From the NCBI GenBank assembly GCA_046052345.1, contig JBJOMN010000010.1, positions 67,841 to 131,840 of the forward strand: 64,000 bases of DNA, given 5' to 3'. Below are positions 1 to 64,000 of this stretch, in pieces. The notes beneath the pieces are model-generated. The model was not told the DNA's origin. It saw only the letters and a list, made by a program, of their open reading frames with translations, and ran no database searches. Made by a program: the position numbers and the translations under genes. How positions within the stretch are numbered: position 1 is the stretch's first letter; every line of letters begins with the position of its first letter. The DNA comes from Bacteroidota bacterium. GTDB lineage: Bacteria; Bacteroidota; Bacteroidia; AKYH767-A; 2013-40CM-41-45.

Positions 1-732
1 ATTCTTGGTGTTGGTCGGGAAGTCCCCTTTCATCATCCAATCGTAGTAGGAAGGTTCGCTACGGAAGACTTCACGCACCGAACGGCCTTTATACTTTCCG
101 AAATTGAAGACTTCCTCACCGTTGTCATTATAGACCACCCGTCCTGCCAGGTCCACGTTCTTGGAGACTGCGGAGAACTGGGCCAGGAAGTCGACATCGT
201 TCTTCAGGGAGTCATAACGCTCCAGCTGGGAAAGCAGGACTTCATAGGTGGCGGTGGTATCCGCCTCGGCGGAATGTGCATTGACCAGGTCCTTGTTGCA
301 GTAGAACTTGTAGGCAGCGGAGAGCGTACGCTGCTCCATCTTATGGAAGATGTTCTGGACGTCCACCAGTTTACGGTCTGTCATATCGAAATCGGTTCCG
401 CATCGGGTGAATTCCTCGATCAGGACAGGTATGTCGAACTTGTTTGAATTGTAACCCGCCAGGTCGCATCCGCCTAAAAAAGCATTCAGGTCCTTGCAAA
501 GGTCCTTGAAAGCCGGTGCATCCTTGACATCGGCGTCACTGATCCCGTGGACCTTTGTGGATTCCGGGGGTATCGGGATCGTTGGATTGATTCGGTGTGC
601 TTTCGATTCGATTTTCCCTCCCGGATAGACCTTGAGCAGTGCGATTTCAATGATACGGTCCGTACCGACATTCACCCCGGTTGTTTCCAGATCCAGGAAC
701 ACCAAGGGACGCTTAAGTTGAAGTTGAGACAT
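1..732 (-). CDS. 3'-5' exonuclease, DnaQ/DEDDh family (DNA polymerase III epsilon-like). It is partial: the C-terminus runs off the window start.
   Basis: Minus-strand translation from the ATG at 732..730 reads MSQLQLKRPLVFLDLETTGVNVGTDRIIEIALLKV...FDIPVLIEEF...HSAEADTTATYEVL. This shows the Exo I (DLETTG), Exo II and Exo III (H-x4-D) motifs. There is no stop before position 1. The ORF is missing from the supplied track because it is open-ended. Confidence 0.6.
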   Translation of the reverse strand, partial: MSQLQLKRPLVFLDLETTGVNVGTDRIIEIALLKVYPGGKIESKAHRINPTIPIPPESTKVHGISDADVKDAPAFKDLCKDLNAFLGGCDLAGYNSNKFDIPVLIEEFTRCGTDFDMTDRKLVDVQNIFHKMEQRTLSAAYKFYCNKDLVNAHSAEADTTATYEVLLSQLERYDSLKNDVDFLAQFSAVSKNVDLAGRVVYNDNGEEVFNFGKYKGRSVREVFRSEPSYYDWMMKGDFPTNTKN

Positions 733-790
733 GAGGAGGAAAGTCTTTTAGTGGATGTCAGTACGAGTACTCAGGCGGAGTGCCCGACAA

Positions 791-2161
791 TCAGATGGTG
801 CGGTTCACGTCGAACTGCTCCAGGTAGTCGGCCACCCTGCGCAGGAAGCTTCCGCCCAGAGCACCGTCCACGACACGGTGGTCGTAGGACATCGAAAGGA
901 ACATCATGTGGCGGATACCGATCGTATCGCCTTCGGGCGTCTCGATTACCGCCGGTTTTTTACGGATGGCGCCGGTGGCAAGGATCGCCACCTGAGGCTG
1001 ATTGATGATGGGCGTTCCCATCACGTTGCCGAATGTCCCTACATTGGTGAGCGTGAAGGTGCCGTCTTGAATTTCGTCCGGCTTGAGTTTGTTCTGCCGG
1101 GCACGGTTGGCAAGATCGTTCACAGTCTTGGTAAGCCCGTAAAGGTTCAGCATATCGGCATTGCGTATGACAGGCACGATCAGATTTCCGCTTGGCAGAG
1201 CCGCGGCCATACCGATGTTGATGTTCTTCTTGACAAGGATACGCGTACCATCCACTGACACGTTGATCATCGGGAAATCGCGGATGGATTTACAGACGGC
1301 TTCAATGAAGATGGGCGTGAAGGTGATCTTCTCTTTCTCCTTCTTTTCGAAGCTTGCTTTGACTGCGTCACGCCATTTGACAAGGTTCGTCACATCGGCC
1401 TCCACGAACGAGGTGACGTGCGGAGAGGTATGCTTGGACATCACCATATGCTCCGAAATCAGCTTGCGCATGCGGTCCATCTCTACGATCTCCACGTTTC
1501 CACCGACAGGCAAGGGGACCGACGGAGCAATGGAAGTTGCCGGCGCTGAAGCTGCAGGTGCCGGGGCGGGAGCTGTAGCTGCAGGTTCTGCCACGGTCGG
1601 TACGGAGGTTGCCATTGGAGCCGGAGACGGTCCGCCGTTCTTCCGGCGCGACAGGTACTTACCAAGGTCCTGACGTGTCAGGCGATTGTTGGCGCCGGTC
1701 CCCGGAATACTCTCCAGTTCAACGAGCGAAATTCCCTCTTCCTTGGCAATGCTCCGCACCAGCGGAGAATAGAAGCGTCCGGAGGAGGAGATACGGGCTA
1801 CGGGTTCTGTTACCGCAGCAGCGACAGGCGCAGGAGCAGAAGGGACGGAAGCAGCTGCAGGAGCAGGAACGGAAGCAGCGACCCCAGCCGTAACGGGAGA
1901 TGAGGCTGCAGCAGCGGGAGCGGCACCCGCGGCAGTGATCATGGCGATGACCTCACCGACCTTTACCACTTGGCCCTCTTCGAAAAGGCGCTTGGAAAGG
2001 ACACCGGCTGCAGGAGACGGAACCTCGGAATCGACTTTGTCGGTGGCAATTTCCAGGACCGGCTCATCGGCTTCGATCTTGTCGCCTTCCTTTTTCAGCC
2101 ATTTCAGAATGGTCGCTTCTGCTACACTTTCGCCCATTTTGGGCATGATCAGCTGGATCAT
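791..2161 (-). CDS. 2-oxoacid dehydrogenase complex E2 component (dihydrolipoamide acyltransferase)
   Basis: N-terminal lipoyl domain (EIATDKVDSEVPSP, lipoyl-Lys). A long Ala/Pro-rich linker. A peripheral subunit-binding domain (SPLVRSIAKEEGISL). A C-terminal catalytic domain with DHRVVDG. Which E2 it is (PDH, OGDH or BCKDH) is not resolved. Confidence 0.85.
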   Translation of the reverse strand: MIQLIMPKMGESVAEATILKWLKKEGDKIEADEPVLEIATDKVDSEVPSPAAGVLSKRLFEEGQVVKVGEVIAMITAAGAAPAAAASSPVTAGVAASVPAPAAASVPSAPAPVAAAVTEPVARISSSGRFYSPLVRSIAKEEGISLVELESIPGTGANNRLTRQDLGKYLSRRKNGGPSPAPMATSVPTVAEPAATAPAPAPAASAPATSIAPSVPLPVGGNVEIVEMDRMRKLISEHMVMSKHTSPHVTSFVEADVTNLVKWRDAVKASFEKKEKEKITFTPIFIEAVCKSIRDFPMINVSVDGTRILVKKNINIGMAAALPSGNLIVPVIRNADMLNLYGLTKTVNDLANRARQNKLKPDEIQDGTFTLTNVGTFGNVMGTPIINQPQVAILATGAIRKKPAVIETPEGDTIGIRHMMFLSMSYDHRVVDGALGGSFLRRVADYLEQFDVNRTI

Positions 2162-2231
2162 GGTTACCTAGGATGTGGGTGCACCGCACCCGTTTCGCCA
2201 AAATTAAGGATTTTTAGGCCAGAAAGGCTTC

Positions 2232-4199
2232 TCAGCGACCTAATTTACTGACCCCTTTACGCACAATCGAAAGGTCTTTAAGTACCTGATAATCCTTGGC
2301 ATAGAGTGCGTTGAGTCGCTGGAGCGTAGCCTCGTCGGGACGCACTCCCCGAACTCCGTCTGAGGGATCCAGAATTCCTTCCGCCAGGTGCGGAAGCGAC
2401 TCTCGTCCTGCAAGCCCGGCTGAAAATCCTACCAGTGTTTTCCGGCCTGCAAGTACCGCGAACAGGTTAGGCAAGAGGCCGGCGGGATGTTGCTGAAAAA
2501 AAAGCAAAACCGGCGACAACAGCAGCAATATCAGGGAAACGGTTACATCGAACAGCCGCTTGTTCCTGCGGTTCGCCGTTCTGCCAATGCTGTTGATATC
2601 GATCACATACATCTCTCCCGGGTCGTCAATCGACGAGGAGCCGATGATGAAAAGGCTTTCCGGCGGAGCGATCTTGAATTCCACGTCCCTACCGGAAATC
2701 CCGGACATGTAACGGATGATATCCTGCGAGCTGAGATCCTTGGCGCAGAAGATGATTTCGTCCGGTGCGAAGACTTCCACCATTTCAGGAAGTTTATCGG
2801 CGCCCCCCAGCAAGAACTGCCTGTATTCCGGAGAATCGTTCTTTTGGGATCCGGTTTCTGCTCCGGCGAACCCAAGGAAATTATGTTGGGTGCCGCTCAT
2901 CTTGAGAAGCGAAAGCACTCTCGAGCCTTCGTCCTGATTGCCGACGATAAGCAGTTTCTTCTTCGCATCTGTCGAAAGCAGGAAGCGCTTCGGGAACAGG
3001 AAGTGCAGCAGAAACCGCAGCAATGTCATTCCCGCGATCGACCAGGCAGCGCCCATGAGAAGCAGCGCACGGGAAAAACGATATTGTTCGGGAAGAAGTG
3101 CGTAGACGACCAGTATGAATACTGTTCCGCTGACCACCCCTCTGGTGACCTTGCCGAACCGGATGGGTTGGTCGTATCCTGCATTCAGTCGCACAGCGAC
3201 CAGCCACGTGAGGACATACGCAGGCAGCACCAGGTAGGTGAAGATACCTGGATAGTACACTTTCACCGCTGTGCTCCAGTATCCTTTAAGTACGATCATG
3301 CCTGCATAGAGCAGGATGAAATCCAAAGTCGGGAGCAGCGCCTTCCTGAAAAGCCGTTGCAGTACCGCCATCGTCGCCCGGAGATAGATGGCAATGCGTA
3401 TGAAGAAGGAGAACAGGGAAGCATTGGAAGGAGAGAAGTGCTTCTTGGCGAAGATGATCATCGCGTTATAGAAGACGAAAACGTAATTCACGGAGCTCTT
3501 CTTCGTACTTTCTCCTTTATAGTGGATGATCTTGGTCTCCGGGAAGTAGTAATTCCTGTAACCGCTTTGCTGGATGCGGTAGGAAAGGTCGATGTCCTCA
3601 CCGTACATGAAGAAGGCCTCGTCCAGAAGTCCGGTCTTATCGAGTGCAGCCCTTCTCATCAGCATGAACGCACCGGCAAGCACATCCACCTCGTGGATTT
3701 CGTCCGGGGATAGATAGCCGAGATGATACCGTCCGAATGTCCTCGAGCGGGGGAACAGCAGCGAGAGACCGAAGATCTTGTAGAAGGCCACGGAGGGCGT
3801 CGGAAGGCCCCGTTTCGATTCCGGCAGAAAGCGTCCGCTTCCGTCGATCATCTTGACACCTAATCCTCCGGCCTCCGGATTCCTGTCCATGAAACCGACA
3901 GCCTTCAGGAAAGTATCTTCCTCGACCACGGTGTCTGGGTTGAGCAGCAGGACATATTCCCCCGTGGAGGCGAGAATGGCTTGGTTGTTTGCTTTGGAGA
4001 ATCCTTTGTTGTCTTTGTTCGCGATGAGGCGGACACCCGGAAACTTCTGCTGTACCATCTCCACGGAACCGTCCACGGAGTTGTTGTCAACCACGAAAAT
4101 CTCGGCCTCCATGCCGTTGACAGCCTTCTCCACGGAGCGAAGACACTGCTCCAGGAAATATTTCACGTTGTAGTTGACGATGACGACGGAAAGCTTCAC
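2232..4199 (-). CDS. Glycosyltransferase family 2 fused to a C-terminal truncated PglC/WbaP-like sugar-transferase domain
   Basis: The N-terminus VVIVNYNVKYFLEQCL...VVDNNSVDGS...NKGFSKANNQA is a GT2 (GT-A) fold with its DxD region. It is followed by several TM helices. The C-terminal ~110 aa begins KRLFDVTVSLILLLLSPVLL and ends LVGFS...YQVLKDLSIVRKGV. These resemble the start and end of the Bac_transf domain, but the catalytic middle is missing. Confidence 0.65.
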   Translation of the reverse strand: MKLSVVIVNYNVKYFLEQCLRSVEKAVNGMEAEIFVVDNNSVDGSVEMVQQKFPGVRLIANKDNKGFSKANNQAILASTGEYVLLLNPDTVVEEDTFLKAVGFMDRNPEAGGLGVKMIDGSGRFLPESKRGLPTPSVAFYKIFGLSLLFPRSRTFGRYHLGYLSPDEIHEVDVLAGAFMLMRRAALDKTGLLDEAFFMYGEDIDLSYRIQQSGYRNYYFPETKIIHYKGESTKKSSVNYVFVFYNAMIIFAKKHFSPSNASLFSFFIRIAIYLRATMAVLQRLFRKALLPTLDFILLYAGMIVLKGYWSTAVKVYYPGIFTYLVLPAYVLTWLVAVRLNAGYDQPIRFGKVTRGVVSGTVFILVVYALLPEQYRFSRALLLMGAAWSIAGMTLLRFLLHFLFPKRFLLSTDAKKKLLIVGNQDEGSRVLSLLKMSGTQHNFLGFAGAETGSQKNDSPEYRQFLLGGADKLPEMVEVFAPDEIIFCAKDLSSQDIIRYMSGISGRDVEFKIAPPESLFIIGSSSIDDPGEMYVIDINSIGRTANRRNKRLFDVTVSLILLLLSPVLLFFQQHPAGLLPNLFAVLAGRKTLVGFSAGLAGRESLPHLAEGILDPSDGVRGVRPDEATLQRLNALYAKDYQVLKDLSIVRKGVSKLGR

Positions 4200-4209
4200 G
4201 CGGCCGGAG

Positions 4210-4884
4210 TTATCGGATCATGGATTGTTCGTAAGGAACCCGCTGAAGGATGGAGCGTCCCAAGGTCACTTCATCCGTGTATTCGAGCTCGTCGCCTACG
4301 GACACGCCCCGGGCTATGGTCGTGCAACGAAGACCTTCGAGACCGAGTTGCTGGAATCGCTTGTACAGGTAGAAGGTCGTTGTATCTCCCTCCATGGTGG
4401 CACTTAACGCAAGTATCACCTCTTTGACTTCCCCTCCGCGCAGGCGGTCTGCCAGCGGTTCCACAGAAAGTTGCGCCGGACCGATACCGTCCATCGGGGA
4501 GATGATACCGCCCAGCACATGATACAGACCGCGGTATTGCTGGGTGTTTTCAATGGCGATCACGTCCCGGATGTCTTCTACCACGCAGATCGATGACGTA
4601 TCCCTGCGCGGATCCGCGCATATCGGACAGACTTCGGATTCCGAAATGTTCCGGCAGCGGGAACAGTACTTTATCTCCTTACGCAAACGGATCAATGCTT
4701 CTCCGAGGCGCAGCGAGTCGGAAGCATCGGCACGTAGCAGATGCAGGACCAGCCGCAAAGCGGAACGCTTGCCGATGCCGGGTAGCCGGGAGAACTCGGC
4801 GACAGCGTCTTCCAGAAGGCGGGAAGGAAGGGAGCTCACGGTCGTGTTGATAAAAGAGACGGAAGGAGGGCGATGCCCGGTCAC
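4210..4884 (-). CDS. recR: Recombination protein RecR
   Basis: [12 protein letters not shown] helix-hairpin-helix. A C4 zinc finger ([16 protein letters not shown]). A Toprim domain (DVIAIE...[20 protein letters not shown]). The true start is probably an internal non-ATG codon near 4830, because canonical RecR begins about at LLEDAVAEF. Confidence 0.85.
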
Positions 4885-4920
4885 GAAAATACTTACTTCG
4901 TGTTGTATTCACAACCGCAA

Positions 4921-6384
4921 ATGACCCCGCCCCTCATTCTTTCCTGTGTAATAGCCTATTCGGCGCTGCTCTTCTTCGTAGTCTGGCTGACCAGCCGTAA
5001 AGCCGACAACGACACGTATTTCATCGGTAATCGCTCCTCACGCTGGTACCTCGTGGCCTACGGCATGATCGGTGCATCGCTTTCCGGTGTCACCTTCATG
5101 TCTGTTCCCGGGTGGGTGGGGACCACCCAGTTTTCCTACATGATGGTGGTGTTCGGTTACTTGGCAGGTTATACGGTCATCGCAACAGTTCTGCTTCCGT
5201 TGTACTACCGGATGAACCTGACCTCCATCTATTCGTATCTGGAGTCGAGACTGGGGCCGGCCAGCTACCGCACCGGCGCTTTTTACTTCCTGCTGTCAAG
5301 GACCATCGGAGCCTCCTTCCGGCTTTACATCGTCATCAATGTGCTGCAGTCCTTCGTGTTCGATGCGTGGGGCGTACCCTTCTGGCTGACTACTGCCGCT
5401 TTCATCGTGCTGATACTCCTTTACACCTACGAAGGAGGTGTCAAAACCATTGTCTGGACGGATACATTGCAGACGACTTTCATGCTGGCGTCGCTGATAA
5501 TGACCATCTGGCTGGTCGCTGACCGACTTGGGATAAGTTTCGACGGTATCATGGACCAGGTCTTCAGCGGACCCTATTCAAGGATGGTGGTAACGGACTG
5601 GACGGCCAAAAACTTCTTCCTCAAACACTTTTTCGGCGGAATGTTCATCGCGATAGCCATGACAGGACTTGACCAGGAGATGATGCAGAAGAATATCAGT
5701 GTCAAGACACTGCGCGGTGCGCAAACGAACATGATGACCTTCAGTGTCGTATTGGTAATCATTAACCTGCTCTTCCTGAGCCTGGGCGTTTTGTTATACA
5801 GCTATGCCGCAGGCACCGGATTGACGGTCCCATCCCATACGGATGACCTCTTCCCGGTCGTCGCTCTGGGGCATCTGGGTACCGTCTCGGCGCTCTTTTT
5901 CATCATCGGACTTATTTCGGCTGCTTATCCCAGTGCCGACGGCGCTCTCACCGCACTCACGGCCAGTTTCTGCATCGACTTCGTAGGACTCAATAAACGG
6001 GGGTGGGAAGAACCTGTCAAAAAACGTGTCAGACATGCGGTTCACATCGGCTTTGCCATGCTGCTGCTGGCGGTCATTGTCATTTTCCGGATGATTAACG
6101 ACGAAGCTGTCATCGGAAAACTTTTCACCGTCGCCGGCTATACGTACGGTCCGCTGTTAGGCCTGTTCGCATTCGGCATCCTGACACGGCGCTCCGTGCC
6201 GGATCGCTGGGTGCCTTTCTTGTGCCTGCTGCCACCTGTGATTTGTTATATGCTTAACGAAAATTCTGTGGAATGGCTCAACGGATATCGGTTCGGGTTC
6301 GAGCTTTTGATCCTAAACGGCCTTATTACCTTTTTGGGACTTTTTATTGTGTCGTTTTCGAGACCTAAAGTCCCTGCTTCGTGA
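4921..6384 (+). CDS. Sodium:solute symporter family (SSF) transporter
   Basis: Thirteen or more TM segments. SSF-type motifs (GNRSSRWYLVAYGMIGASLSGVTFMSVPGW...). The start is refined to the MTPPLIL ATG at 4921 to avoid overlap with recR. Confidence 0.8.
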   Translation: MTPPLILSCVIAYSALLFFVVWLTSRKADNDTYFIGNRSSRWYLVAYGMIGASLSGVTFMSVPGWVGTTQFSYMMVVFGYLAGYTVIATVLLPLYYRMNLTSIYSYLESRLGPASYRTGAFYFLLSRTIGASFRLYIVINVLQSFVFDAWGVPFWLTTAAFIVLILLYTYEGGVKTIVWTDTLQTTFMLASLIMTIWLVADRLGISFDGIMDQVFSGPYSRMVVTDWTAKNFFLKHFFGGMFIAIAMTGLDQEMMQKNISVKTLRGAQTNMMTFSVVLVIINLLFLSLGVLLYSYAAGTGLTVPSHTDDLFPVVALGHLGTVSALFFIIGLISAAYPSADGALTALTASFCIDFVGLNKRGWEEPVKKRVRHAVHIGFAMLLLAVIVIFRMINDEAVIGKLFTVAGYTYGPLLGLFAFGILTRRSVPDRWVPFLCLLPPVICYMLNENSVEWLNGYRFGFELLILNGLITFLGLFIVSFSRPKVPAS

Positions 6385-6402
6385 AGCAGCAGGACTTTTT
6401 TT
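6372..6402 (+). terminator. Rho-independent terminator after the SSF gene
   Basis: The hairpin ccctgcttcgtgaagcagcagg overlaps the stop codon. It is followed by cttttttt. Confidence 0.55.
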
Positions 6403-6460
6403 AGCCGTTTGATTAAAAAAAGCTACTTTCGGGTACTGATCTTATGCTCAATCTTCAGCA

Positions 6461-7438
6461 ATGAAAAGTCTACTGGCCTGTTTTATCATCGCAATTTCAT
6501 TTTTTACTCCGGAATCCCGCGCTACCACCATAGATTCGGCCGGGGTTGAAACCGTAAATGGCAAACAAGTCATCCGTCACAAAGTCAGTGCCGGTGACAC
6601 ATGGTACTCCATTGCCCGTAAATACGGTATCCCGTATGCAGAATTGCGCCTGGCCAATAAAGGGTCTGCTGAATCCCTTAGCATAGGACAAATGGTCAAT
6701 GTTCCATCCAAGGCCAAGCCGACGGATCCGAGCAACCTGAAGAACTATATGGATCAGTCTAAGCCGGCTGCCGCCAAACCGGCACCGGTTCCTGCAAAAC
6801 CTGCGCCCGTTGCGGAGCCTGTAAAAACAGGTTCCGGGGAGACCAAGCACAAAGTCGCTCCGGGAGAGACGGTATACAGGATCTCTAAAATGTATAATGT
6901 GAAGCCGGCTGATCTTTGCACCTGGAACAATATCAAGAACAATGCTCTTGAACCCGGTCAGATCCTGGTCATCAAAGGTACATCGGTAGCTGTTCCTTCA
7001 ACCGCTCCTGCTGCCAATCCTACACCTGCGTCGCCTGTCGCTCCTGCGGTGGCTCCTGCAAAGGAACAACCCAAAGTGGAAGTGACCGAAGCCGAGCCGG
7101 TAACTGCCAAGCCGGTGCCGTCGGATTTCAGCTTTGCAAAGAACCGTAAAGAGGTACAGGAATCCGGAGACGCAGACCGTATTTACGACGAGCCTGTGAA
7201 TCCCAATAAATATTACGCGCTTCACGCTACGGCTCCGATCGGCACCATCATCATGGTCAGGAACCTTTCGAACGACCGTTCGGTGTTCGTTAAAATAGTC
7301 GGCCGACTGGAAGAAACGGAATCGAACCGGGGCTTGGTCATCAAACTCTCCCGTTCAAGCGCCGACCAGATAAAAGCCCCCAACAAGCGCTTCAAGGTGG
7401 AATTGCTGTACGGCATGGGCGTACCTAAAGTGCGTTGA
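6461..7438 (+). CDS. Secreted LysM x2 / RlpA-like double-psi beta-barrel protein (putative peptidoglycan-binding lytic transglycosylase)
   Basis: Signal peptide. Two LysM motifs (HKVSAGDTWYSIARKYGIPYAELRLANK and HKVAPGETVYRISKMYNVKPADLCTWNN). Pro/Ala-rich linkers. A C-terminal YALHATAPIGTIIMVRNLSNDRSVFVKIVGRL...GLVIKLSRSSADQI that matches the RlpA DPBB domain. Confidence 0.75.
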   Translation: MKSLLACFIIAISFFTPESRATTIDSAGVETVNGKQVIRHKVSAGDTWYSIARKYGIPYAELRLANKGSAESLSIGQMVNVPSKAKPTDPSNLKNYMDQSKPAAAKPAPVPAKPAPVAEPVKTGSGETKHKVAPGETVYRISKMYNVKPADLCTWNNIKNNALEPGQILVIKGTSVAVPSTAPAANPTPASPVAPAVAPAKEQPKVEVTEAEPVTAKPVPSDFSFAKNRKEVQESGDADRIYDEPVNPNKYYALHATAPIGTIIMVRNLSNDRSVFVKIVGRLEETESNRGLVIKLSRSSADQIKAPNKRFKVELLYGMGVPKVR

Positions 7439-7472
7439 AGCACTTTTTTTCAACCGCCGTCCATTTCTTGAA

Positions 7473-7504
7473 AGAGCCCCTTCTACGGAGGGGCTCTTTT
7501 TTTC
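7473..7504 (+). terminator. Rho-independent terminator
   Basis: Stem agagcccct (7473-7481) pairs with aggggctct (7489-7497), loop tctacgg, then a T7 tract. Confidence 0.7.
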
Positions 7505-7669
7505 ATATGCAGTATCATTCATTTCGATGGTTATCCGCGTATGAAGTATTAACAGCCGGATATCCCTAGGATTCCGCCGAGAGGACAATCACGATGGGTG
7601 TCGCACGGCATTCGGCTGTATCATTGGATCGGAAAGGACGCGATTGTCTAACCTAAAAAAACAACAGCC

Positions 7670-8263
7670 ATGAAAACATCTGAAAACCTCCGCCGATTTA
7701 AGTATGCATGCACCGTTACTGCGTTAATGTTCACGATGACCGGGTGCTCGAAAGAAGAAGCTGTGATGCCCGGACAGGAATCAGCCGCTGCAGCTCTGAC
7801 CGAAACTGCGGAAGATGACAGGGCGCGCTTGCGTCCTGAAGGAAATGTCATGGATCCGGTCGAGGGAATTACCTTGGAATCCTTGAACGGCGCCGGTAAA
7901 GACAAGGTCTTTGTCGACGAGGACTTGTCCTCCGCGACCATCGGCCATACCGGTATCATTTCTTTCAGCAAGGAGTTCACCCAGTTCGGAGTCGGAGTCC
8001 GGGCCTTCAGTGATCAGCTCGAGCCCGGATCCTTGACCGCACTGCACGCCACAGCACCCATAGGATCCATGATACTCGTCAAGAACCTGGAAACAGACCG
8101 TGAAATACAGGTTAAAGTGACAGGCCGAATCGACCAGAAAGACGGAGGACTCGGTATCATCGTGTCCTTGTCCAAGGCTGCTGCTGATGCGCTCAAAGTG
8201 CAGTTCACGATGTTCAAATCGGAGGTCCGCTACAAGGCACCGGCATCGGACCGCCTCGACTGA
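7670..8263 (+). CDS. RlpA-like DPBB domain lipoprotein (paralog of the upstream gene)
   Basis: Lipoprotein signal (LMFTMTGC). The C-terminal TALHATAPIGSMILVKNLETDREIQVKVTGRI...GLGIIVSLSKAAADAL is near-identical in its core (ALHATAPIG) to the gene at 6461..7438. Confidence 0.6.
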   Translation: MKTSENLRRFKYACTVTALMFTMTGCSKEEAVMPGQESAAAALTETAEDDRARLRPEGNVMDPVEGITLESLNGAGKDKVFVDEDLSSATIGHTGIISFSKEFTQFGVGVRAFSDQLEPGSLTALHATAPIGSMILVKNLETDREIQVKVTGRIDQKDGGLGIIVSLSKAAADALKVQFTMFKSEVRYKAPASDRLD

Positions 8264-8264
8264 C

Positions 8265-9062
8265 TCAGCCCGCTGAGAACTTGTTCTTCACCACATCGAG
8301 GAACACCGCATGAAGGCCCGCGTTGGCAGCGACGATCTCCCTGCCGAACGTGTGGCCTTCTCCGCCTTTGAAATCCGTGACGATTCCTCCTGCCTCCCGT
8401 ACTAATACCACTCCGGCTGCTACGTCCCACGGCTGGAGGCCGTATTCGTAAAAGACCTCGAAACGTCCGGCCGCAACGTATGCAAGGTCGGCAGCTGCAC
8501 TGCCGAGTCTTCTCAATCCGCGGGTATGCTTCATGCAATGATCGAAGACCTCCATATAAGGAGCCATCCGGCCGTAATCGTGATAGGGGAATCCGGTCGC
8601 GATCAGGGAATCGGCCATGTTGGAGCAGTCAGATACCCGTATCGGAGTTCCGTTGAGCCGGGCACCGCCGTTCTTCCAGGCAGAAAAGCATTCGTCGAGG
8701 TTGAGTTCGTGGATGACCCCCAGTACAGGTTCCTCTCCGTCATACAAGGCGATGCTGATGCAGTAAACAGGTACCCCATGGATGAAATTCGTCGTACCGT
8801 CCAAAGGGTCGATGATCCAGCGGTATCGGTCTCCATGTCGGTTGGATGTGCCTTCTTCGGCGATGAATCCCGCTTCCGGCAGCAGGTGGGTCAGTCGCTC
8901 CACGATCCTTCGCTCGGATTCCATGTCGACATAAGAGACAAGGTCATTATGTCCCTTGCGTTCTACCGCGGACGCGGAGAACCGCATACGCTCCTCGCGG
9001 ATGAATCCGCCCACATCGGCGGTGAGCCGCGCAACTTCGCTGCAAAGGGCGGAAAGATTCAT
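8265..9062 (-). CDS. suhB: Inositol monophosphatase family protein (SuhB/ImpA-like)
   Basis: Motifs WIIDPLDGTTNF and DVAAG... of the IMPase family. The start is refined to MNLSAL at 9062. The ATGA start/stop overlap with lgt at 9059..9062 supports this. Confidence 0.85.
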   Translation of the reverse strand: MNLSALCSEVARLTADVGGFIREERMRFSASAVERKGHNDLVSYVDMESERRIVERLTHLLPEAGFIAEEGTSNRHGDRYRWIIDPLDGTTNFIHGVPVYCISIALYDGEEPVLGVIHELNLDECFSAWKNGGARLNGTPIRVSDCSNMADSLIATGFPYHDYGRMAPYMEVFDHCMKHTRGLRRLGSAAADLAYVAAGRFEVFYEYGLQPWDVAAGVVLVREAGGIVTDFKGGEGHTFGREIVAANAGLHAVFLDVVKNKFSAG

Positions 9063-10213
9063 GCGCGATGGACGGAGGTTCGGAAACGGAACCAACCGGC
9101 CACTCCCAGGATAATGAGCAGGGAGGAAATCAGTTGAGCCTGGGTGAAGCCGAACCCGTTGAAATGGTACTTTGAATTGACACGGATGAGTTCGATAAGG
9201 AAACGCTCGATGCCGTTGAAAAGCAGGTAGAGGGAGAACATCCTTCCGGGAGACAGGATGTGCCGCCGGAGCGACCATAACACAAAGAAGAGCAGGATGC
9301 AGGCCAAGGCCTCATAAAAAGGAGTGGGAAAAACGCCGACCGCTAATTCGTAACAGTATTTCCCTTCACATCCGGGGATAGGGATACCTTCTCCGACGAC
9401 GTTGTGCGGGTATTTGAAACTCCAGCACCAGTCCGGGAGAAACCCCATCCAATCGGGTTTGACCATCGTATTCTCGATTCCCCAGTCGCCGTCACCGGAG
9501 AGCTGACAACCCAGACGACCGGTACCATAGGCCAGCATCAGCCCCGGAGCAGCGGCGTCACACAGCTGAAGGAGGGGAATGGCGTGCTTTCTGGCATACC
9601 ATAAGACGGTGACGGAACCGACAATGAGTCCTCCGTACATCGTCAGACCTGAACCGCTGAAGAACATACCGATCGGATCCCTCACGAAGTCCTCCCAATA
9701 CTCCAGCATATGGAAAATCTTGGCGCCGATCAGTCCGCCAAGTGCCGCCATCATGGTGAAGTCTCCGACACGGTCGGACGGAAAAACCGTCACGGTTTCG
9801 TGGACGGGTTTTGGAAGGCGCTGTTTCTCGCCTTCACGAAACCGCCACCATCCCGAAAAGGCTCCGGCTATCAACCCGGAGGCCCAATGTCCCTGAAGTG
9901 AGAGCAAGGCTGACTGCGGATCGGCAAAGAAGGCATCGGACCTGAAAAAAGCATAGCCGATCTTAAAGCCGAGTATGAAACCGAAGAATGCGTTCCATGC
10001 GATCTCCGAACGGGAAGCGGGCAGTCCCTTCACTTGGTTCTCGGCGACTCCTTGCAACAATCCTGCTTTTTCCCTTCGTTGCAATTCAAGTCGAAGCGTC
10101 CATGCGGCAAAAAGGAAGGAAATGGCTACCAACGTGCCGAAGGTAGGAGGGAAGTGGGCCGAGAAACCCGTTCCTAGAAGGTCGTTCAACAAATCTGATA
10201 TTCCGGGATACAT
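9059..10213 (-). CDS. lgt: Prolipoprotein diacylglyceryl transferase
   Basis: A polytopic membrane protein with the Lgt signature region (GRLGCQLSGDG...). Its length is like the long Bacteroidetes Lgt forms. Confidence 0.8.
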   Translation of the reverse strand: MYPGISDLLNDLLGTGFSAHFPPTFGTLVAISFLFAAWTLRLELQRREKAGLLQGVAENQVKGLPASRSEIAWNAFFGFILGFKIGYAFFRSDAFFADPQSALLSLQGHWASGLIAGAFSGWWRFREGEKQRLPKPVHETVTVFPSDRVGDFTMMAALGGLIGAKIFHMLEYWEDFVRDPIGMFFSGSGLTMYGGLIVGSVTVLWYARKHAIPLLQLCDAAAPGLMLAYGTGRLGCQLSGDGDWGIENTMVKPDWMGFLPDWCWSFKYPHNVVGEGIPIPGCEGKYCYELAVGVFPTPFYEALACILLFFVLWSLRRHILSPGRMFSLYLLFNGIERFLIELIRVNSKYHFNGFGFTQAQLISSLLIILGVAGWFRFRTSVHRA

Positions 10214-10223
10214 GTTCGGGCTT

Positions 10224-11573
10224 TCAGTCGTTTCTTTCGTTAACAGTCAGTTCAACCGGTTCTCCGATGAAAATCCCATCTTCGGAAATTTCTCCGAGCC
10301 GGACTTCCACAAGACGGTTGACCATGGATGCATCCCCCGGCAGGACTACCCGGAGGTAATTGTCGGTATGGCCGCTCACCGCGCCGTTTTCCGTAACGGA
10401 TTCAACCAGCACAGTCCTGTAATCACCTGAGTGCGCTTCATAAAAGGCACGCTGTTTCTTGGCAGAAAGTATCCTCAAACGCTTGTTGCGCTGTTTGCGC
10501 ACCTGCATCGGAACGGCACCCGCCATGCCGGGAGCATCGGTTCCGGCTCGCTCTGAGTAGGTGAACACATGCAGATAGGAGACATCGATCTCCTGCAGGA
10601 ATCGATAGGTCTCCAGGAAGTCCTCCTCGGTTTCGGAAGGGAATCCGGTAATGACATCCGCGCCGATACACGCGTGGGGAAGAACGGACTTGATACGTGT
10701 TACCCTTTCAGTATAAAGACTGCGCGGATAGCGTCGACGCATCAGTCGCAGGATGCGGTCGGAACCGGATTGCAGCGGTATATGGAAATGCGGGACGAAA
10801 CGATTTGAACTGGCGACAAAATCGATGATTTCGTCTGAAAGGAGGTTGGGTTCTATGGAGGAGATGCGGAAACGGTCGATTCCCTCCACATGGTCGAGGG
10901 CCTTGACGAGGTCCGTAAAGGATTCCTTCCGTTTTCCGGAAGAAGAAGCTCCGGGATGCAGCCCGAAATCTCCGATGTTCACACCGGTCAGTACGATTTC
11001 CCTTACACCACGGGATGCGATCTCTTCCGCCTGCTTTACTACGCCCTCTACAGTATCGCTGCGGCTTGCCCCACGGGCGCCGGGAATGGTGCAATAGGAG
11101 CAGGTGTAATCACAACCGTCCTGGACTTTGAGGAAGGCACGCGTCCGGTCCCCGAGAGAGTAGGAGGACCGGTAGTCCGTGACCGCGGCGATCTCGCACG
11201 AATGGACCGATGCGGATTCCTTCTTGGAGAGATCGCCCAGGAAAGACAATAGATTGAATTTCTCGTTCGCGCCGAGCACTACATCGACTCCCTCGATGCC
11301 CGCAATCTGATCAGGTTGCAGCTGCGCGTAGCATCCTACGACAGCAATAAAGGCATCGGGGTTGATGGACAGCGCCTTTCGTACCAGCTGCCGGCACTCC
11401 TTGTCGGCATTTTCAGTGACGGAACAGGTATTAATGACATAGACGTCCGGCGTGGAATCGAAGTCCACCTTGCGGAACCCCCGTTCTTTGAATTGCCGGG
11501 AAATAGTGGAAGTCTCGGCAAAATTGAGTTTGCAACCCAGCGTGTGGAAAGCGACAGTTGGCAGGTTGGACAT
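10224..11573 (-). CDS. mtaB: tRNA (N6-threonylcarbamoyladenosine37-C2)-methylthiotransferase MtaB (MiaB-like radical SAM)
   Basis: MTTase N-domain with three Cys (C-x-L-N...INTCSV...VVGC). A radical-SAM CxxxCxxC (CDYTCSYCTIP). A C-terminal TRAM domain. The start is refined to MSNLPTVAFHTLGCKLN (cat at 11571-11573). Confidence 0.8.
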   Translation of the reverse strand: MSNLPTVAFHTLGCKLNFAETSTISRQFKERGFRKVDFDSTPDVYVINTCSVTENADKECRQLVRKALSINPDAFIAVVGCYAQLQPDQIAGIEGVDVVLGANEKFNLLSFLGDLSKKESASVHSCEIAAVTDYRSSYSLGDRTRAFLKVQDGCDYTCSYCTIPGARGASRSDTVEGVVKQAEEIASRGVREIVLTGVNIGDFGLHPGASSSGKRKESFTDLVKALDHVEGIDRFRISSIEPNLLSDEIIDFVASSNRFVPHFHIPLQSGSDRILRLMRRRYPRSLYTERVTRIKSVLPHACIGADVITGFPSETEEDFLETYRFLQEIDVSYLHVFTYSERAGTDAPGMAGAVPMQVRKQRNKRLRILSAKKQRAFYEAHSGDYRTVLVESVTENGAVSGHTDNYLRVVLPGDASMVNRLVEVRLGEISEDGIFIGEPVELTVNERND

Positions 11574-11683
11574 CGGCACGCGAAGATAGTGATTGTATGG
11601 CGGTCGGCCTCCCACGGTATTTAACATAATATTTCGCAAACAGGAAAGGTTGAAAAGAATCCACGGCAAGGAAGAGGTAAGAA

Positions 11684-13405
11684 ATGCATACCGATAACTT
11701 TGGCATCGTTATGCAATTCCGTTACTACCCGCAAACATGGTGCATCTTTTGGCTGATCTTCCTGATCAGCTGTCGGCAACAGCCTCCCGCGGATAGTCAT
11801 CGGGTTTTTCGTTACAACGATGCTTCCGGAGTTTTCACACTTGACCCGGCCTTTGCCAAGGATCAGTCCCACATCTGGGTTTGCCGGCAGCTGTATGACG
11901 GCCTCGTAGAACTAGATTCGGCACTTCGGGTGAAACCGTCTATCGCGTATTCATGGGCGCTTTTGGAAGATGGAAGAACGTATGAATTTAATTTGCGTAA
12001 AGATGTATATTTCATTGATATTGATAATTATAAGATAGATATACAAAGTGATTCTTCATCTACTCGGGTCTTAAGAAAGCTCGTAGCTGATGATGTGGTT
12101 TACTCGCTCAACCGGCTGACAGATCCGGCCGTGGCCTCACCGGGCGGATGGGTGATGAACATGGTGGAAAAGGACTCCTCGGGTCGACTGACAGGAATCA
12201 CTGCGTTGAACGATTCAGTAGTACGCATACGTCTGACCGGCAGCTTTCCGCCTTTCCTTTCCCTGCTGGCCATGCCGTATTGTTCGGTAGTGCCACGTGA
12301 AGTCGTGGAGCGCTATGGTAAGGACTTCAGGGAACACCCCTGCGGAACCGGCCCGTTCATGTTGGCATGTTGGAAGGAAGGAGTTAAGCTCGTCATGCAC
12401 CGTAATCCGCACTACTTCCAACGCGGTGCTGACGGCGCCCGGCTGCCCAGACTTGATGCTGTTGAGGTGGGATTCATCAGCGACAAGCAAAGCGCTTTCA
12501 TCGAATTCCTCAAAGGCAATCTCGATTTCATATCCGGTCTGGATGCATCCTATAAGGACGAGCTGCTGACACCCTCCGGTGACCTGCAGCCGCGTCATCG
12601 CGGTCGTTTCCGGCTCGAAGCACTTCCGTATCTGAATACGGAATACCTCGGCATACTGCTTGATACTTCCCTTGAGGCCGTCCGCAAGTCGCCGTTAAGC
12701 GACGTCCGTATACGCAAGGCCCTTAACCTTTCATTCGACCGTGCAGGAATGATCAGATACCTGCGAAACAGCCGGGCAACCCCGGGTATCTACGGTTTCG
12801 TGCCACCCGGGCTGCCTTCCTTCATTCCGGATTCATCGATTGGATATGCCTTCGATCCCGAAGCTGCGCGAAGATTGCTCCGCCAAGCCGGTCATCCCGA
12901 CGGCCTTGGTCTTGATGAAATAGTCTTGGGCACCACCTCGGCCTATCTGGACCTTTGTGAATACATCAAAAGCCAGTGGGAAGAGGTAGGATTCAAGGTA
13001 CGCATCGACGTGAACCAGGCCGCCGTACACCGTAAACTCGTGGCCGAACAGAAATTGAACTTCTTCCGCGGCTCATGGATTGCGGATTATCCGGATGCCG
13101 AGAATTATCTGTCTCTGTTCCTGACGGAAAACGCCGCTCCCTCCGGGCCCAATTATACCCGTTTTTCGGACCCGGCTTTTGACCGGTCATACCGCGATGC
13201 AGCGGCCACTACCGATGATTCGCTTCGGTTTGCCAAATACAGGGAAATGGACCGTATGGTCATGCAGGCATCTCCCGTGATCGTCCTCTATTACGACCAG
13301 GTGATACGTTTGACAGGAACGGATGTGCACGGACTTTCCCCCAACGCCATGAACCTGTTGGTACTGAAAGAGGTCTGGAAATCGGAAAGGACCAAGGTCA
13401 GATGA
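11684..13405 (+). CDS. ABC transporter substrate-binding protein, family 5 (peptide/nickel/oligosaccharide type)
   Basis: SBP_bac_5 features (YSWALLEDGRTYEFNLRK...DDVVYSLNRL...). The start is possibly MQFRYY at 11711. It contains an unusually AT-rich in-frame segment (see findings). Confidence 0.75.
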   Translation: MHTDNFGIVMQFRYYPQTWCIFWLIFLISCRQQPPADSHRVFRYNDASGVFTLDPAFAKDQSHIWVCRQLYDGLVELDSALRVKPSIAYSWALLEDGRTYEFNLRKDVYFIDIDNYKIDIQSDSSSTRVLRKLVADDVVYSLNRLTDPAVASPGGWVMNMVEKDSSGRLTGITALNDSVVRIRLTGSFPPFLSLLAMPYCSVVPREVVERYGKDFREHPCGTGPFMLACWKEGVKLVMHRNPHYFQRGADGARLPRLDAVEVGFISDKQSAFIEFLKGNLDFISGLDASYKDELLTPSGDLQPRHRGRFRLEALPYLNTEYLGILLDTSLEAVRKSPLSDVRIRKALNLSFDRAGMIRYLRNSRATPGIYGFVPPGLPSFIPDSSIGYAFDPEAARRLLRQAGHPDGLGLDEIVLGTTSAYLDLCEYIKSQWEEVGFKVRIDVNQAAVHRKLVAEQKLNFFRGSWIADYPDAENYLSLFLTENAAPSGPNYTRFSDPAFDRSYRDAAATTDDSLRFAKYREMDRMVMQASPVIVLYYDQVIRLTGTDVHGLSPNAMNLLVLKEVWKSERTKVR

Positions 13406-14669
13406 TCTGAAACCGGCTGCGGTTGATCACCGCTATCGGTTTACCTGAAAGTGATTTACCGATAAAAGGATTGTTTACCGACCTGGAACGAAGGTCTTCG
13501 GCAACTACATTCCATTGCTTTTCGGGATCGTAGACCGTAAGATTGGCGAGCGCCCCTTCTTCGATCACCGGGACCTCCAGTCCTAATAGCTTACGGGGGT
13601 TCACAGCAAGCACTTCCACGATTCGCTCATCACTGACGCTGCCCTTTAAAGCAGTGTTGAGTACGGCAAATCCTGTCTCCAGACCGCTCATTCCGAACTC
13701 CGCCAATTCGAACTCCTTCATCTTTCCCTCTGTATCGTGCGGCCGGTGGTCGGTAGTAACGGCGTCGAGGGTGCCGTCAATCAAACCCTCTATAAGCGCC
13801 TGTCGGTCAGCTTCACCCCGCAGCGGCGGCTTGACCTTGTAGAAGCTGTCAAATCCTTCCAATGCCTCGTCGTTCAGGAAAAGATGAGCCACGGAGACAT
13901 CGGCAGTGACGTCCAGTCCTTTCTTTTTCGCGTTGCGGATCAGGTCGACCCCCTCCGCCGTGCTCACGGTGGAGAAATGAAGTCTTCCTCCGGTGTATTC
14001 CAATACCTGCAGGTCACGGCCGATCATCAGGCTTTCCGCAAGGGCGGGAATACCCTTCATGCCCAGCCGTGTGCTGACGGGCCCCTCATTCATCTGGCCT
14101 TTCCCTGCAATGTCTTTGTCTTCAGCGAAGACCATTACACGTCCTCCGAAATCCTTGCAATAGCGCAGCGCACGCAAAAGCACACCGGCATTACGGATCG
14201 GATGCTGGTCGTCCGTGAACGCCTTCGCGCCTGACAACTGCATATCGTAGAGTTCAGCGAGGTCCTTGCCTTCACGCCCAACAGTGAGGCATCCGGCGGG
14301 AACCACTTCTACCAGTCCGTCTTCTGTGCGTCGGCGGATGAACTCCACGTCTGCTTTGGTCTGGATCGGCGGAGATGTGGAGGGCATGTACAACACGCCG
14401 GTAAAACCTCCTCCGGCTGCCGCTTCAGCGCCGGAACGCAGGTCTTCGCGCTGTTCGAAACCGGGTTCACCGAAGTTCACATGCAGATCGAACCATCCGG
14501 GTGAGACACAGGAACCCGCGCAATCTATCACCGTAGCCCCTTTCGGTATACTTTTCCCCGGAGCAGCGACCGATGCGATCTTTCCGTCAGCGATATGGAT
14601 GTCCTTGGTCTGGCCATGGTGGGCGGATCCGGGAGACAGGATTCGAACGGAGCGAAGATGCAGGTTCAT
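13398..14669 (-). CDS. Dihydroorotase-like cyclic amidohydrolase (possibly non-catalytic PyrC' type)
   Basis: Amidohydrolase fold with the DLHVNFGEPGF motif (canonical DxHVHLREPG), KAFTDD, VSVAHLFLND and TDHRPH. The second His of the H-x-H motif is Asn; I verified this from the DNA at 14475-14492. The start is refined to MNLHLRS at 14669, overlapping the upstream gene's stop. Confidence 0.65.
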   Translation of the reverse strand: MNLHLRSVRILSPGSAHHGQTKDIHIADGKIASVAAPGKSIPKGATVIDCAGSCVSPGWFDLHVNFGEPGFEQREDLRSGAEAAAGGGFTGVLYMPSTSPPIQTKADVEFIRRRTEDGLVEVVPAGCLTVGREGKDLAELYDMQLSGAKAFTDDQHPIRNAGVLLRALRYCKDFGGRVMVFAEDKDIAGKGQMNEGPVSTRLGMKGIPALAESLMIGRDLQVLEYTGGRLHFSTVSTAEGVDLIRNAKKKGLDVTADVSVAHLFLNDEALEGFDSFYKVKPPLRGEADRQALIEGLIDGTLDAVTTDHRPHDTEGKMKEFELAEFGMSGLETGFAVLNTALKGSVSDERIVEVLAVNPRKLLGLEVPVIEEGALANLTVYDPEKQWNVVAEDLRSRSVNNPFIGKSLSGKPIAVINRSRFQII

Positions 14670-16744
14670 GAGGAAACAGCGTTTTTCTTGAAGTAGCGTA
14701 TCAACAGGACTTCGATTGCGAGGAAGAGCAGCACGAGGATGATGCAGTATTTCCACAACGATACACCTTCGCGGAGGCGCGAAAGAGAGTGTGCGACAGA
14801 CGGATCTTCGGTATCCAGCAGGGCAGGAGGCGCCGCAGCTGTAGCAGTGAAGACCTTTTCGATATCCGAAGGGTCCATGGTACGCAGATCTGATTCCTTA
14901 CGGTCGTAATTGAAGGAAACGACATTGACCGTATTTGCTCCGGCGGTTACTTGGTAATTTCCAGCGGTCTTCACCTGGTCGCGCACCGACAACAGGCTTC
15001 CGCCGGCATTCCGTCTGGTATCTGTGATCGCATCAAAACCGGTCGATGGATTGGATAAGTGAAAGACCTGGTCGCCTGAAAGTGCTGTATCCCCGGGAGT
15101 GAACTCCGAATAGACCCCTGTCGTCTTGCCCGGACCAATTTCGGAAGCACCGAGCAGAACAGCTTTGAGGAATAACGGAACGAAAAGGGCATGCTGCTGA
15201 AGTCCGGTCCATACGGGATCCAGCGGTGAAGACAACAGGAAACATCCTCCCTTGCCGATAGGGGTGTAAGTGAGGAACGGTGAACCGTCTTCAAGCCGGA
15301 GCAATGGCTGAGTGCCGGACTTGGCGGTAAAGGTTTGCGTAAACGTCTTCAGCACCACCGGCAGGTCCATGTTATCAGGGACGGACTTGCCTTGCTCGAA
15401 AATACCGGTGAGCAGCGGATGCGATGTTTCCAGCTTTCCGATTTTCTGATTCGCTGCAACGGGACCGGACAGTTGCGGAAGTCCTGCGGTCGCAGCGAAA
15501 CCCCTGAAACCCTCGCCCGAGGAACCCTCCGAAGGGAGTACCATGACGTTGCCGCCGTTCTGCATGTAACGCAGTACCTCCTGTTGTAACCCGGAAGCAT
15601 ATAGTTCAAGTCGGTCAAGAACGACAAGCTGTGAAAGCGATAAGGCGTTGTAATCCACCTGCGATTCGCCGAATTCCCGGTAGGAGAAATAGGCGTCATT
15701 CCCATAAAGGGCCTGCAAATACGTATTCGGACTTCCGCCATGAATGCAGGTCACGCGAACATCCGGCCTGACATGGAAGGAGAAATAAAAGGTGTCGTCG
15801 AAGGTTACCGGATAATCGGTCAGGGAGACAATGGCTTGCTGAAAGCCGCTGGCGCTGACCGTAAAGGGAAGAAGGGTCTCCACCGATCCGCCGGCAGGCA
15901 GACTGACCGTGGCCAAAGCCTTCTGTCCGCCGTTCACCGACAATTTCACGGGAACGTCTTCGACATCCTCGTTGCCGCTGTTCTTTATCCGGACGGTCAG
16001 CTCTTGGGTGCTGCCTGGCTGTACAAACGGGTTCTTCAGATAACACGTATCGATGTAAATATTATTCTGCTCCTGGGCGGCGAAAGGCAGGACGTAAAAA
16101 GCGATGGTGCTGTCGGTGAGCGACAGGGGAGCGTCAAGCAGGGTGGACTGGAAATCGGAGAGGAGGAAAGAAGACCGCTGCTCTCCGTCACTGCCCGGCG
16201 AAGCACCGAATGCATCCTCCTGACGGCGGATGATTTCGTCCAGTGTACGGACCGCGGAAGTCGGACGTACTTCGTCCAGCAATTGAAGGAATTCTTCCCT
16301 GTTGACGAAGCGCTGGTGCCTGCCCTCGAAGTCGTTGGTGAGCAATTGGAAACGATCGGAAGGCTGGTAGGAGAGGGCTACCTCCCTGGCCCTTTCACGG
16401 GCCACATCCAACAGCGGACCGTACTTTCCGCTCGCATTCATACTGAAAGAATTGTCGATCCAGAAACTTACAGCGTTTCTGGACGCCCTGCTCGTTCCCT
16501 TCTCCGACGGGATATAGGGCTGCGCGAACGCGAACACCAGGAAGGCGAAAGCCGCCAGACGGCTGATAAGGACCAACAGATGTTTCAGCTGTGAGCGTTG
16601 CCGGGTGTCCTGTTTTATTTCCTGTAGGAAACGTACGTTGGTGAAGAGGACCCGCTTGAAACGGCGAAAATTGAAAAGATGGACGATGACGGGAATACTG
16701 AGGACGAAAAGCGCAAAAAGGAATTGCGGATACTGGAATTTCAT
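14666..16744 (-). CDS. BatA-N (aerotolerance regulator N-terminal) / vWA-like domain membrane protein
   Basis: N-terminal MKFQYPQFLFALFVLSIPVIVHLFNFRR is typical of BatA_N. A vWA-like DxSxS region (AVSFWIDNSFSMNASG). A C-terminal TM anchor. The start is refined to M13 (cat at 16742-16744). Confidence 0.55.
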   Translation of the reverse strand: MKFQYPQFLFALFVLSIPVIVHLFNFRRFKRVLFTNVRFLQEIKQDTRQRSQLKHLLVLISRLAAFAFLVFAFAQPYIPSEKGTSRASRNAVSFWIDNSFSMNASGKYGPLLDVARERAREVALSYQPSDRFQLLTNDFEGRHQRFVNREEFLQLLDEVRPTSAVRTLDEIIRRQEDAFGASPGSDGEQRSSFLLSDFQSTLLDAPLSLTDSTIAFYVLPFAAQEQNNIYIDTCYLKNPFVQPGSTQELTVRIKNSGNEDVEDVPVKLSVNGGQKALATVSLPAGGSVETLLPFTVSASGFQQAIVSLTDYPVTFDDTFYFSFHVRPDVRVTCIHGGSPNTYLQALYGNDAYFSYREFGESQVDYNALSLSQLVVLDRLELYASGLQQEVLRYMQNGGNVMVLPSEGSSGEGFRGFAATAGLPQLSGPVAANQKIGKLETSHPLLTGIFEQGKSVPDNMDLPVVLKTFTQTFTAKSGTQPLLRLEDGSPFLTYTPIGKGGCFLLSSPLDPVWTGLQQHALFVPLFLKAVLLGASEIGPGKTTGVYSEFTPGDTALSGDQVFHLSNPSTGFDAITDTRRNAGGSLLSVRDQVKTAGNYQVTAGANTVNVVSFNYDRKESDLRTMDPSDIEKVFTATAAAPPALLDTEDPSVAHSLSRLREGVSLWKYCIILVLLFLAIEVLLIRYFKKNAVSS

Positions 16745-16894
16745 CAGCGTCAAAGGTAATGAGGAAAGTCCACGGTTCAAAGTTCAATGTGTCGCACAGT
16801 TTGCACTACAATACGTCCCGAAAAGAGGATTTTCATGATACGCCTCTTCTGATATTGTCATCTGAAATGCCTACTTTCATGTCCTTGGTCGCAG

Positions 16895-18343
16895 ATGTCG
16901 ATCCTTCCCATGCGTTTCAGTGATCTTCAGCTCAAACGGTTCGGTGCGCGTACGCTTCTGCTGTACGTTGGCCTTTCATCGTTCTCCGTTTTTTTTGCCC
17001 GTGCGCAATCACCCTTAACACCTTATCGTGAAGAAGGCGACCATCCCTCTTCCGCTTTTTTTGCCCGTAACAGGCAGGCTTTGCTGGAGCAGATGCCGGA
17101 TTCTTCCGTTTGCGTCCTCTTTTCTGCACCGGTGAGGAATCGATCCAACGATGTCGACTATGTATACCATCAGGATCCCGATTTTCTTTACCTCACCGGC
17201 TTTGACGAAAAGGATGCACTTCTTTTTCTTTTCAAACCCTCTCTGACGGGTACAAATGGTGTCGTAACAAGTGAACGTCTGGTGATACATCCGCGGGATG
17301 CCGATGCAGAGCGATGGACAGGACGCATGGCTACACCGGAGGCTGCACGGGAGATATCCGGCGTCAGGGATGTGTCACTCTCCTCCGATACCGGGCTCTT
17401 TCAGGAAGTATTCAGCGGTCGTTACAGGATACTCACGAAGAAGCTTCCTCAGGGAGCTGTGAATGAACGCATGGACGAATTCGACCTGTTCGACCTTTTG
17501 AAGCAGTTCAAGGAACAAACGGCTGCTGCCGGGGTCAAGACAGATGACTTCCGGCTCGGCAAGATGCTGGCTCGACTACGGGAGATCAAGTCGGATGAGG
17601 AATTGGTACTGATGCAGAAGGCCATCGACATCAGCGTGGATGCGCACATGGAGATGATGGCGGCCGTGCGGCCGGGAATGTTTGAGTACGAGGTGGAGGC
17701 AAAGGGGGAATACGTTTTCCATCGTTCCGGTGCCGAAGATGTAGGCTATCCCAGCATTTGCGGCAGTGCCGGTAATTCCGTCATCCTTCACTATGACAGG
17801 AACAGGCGGAAACTGAACGACGGAGACCTTATACTGCTTGACATGGGTGCGGAGTACCACGGTTACACTGCTGACATCACGCGCACGCTTCCCGTTTCAG
17901 GCAAATTCTCGCCGGAACAGCTGCAACTTTACTCGTTGGTGCTGGAAGCGCAGGAAGCCGGTATCGCCGAGTGCAGAGCCGGCAAGGAATTCCGTGATCC
18001 GCACCGCGCAGCTCTGAAAACCATTGAAAAGGGGCTGATTAAATTAGGAATCATCGAGGAGGAGCAGCAGGCCCGGGAATATTTTCCCCACGGAACGTCC
18101 CATTACCTGGGATTGGACGTGCACGATGCAGGCTCGTTCGGGCCGCTGCAGGACCGGCAGGTCATCACCGTAGAGCCGGGTATCTACATTCCTTCAGGAA
18201 GCCCTTGCGACCCCAAGTGGTGGGGTATCGGAATCAGGATAGAGGATGATGTGCTGATCACCCCGAATGAACCGGTTGTCCTTTCCGGCCGCCTCCCGAA
18301 AGACCCTTTTTTGATCGAAAAATTGATAAAACAGGGTAAATAG
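16895..18343 (+). CDS. Xaa-Pro aminopeptidase (M24B, PepP-like), secreted
   Basis: Signal peptide. Creatinase-N-like region. An M24 catalytic core with metal ligands (DLILLDMGAEYHGYTADITRT...HGTSHYLGLDVHD...VEPGIY...IRIEDD). Confidence 0.8.
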   Translation: MSILPMRFSDLQLKRFGARTLLLYVGLSSFSVFFARAQSPLTPYREEGDHPSSAFFARNRQALLEQMPDSSVCVLFSAPVRNRSNDVDYVYHQDPDFLYLTGFDEKDALLFLFKPSLTGTNGVVTSERLVIHPRDADAERWTGRMATPEAAREISGVRDVSLSSDTGLFQEVFSGRYRILTKKLPQGAVNERMDEFDLFDLLKQFKEQTAAAGVKTDDFRLGKMLARLREIKSDEELVLMQKAIDISVDAHMEMMAAVRPGMFEYEVEAKGEYVFHRSGAEDVGYPSICGSAGNSVILHYDRNRRKLNDGDLILLDMGAEYHGYTADITRTLPVSGKFSPEQLQLYSLVLEAQEAGIAECRAGKEFRDPHRAALKTIEKGLIKLGIIEEEQQAREYFPHGTSHYLGLDVHDAGSFGPLQDRQVITVEPGIYIPSGSPCDPKWWGIGIRIEDDVLITPNEPVVLSGRLPKDPFLIEKLIKQGK

Positions 18344-18379
18344 CCTGATTTTTCAAAAATTGCCATACTAGCGCTGTTT

Positions 18380-18412
18380 TTTGGGTTTTTCGGGAATATT
18401 TAAGTACATTTG
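18380..18412 (+). promoter_or_regulatory. Putative Bacteroidetes sigmaA-type promoter (-33 TTTG, -7 TAnnTTTG) for rpmG
   Basis: TTTG at 18380-18383 and TACATTTG at 18405-18412, with a 21-nt spacer. It lies about 45 nt upstream of the rpmG ATG. Confidence 0.45.
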
Positions 18413-18457
18413 CAACCCCGAAACCCGATTGGCCGGTTTCGTAAATACCTTATCAAA

Positions 18458-18640
18458 ATGGCAAAGAAAGGCAATCGCATCCAGGTCATCCTCGAATGCA
18501 CCGAGCACAAGACCAGCGGTCAACCCGGCACCTCTCGTTACATCACGACGAAGAACAAGAAGAACACTCCGGACCGTCTGGAAATGAAGAAATACAACCC
18601 CATCCTCAAGAAGATGACGGTTCACAAGGAAATCAAGTAA
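18458..18640 (+). CDS. rpmG: 50S ribosomal protein L33
   Basis: [60 protein letters not shown] is a near-canonical L33 sequence. The start is at the MAKK ATG, not at the upstream in-frame ATG used by the track. Confidence 0.9.
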
Positions 18641-18664
18641 TCCAACCACGTAAAGAGTTAGGCC

Positions 18665-18820
18665 ATGGCTAAGAAAGTAGTTGCTACCCTGAAGTCCGGA
18701 AAAGGAAAGGAATTCTCCAAAGTCATCAAGATGGTGAAGAATCCGGCCACCGGCGGATACCAGTTCAAAGAGGAAGTCGTACACAACGACCACGTCAAGG
18801 ACTTTTTGAAAGAGAAATGA
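18665..18820 (+). CDS. DUF4295-family small protein (conserved rpmG-downstream gene in Bacteroidetes)
   Basis: 51-aa ORF MAKKVVATLKSGKGKEFSKVIKMVKNPATGGYQFKEEVVHNDHVKDFLKEK. It is not in the supplied track because it is under 60 aa. Its position between rpmG and ftsY is typical. Confidence 0.6.
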   Translation: MAKKVVATLKSGKGKEFSKVIKMVKNPATGGYQFKEEVVHNDHVKDFLKEK

Positions 18821-18843
18821 TTCACCCGGTTCACGGGTTTGAA

Positions 18844-18876
18844 AAGCTTCTTTCTTCGGAAGGAAGCTTTTTTATT
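18844..18876 (+). terminator. Rho-independent terminator or attenuator downstream of the rpmG-DUF4295 unit
   Basis: Hairpin aagcttctttcttcggaaggaagctt followed by ttttttatt, ending 12 nt before the ftsY start. Confidence 0.5.
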
Positions 18877-18887
18877 ATAAGCTGAAA

Positions 18888-19847
18888 ATGGGACTGTTCG
18901 ATTTCTTTTCAAAGGAGAAGAAGGAAAGCCTGGACAAAGGTCTGGAGAAGACCAAGACCGGGATCCTCTCCCGGATCACCAAAGCCGTAGTCGGTAAGTC
19001 CACCGTGGATGCCGATGTGCTCGACGAGCTCGAGGAGATATTGGTCTCCTCCGATGTCGGTGTGAACACCACCCTCAAGATCATCCGCAGGTTGGAGGAA
19101 AGAGTGTCCAAGGACAAATACCTGGGCGCATCGGAGTTGAACCGGCTGCTAAAGGAGGAAGTCGCAGGACTTCTGGCCGAGAACAATACACTGGCGACTA
19201 CCGATTTCAGTCTTCCTTCCGGAATTAAACCTCCCTATGTCATCATGGTCGTGGGTGTCAACGGTGTCGGTAAGACGACTACGATCGGCAAACTCGCCTG
19301 GCAGTTCAGGCAGCACGGTAAGAAAGTCATCCTGGGCGCAGCCGATACCTTCCGTGCCGCTGCCATCGACCAGCTGGACGTATGGTCCAAGAGGGCCGAT
19401 GTTCCTCTCATCCGCCAGGAAATGGGGTCGGATCCTGCATCCGTCGCCTTCGATACGGTGCAATCCGCCGTTGCACAAGGCCTCGATGTGGCCATCATCG
19501 ATACGGCAGGGCGACTGCACAACAAGGTCAACCTGATGAACGAGCTCTCCAAGATCAAACGGGTGATGCAGAAGGTCGTGCCGGATGCTCCTCACGAAAT
19601 CCTGCTGGTCCTGGATGCTTCCACCGGACAGAATGCCGTCGAGCAGGCCCGGCAGTTCACCAAGGCGACGGAGGTGAATGCACTGGCACTTACTAAGCTC
19701 GACGGGACAGCCAAAGGCGGAGTCGTGATCGGTATCTCCGACGAGTTCAGGATTCCCGTCAAATATATCGGTGTAGGCGAGAAGATGGAGGACCTCCAGC
19801 CTTTCAACAAGGAACTCTTTGTCGAATCCCTGTTCGGGGGCAACTGA
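18888..19847 (+). CDS. ftsY: Signal recognition particle receptor FtsY
   Basis: NG domain with the GVNGVGKTTT P-loop, DTAGR, the TKLDGTAKGG motif and a short N-terminal A domain. Confidence 0.9.
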   Translation: MGLFDFFSKEKKESLDKGLEKTKTGILSRITKAVVGKSTVDADVLDELEEILVSSDVGVNTTLKIIRRLEERVSKDKYLGASELNRLLKEEVAGLLAENNTLATTDFSLPSGIKPPYVIMVVGVNGVGKTTTIGKLAWQFRQHGKKVILGAADTFRAAAIDQLDVWSKRADVPLIRQEMGSDPASVAFDTVQSAVAQGLDVAIIDTAGRLHNKVNLMNELSKIKRVMQKVVPDAPHEILLVLDASTGQNAVEQARQFTKATEVNALALTKLDGTAKGGVVIGISDEFRIPVKYIGVGEKMEDLQPFNKELFVESLFGGN

Positions 19848-19854
19848 TTCCGCC

Positions 19855-21180
19855 ATGAGGACCAAGACACTGAAAAAGAACAAGGTGAACGTCATCACCC
19901 TCGGCTGTTCGAAGAATATCTATGATTCCGAGGTACTGATGGGACAGCTTCGTGCCAACCGCTTCGAGGTCGCCCACGAATCCACCGACGACGATGCGGC
20001 CATCGTCATCATCAATACCTGCGGCTTCATCGACAACGCCAAGCAGGAAAGTATCGATACCATCCTCGGCTTCGCTGAAGCGAAGAACGAAGGACGTATC
20101 GACAAGTTGTACGTCACCGGTTGCCTCAGCGAGCGGTACAAGCCCGAACTCCGCAAGGAGATCCCCAACGTGGACGAGTTCTTCGGTACACGGGACCTTC
20201 CCAAACTGCTCAAGACACTCGGCGCCGACTACAAGCACGAACTCATCGGAGAGCGGCTTTTGACGACTCCGCAGCACTTTGCCTATCTCAAGATCGCCGA
20301 AGGGTGCGACCGGCCTTGTTCCTTCTGTGCCATTCCGCTCATGCGCGGGAAGCATGCATCCGTTCCGGCCGATCTGCTGGTGGAACAGACCAAGGGACTT
20401 GCCGCGAAAGGCGTCAAGGAACTCATCCTGATCGCCCAGGACCTCACATACTACGGGCTGGACCTGAACGGCAAACGTGAATTGCCCGAACTTCTTCGCA
20501 GGTTGTCGGATGTTAACGGTATCGAATGGATCCGGCTGCATTATGCCTATCCTTCAGGATTTCCGATGGAAGTGTTCGACGTCATGAATGAACGTTCCAA
20601 TGTCTGCAACTATCTCGACATGCCGTTGCAGCATGTCACCGACAATATGCTAAAGAGCATGCGCCGGGGGACCACCAAACAGAAAACCATCGACCTGGTG
20701 AACAGCATCCGCGACAAGGTGCCCGGCATCACGCTGCGCACCACGCTGATTGCAGGATACCCCGGAGAAACCGAACAGGATTTCGAAGAGCTGCAGGAGT
20801 GGGTGAGGAACACACGTTTCGATCGTCTGGGCATTTTCACCTATTCGCACGAGGAGAATACACATGCCCATACGCTCGAAGATGATGTTCCGGATGAGGT
20901 GAAGAGGGAGCGGGCAGAGGCGGTCATGGCCCTCCAGCAGCAGATCTCCTCTGAAATCAATCAGACAAAGGTGGGCAACACCTACAAGGTATTGTTTGAC
21001 CGAAAAGAAGGGGATTATTTCATAGGTCGCACCGAAGCCGACTCTCCCGAAGTGGATAACGAAGTCCTGGTCGAAGCCGGCAATACATATGTGCGTATCG
21101 GAGATTTCGCCGACGTGACTATTCATCGGGCCGAAGATTTCGATCTTTATGGAGATCCGGTCGACAAGGCGGATCACTGA
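19855..21180 (+). CDS. rimO: Ribosomal protein S12 methylthiotransferase RimO
   Basis: MTTase N-domain (ITLGCSKN...INTCGF...VTGC). Radical SAM CDRPCSFCAIP. A C-terminal TRAM domain. The start is refined to the ATG at 19855. Confidence 0.85.
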   Translation: MRTKTLKKNKVNVITLGCSKNIYDSEVLMGQLRANRFEVAHESTDDDAAIVIINTCGFIDNAKQESIDTILGFAEAKNEGRIDKLYVTGCLSERYKPELRKEIPNVDEFFGTRDLPKLLKTLGADYKHELIGERLLTTPQHFAYLKIAEGCDRPCSFCAIPLMRGKHASVPADLLVEQTKGLAAKGVKELILIAQDLTYYGLDLNGKRELPELLRRLSDVNGIEWIRLHYAYPSGFPMEVFDVMNERSNVCNYLDMPLQHVTDNMLKSMRRGTTKQKTIDLVNSIRDKVPGITLRTTLIAGYPGETEQDFEELQEWVRNTRFDRLGIFTYSHEENTHAHTLEDDVPDEVKRERAEAVMALQQQISSEINQTKVGNTYKVLFDRKEGDYFIGRTEADSPEVDNEVLVEAGNTYVRIGDFADVTIHRAEDFDLYGDPVDKADH

Positions 21181-21195
21181 ACGTATAGCCATCAA

Positions 21196-21240
21196 AGAAA
21201 GAAGGCCGTGGGATTGCTCCTCACGGCCTTCATGATTTTC
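21196..21240. terminator. Putative bidirectional terminator between the convergent rimO and T9SS genes
   Basis: A 10-bp stem gaaggccgtg/cacggccttc with an 11-nt loop. It is A-rich upstream (aaagaaa) and has a weak T tract downstream (atgattttc). Confidence 0.45.
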
Positions 21241-21256
21241 AGCGGATGAGTCTGGG

Positions 21257-22291
21257 TCAGTGCTGTACGGTCATCTTTCCGGAAAGGGTTCCGAAACGGA
21301 ACTGATAGATTCCGTTGGAAAGCGCATCCGTAGAGAACGAAACACGCTGTCCTGAAACGGATACAGGGATCCTGACGGAGCGTCCGTCCATGGATACGAC
21401 CTCCACAGCGGTCACGTCCTGCGGTACAGGGACGGGGAACGAAACGGTGCTATACGCCGGATTCGGATACGGCTGTACCGATGCGCGGCTACCCGCTATT
21501 TCGTCGATGCCTACGTTGGTCGAGTACAGGTAGGAGGCGCCGGTAGCATAGGTGCCTAGACTGTCGCCGGTGACTTCGAGAAGAAAGCTGTTGGTCGTAC
21601 CGGTACGGTAATGACGGAAAGTGGTAGTTTGTGATTGCGAGGTGCTGACGGGAATGAAGATGCCGCTGCCCGCAATCAACTCGGCCTCGATGGTGTTGGT
21701 GGAAAGGTCTGTCGCTCGTACGCGTAAAACGTTGTTGTAATTGCCGGCCGGAGTCGTCAGGCTGCCATAGCCGTCGGCCAGGAAATTCACCTGGGAATTG
21801 ATGGTGATGCGGATATTGGTACCCGCGTTGTTGAAGATGATCTGCAGGCCATTGTTGTTCGTACGCGTATCGTTGTAAGTGAAAGGAACCGGGCAGAACA
21901 GGGAAGTCGGATTGAAAGTGACAGGTCCGAAAGTCGGATCATAGGCGCCGTTGAGATAGATACCGGAACTGTTGGTCGAGAAATAGGTCCATCCGCCGGA
22001 AGCGGCATCGTAGGAGGCAAGATTGGCGCCGGGAAAATCCCCTGCATACGGGGTTCCGACGGCCGACTGGAAGACCACGGTATCGGTTCCATGGTTCTGC
22101 AGCCCGGAGTAGTTCCAGTTGGCATTGGCACCACCGGGAAGAATGGCTGACAAGTAAGTCGTGTCATTGGCCGTGATCCAGGCCGTGCCTGCGACCGGAA
22201 GTTCAGAAGTGGTGATGGTAGGCTGGGCCATGGCCGTCAAGGAAAGGCACGAAAGGGTCACCAACGAAAGACAGGTAGATTTTAATTTCAT
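21257..22291 (-). CDS. Secreted T9SS C-terminal sorting domain protein, hypothetical
   Basis: Signal peptide. Gly/Asn/Thr-rich beta-rich body. A C-terminal ~80 aa with the PNPA...GIYQFRF...GKM signature of the T9SS type A sorting domain. Confidence 0.65.
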   Translation of the reverse strand: MKLKSTCLSLVTLSCLSLTAMAQPTITTSELPVAGTAWITANDTTYLSAILPGGANANWNYSGLQNHGTDTVVFQSAVGTPYAGDFPGANLASYDAASGGWTYFSTNSSGIYLNGAYDPTFGPVTFNPTSLFCPVPFTYNDTRTNNNGLQIIFNNAGTNIRITINSQVNFLADGYGSLTTPAGNYNNVLRVRATDLSTNTIEAELIAGSGIFIPVSTSQSQTTTFRHYRTGTTNSFLLEVTGDSLGTYATGASYLYSTNVGIDEIAGSRASVQPYPNPAYSTVSFPVPVPQDVTAVEVVSMDGRSVRIPVSVSGQRVSFSTDALSNGIYQFRFGTLSGKMTVQH

Positions 22292-22328
22292 GGTAATGGA
22301 GGGTTTTAGTGGATATTGGTGAAAGATG

Positions 22329-22994
22329 TTATCGAAGATCGATGACTTCTGCGCCGGGATATTTTGCGGCGGAGAAGACGTATATGGATTCGTCGGAAGC
22401 GCCGTCCGGCATGAACTTATCCATGGTGATGGTTTGGGTGCTTCCGTTCTTGTCGTACATCACTGCGCTTACTATGGACTTGTCGGCCTTGTTGATCGAA
22501 AGCTTGACTTTGAAGATGTTCTTCTTTTTGGGATCGACTGGAACCAATTCGACATGCTGCAAGGTCCGGGTACCCTCTTTGGTCTCGCCCATGAAACGGG
22601 AATTCCAACCCTTCTCGTACATCGTGAAGATATTGGTCGGAGAGATGCCGTTCTCATCCGTCCGCTGCACATCTATCTGCACTTCGTTGGCATCTTTGAC
22701 ATAGGTCCATCGCGTCTTGCCGTCGGAAATCACTTCTTGCCCCGCCACTTCGAGTTTGTATTTGGAACCTTTTAGATACAATGTCCCCTTTTCAACGGTT
22801 TTTGATTTGTCTTTCGGATTCGCAACCGTGATCGTGAAGGCGGCCTTCACCGATTTGTAGGACTTGTAACGCGTACTGACACCGTTCAGGATATCCTGCC
22901 CTTTTTTATCGGCAGGAGGAGGCTGGGTGAAAGCGGTGGTTGAAAAGAGGCTGCTAACCACTAACAGGGTGGCAAATCTGTTCAGAAGAGTCAT
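22329..22994 (-). CDS. lolA: Outer-membrane lipoprotein carrier protein LolA-like
   Basis: Signal peptide plus the LolA-fold pattern (FTITVANPKD...KGTLYLKGSKYKLEV...). It sits adjacent to lolD on the same strand. Confidence 0.65.
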   Translation of the reverse strand: MTLLNRFATLLVVSSLFSTTAFTQPPPADKKGQDILNGVSTRYKSYKSVKAAFTITVANPKDKSKTVEKGTLYLKGSKYKLEVAGQEVISDGKTRWTYVKDANEVQIDVQRTDENGISPTNIFTMYEKGWNSRFMGETKEGTRTLQHVELVPVDPKKKNIFKVKLSINKADKSIVSAVMYDKNGSTQTITMDKFMPDGASDESIYVFSAAKYPGAEVIDLR

Positions 22995-23150
22995 AAAGGG
23001 CCGAAGGATGGTTAGAGGGTACGAAGTTAGAGTTATTCAAGGAGATGCAAAAAACAGGCCAGAATCCGGCTGAGGGGTTTTTAATCTGCGGCCCACCGGA
23101 AATCCCCGGAAAAACAGATCGTATAAAACAGAAAATCAGCTACTTATGAA

Positions 23151-23810
23151 TTATTTGCTTTGCAAAAGGATGCCATCCTTCATGGTCAAAGTCCGGTCGG
23201 CCATTTCCGCGAGCTCCAGGTTATGTGTCACAATGACAAAAGTGACCTTCTGTTTTTCCCGCACGGAAAAGAAAAGTTCATGCAGGGAACGGGCTGCGGA
23301 TGAATCAAGGTTCCCGGAAGGTTCATCGGCAAAGACCACCGCGGGGTCGTTGACCAGCGCCCGCGCCACGGCCACACGTTGCTGCTCACCGCCGCTGAGT
23401 TCGGATGGCCGGTGTGTCGCTCTCCCGGAGAGCCCGAGCTGTTCCAAAAGCTGCAGACCTTTTTTTTCAGCTTGCGCTTTGGGAACATGGCCGACGAGTG
23501 CAGGAAGCATCACGTTCTCCAGTGCGGTGAATTCAGGTAGCAGATGATGCGACTGGAATACGAATCCCAGATGCCTGTTGCGGAACTTTGCCAGTGCGGA
23601 ACCTTTCAGATCCGACACGTCCGTTCCTGCGATGCTGATGCTGCCGCTGTCTGTACTGTCCAACGTCCCCAGAATGTGGAGAAGTGTGCTCTTTCCCGCC
23701 CCGGACGCGCCGACAATGGAAACCACTTCGGAAGCGGCTATGGAGATATCAACGCCGCGAAGCACCTGCAACGGGCCGTATGATTTTCGAATGCCGGACG
23801 CAGTTATCAT
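23151..23810 (-). CDS. lolD: Lipoprotein-releasing ABC transporter ATP-binding protein LolD-like
   Basis: Walker A GASGAGKST, Q-loop, ABC signature LSGGEQQRVAVARAL, Walker B VVFADEP, and an H-loop. Confidence 0.75.
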   Translation of the reverse strand: MITASGIRKSYGPLQVLRGVDISIAASEVVSIVGASGAGKSTLLHILGTLDSTDSGSISIAGTDVSDLKGSALAKFRNRHLGFVFQSHHLLPEFTALENVMLPALVGHVPKAQAEKKGLQLLEQLGLSGRATHRPSELSGGEQQRVAVARALVNDPAVVFADEPSGNLDSSAARSLHELFFSVREKQKVTFVIVTHNLELAEMADRTLTMKDGILLQSK

Positions 23811-23872
23811 TTTACGAGGGTTTGTGGAAGACGAAGGTAGGGAATGGAGTCGCTAAGGTACGATTAGGTTCA

Positions 23873-26326
23873 TCACCTCTTCCGGTGAGTCACTCTTTCA
23901 TAGTCCAGGAAGTAGAGGGCCTTGATGACTACGATGTCGCGCTGAGGTGCACCGAGTGTTCCCCGGAGGTTCTCCGCATAACCTCCGGTTATGTCGCTAT
24001 CCTCGGCCGAAACCTGTCCCTTATAGGTTATCAGCAGTGAACTCCCGGGCGAAAACACCCAGTTGAAGACCATGTCCACATTGAAATAGTTGGTATTGAA
24101 GTCCGTGTTGAACGGCTGAGCGCCTGTCGGTGCAGGGTAGTCCGTAAGGCTGCCGTCCTCCGCCAGATTGTAATACGCGTCGTACCGACCCTGCGACCAG
24201 TAATGGCGTATGCGCAGGGCGAGGGACATGTTTGGACTGAACTGATAGCGGGAGGTCAGCAGATTTGTCAACGTGGTCACATCCCGGCGACCGAACACCG
24301 GAGATCCAGCTGTGTCGAACGTACAGTATCCTCTTTCATTGTTCGTGCTGTTGTAATCGCTGCGCACGCTGAACGAAAGATGGTCGTTGATCCTGACCAT
24401 CGGTTCGATGAACCCGCCTGCGGAGTGGGATTGGAAACTCGGTACACGGTTGGCATAGAAGCCGTAGTTGAAGGAAAGCGGCTTATTGTAGTTGGTGGAA
24501 AAGTCCGTGAATATGCCCATAGCTACAGGTGACTTGAAAAAGCGTCCTTGCACCCGTGGCTCGAACCAGTCGCGTCCTTCGGTAAGGGAGGAATACAGGT
24601 TTGCGAAATACGACCAGTTATCGTTGTCCAGCAAGAACACGTTCATGCCCGCGGACAGGGAAGTCAGCTCGTTGTTGCGGCTGAGCCTGCCGGTACGGTC
24701 GATGTAGGCACCTGCAGATCCTTGCCGGAAGGTGTTCAGGAACGGACGATAGAGGTTATACCCGCAATAGGCGTTGGCCTCGTAATAGTCGTTGAAGAAG
24801 TTATAACCCAGATCGTTCTTGTCATAGTCCCGGGTAGCCGCCTCATGATAAGTGCCGAACTGGAAATTACCGCTGATCTTGTCGAAATTGACGGAACCTG
24901 TCCGTCCTGTTTTCCATTGATATCCTCCCGTATCTACCGGAGATTTCACATGGCTCTCCCCGTAACTTCCTTTCAGGCGGTAGTTGTGCTTGCGGTCTTC
25001 GACCTGCCAGCCGCCCGAAAACACGTCGGCATCGCGCCAGGCTCCTTCCCGGACGGTGGCGGTGTTGACGAACCAGATACGGGCGTTGTTCTTGAGCTGC
25101 TGGTCGAGTACGAGCACGGAATAGTCCGTGGCCGGCTCCGTGAGCAGACTGCGTGACGCCCCTTCGGTATTTTTGACTGTTGCAAAGGTGTTGCCCGTCA
25201 CCGCATTCATCAGTCCGATACCCAGTCCGCCGTCGGTACGACCGCTGATCTTGGTGGCGTTCAACAGATGCGCCGTTCCGGGATTCTTTTCAATGAATTC
25301 CGTAGAGTCGGTCATGCCGCTGACGGAATAAAACAGGGAAGGAGTTCGCCCGATTCTTCTGGAGTAGAAGAGTCCCCCGGTCTCAAAGAGAGAGACTCCT
25401 TCTTTGAAGAAAGGTCGGTACTCCTGGAAAATCTGTTCGAAAGCGGTTAGGTTCTTAATCTTATTGTCGCTTTGCACCTGGCTGAAATCCGGCAACAGGG
25501 TCATGTCCACCGTGAAGCTTTCATTCAGTCCCAGCTTGAGGTCCGCTCCGCCGCTGTACGAATAGGAGTTTTCGTACCGTAACAGTTTTCCGTTGTCTGT
25601 CACCGGCGCGTTTTCGTCGACAAACGACAGGTAAGGTGTGAGCGAAAGCCTGACCGGCGGATCGATTCCGGAAATCCCGGTCATGGTGCCCCAGTCCAGC
25701 AGAGGATTCTGGATATCACGGCGTACTGGACTCCATTGATCGTATTCGCGGTTCCTACGTATCAGTCGCGCAAACTGCAAGCCCCAGACCTGTTCGGGAA
25801 TGGAGGGAAATCGGATCTGCGAATAAGGGATGCGCATTTCCAAACTCCATCCGGAATCCGTCAGCTGGACGGCGCTCTCCCAGACGGCATCGAACGAGAA
25901 GTCCTCATTAAAGGACTCGGACTGTACTCCCGATGCGGAGAGGTTGAAGACGTAGCCTTCCTGCCGCCGGTTGTAGGTGTCGAACCCGACTCGGAACTGG
26001 TCGGCATTGACCGAGAAAAGGTTGTCCCTGTCGCTGAGTTGGTGCAGGATGCTGTCGGGTGCGGTGTCGTAGAGCATCGCCCCGATATAAATGGAGTTGT
26101 CATCGTACAGTATCCGCACTACGGACTTTTGCGACACCGGAGCTCCCTGCACCGGTTCGTTCTGGATGAAATCCACAGCTGTTTCAGCGGATATCCAGAC
26201 CGTATCATTCAGGCTTCCGTCGATGCGAACAGGTCCGTTCGCCCGAATTGCCGTATAGGTGCGTTCGGATCCGAACGCCGATACCGCTGTAAAAAGGAGC
26301 CCAATAAAAGCCGGATAAGTGCGCAT
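23873..26326 (-). CDS. Secreted DUF5916 / CBM9-like domain protein (putative carbohydrate-binding hydrolase-associated protein)
   Basis: Signal peptide MRTYPAFIGLLFTAVSAFG. N-terminal IRANGPVRIDGSLNDTVWISAETAVDF resembling CBM9-like modules. A large beta-rich C-terminus. The start is refined to M56 (cat at 26324-26326). Confidence 0.5.
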   Translation of the reverse strand: MRTYPAFIGLLFTAVSAFGSERTYTAIRANGPVRIDGSLNDTVWISAETAVDFIQNEPVQGAPVSQKSVVRILYDDNSIYIGAMLYDTAPDSILHQLSDRDNLFSVNADQFRVGFDTYNRRQEGYVFNLSASGVQSESFNEDFSFDAVWESAVQLTDSGWSLEMRIPYSQIRFPSIPEQVWGLQFARLIRRNREYDQWSPVRRDIQNPLLDWGTMTGISGIDPPVRLSLTPYLSFVDENAPVTDNGKLLRYENSYSYSGGADLKLGLNESFTVDMTLLPDFSQVQSDNKIKNLTAFEQIFQEYRPFFKEGVSLFETGGLFYSRRIGRTPSLFYSVSGMTDSTEFIEKNPGTAHLLNATKISGRTDGGLGIGLMNAVTGNTFATVKNTEGASRSLLTEPATDYSVLVLDQQLKNNARIWFVNTATVREGAWRDADVFSGGWQVEDRKHNYRLKGSYGESHVKSPVDTGGYQWKTGRTGSVNFDKISGNFQFGTYHEAATRDYDKNDLGYNFFNDYYEANAYCGYNLYRPFLNTFRQGSAGAYIDRTGRLSRNNELTSLSAGMNVFLLDNDNWSYFANLYSSLTEGRDWFEPRVQGRFFKSPVAMGIFTDFSTNYNKPLSFNYGFYANRVPSFQSHSAGGFIEPMVRINDHLSFSVRSDYNSTNNERGYCTFDTAGSPVFGRRDVTTLTNLLTSRYQFSPNMSLALRIRHYWSQGRYDAYYNLAEDGSLTDYPAPTGAQPFNTDFNTNYFNVDMVFNWVFSPGSSLLITYKGQVSAEDSDITGGYAENLRGTLGAPQRDIVVIKALYFLDYERVTHRKR

Positions 26327-26444
26327 GTAAGTTGCGCTAAATATAGCTACTGGAACACTGATGAGGTTGGCTGAAAGTATCGTAAAATTTCGGGGATGTG
26401 TTGATAAGGAACGCTGTTTGATCCGATGGTACATGTAACTTCGT

Positions 26445-26978
26445 TTGCACAACCCGTCCGTTATGAAAGCTCCTTCCGAGGAATCCCTCAATGACTATTA
26501 CCGTTCCTATTACCGGTACCTTGTCACCGGAGATCTGCTGAAGGACCTCAGTGGCCAGATGAATACCATTTCCGGGCTGCTCGCCGTTCCCTCGGAGCGC
26601 GAAGGGTATGCGTATGCACCCGGGAAATGGGATGTCCGGACGGTAGTCGGTCACTTGGTCGATACGGAACGCATCTTCAGTTACCGTATTCTTTGCCTTG
26701 CCCGACGTGATACCACGCCGCTTCCGGGGTTCGATGAGAACGTTTACGCCATCAATGCCGGTCACGGTTCAGTTCCATTGTCCCGGTTGGTGAACGAATG
26801 GACGACTGTGCGTCTTGCCCTCATGGTGCTACTGGACAGTCTTGACGATGAAGCGCTTGATTTCGGGGGTACGGCGAACGGAAAACCGGTAACAGCCCGT
26901 CAACTTGTCTTTATGGTTTTCGCACATGCCGCCCATCATCTGCAGGTCCTCAGGGACCGGTACGGACTGACCCTATGA
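26445..26978 (+). CDS. DinB/YfiT-like (DinB_2) family protein
   Basis: A four-helix-bundle metalloprotein pattern with conserved His (GHLVDTERIF...FAHAAHHLQ). Confidence 0.55.
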   Translation: MHNPSVMKAPSEESLNDYYRSYYRYLVTGDLLKDLSGQMNTISGLLAVPSEREGYAYAPGKWDVRTVVGHLVDTERIFSYRILCLARRDTTPLPGFDENVYAINAGHGSVPLSRLVNEWTTVRLALMVLLDSLDDEALDFGGTANGKPVTARQLVFMVFAHAAHHLQVLRDRYGLTL

Positions 26979-27024
26979 CGCCCTCCGGAAGCCATCATTT
27001 TTTTACACCGGCCGTCTCAAGGCC

Positions 27025-27044
27025 TTGTAAAATCCCTACTTTTG
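27025..27044 (+). promoter_or_regulatory. Putative Bacteroidetes -7 box (TACTTTTG) upstream of sucC
   Basis: TACTTTTG at 27037-27044 matches TAnnTTTG, about 45 nt upstream of the sucC ATG. The -33 element is weak. Confidence 0.35.
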
Positions 27045-27088
27045 CCCATCCTTAAAATCAAGGAAATCCGCCTAAAAAACCATTTTTT

Positions 27089-28288
27089 ATGAACATCCAC
27101 GAATATCAGGGTAAAGAGATCTTAAAATCCTTCGGGGTAGGAATTCAGGAGGGTATTGTAGCGGACACTCCGGAACAGGCCGTCAGCGCCGCTCAGGAAC
27201 TGTCGAAACAGACCGGTACACAGTGGTGGGTGGTCAAGGCCCAGATCCATGCCGGCGGCAGGGGCAAGGGAGGCGGCGTCAAGCTGGCGAAGACCCTCGA
27301 TGAAGTAAAGGAGAAATCCACAGCCATCATCGGGATGAACCTGGTGACTCCTCAGACGGGTCCTCAGGGAAAGCTTGTCAATAAAGTGCTGATCGCCCAG
27401 GACGTTTATTATCCCGGTCCCAACCCGACCAAGGAATTCTATATGAGCGTCCTGCTCAACCGTCAGACCGGACGGAACATCATCATGTATTCCACGGAAG
27501 GTGGAATGGACATTGAAGAGGTTGCCGCTAAGACGCCTCACCTTATCTTCAAGGAAGAAGTCGATCCCGGTGTAGGGCTTCAGCCTTTCCAGACCCGCAA
27601 AATCGCCTTCAACCTCGGCCTGAGCGGAGAAGCTTTCAAGCAGATGACCCGCTTCGTGGCCTCCCTGTACAAGGCATATGATGCCATCGACGCCTCCATG
27701 TTCGAGATCAACCCTGTGCTGAAGACCTCCGACGACAAGATCATCGCGGTCGATGCGAAGGTGAATTTCGACGACAACGGACTTATCCGTCACCCGCATT
27801 ATATGGCTATGCGCGATGTCACCGAGGAAGATCCGACCGAAGTGGAAGCCGGAGAACATAATCTCAACTACGTGAAGCTCGACGGCAACGTAGGCTGCAT
27901 GGTGAACGGAGCCGGATTGGCCATGGCCACCATGGACATGATCAAGCTTTCCGGCGGCGAGCCAGCCAACTTCCTGGACGTGGGAGGAACGGCCAATGCC
28001 GCCCGCGTGGAGCAGGCTTTCAGGATCATCCTGAAGGACCCTAACGTGAAAGCGATCCTGGTGAACATCTTCGGCGGCATCGTACGCTGCGACCGTGTCG
28101 CTCAGGGTATCGTGGATGCTTACAAGAACATCGGTGAAATACCCGTGCCGATCATTGTGCGTTTGCAGGGTACGAATGCCAAGGAGGCTCAGGCGATCAT
28201 TGAAGGTTCGGGGCTCAAGGTTTTCTCGGCGATTGAACTCAAAGAGGCTGCCGACCTGGTCAACAAAGTCCTGAAAGGAGGGAAGTGA
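27089..28288 (+). CDS. sucC: Succinyl-CoA synthetase beta subunit
   Basis: [17 protein letters not shown]..., an ATP-grasp domain, and a C-terminal CoA-ligase domain ([18 protein letters not shown]). Confidence 0.9.
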
Positions 28289-29184
28289 CCGCAATGGACG
28301 TACTTTCCAACGAAGAAGGTTTCCTGGCCCTGCCGGAAGCGGAACTTACCGCCTATGCGAATGCACGTTATGTCATTCAGCAGGTGCCTTACGAACATAC
28401 CTCCTCTTACCTCGAAGGATCCGCCAAAGGTCCTGCTGCCATCGTGAAGGCTTCCCATTTCGTCGAGTTCTATGACGAGGAGCTTGACCGGGAAACCTAC
28501 CGTTCTTGCGGTATCGCCACCCTTCCTGAAATGCAGTTCGCCGGCAAGGTGGATGCAGATGCCGTTGCGCTCATCGAGGCCGAGACGGACAAGCTTCTGG
28601 CGGACGGGAAATTCGTCATCTCGCTCGGAGCGGAGCACACGGTCACCAACGGTTTCGTGAAAGCTCATGCGAAGAAGTTCAAGAACCTTTCGGTATTGCA
28701 GATCGATGCCCACTCGGATCTCCGCATGGAGTATCACGGCAATCCTTATTCGCACGCTTCCGTCATGGCCCGGGTACACGAGCAGGGTATCAACCTCGTA
28801 CAAATAGGCATCCGTGCCCAGTGCAAGGAGGAAGCCGACCTGATCCGCTCCGGCGATAGGATCCATACGTACTATGCCCATGCCATCCGTAAGGACAGCG
28901 GCTGGATGGATAAGGCGCTGAACGATCTGACCGACAACGTCTATATCACTATCGATGCCGACGGGTTCGACCCCTCCATCATGCCGGCAGTCGGTACCGC
29001 CGAGCCGAACGGTCTGTTTTGGGTCGAAACACTTGAATTCCTGCGGAAAGTATTTGAAAAACGTACTGTGGTCGGTTTCGACATTGTCGAATGCGCTCCC
29101 ATCGAGGGCAGCATCCTTTCCGAGTACACCCTGGCCAAGCTGACTTACCGCATGATCGGCTATGCGGAAAGTCATCGACGCTGA
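28285..29184 (+). CDS. speB: Agmatinase / arginase-family ureohydrolase
   Basis: Binuclear Mn motifs GAEHTVT, QIDAHSDL, TIDADGFDP and SGGL-like regions. There is a 4-nt overlap with the sucC stop. Confidence 0.7.
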   Translation: MTAMDVLSNEEGFLALPEAELTAYANARYVIQQVPYEHTSSYLEGSAKGPAAIVKASHFVEFYDEELDRETYRSCGIATLPEMQFAGKVDADAVALIEAETDKLLADGKFVISLGAEHTVTNGFVKAHAKKFKNLSVLQIDAHSDLRMEYHGNPYSHASVMARVHEQGINLVQIGIRAQCKEEADLIRSGDRIHTYYAHAIRKDSGWMDKALNDLTDNVYITIDADGFDPSIMPAVGTAEPNGLFWVETLEFLRKVFEKRTVVGFDIVECAPIEGSILSEYTLAKLTYRMIGYAESHRR

Positions 29185-29225
29185 AAATCTGCTGCCATAG
29201 CTTCATTGATTAAATGAAATAGGCT

Positions 29226-29870
29226 ATGGAAACGACCAGGATTCACAACAAAGGCAGTAAGAAGCTTTTCGATAACAGGTTGCTGGAAGGTCTTACGCGC
29301 ACGCCCTTTTATGTGCCGGTGTCCCTTTACTACACCATAGGAGCGGTTACGCTGGGCTATGGCGTTTTTTCACCCGCTGTTCACTTCAGGAGTGTCTGGT
29401 GGATGTTTCCTTCAGGGATGTTCCTTTTCACCTTGGTGGAGTACTTCATACACCGTTTTCTGTTTCATTTCGAGGCAAGCACTCCTGCCGGTGAAAAGCT
29501 CAAATACCATATTCACGGAGTTCATCACGAATATCCGCGCGATAAGGACCGGCTCGTGATGCCGCCGGTGATGTCCATGGTCATATCCGGCGGTTTCCTC
29601 GCATTGTTCCGTTGGATGTTCGGTGATTCCGGGTGGTTGTTCTTCGGAGGCTTCGTATCCGGGTATTCCAATTACCTGATGGTGCATTATGCAGTTCATG
29701 CCTGGCGCCCGCCGTCCAATTTCCTTAGAATACTCTGGCAGCACCATGCCCTGCATCATTATTCCGACCCGGAGGGTGCCTTCGCGGTATCGTTTCCTTT
29801 GTGGGACCATGTTTTCGGCACCTTGCCGGGCGCACGAAAAACCCGTTCCGCCGCGCACGAAAACTCATAA
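29226..29870 (+). CDS. Sterol desaturase / fatty-acid hydroxylase superfamily membrane protein
   Basis: Four TM helices with histidine boxes HRFLFH, HGVHHEYP and HHALHHY. Confidence 0.7.
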   Translation: METTRIHNKGSKKLFDNRLLEGLTRTPFYVPVSLYYTIGAVTLGYGVFSPAVHFRSVWWMFPSGMFLFTLVEYFIHRFLFHFEASTPAGEKLKYHIHGVHHEYPRDKDRLVMPPVMSMVISGGFLALFRWMFGDSGWLFFGGFVSGYSNYLMVHYAVHAWRPPSNFLRILWQHHALHHYSDPEGAFAVSFPLWDHVFGTLPGARKTRSAAHENS

Positions 29871-29937
29871 ACAGGAGGACATTCCATGGCTGAAAACGTC
29901 GGGGTTTGCGTACTTTTAACCGACAAAATCAGCGGGT

Positions 29938-31425
29938 ATGAAGAAACTCCTAGTCGCCAACCGCGGCGAAATCGCTATCAGGGTCATGCGTTCCGCCCGG
30001 GAAATGGGCATCAGTACCGTCGCCGTGTTTTCGGAGGCGGACCGTAACGCGTTGCATGTCCGTTATGCCGATGAAGCCGTGCTGATCGGACCGGCACCTT
30101 CCTCGCAAAGCTATCTGGTGATGGACCGCATCCTTCAGGCGGCCAAGGATACGGGAGCCGACGCCATCCATCCCGGTTACGGGTTCCTTTCCGAAAATGC
30201 CGAATTCGCCGACCGTGTCAAGAAAGAAGGATTGGTCTTCGTCGGACCTTCCGGTGATTCCATGCGGCAGATGGGAAGCAAACTGGCAGCTAAGGCGACC
30301 GCTGAAAAACACAATATTCCGCTGGTTCCCGGAACGGCCAAAGCCATTGAAAGCGTCGAGGAGGGAAAAGAAATCGCCCTTAAAGTCGGCTTCCCTTTGC
30401 TCATCAAGGCTTCCGCCGGAGGAGGTGGAAAAGGCATGCGTATCGTACATGCCGTAGAGGAATTCGAAGAACAGATGCGTACAGCGGTCAGCGAAGCGAT
30501 CAGTTCCTTCGGTGACGGGGCAGTGTTCATTGAACGGTACGTCGCAGGTCCCCGCCATATTGAGATTCAGGTTCTGGGAGATACGCACGGGAACGTAGTC
30601 TATCTTTTCGAGCGGGAATGCAGTATCCAGCGTCGACACCAGAAACTCGTGGAAGAAGCTCCTTCTTCCGTACTCACTGCGGAAATCCGGGCTGCGATGG
30701 GAGAATGTGCGGTGCGTGTCGCCAAAGCGTGTAACTACGTCGGTGCCGGAACCGTGGAATTCCTGCTGGACGAGAAGCTTAATTTCTATTTTCTGGAGAT
30801 GAATACCCGTTTGCAGGTGGAGCATCCGGTCACCGAATACATCACCGGCCTCGATCTGGTAAAGGAACAGATCCGTGTGGCGCGCGGGGAGAAGCTGAGC
30901 TTTTCACAGGAGGACCTCCGTATCAACGGACATTCCATCGAAATCCGTGTCTGTGCAGAGGATCCGATGAATGACTTCCTGCCCGATATCGGTCGCCTGA
31001 ACACCTACCGTATTCCGCAAGGGCCTGGCGTTCGGGTTGATGACGCCTATGAGGAAGGAATGGACATCCCGATCTATTACGATCCGATGATCGCCAAGCT
31101 CATTGTGTACGGAAACGACCGCAAGGAGGCTATCGACCGGATGATCCGTGCCATCGACGATTATCATATCTCCGGTGTGAAAACGACCCTCGACTTCTGC
31201 CGGATGGTCATGAACCACGAGGCTTTTGTCTCGGGAAAATTCGATACGCATTTCGTGAAGAACCATTTCCGGCCTGAAATGCTCCTTTCTTCGGAAGATA
31301 AGGCGATGGAGGTGGCGGCCTTCCTGGCTGCAACGATGTTGAAACAGGGAACGGCTCCTGCCAAGGCGGCGAATGCAACTGAACACGGAAAATCGAACGC
31401 CTGGAAAAATAACCGTCTCGGCTGA
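29938..31425 (+). CDS. accC: Biotin carboxylase (acetyl-CoA carboxylase subunit AccC-type). No adjacent BCCP gene.
   Basis: MKKLLVANRGEIAIRV, an ATP-grasp domain (GGGGKGMRIV), and a biotin carboxylase C-domain (EMNTRLQVEHPVTE). Confidence 0.9.
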   Translation: MKKLLVANRGEIAIRVMRSAREMGISTVAVFSEADRNALHVRYADEAVLIGPAPSSQSYLVMDRILQAAKDTGADAIHPGYGFLSENAEFADRVKKEGLVFVGPSGDSMRQMGSKLAAKATAEKHNIPLVPGTAKAIESVEEGKEIALKVGFPLLIKASAGGGGKGMRIVHAVEEFEEQMRTAVSEAISSFGDGAVFIERYVAGPRHIEIQVLGDTHGNVVYLFERECSIQRRHQKLVEEAPSSVLTAEIRAAMGECAVRVAKACNYVGAGTVEFLLDEKLNFYFLEMNTRLQVEHPVTEYITGLDLVKEQIRVARGEKLSFSQEDLRINGHSIEIRVCAEDPMNDFLPDIGRLNTYRIPQGPGVRVDDAYEEGMDIPIYYDPMIAKLIVYGNDRKEAIDRMIRAIDDYHISGVKTTLDFCRMVMNHEAFVSGKFDTHFVKNHFRPEMLLSSEDKAMEVAAFLAATMLKQGTAPAKAANATEHGKSNAWKNNRLG

Positions 31426-31428
31426 ACG

Positions 31429-32055
31429 TTGCTACGTGAACTACCAATGTCCCGCCCTGCCTTCCTGATTTCCCTATTATACCTCCTGATGACCTCCCTG
31501 ACCGTCAGTTCGCAGGAACCGACTCCCGGCAAGGGTCCCTTCAGGTTGCCGTACATCGTCGAGGGCTCCGATACCATACCGGTCGTCAACCTTCAGGATG
31601 TGATGATTGTCGATGCGACATCTCCCGAATACCTGAAGAACCTTCAGGCCTATTACAGGCTTCGCTATAACGTGATAAAAGTCTATCCGTATGCGCGACT
31701 GGCAGCTCTGAAGGTGGACGAAATGAACCGTCAAATGTCCGGCATGAAGAACGATCGGGAAAAGAGACGCTATCGTAAAGAAGTAGAGGAACAGGTCCGG
31801 GAGGATTTCGAACAGACCGTGAAGAAACTGAGCATCAATCAGGGCAAGGTCCTCATCAAGCTCATCGACCGGGAGACCGGACGTACGTCCTATGACCTTA
31901 TCAAGAGCCTGAAAGGATCTTTCAATGCATTTTTCGCTCAGGGACTTGCGAAGATGTTCGGCCACGATCTCAAATCGGAATACGATCCCGAAGGGGAGGA
32001 CAAGACCATCGAGAACATCGTCCGGCAGATCGAGGCCGGTCAGATCACTTTTTGA
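31429..32055 (+). CDS. Secreted hypothetical protein (DUF4294-like)
   Basis: Signal peptide and a charged helical C-terminus. The family assignment is from memory and is weak. Confidence 0.4.
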   Translation: MLRELPMSRPAFLISLLYLLMTSLTVSSQEPTPGKGPFRLPYIVEGSDTIPVVNLQDVMIVDATSPEYLKNLQAYYRLRYNVIKVYPYARLAALKVDEMNRQMSGMKNDREKRRYRKEVEEQVREDFEQTVKKLSINQGKVLIKLIDRETGRTSYDLIKSLKGSFNAFFAQGLAKMFGHDLKSEYDPEGEDKTIENIVRQIEAGQITF

Positions 32056-32935
32056 ATTTCGGAGCTACCGTGAGGTCCTTTGAACCCGCGGTATACTTAT
32101 AGAATCCCTGACCTGATTTGACGCCGAGCTGTCCGGCGGTAACCATGTTGAACAGCAGCGGACAGGGAGCGTATTTCGGATTTCCGAATCCGTCGTGAAG
32201 GACATTCAATATCGAAAGGCAGACATCCAGTCCGATGAAATCAGCCAGCTGCAGCGGTCCCATGGGATGTGCCATTCCCAGTCGCATCACCGTGTCGATT
32301 TCTTCCACACCGGCGACTCCTTCATACAGCGAGCAGATCGCTTCGTTGATCATTGGCATCAGGATACGGTTGGCGACGAAGCCGGGATAGTCATTCACTT
32401 CCACAGGTACTTTCTCCAGCTTGCGGGATACTTCGAAAACGGTGGCAGTGACTGCGTCGGTAGTCGAATATCCGCGGATGACCTCCACCAGCTTCATGAC
32501 CGGTACCGGATTCATGAAATGCATACCGATGACGCTGCCGGGACGTTTGGTCTGCGCGGCTATGCGCGTTATCGAAATGGAGGAGGTGTTTGTCGCGAGT
32601 ATGGCGCCCTCGGGTGCATGGTCGTCCATGTCCCGGAAAATCTTGCATTTGAGGTCTGCGTTTTCCGTGGCGGCTTCCACCACCAGGTCTGCGTTTTTCA
32701 CACCTTCCTTCAGGTCGGAGGAGGTAGAAAGCCGGGCCATCGTTGCGTCCTTGTCAGCAGCCGTGATTTTCTCCTTCGCCACCATGCGGTCGAGGTTCTT
32801 AGCAATGGTGTCCATGGCATTCTTCAGTGCGCTGTCGGATACGTCCACCAAGGTGACACTGTAGCCGTATTGTGCGAATACGTGCGCAATGCCGTTTCCC
32901 ATGGTGCCTGCGCCGATGACGGTGATGTTCTTCAT
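32045..32935 (-). CDS. hbd: 3-hydroxybutyryl-CoA dehydrogenase
   Basis: NAD-binding VIGAGTMGNGIA, the 3HCDH N-domain and C-domain (LGMAHPMGPLQLADFIGLD). Confidence 0.85.
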   Translation of the reverse strand: MKNITVIGAGTMGNGIAHVFAQYGYSVTLVDVSDSALKNAMDTIAKNLDRMVAKEKITAADKDATMARLSTSSDLKEGVKNADLVVEAATENADLKCKIFRDMDDHAPEGAILATNTSSISITRIAAQTKRPGSVIGMHFMNPVPVMKLVEVIRGYSTTDAVTATVFEVSRKLEKVPVEVNDYPGFVANRILMPMINEAICSLYEGVAGVEEIDTVMRLGMAHPMGPLQLADFIGLDVCLSILNVLHDGFGNPKYAPCPLLFNMVTAGQLGVKSGQGFYKYTAGSKDLTVAPKFKK

Positions 32936-32954
32936 TTACGTTAAGAGGTTATGG

Positions 32955-34370
32955 TTATTTTCCTTTATGTCGTACGATGATGAGTACGGTATAGAACATG
33001 ATCTTGAAATCGACGGCCAGGCTCATGTTCTCGATGTAGATGAGGTCGTATTTGAGACGTTCTACCATCTGTTCGACATTCTCCGCGTAGCCGAACTTCA
33101 CTTGTCCCCAGGAAGTGATGCCCGGCCGTACCTTGTGAAGGTGGCGGTAGTGAGGCGCCTGCTGCATGATCTGGTCGATGAAGTATTGTCGTTCAGGACG
33201 CGGTCCGACGATCGACATGTCGCCGATGAGTACGTTCCAGAACTGGGGGATCTCGTCCAGGCGGATCTTACGCATCCATTTTCCGAAAGGCGTCATGCGA
33301 GGATCGTCCTTGGAAGACAGTTGAGGGCCGGCCTTTTCCGCATCGGTGCGCATCGAGCGGAACTTGTAGATCCTGAAAGGACGTCCGTGCCAGCCGATCC
33401 GTTCGTGACTGTAGAAAACCGGTCCCGGGGAGGAGAGCTTAACACCGATCGCAGTGAAAAGGTAGAGCGGGAAGAATACGACCAGCACCATCATCGAAAG
33501 AAAGATGTCCATGATCCGTTTGATGCTTTGCTGCCAGGCGGGCATCAGGTCCGGAGAGATCTCGATAAGGGGCGCGCCGAAAATGGCGTTCATCTTCACG
33601 GAACCCGAAAGGATGTCGTACATGTCGGGGATGATCCGTACGATGACCGGCATGTCCTCCAGGGCGTTCAGTACTTTACCGATGCTCAGGTGCTCGGAGG
33701 ATTCCAACGCGATGATGGCCTCTTCCAGACGCTGCTCACGGATTATTTGCGGAAGATCGGGAACACCTCCCAGGTTCTTCAAGTGCGGCGCCAGCAGATG
33801 ATCGTTATTACCGTCCACATGCACGAATCCTACGAAGCGGTGTCCTTCGGAACGGAATTCCGAATTCATCTGATTAAGTAGTTCAAGCGCTTTCTGGTTA
33901 CTCCCGATCAGGATGGTGTTGAACCCGATCCTGCCCGCTTTAAGGTCGTGAATGACCTTGGTCGAAAGCACTACCCGAAGGGAGGCTGTGCAGCAGAAAT
34001 GAAGGGTGAAAAGGGTGAAAAAGGTGTTGTAATAGGTGCGGTACGAGATAACTGTATCATCGAGCAGCAACGCGAAGAAGATGATCAGCACACCGATCAG
34101 CGTCAACAGCAGGGTCTGCGCAAGTTCCCGCAGACGGCTTTTACGGTATACGTTCCGGTAAGCACCGGCGAGCGAATAGAACAGCACCCATAGTGCAGGC
34201 AGCGCCAGAAGCCCGTTGATGAAGGTCTTGTCACCTGCAATGACCTCATAGTCGAACGGCACACCCTCTACGTTGGTCTTCCGGTAGATGAAGAACAGCC
34301 CCCACGCCGCGACTGCTGCGAACCAGTCGCAAAAGACGAAAATAAAAGTGTAGAGCCCCCGCTTCATCAA
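32955..34370 (-). CDS. Exopolysaccharide polyprenyl glycosylphosphotransferase (WbaP/WcaJ family sugar transferase)
   Basis: N-terminal TM helices, a CoA-binding-like middle domain, and a complete C-terminal Bac_transf domain (KRIMDIFLS...PGPVFYSHERIGWHGRPFRIYKFRSM...DEIPQFWNVLIGDMSIVGPRP). Confidence 0.85.
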   Translation of the reverse strand: MMKRGLYTFIFVFCDWFAAVAAWGLFFIYRKTNVEGVPFDYEVIAGDKTFINGLLALPALWVLFYSLAGAYRNVYRKSRLRELAQTLLLTLIGVLIIFFALLLDDTVISYRTYYNTFFTLFTLHFCCTASLRVVLSTKVIHDLKAGRIGFNTILIGSNQKALELLNQMNSEFRSEGHRFVGFVHVDGNNDHLLAPHLKNLGGVPDLPQIIREQRLEEAIIALESSEHLSIGKVLNALEDMPVIVRIIPDMYDILSGSVKMNAIFGAPLIEISPDLMPAWQQSIKRIMDIFLSMMVLVVFFPLYLFTAIGVKLSSPGPVFYSHERIGWHGRPFRIYKFRSMRTDAEKAGPQLSSKDDPRMTPFGKWMRKIRLDEIPQFWNVLIGDMSIVGPRPERQYFIDQIMQQAPHYRHLHKVRPGITSWGQVKFGYAENVEQMVERLKYDLIYIENMSLAVDFKIMFYTVLIIVRHKGK

Positions 34371-35251
34371 TACAGGACTTTAAGGTTATCGAAATAAAGA
34401 TCGGCGGATGCCATGCCGGAGGGAAGTTCGGAACGCAGGAAGATCTTATAATTAATGATGTTCGGTCCGATGACCCCAAGGTCCCGCAGGTTGAGGAAGA
34501 TCTTCTTCCATACCGGTGTGGCGCGTACGTTCACCAGATAACTGCGGTTCACTCCGCCGCTGTTGGTGAAGAACACGCCTACCGTGAATTCAGTATCCCC
34601 CTTGTAATTCAGTTCGACGTAGGGCGTAGAGGTGGGAGGAAAAACGAGCGGAAGGTCGCTCGCTACTTCGAAGATTGGCTGGTTGGAGTCGAGGGTAGTC
34701 TTTCCCGATGCGCCTTCAAATGCATTCGTATCTCCCTGTGCAGTCAGGATGAGGTAAGCGTTATCAACCGAGGTGTTCACCAGACTCAGGCTTCCATCGT
34801 CGAAATCCTCCATCTGACAGAAGACATCGTTGTTGTAATAACGTACTACGGGACGGATCGGAACGGTGACATTCTCTTTCAGGTCGATGGTCGTATCCCA
34901 GGTGGCGAGTTTCATATAGGCCGACCGTGTCGCGGAAACACCGTTTTCATTGATGCCGGCACGGACGCTGATCTTATGGATTCCGGTAGCCAGCACGGGA
35001 AAGGTTACAGGATTCTCGAAAGTGCCGAGGTAGTCGTTGTCGACGTACACCCAGGAATCTCGATAAAGATGTTTGCTGCTCCCTTGGGTCTGGTAATCCG
35101 TCTCGAAACGAATACTGTCGATGCTGACATATCCAGGTACCTGTTCGGGACGGTCTTCGAAGAGGTCGCAGCCTGTTACGAAGTACATCACGAAGATGAC
35201 CGCTGCATAAAGTTTTCGGTGAGGCAGGTAACCGGGTCTGTTGAAAGTCAT
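34367..35251 (-). CDS. Hypothetical lipoprotein, co-transcribed with the sugar transferase
   Basis: Lipobox VTGC. The body is beta-rich. There is a 4-nt overlap with the downstream gene. Confidence 0.45.
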   Translation of the reverse strand: MTFNRPGYLPHRKLYAAVIFVMYFVTGCDLFEDRPEQVPGYVSIDSIRFETDYQTQGSSKHLYRDSWVYVDNDYLGTFENPVTFPVLATGIHKISVRAGINENGVSATRSAYMKLATWDTTIDLKENVTVPIRPVVRYYNNDVFCQMEDFDDGSLSLVNTSVDNAYLILTAQGDTNAFEGASGKTTLDSNQPIFEVASDLPLVFPPTSTPYVELNYKGDTEFTVGVFFTNSGGVNRSYLVNVRATPVWKKIFLNLRDLGVIGPNIINYKIFLRSELPSGMASADLYFDNLKVLY

Positions 35252-36234
35252 GCCAGGATGTTCAGCGAGGCGTTGATTTTCTCGTTCACCAGGTGGGCTA
35301 CCTGAAGCGCCGCAAGTCCGTCTTCCACCGGTACGGGAGTCGGTTGGTCGTTCATGATCGCATCGGCGAAAAGGTCCAGTTCCGTTCCGATAGCGTTCGA
35401 ATCCGGTACCGCCGGCTGGTCGAAATAGATGAGCTTCTTTCCTTTTCCGGGTCCCAGATCGATGGCGACGTCCAGCGGACCCGGTTCCGTATCCAGGTTC
35501 TTGAGACGTACGATTTCCGTCTTCTTCTTGAAGAAATCGACGGAAACATAAGCGTCACGCTGGAAGAAACGGGTCTTACGCATGTTCTTCAGAGAAATGC
35601 GGCTGGCCGTAAGGTTCGCCACACAGCCGTTGGAGAACTCGATACGTGCGTTCGCGATGTCGGGTGTATCGCTCACTACGGCTACACCGCTGGCGCTGAT
35701 CTTACGGATGTCGGAGCGCACGGTGCTCAGTACGATGTCGATATCGTGGATCATCAGGTCGTGTACCACGGAGACATCTGTTCCGCGCGGATTGAACTCC
35801 GCCAGACGATGGGTTTCTATGAAGAGGGGATTATGGAGGTAGGGGCGGGCTGCAAGGAAGGCGGGATTGAAGCGTTCCACGTGTCCGACCTGTGCCTTGA
35901 TGCGTGCTTCATTGACCAGCGAAACGAGCTTTCGGGCTTCTTCGACCGTATGGGTGACGGGCTTCTCCAGGAAAATGTGCCGCGTCGCCCTCACGGCCTT
36001 CTGCGCATAATCGAAATGAGAGATGGTCGGGGTGACGATATCAATCGCGTCCACGGCATCCAGAAGGTCCTCGGCGCGGTCGAAAGCGAGTATTCCCAGT
36101 TCTTCGGCTACCCGGGCGGCATTCTCGGCGTCGGCGTCGAAAAAGCCGATCAGCCTGAATTTCGCGCTGTCTTTCAGCAGCCGGAGGTGAATCTTACCCA
36201 GATGTCCTGCGCCAATGACGCCGATATTGACCAT
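35248..36234 (-). CDS. Gfo/Idh/MocA family oxidoreductase
   Basis: N-terminal Rossmann GVIGAGHLG, a GFO_IDH_MocA N-domain and a C-terminal alpha/beta domain. Confidence 0.8.
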   Translation of the reverse strand: MVNIGVIGAGHLGKIHLRLLKDSAKFRLIGFFDADAENAARVAEELGILAFDRAEDLLDAVDAIDIVTPTISHFDYAQKAVRATRHIFLEKPVTHTVEEARKLVSLVNEARIKAQVGHVERFNPAFLAARPYLHNPLFIETHRLAEFNPRGTDVSVVHDLMIHDIDIVLSTVRSDIRKISASGVAVVSDTPDIANARIEFSNGCVANLTASRISLKNMRKTRFFQRDAYVSVDFFKKKTEIVRLKNLDTEPGPLDVAIDLGPGKGKKLIYFDQPAVPDSNAIGTELDLFADAIMNDQPTPVPVEDGLAALQVAHLVNEKINASLNILA

Positions 36235-36381
36235 TTCTGAAGGGGTGAAAGAAGGAACGCGAAGGTAGCAATTAGGAGGCTGTTAATAAAGTCGAAAAAA
36301 GCGGTTTAAACGTCATTTTGTTCATTATTTGCCCGTTTTGAGACAGCTTTTGAGCACGATACGGAGTTTCTTTGTAAACGT

Positions 36382-37038
36382 ATGAACATGCTGCGAAAAG
36401 AAGACGGCCCCAAGCACCAGGGCTTGCGAAGGAAGTTGATCGAGGAACTGAGGACGAGGGAGCCCTACGATGCTGCCGTATTGAACGCGATGGCAGAGAT
36501 ACCGCGGCATTTCTTCCTGGATCCTGTTTTTGTTACACAGGCTTACTCTGATACCGCCTTCCAGATCGGAGCAGGGCAGACGATTTCTCATCCTTCCACC
36601 GTCGCGTATCAGACCACCCACTTGCAGGTCCGTAAAGGCGACAAGGTGATGGAGATCGGTACAGGCAGCGGCTACCAGACGTGTGTGCTGCTGAAGCTCG
36701 GTGCCAAAGTCTATTCCGTGGAACGCCAGCGGGAGCTCTATGAGACCACCTCCAAATTCCTTCCCTCCATCGGCTTTCAGCCGAAGCTGTTCTACGGCGA
36801 CGGCTACAAGGGCTTACCGGCGTTCGCGCCCTTCGACCGCATACTGGTGACATGCGGAGCGCCCTTCGTGCCGGAGGACCTTTTGAAGCAGCTCAAGGTA
36901 GGCGGTATCCTGATGATTCCGGTAGGTGAGGGAAAAGTACAGACCATGACACGTATTACCCGTACCGGTGAATCGGATTTTACCACGGAGAAACTGAAGG
37001 AGTTCAGCTTCGTGCCGATGCTGGGGGACAGGGTGTAG
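36382..37038 (+). CDS. pcm: Protein-L-isoaspartate O-methyltransferase
   Basis: SAM motifs VMEIGTGSGYQT; the family pattern ...GQTISHPSTVA...DGY.G. Confidence 0.85.
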   Translation: MNMLRKEDGPKHQGLRRKLIEELRTREPYDAAVLNAMAEIPRHFFLDPVFVTQAYSDTAFQIGAGQTISHPSTVAYQTTHLQVRKGDKVMEIGTGSGYQTCVLLKLGAKVYSVERQRELYETTSKFLPSIGFQPKLFYGDGYKGLPAFAPFDRILVTCGAPFVPEDLLKQLKVGGILMIPVGEGKVQTMTRITRTGESDFTTEKLKEFSFVPMLGDRV

Positions 37039-37171
37039 ACCGATATACTTCCGGTTTTAATGTGAACCAGGCAGGCTCATCACACCAGGTATTTTAATTA
37101 CTCTTTTACCTTTCACGAAGTTGTAAACGGACGGAGATTTCGGGATTCAACTCTCAAATGTCCGTACAGGC

Positions 37172-37209
37172 AAAAAAAAAGCGACTGCCATAGGGACAGT
37201 CGCTTTTAC
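37172..37209. terminator. Bidirectional rho-independent terminator between pcm (+) and the SusC/D operon (-)
   Basis: An A9 tract, stem gcgactg/cagtcgc, then ttttac. Confidence 0.55.
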
Positions 37210-37231
37210 AAAATCCGGTATCAAGAAGTAC

Positions 37232-37876
37232 TTACTGCTTGATAAATGTGCGGAACTGGGTTCCGAAGCCTGAAGCCGATACTATGTATTTCACAGTAAA
37301 GGGATTCGAACTCAGGATTGTTTCATTGGTACATTCCAAGTGAAGACCGAAGGCCGTCTGTTCAGGAATATCAAACGAGGTCGTATCGGGAGTGACCATA
37401 TAGGCCGGATAGACCGCCGTTGAACCGGCAAAATTGTCCATCACATACAACCCGTTGTCTATCTTGACCACATTGTTGACGATACCGTTTGTACGCACCC
37501 AGGTCCCGGAAATATCGAAGTTAGGATCCAGATTAGCGGGCGGAGTGTAGTCTTTCACCAATACGGTACGAACCACCTCCGTCTTGAAGCCGTTTGCGTT
37601 ACTGGCGATATAACGTACAGCATAGATGCCCTCGGTGGTGGCATCGATCTCATTCACGGTAGCAGAAATATCAGAAACAGCACCGGTCACGTCATCGGTC
37701 AGTGTAGCGCCATCGTCGGTAAAGGTACCGTTCACGGGAATATGCACGATCGCAGGCCCCTTGAGGGTAATAGTAGGATAGGTCACATCCACGACCTTGG
37801 AAACGGGATCCGGATCCTTGTTGCAGCCGATAGCCAGGACTGCCACGGCGAATATCAGGGATATATTTCTTTTCAT
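37232..37876 (-). CDS. PUL-associated surface lipoprotein, hypothetical (Ig-like)
   Basis: Lipobox AIGC. It sits immediately downstream of susD in the same operon. The body is beta-rich. Confidence 0.5.
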   Translation of the reverse strand: MKRNISLIFAVAVLAIGCNKDPDPVSKVVDVTYPTITLKGPAIVHIPVNGTFTDDGATLTDDVTGAVSDISATVNEIDATTEGIYAVRYIASNANGFKTEVVRTVLVKDYTPPANLDPNFDISGTWVRTNGIVNNVVKIDNGLYVMDNFAGSTAVYPAYMVTPDTTSFDIPEQTAFGLHLECTNETILSSNPFTVKYIVSASGFGTQFRTFIKQ

Positions 37877-37916
37877 GGTTTAGGGTTTGTTTGGTTGAGA
37901 ATATTCGGTGTGATGA

Positions 37917-39371
37917 TCAATTGACATCCCACCATACACGGTCATAGATGAGTTTCTGACCGGGGAAACTTTGATTACGGGTGACTTCCGAGTTCGGATA
38001 CAGGAACCTGGCAGGGAACCTGCCTGAGCCTATGATTGAATTCTCGGATACCGTAAAGAAATCCGGATAACTGGTTCTCCGCCAATCGTTCCATGCCTCG
38101 TTGTTCTGGGTGCCGGAAAGAGCAACCCATTTCTGCGTAATGATGGCCTTGAGCTTGAGGCTGTCTGCGGACGGGAAGGCTACGCTTGGTTGAGCAAGGA
38201 AATTGGCTGCTGAATCAGGAATTTGCATGGCATTGAAGCTTGCAGTGATGGCCGCTTCATAAAGTGCCTGCGGGGCATCCGCAATCCATCCCCTTTGAGC
38301 GGCTTCGGCCTGCAGGAAAAGGCTTTCATAGCCGGTCATGAGTCGCACGGGGGCCAGAGCTGATGAAGGATCGTCACCGTATCCACCGGTAAAAGCTGAA
38401 GGCAGTGAAGCGGGTGTGTTGACGGCTGTATCGTAGGCGCCCTGCAGGATACCAGCATAGGTACCATTAGAGGCGATGGTGTAAAGTACCTCTACACGGG
38501 GGTCATTGGTGCTGAGCATGTAATTGATGCAGGTGGCGCTTCCCACGAGATTCTGAGTGCTGCTAAGATCAATGATCGATGAGTAGAGGGGATTGGTGTT
38601 GCCGCCGACAGCGAAATAATTGACTATGATGTCTTCTCCGTCGCCAAGGAACTGTGCCCCGGCTGCACTGAGTTCGCCGATTCCGTTTTGGGCCAGGCCG
38701 GGGTTTACCTCGGAAAGCCGCATATAAACACGCAGCAACAGGGTGTTACCGAACTTGCGCCAACCGCTCATGTCACCATGCAGCAGCAGATCTTCGGTTC
38801 CGGGTGCGAATGCGGATTCATCGATTAAAGCGTCTGCATCTTTGAGCAATTTGATAATTCCGGTGTATACTTCTTCCTGAGTGTCATAGGCGGGGAAGAG
38901 CACCTCTCCGTTCAATGCTTGCGAGAAAGGAATGTCTCCGAAATTATCAGTCAGTGTCTGGAAGCAATATGCCTGCAATATCTTCGATACTGCGACATAA
39001 TTCACGTATCCGCCTTCCTTGGCTTCCGCCTCGATGGTCACCAGGTCCTCAAGCGCATCCGCATACAATAACTTCCAGGAGCGGTCAAAATCGCTCGACG
39101 ATGGACTGTACTGTTCGAAGGTCTTATACTGGGATGAGGCAGGATTCTGTGTCCAGACCTGGCCCCACAATCCACCGTAAATCTGATAGTCAGCTCCCAT
39201 CACAAGTGCAATGGCAGCTTCTGCAGAAGGCAGCAGCTCTTTGATGCTGGCATTGGATGGAGAATTCGGATTGTCGTTTATGTCAAAGTACTCCTTAGAG
39301 CAAGAACTGGCGAAAAGGAGAAATGCGATCACCAGCGCCCCGGAGAGTTTTGAAGGATGATATCTTTTCAT
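37917..39371 (-). CDS. susD: SusD/RagB-family nutrient-binding outer-membrane lipoprotein
   Basis: Lipobox ASSC, TPR-like helical content and C-terminal SusD-like motifs (QKWVALSGTQNNEAWNDWRRTSYP). Confidence 0.85.
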   Translation of the reverse strand: MKRYHPSKLSGALVIAFLLFASSCSKEYFDINDNPNSPSNASIKELLPSAEAAIALVMGADYQIYGGLWGQVWTQNPASSQYKTFEQYSPSSSDFDRSWKLLYADALEDLVTIEAEAKEGGYVNYVAVSKILQAYCFQTLTDNFGDIPFSQALNGEVLFPAYDTQEEVYTGIIKLLKDADALIDESAFAPGTEDLLLHGDMSGWRKFGNTLLLRVYMRLSEVNPGLAQNGIGELSAAGAQFLGDGEDIIVNYFAVGGNTNPLYSSIIDLSSTQNLVGSATCINYMLSTNDPRVEVLYTIASNGTYAGILQGAYDTAVNTPASLPSAFTGGYGDDPSSALAPVRLMTGYESLFLQAEAAQRGWIADAPQALYEAAITASFNAMQIPDSAANFLAQPSVAFPSADSLKLKAIITQKWVALSGTQNNEAWNDWRRTSYPDFFTVSENSIIGSGRFPARFLYPNSEVTRNQSFPGQKLIYDRVWWDVN

Positions 39372-39388
39372 GAGTTGAGTGTTTCTGG

Positions 39389-42300
39389 TTAGAAGGTGAA
39401 TTTGAGATCGAAACCGTAATTACGCTGGGAAGGATTCGAGGAGAATTCGAATCCCTGCGTATTGCTGGCTCCGCTCGAGTTCTGCTCGGGGTCCGCATAT
39501 TGGTTTTCGGCCGGCGTCCAGATGAAGACATTGTTCGCAAACAGACCGAAAGTGACCGATCCGAAGGGCAACTTGTTCAGGTACTTACTGGGCAGGCGGT
39601 AGCTGAGGCCCACTTCCCTGAGCTTGGTATAACTAGCATCGATGATATGTTGTCCGTCCGGAATGACACTGGTATAGTAGTCATAAGGATGGAACGGTGT
39701 GGAGTTGGGATGATAGGTGCCGTCAGATCCCATATAAACGGAACCCTCCCAAACATAATCGGTACGGTTCTCGGTTTCCTTGGCAGTGCCGACGAAATCC
39801 ATCAGGTCTTTCGTCCGAGAGTAGAATTTGCCTCCTTCTTTCCGGTCGATGAGGAAATTAAAGGACCAATTCTTGTAGGAGACGGTGGCACCGAAGGATC
39901 CCTGCCACTTCGGCATGTAGGAACCGCAATAGACCAGGTTGGGGGTTGTCATGGGCATACCGGTCGAAGAATCGACCACCACGTTTCCGCTGGGATCCCG
40001 AAGGAGATCGATGGCATAGAAAGCGCCGTAGCTTTGACCTACCTGTGCGACGATGGCGGTACGAGATGTTCCGCCGAGAGCGAGCTGGTCTACACCCTCG
40101 TACAAGGACCGGACTTCATTGTTGTTCTTGAAGAAGGTGGTGTACAATTCGACCTTGAGTCCGCCGGAAGTAGAAACCGGAACTGCACGGAGATCTACTT
40201 CGAAGCCGGAATTCACCATCTCGCCGGTATTGATGGTCTTGGATGTGAATCCGGTAGCATTGGAGGTGGGCAGGGAGAGAATCTGGTCAGTGGAAGACTT
40301 GTTGTAGTAAGTGACTCCGAGACTCAGCCGGTCATCCAGGAATCCAAGATCAACACCGACTTCGCTCTCCGTGGAGAATTCAGGACGAAGTTCCGGGTTT
40401 CCTACTCGGTCGCCGACAGTATAACCGTTCACCCCGTCGAACGGGAACGTGGTTCCTCCGAAGGTGGCATCCAGCACCGTCTTACTGTAGTAATTGGAGG
40501 TGGCATAAGGCGGAGCGTCATTACCCACTTTCGCCGAACTCATCCTGAGCTTGCCGTACGTCCACCAATTTTCCCTGAGGCTCTCCGGCAGGAACTCGGA
40601 GAATATGAACGAAAGGTTTCCGCCGTAATAGAAATAGGAGTTATTGGATTCAGGCAGCGTAGAACTGTAATCATTCCTTCCGCTGAATCCTAAGTAGAGA
40701 TAGTTCTTATAGGCGAGGTTGAGTTCGCCGTAATAGCCTACGTTCCTGGACTGCGTGGTCGAATTGTAGGTGGTAACAGGTCCGTTAGAGTTCTCCAGGT
40801 TGTAAAATCCGGGGAGTGCAAGCCCCCCCTCAGGGTTAGTCTGGGCGTAGAGGTTGGTCAACGTCGACTGCCTTACATTCTGTCCGAGCAGGAGGCTGCC
40901 CTGAAGGTCTTTGGCCAGCTCCTTTTTCAGGGTGACCATCAGGTCGTTGTTGTAGGAAGACAGGTTGTAAATGTCCTCGGAGTATTTTCCATTGTAAGTG
41001 ATCGCATCATTGAATGCATAGAATGGATCCAACGCCTCGTAGCTGTATTTCTTGAAAGATTGTTTCCTACGGTCGGAATATACGTCACCACCGAACCTGT
41101 TGGTGATGGACAACCAGGAGATGCCATCATAGGTGACCGAAAAATTACCTACCATGCGGTCCACGAAATTCTTGCTTTTATAGCTGTCGAGGGAGAAGTA
41201 GGGATTGACGGTGTAAGCCCCGTAGAAGCCGTAGGTTCCTGCGATGTCATCGTAACGGTTGAAAGGGTCATTTAGATCCTTGCCCTCCGTGATTGGAATA
41301 TCCCGAGGAGTCTGTATCAACTGGTTGTAAACTGAAGCATCCCTTTGTCCGCCGATGGGCAGGTTGCTTTCGACATTGGAGTAATTCACAGAGATGGAGG
41401 ATTTGAAATGATTCGCCAGCTCCGTATTTCCATTGAAACGCAGATTGTATTTGTCGTAGGCGGTAGTCGGAACCATGCCTTTGCTGTTCAACGCACCGAC
41501 AGACAGGTAGTAAGAGCTCTTTTCACTGCCTCCTGAGAACGAGACGTTATTGTTGTAGGCGACACCGGTATTGAAGAAATCCTTCAAGTTATTGGGAAGC
41601 GCCTCATAAGGCTTTACGCGCATTTGTCCGTTGATCTCCTGACCCCACGGACGCAACTGGCCGTCGAAGGGAAGGCCCCAGCTGAAATTCTCCCGACGGT
41701 CGTCAGCTACGTTATCGACATCGCCCTGACCGTAGGTATTTTGAAAGTCCGGAAGCTTCAGGACATCCGAGAAGGTGACATTCGAATTGACGGTCACCTC
41801 CATTTTGGACTTGCCGCTGACACCGGTCTTACCGCGCTTGGTGGTGATCATGATGACACCGTTGGAGGCACGTGAGCCGTAGAGTGCAGCCGCAGCAGGT
41901 CCCTTGAGGACCGAAATGCTCTCGATATCGTTAGGGTTGATGTCATTGCCGCGGTTTCCGTAATCCACCTGGTTGTCAAGGTCACTTTCCGTACGGAAGT
42001 TGCTGTTGTCAACCGGGATTCCGTCCACCACGATAAGCGCTTGGTTGTTACGGGAAATCGAGGAGCCACCTCGGATCACGATACGCTGTGCGCTGCCGGG
42101 AGCACCGCTCAGTGAAGTGATGTTGACGCCGGAAACCTTTCCTTGCAAAGCACCGATGAGGTTAGGATTGTTTCCGGCCGTGAGGTCCTCCGAAGTTACC
42201 TGCTGCGTGGAATAACCCAGACTGCGCTTCTCCCTGACGATCTCGTTGGCCGTCACGACTACCTCGTCCAACTTCAATACATCGGGATCTAGGACGATGT

Positions 42301-42577
42301 CAACGGTGTTGGAGGCGCCTAATGGAATGTCTTTCACCTTCATGCCTATCCCTGAAAAACGCAGGGTCTTGGCGGTGGAAGGCACCGTCAGTTTGTAGTT
42401 GCCGTCGATATCGGTACTGGTACCTATCGTGGTTCCTACTACAACGACACTTACTCCGGGGACAGTCGATTGGTCCTCCGACGAAGTCACTTTCCCGCTG
42501 ATGGTACGGTCCTGCGCCTTTACTCCCAGCGCGAACACTGAAAGCATCAACGCGAGCAGCGTTAGCTTTTGTCTCAT
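39389..42577 (-). CDS. susC: SusC/RagA-family TonB-dependent outer-membrane transporter
   Basis: Signal peptide, a carboxypeptidase-regulatory-like N-domain (ISGKVTSSEDQSTVPGVSVVV), a TonB plug (QRIVIRGGSSI...), and a 22-strand barrel ending in an aromatic residue. Confidence 0.9.
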   Translation of the reverse strand: MRQKLTLLALMLSVFALGVKAQDRTISGKVTSSEDQSTVPGVSVVVVGTTIGTSTDIDGNYKLTVPSTAKTLRFSGIGMKVKDIPLGASNTVDIVLDPDVLKLDEVVVTANEIVREKRSLGYSTQQVTSEDLTAGNNPNLIGALQGKVSGVNITSLSGAPGSAQRIVIRGGSSISRNNQALIVVDGIPVDNSNFRTESDLDNQVDYGNRGNDINPNDIESISVLKGPAAAALYGSRASNGVIMITTKRGKTGVSGKSKMEVTVNSNVTFSDVLKLPDFQNTYGQGDVDNVADDRRENFSWGLPFDGQLRPWGQEINGQMRVKPYEALPNNLKDFFNTGVAYNNNVSFSGGSEKSSYYLSVGALNSKGMVPTTAYDKYNLRFNGNTELANHFKSSISVNYSNVESNLPIGGQRDASVYNQLIQTPRDIPITEGKDLNDPFNRYDDIAGTYGFYGAYTVNPYFSLDSYKSKNFVDRMVGNFSVTYDGISWLSITNRFGGDVYSDRRKQSFKKYSYEALDPFYAFNDAITYNGKYSEDIYNLSSYNNDLMVTLKKELAKDLQGSLLLGQNVRQSTLTNLYAQTNPEGGLALPGFYNLENSNGPVTTYNSTTQSRNVGYYGELNLAYKNYLYLGFSGRNDYSSTLPESNNSYFYYGGNLSFIFSEFLPESLRENWWTYGKLRMSSAKVGNDAPPYATSNYYSKTVLDATFGGTTFPFDGVNGYTVGDRVGNPELRPEFSTESEVGVDLGFLDDRLSLGVTYYNKSSTDQILSLPTSNATGFTSKTINTGEMVNSGFEVDLRAVPVSTSGGLKVELYTTFFKNNNEVRSLYEGVDQLALGGTSRTAIVAQVGQSYGAFYAIDLLRDPSGNVVVDSSTGMPMTTPNLVYCGSYMPKWQGSFGATVSYKNWSFNFLIDRKEGGKFYSRTKDLMDFVGTAKETENRTDYVWEGSVYMGSDGTYHPNSTPFHPYDYYTSVIPDGQHIIDASYTKLREVGLSYRLPSKYLNKLPFGSVTFGLFANNVFIWTPAENQYADPEQNSSGASNTQGFEFSSNPSQRNYGFDLKFTF

Positions 42578-42816
42578 AAATGTGTGTTTTGGTTAGAGAA
42601 TGGTTTGGTAATTCCGACCAAGCTATAAAGATTGGGAAGGATTTAACAACCCTTAACAAAAAGGATATCCACCGATGGACGTAAATGATTGATTGATAAA
42701 TCGATGAATTTCTAACAGGCGGTTGAAAACCGTGAAAAATACGCTCAATTGAACTTGAAAACAGACCGATAGCGCTGTGTCAATCGCTGAAATAAGCGTG
42801 GAAGACCAAGTGCACT

Positions 42817-43263
42817 TCAGGAATTCCTGCGCAACTCCCGCTCGATGTCACGCTTTTTAACATCCTCACGCTTATCGTAAGTCTTCTTTCCCTTCGCCAG
42901 CGCAATCTCCAGCTTCACATTACCGTCCTCGTTGAAGTACAGCTTGGTCGGTACCAAGGTCACTCCTTGCTCTTTCAGTTTCCCCTCGATCTTTCGGATC
43001 TCATGACGATTCAATAAGAGCTTCCGCACCCGCTTCGGCTCATGGTTGTAATGGGAAGCCTGCGCGAATTCCTTGATGTAAAGGTTGTATATGAAAAGTT
43101 CGCTGTTCTCCACCTTGCAATAAGCATCCCCCAGATTAGCTTCTCCGGCCCTCAACGACTTCACCTCGGAACCGGTCAGCACGATTCCCGCCGTAAACGA
43201 CTGCATCAGATGGTAGTCGTAAGCCGCCTTGCGGTTCTGAATGACAGGGGAACGGTCGGACAT
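42817..43263 (-). CDS. smpB: SsrA-binding protein
   Basis: IAQNRKARHDY-type N-terminus (VIQNRKAAYDYHL) and the KLYFNEDG...LAKGKK C-terminal tail. Confidence 0.9.
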   Translation of the reverse strand: MSDRSPVIQNRKAAYDYHLMQSFTAGIVLTGSEVKSLRAGEANLGDAYCKVENSELFIYNLYIKEFAQASHYNHEPKRVRKLLLNRHEIRKIEGKLKEQGVTLVPTKLYFNEDGNVKLEIALAKGKKTYDKREDVKKRDIERELRRNS

Positions 43264-43267
43264 TATT

Positions 43268-43289
43268 GTGGTTAGTGGTTAGTGGTTGG
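43268..43289. repeat. Short tandem heptamer (ACCACTA x2.5 on the minus strand) in the smpB 5' UTR
   Basis: gtggttagtggttagtggttgg, immediately upstream of the smpB ATG. Confidence 0.5.
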
Positions 43290-43353
43290 AACTTGTATTC
43301 AGGGTCTCCGGCAGGAGGTAAGATGATGTTCATTACTTCTCGCGCACCGCCCC

Positions 43354-43388
43354 TTCATTTTGCATTCTTCATTCCTCATTCTGCATTC
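43354..43388. repeat. Imperfect tandem heptanucleotide repeat (nnCATTC x5)
   Basis: ttcattt tgcattc ttcattc ctcattc tgcattc, between the mntH stop and the smpB promoter region. Confidence 0.5.
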
Positions 43389-43399
43389 TGAACTTCCCC

Positions 43400-45286
43400 C
43401 TAGGCTACGATCAACACCGGCACCTTGATCCTGTGACGCACCGAATCGACGGTAGAGCCGAAGACGAAATCCTTGAATCCCTTGTGGCCGTGGGCTCCCA
43501 TCACCACCAGGTCAGGACTGTATGCACGGATTATACCTGTTATCGCTTTGGCCGGCCTGCCGAAACCGATCCGCGTCACCACCCGGTAGCCTTGTTCCCG
43601 AAGCTGGTTCGCGTAATTCTCCATCCGCTCCTTGTCGGATTTCAACTCCAGGTCGTCTATCTCGTGCGACATCATCATCGCACCTGCGGATTCCAGGATG
43701 TGAATCAGCAGGTACTCGGCCTTCTGTCCACCCTGTGTTAGGGCCGCCGAAATGGTCTTCTGGTCCTTTCCGGAAAAGTCAATGGCGACTGCGATCCTGC
43801 TGTAAGCTTCGTGTTGTGAAGCGGACATGCTGATCGGCTCTTTGTGCGCCAGCTGCGATTGCGGCTTTTTCGTACCTCCGAACAACGGCTTCAAAGTAAT
43901 ATAAACCAGCAATACGCCGGTGCCGAATGCGAAGGACAGGACGAGGAAATCAAGGAACATGGAATGACCGCCTTCCCGTATCCAATCCGCCAGATGGGTA
44001 GTCACAAGCCTGGCATTCAATCCTACAATCACCAACGCACTGGACCACGACAATACCTTCACCCAAGCCGGAATGGTGAATTCACCCATCCTGCTGCGGT
44101 CGCTCACGAAATGGATCAGCGGAATGACAGCGAAACCCAGCTGCAGACTGAGAATGACCTGTGATAGCACCAGCAGCTTGCCTGTGGCTTCCTCGCCGAA
44201 ATATATGATGGTCAACAGCGCCGGGACGATGGCGATGACCCGCGTCACCAACCGGCGCATCCAGGGTGCGATCCGAAGGTTCAGATAACCCTCCATCACG
44301 ATCTGCCCGGCAAGCGTACCGGTGATGGTCGAGCTCTGTCCGGCGGCAATAAGCGCCACCGCGAAAAGCACAGGAGCCAGCTGCGATCCCAGCAACGGTT
44401 CAAGGAATTCATGGGCGTCACGGATGTCGGCCACCTCGAACATGCCATTCCGGAAAAAGGCGGCAGCCGCCAATATCAGGATCGCTGCATTCACAAAGAA
44501 GGCCAGGTTGAGCGCGATTACCGAATCAATGAGGTTGTATTTGATGGCTCGCTTGACAGATCCGGGAGTCCGCTCGATTTTACGCGTCTGGACCAAGGAC
44601 GAATGCAAGTACAGGTTGTGCGGCATGACGGTCGCGCCGATGATGCCGATGGCGATGTACAGGGCTGTTTCGTCCGGCAAAGACGGCACGAATCCTCGGG
44701 CGATTTCGGCAGTGATGGGCTGCGCAATGATCATCTCAGCAAGGAACGCGAGACCGATGATGCCGATCAGACACACGATGAAGGCTTCGATACGCCGCAT
44801 CCCGAAGTTGATCAGAAAGAGCAGGAGGAAGGTGTCAAGTACGGTGATACATACTCCCCAGATGAGCGGAAGCCCGGTTAGCAGCTGGATGCCGATCGCC
44901 ATTCCGAGCACTTCCGCCAGATCGGTGGCGGCGATGGCGATTTCAGCGAGGAGATAAAGGAAGATATTGACCGGTTTGGAATAGGTGCGGCGAGAGGCCT
45001 GTGCCAGGTCGTTCCCGCTTACGATACCGAGCCGCGCACTCAGGCTTTGTAAAAGCACGGCCATCAGGTTGGACATCAACAGCACCCATATCAGGGCGTA
45101 ACCGTACCGACTGCCCCCGGCGATATCTGTGGCCCAGTTGCCCGGATCCATATACCCGACGCTTACCAGGTAGGCCGGACCGATAAATGCGAAAATCCGC
45201 CTGAATCCCGTAAGGCGGGGATGTGTGGTATCCACCGAACCATGTACTTCGGAAAGGGAATGATGTTCGCGGGAATCGTCCTTCAT
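43400..45286 (-). CDS. mntH: Nramp-family divalent metal (Mn2+/Fe2+) transporter fused to a C-terminal universal stress protein (UspA) domain
   Basis: Nramp motifs GPAYLVSVGYMDPGNWATDIAGG and MPHNLYLHS. The C-terminal ~150 aa (IAVAIDFSGKD...LVVMGAHGHKGFKDFVFGSTVDSVRHRIKVPVLIV) is a Usp domain. Confidence 0.8.
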   Translation of the reverse strand: MKDDSREHHSLSEVHGSVDTTHPRLTGFRRIFAFIGPAYLVSVGYMDPGNWATDIAGGSRYGYALIWVLLMSNLMAVLLQSLSARLGIVSGNDLAQASRRTYSKPVNIFLYLLAEIAIAATDLAEVLGMAIGIQLLTGLPLIWGVCITVLDTFLLLFLINFGMRRIEAFIVCLIGIIGLAFLAEMIIAQPITAEIARGFVPSLPDETALYIAIGIIGATVMPHNLYLHSSLVQTRKIERTPGSVKRAIKYNLIDSVIALNLAFFVNAAILILAAAAFFRNGMFEVADIRDAHEFLEPLLGSQLAPVLFAVALIAAGQSSTITGTLAGQIVMEGYLNLRIAPWMRRLVTRVIAIVPALLTIIYFGEEATGKLLVLSQVILSLQLGFAVIPLIHFVSDRSRMGEFTIPAWVKVLSWSSALVIVGLNARLVTTHLADWIREGGHSMFLDFLVLSFAFGTGVLLVYITLKPLFGGTKKPQSQLAHKEPISMSASQHEAYSRIAVAIDFSGKDQKTISAALTQGGQKAEYLLIHILESAGAMMMSHEIDDLELKSDKERMENYANQLREQGYRVVTRIGFGRPAKAITGIIRAYSPDLVVMGAHGHKGFKDFVFGSTVDSVRHRIKVPVLIVA

Positions 45287-45392
45287 CGGCTCTTAAAAAT
45301 ACGGACAATAAGGATATCGATCCGACCGCCTTTTGTCGATCTTCCAACAGGCGTGCCCAAGGTATCCGACCTTTCGTATTTTCGCCGGCGTG

Positions 45393-46457
45393 ATGTACAG
45401 AAAAATCATAAAACCACTTTTATTTAAACTTGATCCTGAGAAAGCTCATAACTTGACATTCAAATTGTTAAGCATTGTCAGCGGAATCCCCTTTTTACTC
45501 CCTTTGCTCAGGTTTTTGAATCGTAACCGTCCTTCCGAGGGCGTGATCATCGCCGGTCTTCGTTTCCCGAACAGGGTAGGACTGGCGGCCGGACTCGATA
45601 AGGACGCGCATCATTTCCTTGAACTGGGAGCCTTGGGTTTCGGGTTTGTGGAGGTGGGAACCGTCACTCCGGAACCCCAGCCGGGCAACCCGCAGCCACG
45701 GCTGTTCCGTTTGCCGCAAGACAATGCCCTCATCAACCGGATGGGATTCAATAACCGGGGAGTGGACAATATGTTTCGCCGTTTGCAGCAGAAGCGCCAC
45801 GGACTGGTCATCGGCGGTAATATCGGTAAGAACAAAACGACACCTAATGAGCGCGCAGCGGATGATTATTCACGATGCTTCCGTACGCTTTTCCCTGCCG
45901 TCGATTATTTTGTCGTTAACGTCAGCTCTCCCAATACGCCCGGACTACGGGAGCTTCAGGAAAAGGGGCCGCTGAAAGCGTTGCTGAACGGATTACAGCA
46001 GCTCAACAAGGAGCTTGCTGCGAAAAGCATGTCCTCTGAAAAACCGGTATTCCTGAAAATAGCGCCGGATCTGACCGTCGCCCAGCTGGACGATGTCATC
46101 GAAGTAGTGCTCGAAACGAAATGTGCCGGGGTTATCGCTACCAATACGACAGTTTCCCGCAGCGGTCTGAAGACCGAAGCTGAGAAAATCACATCCATAG
46201 GTGCCGGAGGACTGAGCGGAAAACCGCTTACCGACCGTTCGACAGAAGTGATCCGTTACCTGGCTGAACGCTCCAAGGGTAATTTCTCCATCATCGGAGT
46301 GGGCGGAATCCATTCTCCGAAAGATGCCCTGGAGAAAATCGAGGCCGGTGCTTCATTGATACAGCTTTACACCGGTTTCGTATACGAAGGGCCCCGGCTG
46401 ATCCGTACCATCAGGAAAGCGATAACCGAAAACCAACCACTAACCTCTAATCATTAA
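45393..46457 (+). CDS. pyrD: Dihydroorotate dehydrogenase (quinone), class 2
   Basis: An N-terminal membrane-association helix plus a TIM barrel ([26 protein letters not shown]...IGVGGI). The start is refined to MYRKI at 45393. Confidence 0.85.
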
Positions 46458-46463
46458 CATCCA

Positions 46464-47123
46464 TCAATCCTCCAGGTGCTTCAGCACTTTCGCCTCCAGG
46501 AAGAAGATGATTTCTTCGGCCACATTCTTCGCCTGGTCGCCCGTACGTTCCAGCTTGCGGATCGTTGAGAGGATGTGAAGTGCGGGGGTGATGTTCGCAA
46601 AGTCTTTTTTTACAAGATCTTCGATCGTTGAATTTGCGGAATTGTTGATGTCGTCCAGCAGCTCGTCTTTCTGAAAGACTCCTCTTGCGGTTTTTGTGTC
46701 CTCGTTGACGAAGGCACGTTGCACATCTTCCATCATTTCAATGGCGGTGAGGAACATCGGATCCAGACGGGTCGCCTCGATGACATCCGCGGAGAAAGGC
46801 GATTTAGCCTCGACCACGTAACGGGCAATACCGTCCGCGATATCTCCGATACGTTCCAGATTGTAATTGATCTTCAAAACGGCCAGAACAAAGCGCAGGT
46901 CGATGGCCACCGGATTGAAAAGGGCGAAGATGTTCTCGCAATCCTTGTCGATCTTGAGTTCAAGGGAATTCACCCGGCGTTCATTGAAACTGACCTCTCG
47001 TGCAAGGTCCTTGTCGAAGTCGACCAGTGCGATATTCGCCTTCCGAAGCTGCGAGATCACCAGGTCGAACATGTCGACGGCTTCGCTTTTAAGTCGCTTG
47101 AGTTCTACGTCGAGGTGGGACAT
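46464..47123 (-). CDS. phoU: Phosphate signalling complex protein PhoU
   Basis: Two PhoU repeats (...NYNLERIGDIADGIARY... and ...IRKLERTGDQAKNVAEEI). The start is refined to MSHLDVELKRL. Confidence 0.85.
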   Translation of the reverse strand: MSHLDVELKRLKSEAVDMFDLVISQLRKANIALVDFDKDLAREVSFNERRVNSLELKIDKDCENIFALFNPVAIDLRFVLAVLKINYNLERIGDIADGIARYVVEAKSPFSADVIEATRLDPMFLTAIEMMEDVQRAFVNEDTKTARGVFQKDELLDDINNSANSTIEDLVKKDFANITPALHILSTIRKLERTGDQAKNVAEEIIFFLEAKVLKHLED

Positions 47124-47177
47124 AAGGATTTTTTTTGTGAAACGAAGGTAATGAAAGGTGAGCTCGGACAAGTAGCC

Positions 47178-47930
47178 TTATCCGAAACGGCCCGTTACAT
47201 AGGCCTGCGTCTGTTTCTTCGATGGATTCGTGAAGATGACCGGAGTGTCATCGTATTCCACCAGCTCTCCAAGGTAGAAGAACGCGGTCTTATCGCTCAC
47301 CCTGCCTGCCTGCTGCATGTTGTGTGTGACGATGATGATCGTATACTTATCCTTCAACTCATAGATCAGCTCTTCGATTTTAGAGGTGGAAATGGGATCG
47401 AGTGCGGATGCCGGTTCATCCATGAGCAGCACCGCCGGCTCAATGGCCAGGGCTCGCGCAATGCAAAGTCGCTGCTGTTGTCCGCCGGACAGTTCAAAAG
47501 CCGATTTCTTCAGTTTGTCTTTCACTTCGTCCCAAAGTGCCGACTGCCGAAGGGCAGTCTCTACTCGGTCCTCGATGAACCCTCGGTCCGAAATGCCGTT
47601 CACACGCAATCCGTAGGCGACATTCTCGAAGATCGATTTCGGAAACGGGTTCGGTTTCTGGAAGACCATGCCTACGCGTTTCCGTAGCTCATCGATCCGC
47701 ATCCCGCTCTTTTTGCTGTAAATGTCTTTTCCCTCCAACATCACATCGCCCTCGATGCGGACGTTGTCAATCAGGTCGTTCATGCGATTGAAAAGACGCA
47801 GATAAGTCGATTTGCCGCACCCGGACGGACCGATCAGGGCAGTGACCGTGTTGGCAGCGATCTCCATGGATATTCCCTTAAGTGCATGGAAGTCGCCGTA
47901 ATGGAGATGTACGTTGTTCGTTTTTATCAT
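47178..47930 (-). CDS. pstB: Phosphate ABC transporter ATP-binding protein
   Basis: Walker [10 protein letters not shown], signature [15 protein letters not shown], and the PstB-type C-terminus. Confidence 0.9.
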
Positions 47931-47938
47931 GGTAACGG

Positions 47939-48793
47939 TCAGTTCATTTTCACGCGCTTGCTCAAGACCCGCCGGATGAGGTTCGCAATAAGATTCAGAA
48001 GGAGTACGATCAGCACCAATACCAAGGCTGTGCCGTAAGCCATGTCACGGGATGCCGTTATGTCGGTCCCACTGGTCGAAATCACATACAAATGATACGG
48101 AAGGGCCATCACCTGGTCGAAGACGGAGGTAGGAAGCTGCGGAAGAAAATAGGCCGCAACTGTGAATAGGATGGGCGCGGTTTCACCTGAAACACGTCCG
48201 ATCGCCAGGATAAGTCCGGTCAGGATATTGGGAGCCGCAATCGGCAATACCACTTTGCGGATGGTCTGCAGTTTGGTCGCGCCCAACGCCAAGCTTCCGT
48301 GGCGAAAGGTATTGTCGACGGCAAGCAATGCCTCTTCTGTCACCCGTATGACCACCGGTAGTGCGAGTAGCCCAAGCGTCAGTGAGCCTGCAAGTATGGA
48401 ATCGCCGAAATCCAGCTTCTTGACGAACATCGCCATACCGAACAGCCCGAACACGATGGAAGGCACTCCCGCCAGGTTGCTGGTCATCAGCTTGATGAAA
48501 CGTTTCAGCATGCCGTCCTTCATGTATTCGTTCATGTAGATGCCGGCAAGGACTCCAACGGGAAAGGCGAAAATCATCGAGCCTGCAACCAGACAAAGTG
48601 TACCGATGATGGCAGGATAGATTCCTCCGGCAGTCATTCCCTCTTCGGGCATTGAAGTCAGGAATTCCCAACTGATGGTCCTGATACCCCTGGATACGAT
48701 GAAATAGAGGATGATGCCAAGCAGGGCGACTACGCCCCATGCAAGCAGTCGCAGTGTCCAAAAAGCGATGGTCTGTCGGAGGTGCTTGTCCAT
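47939..48793 (-). CDS. pstA: Phosphate ABC transporter permease PstA
   Basis: Six TM helices with an EAA-like loop (GETAPILFT). The start is refined to MDKHLRQ (cat at 48791-48793), which removes a high-GC upstream extension. Confidence 0.8.
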
Positions 48794-48798
48794 ATCGC

Positions 48799-50004
48799 TC
48801 ACTTCTTGAATTTTCTTTTGGCGGAAATACGTTCCACCCACAGGTTGATTATCATCGTCATCAGGAACAACAGGCAGCCGAGCGCGAACAAGGCCTTGTA
48901 ATGGACACCGCCGGCAGGCGCCTCTCCCAATTCTGCAGCGATAGTGGCCGGAATCGTCCGCACGGGCTGCAGCAATGAGGTGGGAATGACAGCTGCATTG
49001 CCGGTCACCATCAGGACAGCCATCGTTTCTCCGATGGCCCTTCCGATACCCAATATCGCGGCGGCGGAAATGCCGGAAAGCGAGTAGGGTAGGACCACCC
49101 GGTTGATCGTCTGCCACTTGTTTGCGCCCAAGGCCAGAGAGGCCTCCCGCATGCTGCGTGGCGTGTTGCGCATCGCATCTTCTGAGATCGTGATGATCGT
49201 AGGCAATGCCATGATGGCCAACACCAAGGATCCTGCAAGCGCCGTCTCACCGACCGGCAGGTCGAAACTGTCATGGATCAGCGGCACGATGATGATGAGC
49301 CCGAAAAAGCCGTACACCACGCTGGGAATTCCCGCCAGTAACTCGACGACAGGTTTCAGCACCTTCCGGATGCGTTCGTCGGCGATCTCAGCCATGTAAA
49401 TGGCAGTAGCCAGCCCGACCGGCAAGGCGATGAGAATCGCAAAGAAAGAGACCAGCAAAGTGCCCAGCAAAAGTGGCATGACGCCTAATTGAACAGCAGG
49501 TTCGGAAGTAGGAAACCATTCCTTGCCGGCAATGAATTGCGGCAGGTTGTTCTTGTCGACATCGATTTCGGTTCCTTTGAAATCAGTCGCCATTTGCTTC
49601 CTGTTCAGGACGGCGATGATGTTCGGCAGACTGTCGATCAGACCGCTGAACTTTTGCGGCAGGAATTCGAATTCGGCCCCCAGATCTTCTTCAGTGAAGT
49701 AACTGCCCAGGTCGTTCACAGTGACAATCAGGATGTCCTCATCCCTTCCTCCGAGTTCTTTCCAATTGACGGTATTCTGGTCGAAGATGTTCTTGATCTG
49801 TGAAGGTGTCAGGTGCTTTACAGGATTACTCCTGTTCACCGCAATGACGGTGCCTTCCTCGACCGGAGAGGTGCTGAAAAGGGAAACACCCTCCTTGAAT
49901 AAGAAAACGACAATGAGCAGTACGGTCAAGGAGGTGACCGTACCGCTCAATGTGAGGATTCCTTCAATGAAACGCTCTGTAAGATCCCGTAGGAAACGTC
50001 GCAC
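48799..50004 (-). CDS. pstC: Phosphate ABC transporter permease PstC with a large periplasmic insertion after TM1
   Basis: A PstC core (GSLVLAIMALPTIITISEDAMR). There is a ~120-aa extracytoplasmic insert (AVNRSNPVKHL...KEWFP) between TM1 and TM2. Confidence 0.8.
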   Translation of the reverse strand: MRRFLRDLTERFIEGILTLSGTVTSLTVLLIVVFLFKEGVSLFSTSPVEEGTVIAVNRSNPVKHLTPSQIKNIFDQNTVNWKELGGRDEDILIVTVNDLGSYFTEEDLGAEFEFLPQKFSGLIDSLPNIIAVLNRKQMATDFKGTEIDVDKNNLPQFIAGKEWFPTSEPAVQLGVMPLLLGTLLVSFFAILIALPVGLATAIYMAEIADERIRKVLKPVVELLAGIPSVVYGFFGLIIIVPLIHDSFDLPVGETALAGSLVLAIMALPTIITISEDAMRNTPRSMREASLALGANKWQTINRVVLPYSLSGISAAAILGIGRAIGETMAVLMVTGNAAVIPTSLLQPVRTIPATIAAELGEAPAGGVHYKALFALGCLLFLMTMIINLWVERISAKRKFKK

Positions 50005-50018
50005 GATCTGTTTTCAGG

Positions 50019-50843
50019 TTATTTGGAGAGCGGAATATAACCGATCTCCTCGACGGTTTTCTGGCCCTCCGGCGAAAGTACGTAATTGATAAATGGCTTT
50101 ACCTGAGCTTCCTTGCTGACCGGATAATAGAAGAACAAAGGGCGTACGATCGGATACGTCTTGTCCATGGCGGTCTGCTTGGAAGCTCCGATATAGGTCT
50201 TGCCTTTGTCGTAGGAGACCTTGAGGTCCTTAACATCATTGTTCACATAGGCCATCCCGACATAGCCGATGGCGCCTTTGGTCTGGCTGACCGACTGGAT
50301 GATGGCGCCGGTAGCCGGCATGTTAAGCACGGAGCTGGCATAGTTCTTCCTGTTCATGACGAACTCCTTGAAGAATTCGTAAGTGCCGGAGCTCGTTTCA
50401 CGGGCATAGGCCACGATCACCATGTCCGCACCTCCTACATCTTTCCAGTTCTTGACCTTACCGGTATAAATGGCTTCGATCTGCTCGCGTGTAAGCTGAC
50501 TCACCTTGTTGGCAGGATGCACGATGATCGACAGGGCATCATAACAGATGGTCACTTCCTTGACGGACTTGCCAGCATCCTGAAGCTTCAGCTTCTCGTC
50601 CATTTTCAGTTTTCGCGACGACATGGCGATGTCCGTGGTGCCGTCCATGAGGGCTGCGACGCCTACTCCGGAACCGCCGCCGACCACCGTGACCCGCTTG
50701 TTGGCATTCGCCTTCATGTACTTCTCCGCTTCCTTCTGCGCGAGCGGAAGCACGGTGTCACTTCCCTTCAGGACAACTTTCTGTGCAAGCGAAAGATTGA
50801 GGGAGATTGCCGCTATGGCGGCCAATGCAAATGATTTTTTCAT
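50019..50843 (-). CDS. pstS: Phosphate ABC transporter substrate-binding protein
   Basis: Signal peptide. PBP fold with GSDTVLPL, TVVGGGSGVG and the anion-binding SSRKLK region. Confidence 0.85.
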   Translation of the reverse strand: MKKSFALAAIAAISLNLSLAQKVVLKGSDTVLPLAQKEAEKYMKANANKRVTVVGGGSGVGVAALMDGTTDIAMSSRKLKMDEKLKLQDAGKSVKEVTICYDALSIIVHPANKVSQLTREQIEAIYTGKVKNWKDVGGADMVIVAYARETSSGTYEFFKEFVMNRKNYASSVLNMPATGAIIQSVSQTKGAIGYVGMAYVNNDVKDLKVSYDKGKTYIGASKQTAMDKTYPIVRPLFFYYPVSKEAQVKPFINYVLSPEGQKTVEEIGYIPLSK

Positions 50844-50879
50844 GGTTTATTTTATAGTAGCCTTTATATGGATCACTTA

Positions 50880-52280
50880 TCAGAAGCGTACCTGGATACG
50901 CAGGGTGAACTGGTTATCTTTGATATCACGGGTGTAATTACTCAGGTTCGAGGATGTTTCGTTGGTCACGAAATCATAATAGGCCATGATACGGGTGGTT
51001 GATTCCCAACGATAGACCAGCCCTACACCCAAAGTGCTGAATTTGATGTCTCCTGCGCCGGTTTTTGTCAGTCCGTCGCCAACGGTTTTTCCGATTTCAT
51101 CGCCGCTGACTTCCGTATTCGGGTCGAACCAGTCGTACTTGATGACGGTCTGCAAGGGAGTCTCCCGGATATTCTGAAGGAAGTAAAAGTAAGCACCGTT
51201 GAATTGGCGGGTATAGACGTCGGAGAGGCCTGTATAGGTCGAATTGAAACTGTTGCTGGAGGAAGAGGATCCGGGCTGGAAGCCTTGTATGTATTCCGCT
51301 CGGAAGGTGGTAAGACCGGGCCACCAGGTAAAGCTGAGCTGACCATCCATACCCAGGTATTCACGATGGGAATAACCGCGATCGACGATCGCCAGCGTCT
51401 TCTGATCATCCTTCAGCGTAACCTTCTTGTAACCCAGGACACCGGCTGAGTCCCTTGCAGTTTCAAACGCGTTCACGGTATCGATCCGCCATCCTCCACT
51501 GTAAAAGGATGTGCCGAGACCGTACTTAACGGTTTCTTCCTTGTTGGAATGGGCGAAACTGAACCTGCCGATGAAATCCTTTTTTGAGTCGGTCTCACTT
51601 ACATCTCCCAAGAGCTGGTAGACTCCGGAAGTATTACGAAGCGAGGTGACAGGGGGAGAAGAATTACCGTTGACCAGCATCAGATCCATTCGAAGTGTGT
51701 GCAACGGAGAGAACTTGTGCGGATTGATGGTCAGCATCGCGCCCAGGTCGCGTTCGTTCGGGAAAAGTATCTGTGACATCCGACCGCGCTCCGGGGTTTC
51801 ACGCACACCGGAGGATTGGGGCATTTCAAAACCGAATTGACGGTTCTGCATGCCCATAGTCAGCGAGAACCATCCGAGTTTACGCTCGCTGAGCTTGACA
51901 TACGCATCCATGAGCCGGACACCCCGCTCGGTGAAATCAAGCTGATACATCACTTCTCCCAGTGAAAGGCCACGGTCGTCCATCTGGGAATTGTACTGGA
52001 CGCGGAGTCGTCCGCGACGGATCATGAAGCGTGCCTTGTCGCCGGGTGCGAAATTGCCACCGTTGAAGGAACTCTGCCCGGCTGAGTCGGCCAGTTGGAA
52101 CTGCGCCTGCACATAGCCGTTGATCTTGATACGCTTCAAAAGATCCAACTCCTGGCGTATGCCGGCAACGTGGCTCGTTAGCGTATCGATCGGATTCATT
52201 TCCACATCCTGACCGAAAACAGGCGCGATGCCGGTCACGGTGAAGACCGCTAAAAATAGAAGTAACAGGTTTTTTTTCAT
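50880..52280 (-). CDS. Phosphate-selective porin O/P-like outer-membrane protein
   Basis: Signal peptide and a beta-barrel with a C-terminal aromatic residue (RIQVRF). It is the first gene of the pst operon. Confidence 0.65.
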   Translation of the reverse strand: MKKNLLLLFLAVFTVTGIAPVFGQDVEMNPIDTLTSHVAGIRQELDLLKRIKINGYVQAQFQLADSAGQSSFNGGNFAPGDKARFMIRRGRLRVQYNSQMDDRGLSLGEVMYQLDFTERGVRLMDAYVKLSERKLGWFSLTMGMQNRQFGFEMPQSSGVRETPERGRMSQILFPNERDLGAMLTINPHKFSPLHTLRMDLMLVNGNSSPPVTSLRNTSGVYQLLGDVSETDSKKDFIGRFSFAHSNKEETVKYGLGTSFYSGGWRIDTVNAFETARDSAGVLGYKKVTLKDDQKTLAIVDRGYSHREYLGMDGQLSFTWWPGLTTFRAEYIQGFQPGSSSSSNSFNSTYTGLSDVYTRQFNGAYFYFLQNIRETPLQTVIKYDWFDPNTEVSGDEIGKTVGDGLTKTGAGDIKFSTLGVGLVYRWESTTRIMAYYDFVTNETSSNLSNYTRDIKDNQFTLRIQVRF

Positions 52281-52292
52281 GCCTTTTGTGGG

Positions 52293-52325
52293 GTGAATGG
52301 TATGTTACAAAACAATCACCCCAAG
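52293..52325. promoter_or_regulatory. Conserved-looking hairpin (GGGGTGA...TCACCCC) in the porin/pst leader
   Basis: A 7-bp perfect stem with a 19-nt loop, 13 nt upstream of the porin start codon (minus strand). It has no T tract, so it is not a canonical terminator. Confidence 0.3.
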
Positions 52326-52399
52326 GTTAAGGCATCCCCTTCCCTATATTAAGCTAATGTTAAATGTGAACGGTAATTGACATGGTTGTTAACAATTTC

Positions 52400-55219
52400 T
52401 CAGAATTTATAGGAAACAGAGAGGGAAATGGTGGTGCCGGTGAGCGTGTTCGAAATACGAGAATCATTCCCGGCATCGTATTTTCCGTTTCCGTTCACGT
52501 CCTGATAAAAGACTGCAGGCCGATTAAGCAGGTCATTGACGCCCAATTTGACCTCTCCCTTGTCGAAAATCCGTTTGCTGACCTGCACATCAAATATGCT
52601 TCTGGGAGCTTCAAGGATGCTGAGGTAGCCCTGATTGCCGACCTGGAAGATACGGTCACCGATCCTGTTGAATACGATATTGCATCCCACACCGCTCTTA
52701 GGATTCAGATACTGGAAGCCCGCATTCAAAACATACGGGGATTGACCTTGCATAGGCCTTTCGCCCAAGGACCTGGCATCGTTGGATACATCCACACGCG
52801 ACTTCATCAGGGACAAGTTTCCGTATACCGAGAAGTTTTCCAGCTGATTCCAAGTTATCCATCGGTCAAGGAAGTCCAGTTTCTTGCGCCATTCTGTCTC
52901 GATTCCGTAAACGGTGCCTCTTTCAGCATTCTGGAAGCTGATCCTCCTCGATCCTGCACCTGAGCTTTCAACGACAGGTTCGATAGGGTCGTTGAAGTCC
53001 TTGAAGAAGACCGATGCTGATAGCATTTCGCCGGCGGCTGGAAAGGTCTCCCAACGAAGATCAATGTTCGTGATCTGTGAACGCCGAATATTGGAATTTC
53101 CTGCTACCGAAGTGGCGGTTACGAAATCATAGAAGGCGAAAGGAGCCAGTTCCCGGAATTCGGGGCGAGCCACGGTTCTTGATGCGGCGAAGCGAAGATT
53201 CGTATGTTCGCCAGCGGCATAGGTGTAATTCAAGGAAGGCAGGACATCCGTCACATTGGTGTTCACGTCGATTTTCTCATTGCTATAACCGTAAGAGCGT
53301 AACTCCTGGATGAAATTCTCTACTCGAAGCCCCCAGACTATCCTTGATTTTTCAGCTATGCGGTTGTCCGAAAGGATATAGCCGGCGTGGAGAAATGAAG
53401 AGGCGGTATAGTGGTCGGAGGGATTGGTGATCTCATCGATCCGGAATCCGTCCGTCCCCATATGCTCCGGAGTAAAAAGGTTTTCCACAGGTAACTGAAG
53501 ATAGGACCAGTTGAAACGGGAGGCATTGGTGACTACGTAGCCCAATACCCTTGCGTCAAAGGTCCTTTCCTTTTGCTGCTCGAAGATGCCGGTTTTGATA
53601 CTGTGGTTACTGCCGGATTTTCCGAGCGGAATGGTAACAGAGGTCTCTCCGAAACGGTTTCCTTCCTCGAGCGTGGAGTAGAATTTGCCCGAATAGTTCG
53701 GAGATGCCGTTCCGAACGGCACATAGGCGTAGTAGTTGGTGTCTTCGGCGCCGGTGTTGGCGTCACGGTAGTACAGGCTGCGACGAAGATCCGGGGTAGA
53801 TTGCTGAATTCTGCTGTAACCAAGATTCCAGTTGACGCGCAGTCCCTTTTCGTTGAGGGCATGTTCACCGTTTAAAACCGAATTAAGGAAGGAATTGGAG
53901 GCGAACCACAACGCCTTGGCATCGATCTCCTGTGCGTTCTCGAGGTCGAAACCATGCCGATGGATCACCTGGTCGTTCGAATTCACGCTGTAGAGATTAC
54001 GGAAAGATATCTTCGAACGGTCACCGATCTTATAGGATGCATTGAAAAGAGCTCCCCAGAAGATGTTGTCGCGGTATTGCCGGTCGGAATATTCGAAGTT
54101 CTGTTGACCGTCGAAATCGAAGTCAGCCCGCTCGGTCTCTGAAGTCCTTTGGGAATTGGAGTAGGTGAGGGCGCCGATAAATCCGAAACGGTCCTTCCCA
54201 AGCTCCTTGGAATTACCGAAACTGAACTGGTAGTTCTGTGCCATCGGCTGAGATACTGCTTCTTCCGTTTTCCAGTCGTTCGGAAGGATTTTCGACTGAT
54301 TGATTTTCTCGGCAGTGGACGCCGATTTGAGGGACTCGCTGTCCATGAATCCCTCGGGAAGTGAGCGCGTACCGTCATCAATGCCCAACCAATCCTTCTT
54401 TCCTCCTTCGTATTTTTCGTAATTCTTGAACGTGGATATCGAATTGACCGATGTACCCGCACTGAAACTCATAAACCGCTGGTCAGGAATGTCCCGTGTA
54501 TTGACTTGTAACAATCCTCCCGCGAATTCACCCGGAAGGTCCGGTGTCGCCGTCTTGACGACTATAAGGTTATCCAACAAGTTGGCTGGAAACAAGTCGA
54601 AGGAAAAGGCCTTTCGGTCGGGCTCCGTGGATGCCAGCGGAACTCCGTTCAGCATGGCTGAATTGTAACGGTCATTCAGACCGCGGATGATGACGAACTT
54701 GCCTTCCTGTACGCTGGCACCGCTCACCCGGCGTACCACTTCACTCGTGCTTCTGTCGGGCGTGCGCTTGATGCTTTCGGCGGAAATACCATCCTGTACT
54801 GTAGCGCTTTTTTGCTGCAGTACCATCAATGCACCGATATTCTCCCTCTTCAACTCGGCGACAATCGTCACTTCGTTCAGTTCCTGACTGCCGGATTCCA
54901 TGGCTACCTCCAGGTTGGTGACTTCACCGGGACGCACCGTTACTTCCCGTATCACTTTTGACTGATAGCCGACGTAACGGATGCTGACCGAATGACTGCC
55001 TGCCGGAATTCCCGGCAGCATAAAGTTTCCGTCAAGGTCGGTTACAGCGCCGATGGTCGTACCTTCTATCATCACCGGTACACCGATGAGCGTTTCTCCG
55101 TTTCCCTTGTCGACTATTCTTCCGGAAAGCTTTCCCGTCTGGGTGTTCCCTTCATCGGCGACAGCCTGGGAAATGGTCAGCATCAGACTGACAATCATGG
55201 TGCGAAATCGTATGTTCAT
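52400..55219 (-). CDS. TonB-dependent receptor with an N-terminal carboxypeptidase-regulatory-like domain
   Basis: Signal peptide, a CarbopepD_reg-like domain (LSGRIVDKGNGETLIGVPV), a plug (VIIRGLNDRYNSAMLNGVPL) and a C-terminal barrel ending SYKF. There is no SusD partner. Confidence 0.85.
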   Translation of the reverse strand: MNIRFRTMIVSLMLTISQAVADEGNTQTGKLSGRIVDKGNGETLIGVPVMIEGTTIGAVTDLDGNFMLPGIPAGSHSVSIRYVGYQSKVIREVTVRPGEVTNLEVAMESGSQELNEVTIVAELKRENIGALMVLQQKSATVQDGISAESIKRTPDRSTSEVVRRVSGASVQEGKFVIIRGLNDRYNSAMLNGVPLASTEPDRKAFSFDLFPANLLDNLIVVKTATPDLPGEFAGGLLQVNTRDIPDQRFMSFSAGTSVNSISTFKNYEKYEGGKKDWLGIDDGTRSLPEGFMDSESLKSASTAEKINQSKILPNDWKTEEAVSQPMAQNYQFSFGNSKELGKDRFGFIGALTYSNSQRTSETERADFDFDGQQNFEYSDRQYRDNIFWGALFNASYKIGDRSKISFRNLYSVNSNDQVIHRHGFDLENAQEIDAKALWFASNSFLNSVLNGEHALNEKGLRVNWNLGYSRIQQSTPDLRRSLYYRDANTGAEDTNYYAYVPFGTASPNYSGKFYSTLEEGNRFGETSVTIPLGKSGSNHSIKTGIFEQQKERTFDARVLGYVVTNASRFNWSYLQLPVENLFTPEHMGTDGFRIDEITNPSDHYTASSFLHAGYILSDNRIAEKSRIVWGLRVENFIQELRSYGYSNEKIDVNTNVTDVLPSLNYTYAAGEHTNLRFAASRTVARPEFRELAPFAFYDFVTATSVAGNSNIRRSQITNIDLRWETFPAAGEMLSASVFFKDFNDPIEPVVESSGAGSRRISFQNAERGTVYGIETEWRKKLDFLDRWITWNQLENFSVYGNLSLMKSRVDVSNDARSLGERPMQGQSPYVLNAGFQYLNPKSGVGCNIVFNRIGDRIFQVGNQGYLSILEAPRSIFDVQVSKRIFDKGEVKLGVNDLLNRPAVFYQDVNGNGKYDAGNDSRISNTLTGTTISLSVSYKF

Positions 55220-55301
55220 GCGTGTGCGTTTAATTCAATGTCAAAGTATAATCGCTATGTAAATAGACGCTTATCGGCATGTTACCTTTTGGTTAACACC
55301 G

Positions 55302-55334
55302 AAAAAAAAGAGGAGCATTTGTGATATGCTCCTC
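55302..55334 (-). terminator. Rho-independent terminator of the T9SS-protein gene (minus strand)
   Basis: On the minus strand, a 9-bp stem GAGGAGCAT/ATGCTCCTC with a 7-nt loop is followed by U8 (the plus-strand A8 at 55302-55309). Confidence 0.7.
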
Positions 55335-55391
55335 CAATGTGAACGATATGTAAAATGGTCCTGCCGGATAGTAATTCCGGTCCGTAAGGGG

Positions 55392-56987
55392 TCACTTCAA
55401 TAACTTAACTGTTTTAATTCCCTCCTCAGAGGAAATGACCAGATGATACGCTCCGGCTGGTAACAGTGAAACTGATGAGAGTGAAATGTGATGCTTGCCG
55501 GGAGCCAAATCGTATGTTCCGAGGTCGGCCACCATCCTGCCTTGCACATCGTAAAGGCGGATCTGACCGGTGAAGCGTTCCGTGAAAGCGGCTTCCAGCA
55601 CAGATTCATTGTTGACCGGGTTCGGGTAGATGTTGGCGGCGCTCAGGATCATCAGTTCACGGATACCGACAGAGTAGGAGGAGTTCTGGCAATCGTAGTT
55701 CGCCCAACCCGCTGTCCAATCGGAGTTTCCGAAGGCGCCTTTGTAGGTGACGACATCAAAGAACGGGTCTTGCAGGTTCTGGGCGCTGAAATCCGCACCG
55801 GAAAGAAGCGGGGAACCCGACTGAGGTATGAAGTTGGGAGCGGAGTAATTGTACGGTGCGGTAAGCTGAAGGTCCGTCGGTGCCGCCAGCAGCGAATTTC
55901 CGTAAGCGCTCGTTCCGTACCACGTCGAGATATCGAAGGTGCTGCCGGAAGCTACCGCGAGGGGTGTGGTGCAACCTGCCCAGACGGAATTCCTCACTTG
56001 TAATTCATCAGCAGTTGCATTCGCTTCGCAATTCGCCCCGTCCACTAACAGTCCGGTTGGATAACCGGCAACGGCGGAATTATAGATGCAGGACTTTGAA
56101 CTGCGACGTATGTGAGCTCCCCGTTTATAGTTACTGTTATAGGTATTCCCTCCGCCTGTGATCGGTCCGATGAGGGTGACATTCGAGTACTTGGCATTGG
56201 TGAACGGCGTATTCAGTGTGCCGCTGGCATCGTTATCCGATTCGAAACCGTTGGAACCGGAAATATCGGCTACTGCGGAATCGCGTAACCCTACCAGGAA
56301 TTGCATCCGACCGTTGAATCCGTAGTCGGTATCGAAGTCGTCATCCAGGCCGCGGTAGGCGATCAGGTGCTTCGCATTCACCGTGCCTCCGAAGCATTCG
56401 TAGGAATCATCGCCCGAATAGCTCACCATGACATAATCTATGAGAGTGCTGTTTCCGACACTTCCCAGTGTCAGGCCGTTGATCTCATTATTGGGCATGA
56501 AGGCGATACCGGGAAATTCAATGCGGACATACCGCAAGATGCCCGAATTATCACCCGGAAGAGTGCCGCCGTAAAGTCCTTTTACCGGATCAAGTCCGCC
56601 TTCGATAAGCTTCTCTCCGGCCGGATCGTTCAACGGAGCCCTTCCGAGAATGATTAATCCGCCCCAGTCACCATAGGTGCGCGACCCGGCAGGCTCGTTG
56701 GAAGTGAAAACTATTGGTTGGGAAGCCGTTCCGTCAGCCAGGATCTTTGAGCCGCGTGTGATGATAAGAGTTCCCTTCGAGGCCTTGTCACCCTTGATCA
56801 CCGTACCCGGTGAGATGGTGAGCTCGGCATTGTTGGTCACATAGACAAAACCGCTCAGAAGATAAATGTTATTGCTGGTCCACGTTGTGTTGGACGTAAT
56901 GTCGCCGGAAACCGTCACGACATTCTGCGAGGATGCGCTCATGGTGCACCACAGCAGTACAGAAAAGGCAAGTAGGGGATTTTTCAT
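55392..56987 (-). CDS. Secreted T9SS C-terminal sorting domain protein, hypothetical (possibly beta-helix fold)
   Basis: Signal peptide. A Gly/Asn/Thr-rich repetitive beta body. A C-terminal NIYPNPVNNESVLEA...GIKTVKLLK sorting domain. Confidence 0.6.
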   Translation of the reverse strand: MKNPLLAFSVLLWCTMSASSQNVVTVSGDITSNTTWTSNNIYLLSGFVYVTNNAELTISPGTVIKGDKASKGTLIITRGSKILADGTASQPIVFTSNEPAGSRTYGDWGGLIILGRAPLNDPAGEKLIEGGLDPVKGLYGGTLPGDNSGILRYVRIEFPGIAFMPNNEINGLTLGSVGNSTLIDYVMVSYSGDDSYECFGGTVNAKHLIAYRGLDDDFDTDYGFNGRMQFLVGLRDSAVADISGSNGFESDNDASGTLNTPFTNAKYSNVTLIGPITGGGNTYNSNYKRGAHIRRSSKSCIYNSAVAGYPTGLLVDGANCEANATADELQVRNSVWAGCTTPLAVASGSTFDISTWYGTSAYGNSLLAAPTDLQLTAPYNYSAPNFIPQSGSPLLSGADFSAQNLQDPFFDVVTYKGAFGNSDWTAGWANYDCQNSSYSVGIRELMILSAANIYPNPVNNESVLEAAFTERFTGQIRLYDVQGRMVADLGTYDLAPGKHHISLSSVSLLPAGAYHLVISSEEGIKTVKLLK

Positions 56988-57099
56988 GGGTCAGGATTTA
57001 GATTTGACCCGAAAATATCCCTGCCTCGTTACCCGAATGTTAATGAGGTATCAAGAATGAATTAGGAAAAAGTGAACGTATTGTAAACAATCGGTTGCT

Positions 57100-57768
57100 T
57101 CACAACACCAAACGGTAACCGATACCCTTCTGGGTCTGGATGATGCCGTCGGTGATTTTCTTTCTTATGCGAAGCACATGGACATCAATGGTCCGGTCCT
57201 TTTCATCGCCTTCACGCTTCCAGACTTTTTCAAAGATCTCATCCCTTGAAAACACCTTGGCAGGCTGACTGGCAAGCAAGTATAATAATTCGAATTCCTT
57301 GCGTGAGAGCTGAATGAGCTGCTGATTGAAATGGACCGTATAGCCGTCACGGTCGATATGCAGCTTGTTGGAATTACGTTCTGACAGCAATGATATGCTG
57401 CTGCCGCCTATGCCCATACGCTTCGAAAGTCGCGTTAAAAAGGCGTTTTTTCTGAGTGGCTTTGAAACATAATCGTCTGCACCGGCCTTGAAGGAGGAAA
57501 TTTCTGATTCAGCCTCCTGCGAAGAGGAAATCATGACCGTCGTCAAAGGACCATTTCCGAATTCGCTTTTAATCAGAAAACAAAGCTCAAGGGCAGCCAC
57601 CTCCTGCCGGTCACTGTCGATGACCACGGCGTCCGGGCGAATCCTTCGTATATCCGAAAGAGCGGAAGCAAGATGGGTGCAAAGGAAGAAGTCAAAACCG
57701 TTCGATGAAGCAACAGAGATCAGCTGCTCCGGAATGGAATGGTCGGAAACATACAGGACTCTTCTCAT
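57100..57768 (-). CDS. OmpR/PhoB-family response regulator with an atypical receiver domain
   Basis: The C-terminal winged-helix trans_reg_C (LSRKEFELLYLLASQPAKVFSRDEIFEKVW...GIGYRL). The receiver keeps Asp (AVVIDSD), Thr and Lys, but lacks the N-terminal acidic pair (it has VSDHS). The start is refined to MRRVLYV (cat at 57766-57768). Confidence 0.6.
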   Translation of the reverse strand: MRRVLYVSDHSIPEQLISVASSNGFDFFLCTHLASALSDIRRIRPDAVVIDSDRQEVAALELCFLIKSEFGNGPLTTVMISSSQEAESEISSFKAGADDYVSKPLRKNAFLTRLSKRMGIGGSSISLLSERNSNKLHIDRDGYTVHFNQQLIQLSRKEFELLYLLASQPAKVFSRDEIFEKVWKREGDEKDRTIDVHVLRIRKKITDGIIQTQKGIGYRLVL

Positions 57769-58154
57769 TGGTGGCTTTCGCTGGCCTGCAGGATCTCCCT
57801 CACCAATCCTAATATGACGCTCGGTCGGATCGGCTTGGTGATATAATGCTCGCCACCGGCTTCGGCGGCCTGCATCGTGGTGTATTCGTCGGAGTCCGCA
57901 GTGAGGAAGAGTATCGGGATGGCTCTCAAGGTCTCGTTTTGTTTGAGGTCTCGGCACACCTCTATGCCGCTGCGACCGTGCATCCGGATGTCCAGGATGA
58001 TAAGATCAGGCAGAACCTCATATGCCTTCTTCAGACATTCATTTCCGTCAAAGGCGCAATGTACTTCGTAGTCCTCCTTGCTCAGATTGTACGAAAGTAT
58101 TTCGACGATGTCCGGTTCATCATCCACCACTAATATCTTAGGTCGCTCGTTCAT
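57765..58154 (-). CDS. Stand-alone CheY-like receiver domain protein
   Basis: Canonical REC: KILVVDDEPDI, LIILDIRMHGRSG, LTADSD and the KP motif. The start is refined to MNERPK (cat at 58152-58154). There is a 4-nt overlap with the downstream regulator. Confidence 0.7.
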   Translation of the reverse strand: MNERPKILVVDDEPDIVEILSYNLSKEDYEVHCAFDGNECLKKAYEVLPDLIILDIRMHGRSGIEVCRDLKQNETLRAIPILFLTADSDEYTTMQAAEAGGEHYITKPIRPSVILGLVREILQASESHQ

Positions 58155-58260
58155 AGGCACGAATATCATCCAGGCATGTAAAGAGATGATTACAACCATG
58201 TGAATTAATTGTTAAAAGCCGCTCTGCCGGAAGTGAAGGATTGGCCAATAGAGCGTAAAT

Positions 58261-59328
58261 TTGAAGCCCGTGGCGAAAAAACGTACCAAAAAAGAACAGC
58301 GCATCCTGAAGAGGATGTGGACGGCCGTCGGGGTCCTGTTGCTTGTCGTGGCCGCTTTCGGTTTTTTCATCCTGAAGCGGCTGTATACCCCCAACGTACT
58401 CATCAAAGACGATGGCTATGTGTTCGTGCCCACCGGGTCATCCTTTAATGATGTGGTGAGGATCCTCAAAGCGGAACAGGTGCTCAAGGACGAGGAGACC
58501 TTCCGATGGACGGCCATGCGCATGAACTACACCGGTCAGATCAAGCCCGGACGCTACAGGCTGAAATCCGGTATGGGAAACCGGGAGCTGGTATTATTAC
58601 TTCGAAGCGGCAAACAGGCTCCTGTACGGCTGACCTTGAATAATATCCGTACCCGGGAACAACTCGCAGAAAGGGCCGCTGCTCAGCTGGAACTCAAGGC
58701 TTCTTCGCTGCTGAAACTGATGAACGACCGTGATTATCTGGCCGTGAAAGGTTTTTCCCCGGATAACGTCCTTGCGATGTTCCTTCCGGACACCTACGAA
58801 CTCTACTGGAACACGTCTCCCGATCAGTTCATCACCCGCATGAAACGCGAGTACGACAAATTCTGGAACCAACGCCGCCTGAAAGCGGCCTCCGATGCCG
58901 GTCTGAATCCAGTCCAGATCTCCGTCATCGCTTCCATCGTTCAACAGGAAACAAACAAAGAGGACGAAAAGCCGGTCATCGCCGGCGTTTACATCAACCG
59001 ATACCGGAAAGACTGGAAACTTGAAGCGGATCCGACGTTGGTCTATGCCAACGGCGACTTCTCCATCAACCGCGTACTGAATATCCATAAGTCCGTCGAT
59101 TCTCCCTATAACACCTATGTTTACAAGGGGCTTCCGCCGGGTCCTATCTGTCTGCCTACGCAGCAGTCCATCGATGCCGTCCTTCGGTTCCGGAAACACG
59201 ATTACATGTATTTCTGCGCCCGTGATGACTTCAGCGGATATCATTCGTTCGCCAGGACCTATTCCCAACACCTTGAAAACGCTCGCAGGTTCCAGCGTGC
59301 AATGGATCGCAGAGGGATCATGCAGTAA
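58261..59328 (+). CDS. mltG: Endolytic murein transglycosylase MltG (YceG-like)
   Basis: An N-terminal TM anchor plus the YceG domain (LASIVQQET...KPVIAGVYINR...DPTLVYA...Y). Confidence 0.8.
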   Translation: MKPVAKKRTKKEQRILKRMWTAVGVLLLVVAAFGFFILKRLYTPNVLIKDDGYVFVPTGSSFNDVVRILKAEQVLKDEETFRWTAMRMNYTGQIKPGRYRLKSGMGNRELVLLLRSGKQAPVRLTLNNIRTREQLAERAAAQLELKASSLLKLMNDRDYLAVKGFSPDNVLAMFLPDTYELYWNTSPDQFITRMKREYDKFWNQRRLKAASDAGLNPVQISVIASIVQQETNKEDEKPVIAGVYINRYRKDWKLEADPTLVYANGDFSINRVLNIHKSVDSPYNTYVYKGLPPGPICLPTQQSIDAVLRFRKHDYMYFCARDDFSGYHSFARTYSQHLENARRFQRAMDRRGIMQ

Positions 59329-59409
59329 GACGTTTGCTTGAGGATTCCGCTTTTTTTGACTATTTTCGAATCCTTTTCAAAAAATCCCCTTCGGGAAATC
59401 ATTCGTCCC

Positions 59410-60822
59410 ATGAGCAAGATAAAATTCGGTACCGACGGCTGGAGAGCCATCATCGCAGAGGATTTCACCGTACAGAACGTGGCGCGCGTCGCGGAAGCTA
59501 CCGCCGATTGGATGCTGAAACGTTCGTCTTCGCCTTCCGCAGTGGTCGGACACGACTGCCGCTTCGCCGGCGAATTGTTCGCAGAGACTGTTGCGAAAGT
59601 TCTGGCCGCCAAAGGAGTGAAGGTAAAGCTGGCCAAAGGTTTCGTTTCGACGCCGATGATTTCTCTGGGTGCCGTCAATCACCAATGCGACCTGGGCGTC
59701 ATCCTGACGGCATCCCACAACCCTCCTTCGTACAATGGATTTAAACTGAAAGGACATTTCGGCGGTCCGCTTTCTCCTGCGGACGTACAACAGATCGAGG
59801 ACATCATTCCGGATACCTGCAGCATCGACGTAACCGGCATGACACTCACGGATCTCATCAATCAAGGCAAGGTGGAGTGGGTCCCCCTCGAAGACGAATA
59901 CATCGCACATGTCGAAAAGAACTTCGACCTGGAAGCCATCCGTCGTTCAGGACTAAGGCTCGTGTACGATGCGATGTACGGGGCAGGACAGAATGTCATG
60001 AAGCGGCTCTTCCCGGACATCCGTATGCTGCACTGCGACTACAACCCCGGCTTTAACGGTCAGGCACCCGAACCCATCCATAAGAACCTGAAGGAATTGA
60101 GCGCCTTGATGTCCGGCGGAGGATTCGACTGTGCCTTGGTCACTGACGGAGACGCGGACAGGATCGGCATGTACGACGGAAACGGATCCTTCGTCGATTC
60201 GCACCACATCATCCTGCTCCTTATTCATTACCTGTACAAATACAAAGGGCTGCGCGGAAAAGTCTGTACCGCTTTCAGCACGACGCCGAAGGTGGAGAAG
60301 CTGTGTCGTCACTATGGCCTTGAACTGGAGACGGTCAAGATCGGATTCAAGTACATCTGTGAGATCATGCTGAAGGAGGACGTCCTGCTGGGCGGAGAGG
60401 AAAGCGGCGGTATCGCCATCAAGGGACACATCCCTGAACGCGACGGCATCTGGATGGGACTGGTCATCTGGGAATTCATGGCCAAATCCGGAAAGAGCCT
60501 TCCGGCACTCGTTCAGGAAATCTATGAGATCGTAGGGGCTTTCGCGTACGAACGAAACGACCTGCATCTGACCGAATCAGTCAAGAACCGCATCGTCGAA
60601 CGCACCTCGAAGGGATACTACAAGGCGTTCGGTCCGTATGGGGTGAAAAAAGTAGAGGACTTGGACGGATTCAAATACTTTTTCGATGACAACCGGGACG
60701 AATGGTTGCTGATAAGGGCCTCCGGAACCGAGCCGGTTCTCCGGACCTATGCCGAGTCGAAGGATAAAGACGGTGCAGCCAGGATCCTGGAAGCGGCAAA
60801 GGCCACCCTGCTGGCCGACTGA
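59410..60822 (+). CDS. Phosphoglucomutase/phosphomannomutase family protein (alpha-D-phosphohexomutase)
   Basis: FGTDGWRA, the active-site TASHNP (phosphoserine loop), the metal-binding DGDADR and a sugar-binding GEESGG loop. The start is refined to MSKIKFGTDGWR at 59410. Confidence 0.85.
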   Translation: MSKIKFGTDGWRAIIAEDFTVQNVARVAEATADWMLKRSSSPSAVVGHDCRFAGELFAETVAKVLAAKGVKVKLAKGFVSTPMISLGAVNHQCDLGVILTASHNPPSYNGFKLKGHFGGPLSPADVQQIEDIIPDTCSIDVTGMTLTDLINQGKVEWVPLEDEYIAHVEKNFDLEAIRRSGLRLVYDAMYGAGQNVMKRLFPDIRMLHCDYNPGFNGQAPEPIHKNLKELSALMSGGGFDCALVTDGDADRIGMYDGNGSFVDSHHIILLLIHYLYKYKGLRGKVCTAFSTTPKVEKLCRHYGLELETVKIGFKYICEIMLKEDVLLGGEESGGIAIKGHIPERDGIWMGLVIWEFMAKSGKSLPALVQEIYEIVGAFAYERNDLHLTESVKNRIVERTSKGYYKAFGPYGVKKVEDLDGFKYFFDDNRDEWLLIRASGTEPVLRTYAESKDKDGAARILEAAKATLLAD

Positions 60823-61118
60823 AAGGCATTTATTACCCGTTTTTTTCTTTTTCCGACCCTTTTTAAGGTCAAAACCAAGCGCGGTTTTAGCAGATGAAAT
60901 GAGACGTACCGCTGCGGTAGCTGCAGAATATGTCCTTCTGCGCTTGAAAATCGACATTCCCCGGCGTTCCTCTTACAACTCCTTATGGCGTGTCCTACGG
61001 ATTTGTATCGGAAAATAAGGCTCATCCGCGATTTAATAATCCTTCTTCAGTAATCAAGCAGTGCTTTCTTACATCCGAAAGGGGAGCAATCGTGTTCACA
61101 CATCTTTCGCCCGAATAG

Positions 61119-61267
61119 GTCCGTTATTAGTACTGTATTCGGCTGGTTACCGGATACATGGTTTGGTTAGGTTTGGTTTGAATCAATCCCGTAAGATTGA
61201 TTGGTCCCTTCAACCCCGTAAGGTTGAAAAGAAAGTCCGGCTCGAAAGAGCCGGCTTTTTTATTTTC
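61119..61267 (+). ncRNA. Candidate structured sRNA, copy A (unclassified): conserved 55-nt 5' block, two CCGUAA-loop hairpins, intrinsic terminator
   Basis: The block 61119-61173 is identical to copy B at 53 of 55 positions. It includes a 9-bp stem tgtattcgg/ccggataca with loop ctggtta. Hairpins are aatcaatc-ccgtaa-gattgatt and ttcaacc-ccgtaa-ggttgaa. A conserved TTGGTCC follows. A terminator ccggctc-gaaa-gagccgg plus a U tract lies at 61237-61267. The region is non-coding and AT-rich. Confidence 0.35.
61237..61267 (+). terminator. Rho-independent terminator of sRNA copy A
   Basis: ccggctcgaaagagccgg followed by ctttttttatttt. Confidence 0.7.
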
Positions 61268-61607
61268 TACCTCCCGAAGACTTTTGAGGCATCAAGCACA
61301 GCTAAACCGCCGGCGCTCGCCAACCATCAAATTTCATCGCTCAATCCGAAGCTTCCGAAGAGTTGAGGGATTCTGATTGAAAGGTGCGACCGCCTTTAAA
61401 CGGGACGTATTGTCAATATGGAAGTGAATTTCAGCCGGAGTGAAATAGATTTCAAAAGCTCGGCGACAATCTTACACCGGAATTTCAGCGAAAGGATATC
61501 AAAGGAAGCCTTAAAACGAGTTATTACGGTGCCGGGCATCAAAAGGGAAATGTTTCCTTACACCATCAATGCAGGCCTCCTGTTTGCAGCATCAACTGCT
61601 CCGCAAT

Positions 61608-61734
61608 GTCCGTTATTAGTACTGTATCCGGCTGGTTACCGGTTACATGGTTTGGTTAGGTTGACTTAAACCGATTCTTAAATCGGTTGGTCCAAACGGA
61701 AGTCCGGTCATTAATGACCGGATTTTCGTTTTTA
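61608..61734 (+). ncRNA. Candidate structured sRNA, copy B (paralog of copy A)
   Basis: The conserved block 61608-61662 is followed by the hairpin aaccgatt-ctta-aatcggtt. That hairpin has a different sequence but the same stem length and position as in copy A. Then come TTGGTCC and AAGTCCGG, and a terminator tccggtca-ttaa-tgaccgga plus ttttcgttttt. Confidence 0.35.
61703..61734 (+). terminator. Rho-independent terminator of sRNA copy B
   Basis: An 8-bp stem tccggtca/tgaccgga with loop ttaa, then a T-rich tract. Confidence 0.65.
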
Positions 61735-61760
61735 ATACCCGGGGAGTTCCCGATGAGCGG

Positions 61761-62279
61761 TTAGCGCACTAACAGCGCGGGGATACGGACCGCAAATCTG
61801 TATAGGCCGAAAAGCAGTCCGGTGTAGAAAAGGTCGCCAAGCAGCTGATTGCGATAAAAAGGAAGTGCAGCCGTGTAACTCTGTAAAGCTCCCTGCAAAT
61901 CAAAGGAATACATGCCGGGATAAAAGAAGGGGAGATTGGTAACCAAGTAGAATACCGTCGAGCAAAAGACGGAGGAAGCGGCGATCTTCAGCGCGTTGGT
62001 TTCTGCGGAAAGTCTTCGGCCCACCGCAACAGTCAGCAGGAAGCAGGCATATACCGGAAACATCGTCGGATGCAGGCCGATGATAAGATCGGAGACCAAT
62101 AAGGCGCTGACCGGAACGAGATAGGAAAGATAACGGTTGCCCATGCGAGCGCCGGAAAACAGGGCCAGTGCGCCAATGGCCGTCATGTTGAACGGATGAC
62201 TGATCAATCGGGTATATGCGGCTAAAAGGACCAACAGGCCGGCGATGATTACGTTGCGGTTTCTCTCGTTTTGGAACAT
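61761..62279 (-). CDS. Small polytopic membrane protein (DUF6580-like), co-transcribed downstream of a TonB-dependent receptor
   Basis: Five or six hydrophobic helices (VIIAGLLVLLAAY..., IGALALFSGA..., LVSDLIIGL..., VYACFLLTVAV...). The start is refined to MFQNERNRN (cat at 62277-62279), 29 nt after the receptor stop. Confidence 0.45.
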   Translation of the reverse strand: MFQNERNRNVIIAGLLVLLAAYTRLISHPFNMTAIGALALFSGARMGNRYLSYLVPVSALLVSDLIIGLHPTMFPVYACFLLTVAVGRRLSAETNALKIAASSVFCSTVFYLVTNLPFFYPGMYSFDLQGALQSYTAALPFYRNQLLGDLFYTGLLFGLYRFAVRIPALLVR

Positions 62280-62307
62280 GGTTGCGAATTTAGTGATTTG
62301 AAAGTAA

Positions 62308-64000
62308 TCAGAAAGCGAAGGAGACACCAAGTTGTATGCCCCGGCCTCTTGTTCTGAACCCGTAAATCTCCTGATAGTCAGCATTCAGCAGGTTTTCTGC
62401 CCGAAGGTTCACACTGAGGCCGGAAGAAGGCCGCCAGACTGCCGAAAAATCAGCCAGGGTGTAGGAGGCTACCGATTTCCTGTTCAAGGCTCCATAGGGC
62501 CCTAAAGCGCTGTCATAATAGATGTCGGGTCTCTTTCCGGTGTAACGGACCTGGAATGAAAAGGTGAAATCCCGAAATGGGCGGTAATCCAAGGCGGCGA
62601 GAAATGTGGAGGGCCTTCGAAGAAGTCCGTAATAACGGTCCTTGCCTTCCAAAAAGATACCGGTGGCATAGGACTGGTAGTGGAAGCTGCTGTCGCGCTC
62701 CGGGTCGGACTGGTCAAGATATCCGTCAAGTACTGTTCCGTTCATCCGTAGTACGAATCGGTCGTTTAGTCTGGCCGACAAGCCCAACTCGAAACCGTAG
62801 ACGGTCTGGTCACCGACATTCACATAGCGGTCGCCACGGTAGTCATCACGGTTGAAATCGGCACCCAGCTGTACAACCGGAATCGCTCCGTCCCAAAGAT
62901 AAACGTAGTCGATCAGCCCCGCGGTGAAGGAACGGAAGACGGAGGCTTCCATCTGTATGTTGCCGTTGATTTGTGTTTTGTAACCCAGCTCAGCCGAAAG
63001 TGTTTTCTCCGGCGAAAGAGATTTGTTTCCGCGGGTCATTCCGGAAGCCGGCTGACCGTCCCAAGGCTGGTAGGTATCAGGAGCGAACAGCTGATACAGC
63101 GAGGGATTGGTGAAGCCGCTGGAAAAGGAAGCATATGCTGTGGACCTGTCGCTGATACGGAATGACGGTGAAAAATCGAACGATGATGCAATGCCGCAGA
63201 TGTCATGGTAATTCAATCTTGCTCCGAAAAGGATATTCCATCTGTGCATATCCTGATGAAATAAGGTCCCGTTGATGTCGCCGTGTACGAAAGCAGCAGT
63301 ATTCCGGGCAGTGGGAGACAAGGCGTCAAGATCGGTGGAATAGGAGAGGATGAAAGGATCGTATTGGGCTGAATAGAACTCGTTGCGCTGGTTCATGGCT
63401 TCGGATAGGAAGCTCAGGCCGCCCACGATGCTGGTGGCATGGTCGACGTAACGGAAAGTGAGATCGGAGGTGAGCTGGCTGCCGTTGTAGTCGTCACGGA
63501 ACCAGGTCCGGTCGTTGAGGCCGGTCGACAAGGATATGGATGAATCGTTCAGTGCGTTCCTGGAGGTGACCGACCATCCGGCAGTGGCATTCACTGTCCA
63601 GCTTGGCGACAACGTGAAAGTCATTTCGGCACCGGCCGATTTTCTGCGGAAGTCAAGCACGTAATTGTCATCGTCCCTATAGGCACCTGCATCAATGGAG
63701 GTGGTCGAGGAAAGGGTGCGGTAAAACATGTGAAGCGAAGTCTTCGCGGACAAGTAGCCGGTAGCCACCTCCAACGCTCCTTTTTCCCACGGATCGGCAT
63801 CGGGTCGGAATTCCGGCAGGATCAATCCGGTATCAAGCGTGGCATTGAAGCCGGTAGCGGTGAAATAATCACTGCCTGTCCTCAGATACCATCCACTCGG
63901 AGAAGAATAGGAGAGCGTACCGTAGCTTCCGGCATCCCGTCCGTTTTCGGCGAACAGCCCGGCACGTGCACCGAAACGCCCGTGATAGCCGCTCTTCAGG
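62308..64000 (-). CDS. TonB-dependent receptor. It is partial: the N-terminus lies beyond the window end.
   Basis: A C-terminal 22-strand barrel region with the terminal motif ...GIQLGVSFAF. The reading frame stays open to position 64000. Confidence 0.75.
   Translation of the reverse strand, partial: LKSGYHGRFGARAGLFAENGRDAGSYGTLSYSSPSGWYLRTGSDYFTATGFNATLDTGLILPEFRPDADPWEKGALEVATGYLSAKTSLHMFYRTLSSTTSIDAGAYRDDDNYVLDFRRKSAGAEMTFTLSPSWTVNATAGWSVTSRNALNDSSISLSTGLNDRTWFRDDYNGSQLTSDLTFRYVDHATSIVGGLSFLSEAMNQRNEFYSAQYDPFILSYSTDLDALSPTARNTAAFVHGDINGTLFHQDMHRWNILFGARLNYHDICGIASSFDFSPSFRISDRSTAYASFSSGFTNPSLYQLFAPDTYQPWDGQPASGMTRGNKSLSPEKTLSAELGYKTQINGNIQMEASVFRSFTAGLIDYVYLWDGAIPVVQLGADFNRDDYRGDRYVNVGDQTVYGFELGLSARLNDRFVLRMNGTVLDGYLDQSDPERDSSFHYQSYATGIFLEGKDRYYGLLRRPSTFLAALDYRPFRDFTFSFQVRYTGKRPDIYYDSALGPYGALNRKSVASYTLADFSAVWRPSSGLSVNLRAENLLNADYQEIYGFRTRGRGIQLGVSFAF

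Follow-up and report, generated by a model that had tools for sequence, protein, structure and literature searches.

In E. coli, the small RNA (sRNA) GadY overlaps the 3' end of gadX. In the phylum Bacteroidota, from which the classical RNA chaperones are absent, little is understood of post-transcriptional control. FopS, the nearest described sRNA family in this phylum, and GibS (RF04319 and RF04182, respectively) are multi-copy sRNAs of Bacteroides that pair near start codons; RbpB, an RRM protein, binds them, and the phylum is described as having no Hfq, ProQ or CsrA (PMC11697453); canonical Bacteroidota promoters are mentioned in the same work. Described DNA sites with which the locus analysed here can be compared are the GacA box, TGTAAG-N6-CTTACA (PMC4950607), and the non-canonical LexA operators of Bacteroidota, which read CTAA-N5-TTAG, GGA-N5-TCC or TTAC-N5-GTAA (PMC8565304).

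Here, we followed up an earlier note that had pointed to a tandem pair of structured elements in a 64-kb stretch of DNA from a Bacteroidota bacterium (the window), and we compared these elements with related loci and with the systems above. The family that emerged from this comparison fails the FopS model.

Two paralogous elements in a convergent intergenic gap

The two elements lie in a 940-nt intergenic gap that is bounded on one side by position 60822, the end of a phosphoglucomutase/phosphomannomutase (PGM) gene on the + strand, and on the other by the stop codon, at 61761, of a DUF6580 gene on the - strand. The earlier note had described this gap as convergent, non-coding and AT-rich, and indeed the PGM and DUF6580 genes face each other and the GC content of the gap is 0.45-0.47, compared with 0.52-0.56 in the flanking genes. 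The gap carries a 55-nt direct repeat (61119-61173 and 61608-61662) that is identical at 53 of its 55 positions, as counted before, and no third copy of this block was found within the 64-kb window, for which the number expected by chance is 0. One difference replaces U.G by C-G at a pair of the 5' hairpin, and the second one disrupts a U-A pair. Each block opens one element, copy A (61119-61267, + strand) or copy B (61608-61734, + strand), and both elements fold more stably than shuffled sequences (z of -4.3 and -5.7). As also noticed earlier, the strings TTGGTCC and AAGTCCGG are found in both copies after a variable hairpin, and each copy has an intrinsic terminator of its own (61237-61266 in A and 61703-61734 in B). 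Copies A and B are very probably two independent sRNA genes.

Three points lie beyond what a view of this single sequence could offer: there is a larger conserved family, its 3' loops are its most conserved part, and copy B looks like a diverged derivative.

Copy A belongs to a family of RNAs that is absent from Rfam

Searches with the models of Rfam 15 gave 0 matches at gathering score in the whole window, for either element as for 6S, tmRNA, SRP, RNase P, tRNA and riboswitches, and ARAGORN found 0 tRNA or tmRNA genes in the whole window, in line with the earlier failure to assign the elements to any known RNA class; the same Rfam search of 18 related loci gave cobalamin riboswitches only, which lie away from the RNA elements. 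When the gap was searched permissively, the only matches were weak and driven by terminators, and the best named one was FopS (RF04319). This candidate was rejected: where the gathering score is 56, the window scored 18.9 bits and the related locus L008 17.1 bits, and only model positions 23-71 were aligned, spanning the A-rich linker and the terminator alone.

Homologues were collected by a genome scan that used one genome per species and a pattern requiring two hairpins with a CCGTAA loop. Of the 71 loci recovered, about 66 come from Bacteroidota MAGs (freshwater, soil and sludge) and four or five are chance matches in other phyla; the sources are all MAGs or metagenomes, and complete genomes are represented by Candidatus Pollutiaquabacter aromativorans and Chitinophagaceae bacterium LGM1. 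The PGM protein encoded beside the gap is identical to that of an NCBI MAG labelled 'Bacteroidota bacterium'. Contigs encoding PGM proteins that are 75-80% identical show the same DUF6580/TonB-receptor neighbourhood, with homologous RNA-like elements in the same place. The relatives share a common order, consisting of a 5' GCGTTA, a variable body, three hairpins (CAATC-CCGTAA-GATTG, TCAACC-CCGTAA-GGTTGA and CCAGCC-CCGTAA-GGCTGG) and a T run. Tandem duplication of the window-type RNA was seen in the window and in L003, L031, L021 and L050; apart from these duplications, each genome has a single orthologous locus.

A covariance model built from 18 members, with every window sequence left out, recovered copy A over its full length at 81.2 bits, with an E value of 2e-16 that is rough since calibration was shortened. 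By default, this model found no match in the window except copy A, and copy B was scored at 15.9 bits when filters were turned off, so that the membership of copy B in the family rests on its paralogy to copy A: both share the 55-nt block, the homologous hairpin, the two strings that follow it and the same promoter spacing. A second model (R1), which was trained with copy B, scored copy A at 104.8 bits and copy B at 47 bits.

A first metagenome scan, for which the pattern was taken from the 5' block, returned 0 matches, and a second one, which combined the GGUUW tract with the loop, gave two matches that the covariance model identified as chance. Literature searches on the loop sequence, on DUF6580 and on the named relative returned nothing relevant. 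Altogether, the family is absent from Rfam 15, was not found in the literature searched and belongs to an uncultured Bacteroidota clade.

An invariant hexaloop on interchangeable stems

We aligned 42 members, derived a consensus of three hairpins with RNAalifold and counted pairs on that structure. Over the three helices, 98.4% of the cells were paired and 11 of 17 pairs had changed on both sides; none of 500 column shuffles reached the observed values, and a control in which partners were slid by one to three columns gave 9-44% pairing. In these 42 members, loop positions show at least 90% conservation while the stems vary. The core of the first hairpin (hp1), CAATC/GATTG, is also at least 90% conserved together with its loop, and the second hairpin (hp2) occurs in relatives in compensatory versions such as TCAGCC/GGCTGA and GGAGCC/GGCCC.

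All the collected DNA was then surveyed for hairpins whose stem has 6 bp or more and whose loop has 6 nt. The CCGTAA loop was found 138 times, carried by 59 distinct 5' arms, compared with 10 times for the runner-up 6-nt loop, with a loop-to-loop spacing of median 30 nt (IQR 28-32, n=142) and clusters of 2, 3, 4, 8 or 9 loops each; loop counts and spacings are inflated by a collection pattern that demanded two loops, which leaves the diversity of stems unaffected. In L049 and L025, arrays of about 10-11 hairpins stand within one terminator-ended unit. No CCGUAA hairpin was found in mRNA leaders across about 680 kb of sampled DNA.

Copy A is a full-length member of this family. Its hp1 (61181-61202, + strand), AATCAATC-CCGTAA-GATTGATT, and its hp2 (61209-61228, + strand), TTCAACC-CCGTAA-GGTTGAA, place two family hexaloops 27 nt apart, within the range of about 26-32 nt that characterises the family, and no CCGUAA hairpin lies outside copy A in the 64-kb window. 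Its intrinsic terminator (61237-61266, + strand) consists of CCGGCTC-GAAA-GAGCCGG (61237-61254) and the T run CTTTTTTATT; the loop is GAAA here, while the homologous hairpin of relatives bears CCGUAA.

The most conserved feature of the family, and the most strongly selected one, is the set of 3' hairpin loops, and not the 55-nt block. Part of this conservation could come from common descent and from selection for a stable terminator-type hairpin. Since one sequence-specific hexaloop recurs from two to eleven times, regularly spaced and on interchangeable stems, recognition by a protein would be the most economical explanation, and we consider it close to an even chance, if slightly less, that the CCGUAA loops are protein recognition sites. 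Readings as anticodon-arm mimicry, a T-loop, a CRISPR-like repeat, a ToxI-like repeat or an ECF or sigma-54 promoter were also weighed on the sequence and were dropped on loop size, spacing or required neighbours.

Copy B has lost the loops and kept a stem

The hairpin of copy B that is homologous to hp1 (61669-61688, + strand) reads AACCGATT-CTTA-AATCGGTT. The earlier note had taken the hairpins of the two copies to be entirely different in sequence, which did not hold: when the arms of A (AATCAATC/GATTGATT) are compared with those of B, five of the eight positions per arm are the same, and the remaining three pairs differ by compensatory changes from A to B (U-A to C-G, A-U to G-C and C-G to U-A). 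The loop has changed from CCGUAA to CUUA. Copy B further lacks the hp2 hairpin, which accounts for the difference in length between the two copies, and it has no CCGUAA loop at all, so that it escapes a definition of the family by two loops. Its terminator (61703-61734), which is probably bidirectional, consists of TCCGGTCA-TTAA-TGACCGGA (61703-61722) followed by TTTTCGTTTTT, and ends 27 nt from the convergent DUF6580 stop codon. Since copy B has no family loops but has kept its stem through compensatory change, the loops would not be the sole feature under selection. Copy B may thus be a functionally diverged duplicate or a decaying one.

A shared promoter layout with an upstream dyad

A gap-free alignment of upstream regions gave a family layout made of CTTAC-N4-GTAAG, 19 nt, a box nATCTTTn, 12-13 nt and [G/C]CGTTA, in which the dyad is imperfect and its left half is the better conserved one. 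The -7 element of Bacteroidota promoters is TAnnTTTG, and the family box resembles it. Upstream of copy A, on the + strand, the candidate transcription-factor site is an imperfect palindrome (61066-61083), TTCTTAC-ATCC-GAAAGGG, whose core CTTAC-ATCC-GAAAG (61068-61081) lies exactly 19 nt before the -7-like box (61101-61108, CATCTTTC), which is itself followed by 12 nt and by the 5' motif CCGTTA (61121-61126; family consensus GCGUUA). The right half-site GAAAG is one mismatch away from GTAAG, and the palindrome as a whole, with three mismatches to the consensus, is not significant if taken alone. The spacings are exact in copy B as well, with weaker elements: its degenerate upstream site (61557-61570, + strand), CTTAC-ACCA-TCAAT, retains the left half-site alone, 19 nt from a box position (61590-61597, + strand; CATCAACT) that is weaker than the box of copy A and that precedes CCGTTA by 12 nt. 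The box of L053 shows the same CATCAAC variant as that of copy B.

From this layout, we infer that copies A and B are transcribed, with a start a few nt before GCGTTA (for copy A, shortly before 61121) and a dyad centre near -40. Among the 33 exact TTAC-N4-GTAA sites found in 682 kb, 26 sit 60-260 nt upstream of these RNAs, and the other seven correspond to chance level. The CTTAC-N4-GTAAG dyad presumably binds a dimeric transcription factor. The dyad was also compared with SOS operators: the LexA repressor of Elizabethkingia binds a dyad with TTAC/GTAA arms (PMC8565304), as found in the family site, but the operator spacer is 5 nt long instead of 4 nt and no SOS genes lie near the family loci. 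Because of this difference in spacer length, the likeness to SOS operators was kept as a lead only.

A variable 5' body and the possibility of base pairing

In contrast to the loops, the 5' body evolves fast and is mostly weakly structured in single-sequence folds. Only its first positions are conserved: C2 and G3 of the 5' motif are shared by all 42 members, and T4, T5 and A8 reach a conservation of at least 90%. In copy A, a 5' hairpin (P1; 61134-61158, + strand) follows, with TGTATTCGG and CCGGATACA as arms and CTGGTTA as loop, and hairpins with other arms occupy the same position in relatives (TGTATTCT/AGAATACA in L003, GTGTTTC/GAAGCAC in L005, GTGTTC/GAACAC in L006 and TGTTTCGAT/ATTGAAACA in L031); the covariation of P1 comes from direct reading and single-sequence folds alone, as MAFFT misaligned the short P1 arms. 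P1 is followed by a G/U-rich tract of GGUUW repeats (61159-61180, + strand), which is limited to the closest relatives (L003, L021 and L031). This tract is predicted to be mostly single-stranded, although a weak 5-pair AUUAG/UUGGU helix (G-U included) and a C-C/G-G closing pair intrude, and it is a lineage-specific candidate for a base-pairing region. Since there is one orthologous locus per genome, differences between 5' bodies represent divergence of orthologues rather than specialisation of paralogues. The lineage-specific 5' sequence that tandem copies have in common (A and B, or the two copies of L003) would indicate concerted evolution or a shared partner.

These observations led us to consider that the RNAs may be trans-acting sRNAs that work by base pairing, with the 5' end GCGUUAAA or the G/U-rich tract as seed and with hairpins that would be inherited modules for stability and termination. 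The weakly structured 5' domains and the almost invariant 5' GCGUUA fit with this possibility, as do the near-identical 5' blocks of copies A and B, whose 3' modules differ as one would expect for a shared target, and the 5' region and terminator architecture resembles that of FopS/GibS (PMC11697453). However, no seed beyond the first 6-8 nt of the 5' end is conserved among orthologues of different genera, and the loops, borne by 59 stems, are more conserved than any candidate seed. When duplexes of the variable 5' regions with all nearby translation-initiation regions were predicted at six loci, none scored above shuffles, a result that concerns local genes only. We thus see base pairing as the main function as a possible but rather unlikely explanation.

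Synteny with a convergent TonB-receptor operon

The DUF6580 gene that faces the RNAs (61761-62279, - strand; Pfam PF20221, E 6e-45) is the last gene of a TonB-receptor operon, and in relatives whose leader was covered this operon is headed by a cobalamin riboswitch. According to tblastn, the DUF6580 gene adjoins the RNA in 37 related loci, while the opposite flank varies between PGM, an AIM24 protein and a PKD protein. From the 3' end of the RNA to the DUF6580 stop codon on the opposite strand, the median distance is 16 nt (from -10 to 68) in the 33 of 33 loci measured. In the window, copy B is the one found at such proximity to DUF6580, with copy A upstream of it in tandem, an order also seen in L003 and L031. 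Since the last hairpin comes this close to the convergent stop codon, it looks like a shared bidirectional terminator, and the A tract and T tract around it would make action on both strands possible; it thus probably also terminates the TonB-receptor/DUF6580 operon.

Such an arrangement could mean that the RNA is primarily a cis-acting partner of the convergent B12-uptake operon: with a terminator in common, the two convergent transcripts would have complementary 3' ends, and the RNA would control how stable the TonB-receptor/DUF6580 mRNA is, how its 3' end is processed or how far it is read through. The strict adjacency to DUF6580 in the 37 loci where the other flank changes, the short distance to the stop codon and a terminator placed between an A tract and a T tract, usable on both strands, would all suit this idea. 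Tight spacing by itself could nevertheless preserve synteny without a functional link, the overlap would be confined to the terminator in the absence of read-through, and copy A lies 490 nt from the operon. Moreover, a second locus of the same kind of RNA was found beside unrelated genes, between ribBA and TamB, with the same loop and with the same promoter dyad, placed at 41 nt where the others have 19, and the arrays of L049 and L025 sit in other contexts as well, which shows that the RNA is a conserved module that is not specific to the B12 operon. Control of this operon in cis is therefore improbable as the main role of the RNAs.

Coding sequences and inert repeats

A gene of 83 aa is called by JGI over copy B (61418-61669), and the same frame is free of stops across the 55-nt block in both copies, but it is very improbable that the elements are small protein-coding genes, since 36 of the 42 homologues, which are intergenic, have stops in all three forward frames, no frame is conserved, indels between homologues are not multiples of three, substitutions in stems are compensatory, both differences within the block are non-synonymous in the open frame (as the earlier note had said), the frame of copy A continues through its terminator and no Pfam match was found, including for the JGI gene. 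Hardly more credible are inert or selfish repeats (REP/MITE-like elements, transposon ends or remnants of att sites), as a 55-nt direct repeat and hairpins that recur within and between loci might suggest: there are only two copies in 64 kb with hairpins nowhere else in the window, the position is syntenic and fixed across genera, a promoter and a terminator are present, terminal inverted repeats are absent, neither a transposase nor an integrase lies nearby, and 2.9 million viral contigs gave 0 matches with the 5'-block pattern and 0 with the hairpin pattern. The preference of the earlier note for small RNAs over proteins or inert repeats is thus supported by the covariation, the lack of a conserved frame, the promoter layout and the terminators.

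Discussion

In the explanation that we favour, copies A and B are two neighbouring sRNA genes of a family outside Rfam, whose CCGUAA loops dock a putative RNA-binding protein, and we judge this explanation as a whole to be about evenly poised between right and wrong. According to this model, the tandem genes on the + strand would each be transcribed from their own promoter, under the control of a dedicated dyad-binding transcription factor that drives their expression, and each would be ended by its own intrinsic terminator. The RNA would then begin with the conserved GCGUUA and continue with a 5' body that evolves rapidly and that, in the lineage of the window, consists of a hairpin and a GGUUW-repeat tract; its third part would be a conserved 3' module of hairpins about 30 nt apart, each with a CCGUAA hexaloop closed by C-G. 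These loops would be recognised by a putative RNA-binding protein, probably multimeric, that the RNA titrates or scaffolds, while the last hairpin would double as the terminator of the convergent TonB-receptor/DUF6580 operon. We infer from the same features that the RNAs have a regulatory role.

If so, the hexaloop may serve as bait to fish out the RNA-binding protein, and the promoter element could likewise lead to its transcription factor; the sharing of this promoter element would point to a small regulon. The constant pairing with an uptake operon controlled by a cobalamin riboswitch suggests a link with B12 acquisition. The family also provides new RNA models for freshwater, soil and sludge Bacteroidota MAGs, in which the locus is now unannotated or mis-called as a small ORF.

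Comparison with described systems shows partial likenesses. As in the GadY-gadX type of arrangement, an sRNA gene faces an operon at its 3' end, and its terminator hairpin comes within 5-30 nt of the stop codon; here, however, the overlap is probably limited to the terminator and the module also exists at other loci, so that antisense action is not required. With FopS/GibS, the family shares its occurrence in Bacteroidota, the existence of more than one copy, a promoter of its own, an intrinsic terminator and a conserved 5' end. FopS nevertheless consists of a single-stranded 5' seed and one terminator hairpin, without CCGUAA hairpins and without CTTAC-N4-GTAAG, and its taxa are gut Bacteroidaceae, whereas the family described here is found elsewhere in Bacteroidota.

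The architecture is more reminiscent of the CsrB/RsmX/RsmY/RsmZ sponge RNAs. Membership among these was rejected, as no Csr/Rsm model matched even at E values up to 10, and the likeness is architectural only. To our knowledge, CsrA is not known in Bacteroidota, and the loop motif is GGA in CsrB/Rsm RNAs but CCGUAA here. The dyad, which reads CTTACA-N2-TGTAAG, has the half-site hexamers of the GacA box, but these are reversed and closer together, and the match may be a coincidence. Still, both kinds of RNA have hairpins that repeat one invariant loop at regular spacing, in a copy number that varies (from 2 to about 11 here), and a dedicated palindrome upstream of the promoter. By analogy, we tentatively propose, as the less likely outcome, that the CCGUAA hexaloop is the recognition element of a global RNA-binding protein of Bacteroidota, in a Gac/Rsm-like circuit assembled from unrelated parts. 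If this were true, RNAs with 2 to about 11 loops would titrate or scaffold a global protein in a phylum without Hfq, ProQ and CsrA, and a transcription factor dedicated to the dyad would drive them.

A second sRNA locus and long hairpin arrays

We found a second orthologous locus of this sRNA kind in the same MAGs, flanked by ribBA (divergent) and TamB (convergent) and often occupied by a tandem pair. Among the related loci from our genome scan, it lies at 2157-2616 of L058 (minus strand), 2485-3071 of L030, 7355-7816 of L028 and 1622-2096 of L016, with further carriers in L044, L057, L012 and L077. Both the CCGUAA loop and the CTTAC-N4-GTAAG dyad are found there, as they are at the locus convergent with the DUF6580 gene, but the dyad stands 41 nt upstream of the box (TATCATTG) instead of 19 nt, the extra distance corresponding to about two helical turns.

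The related loci also include long units of about 10-11 hairpins ending in a terminator, at 2030-2535 of L049 (Chitinophagaceae bacterium LGM1), at 4990-5380 of L025 and also in L079 and L018. Every one of their hairpins displays the CCGUAA loop, and the linkers between them are about 12-16 nt long and CA-rich or purine-rich. In its architecture, such a unit looks like a sponge RNA.

Tandem copies and their repeated block

Copies A and B share a block (61119-61173 versus 61608-61662) that is 96% identical and has sharp edges, while its flanks are near saturation. The tandem paralogues of the related locus L003 (11621-11770 and 11867-11983) likewise have lineage-specific 5' sequence in common, and this 5' sequence differs far more between orthologues of different genera than between tandem paralogues of one genome. 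Such within-genome similarity suggests that the copies have undergone gene conversion or have co-evolved with a partner they share. An independent assembly of the same organism (L002, Logan SRR35181308) terminates within the 55-nt repeat, at about 61150 in the window, consistent with an assembler break at a duplicated block.

Both copies contain a G/U-rich tract of GGUUW repeats (61159-61180 in copy A, 61648-61662 in copy B) that is limited to the closest relatives, L003, L021 and L031. With four GG runs separated by 3-nt spacers, the copy A tract formally fits a two-tetrad G-quadruplex motif.

Neighboring genes

In the JGI annotation, an 83-aa gene (61418-61669, plus strand) overlaps copy B's promoter and 5' block; given the lack of any Pfam match and of conservation among relatives, this call is probably spurious.

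Convergent with the sRNA pair, the TonB-dependent receptor and DUF6580 operon (61761-64000, minus strand) is cut short of its leader by the window's end. In relatives, a cobalamin riboswitch (108-111 bits) heads this operon (L003, 14823-15007; L039, 2902-3081; L064, 1508-1689), and DUF6580 is therefore probably a component of a B12-uptake system.

Comparison with the GacA box

The promoter dyad (61066-61083 in the window, and in the family promoters of L007, L026, L061 and L064) uses the hexamers CTTACA and TGTAAG. In Pseudomonas, RsmY/RsmZ are driven by the GacA box (TGTAAG-N6-CTTACA), whose half-sites are these two hexamers (PMC4950607). In the dyad, however, they are everted and separated by a 2-nt gap rather than by N6, and the hexamer match may be a coincidence.
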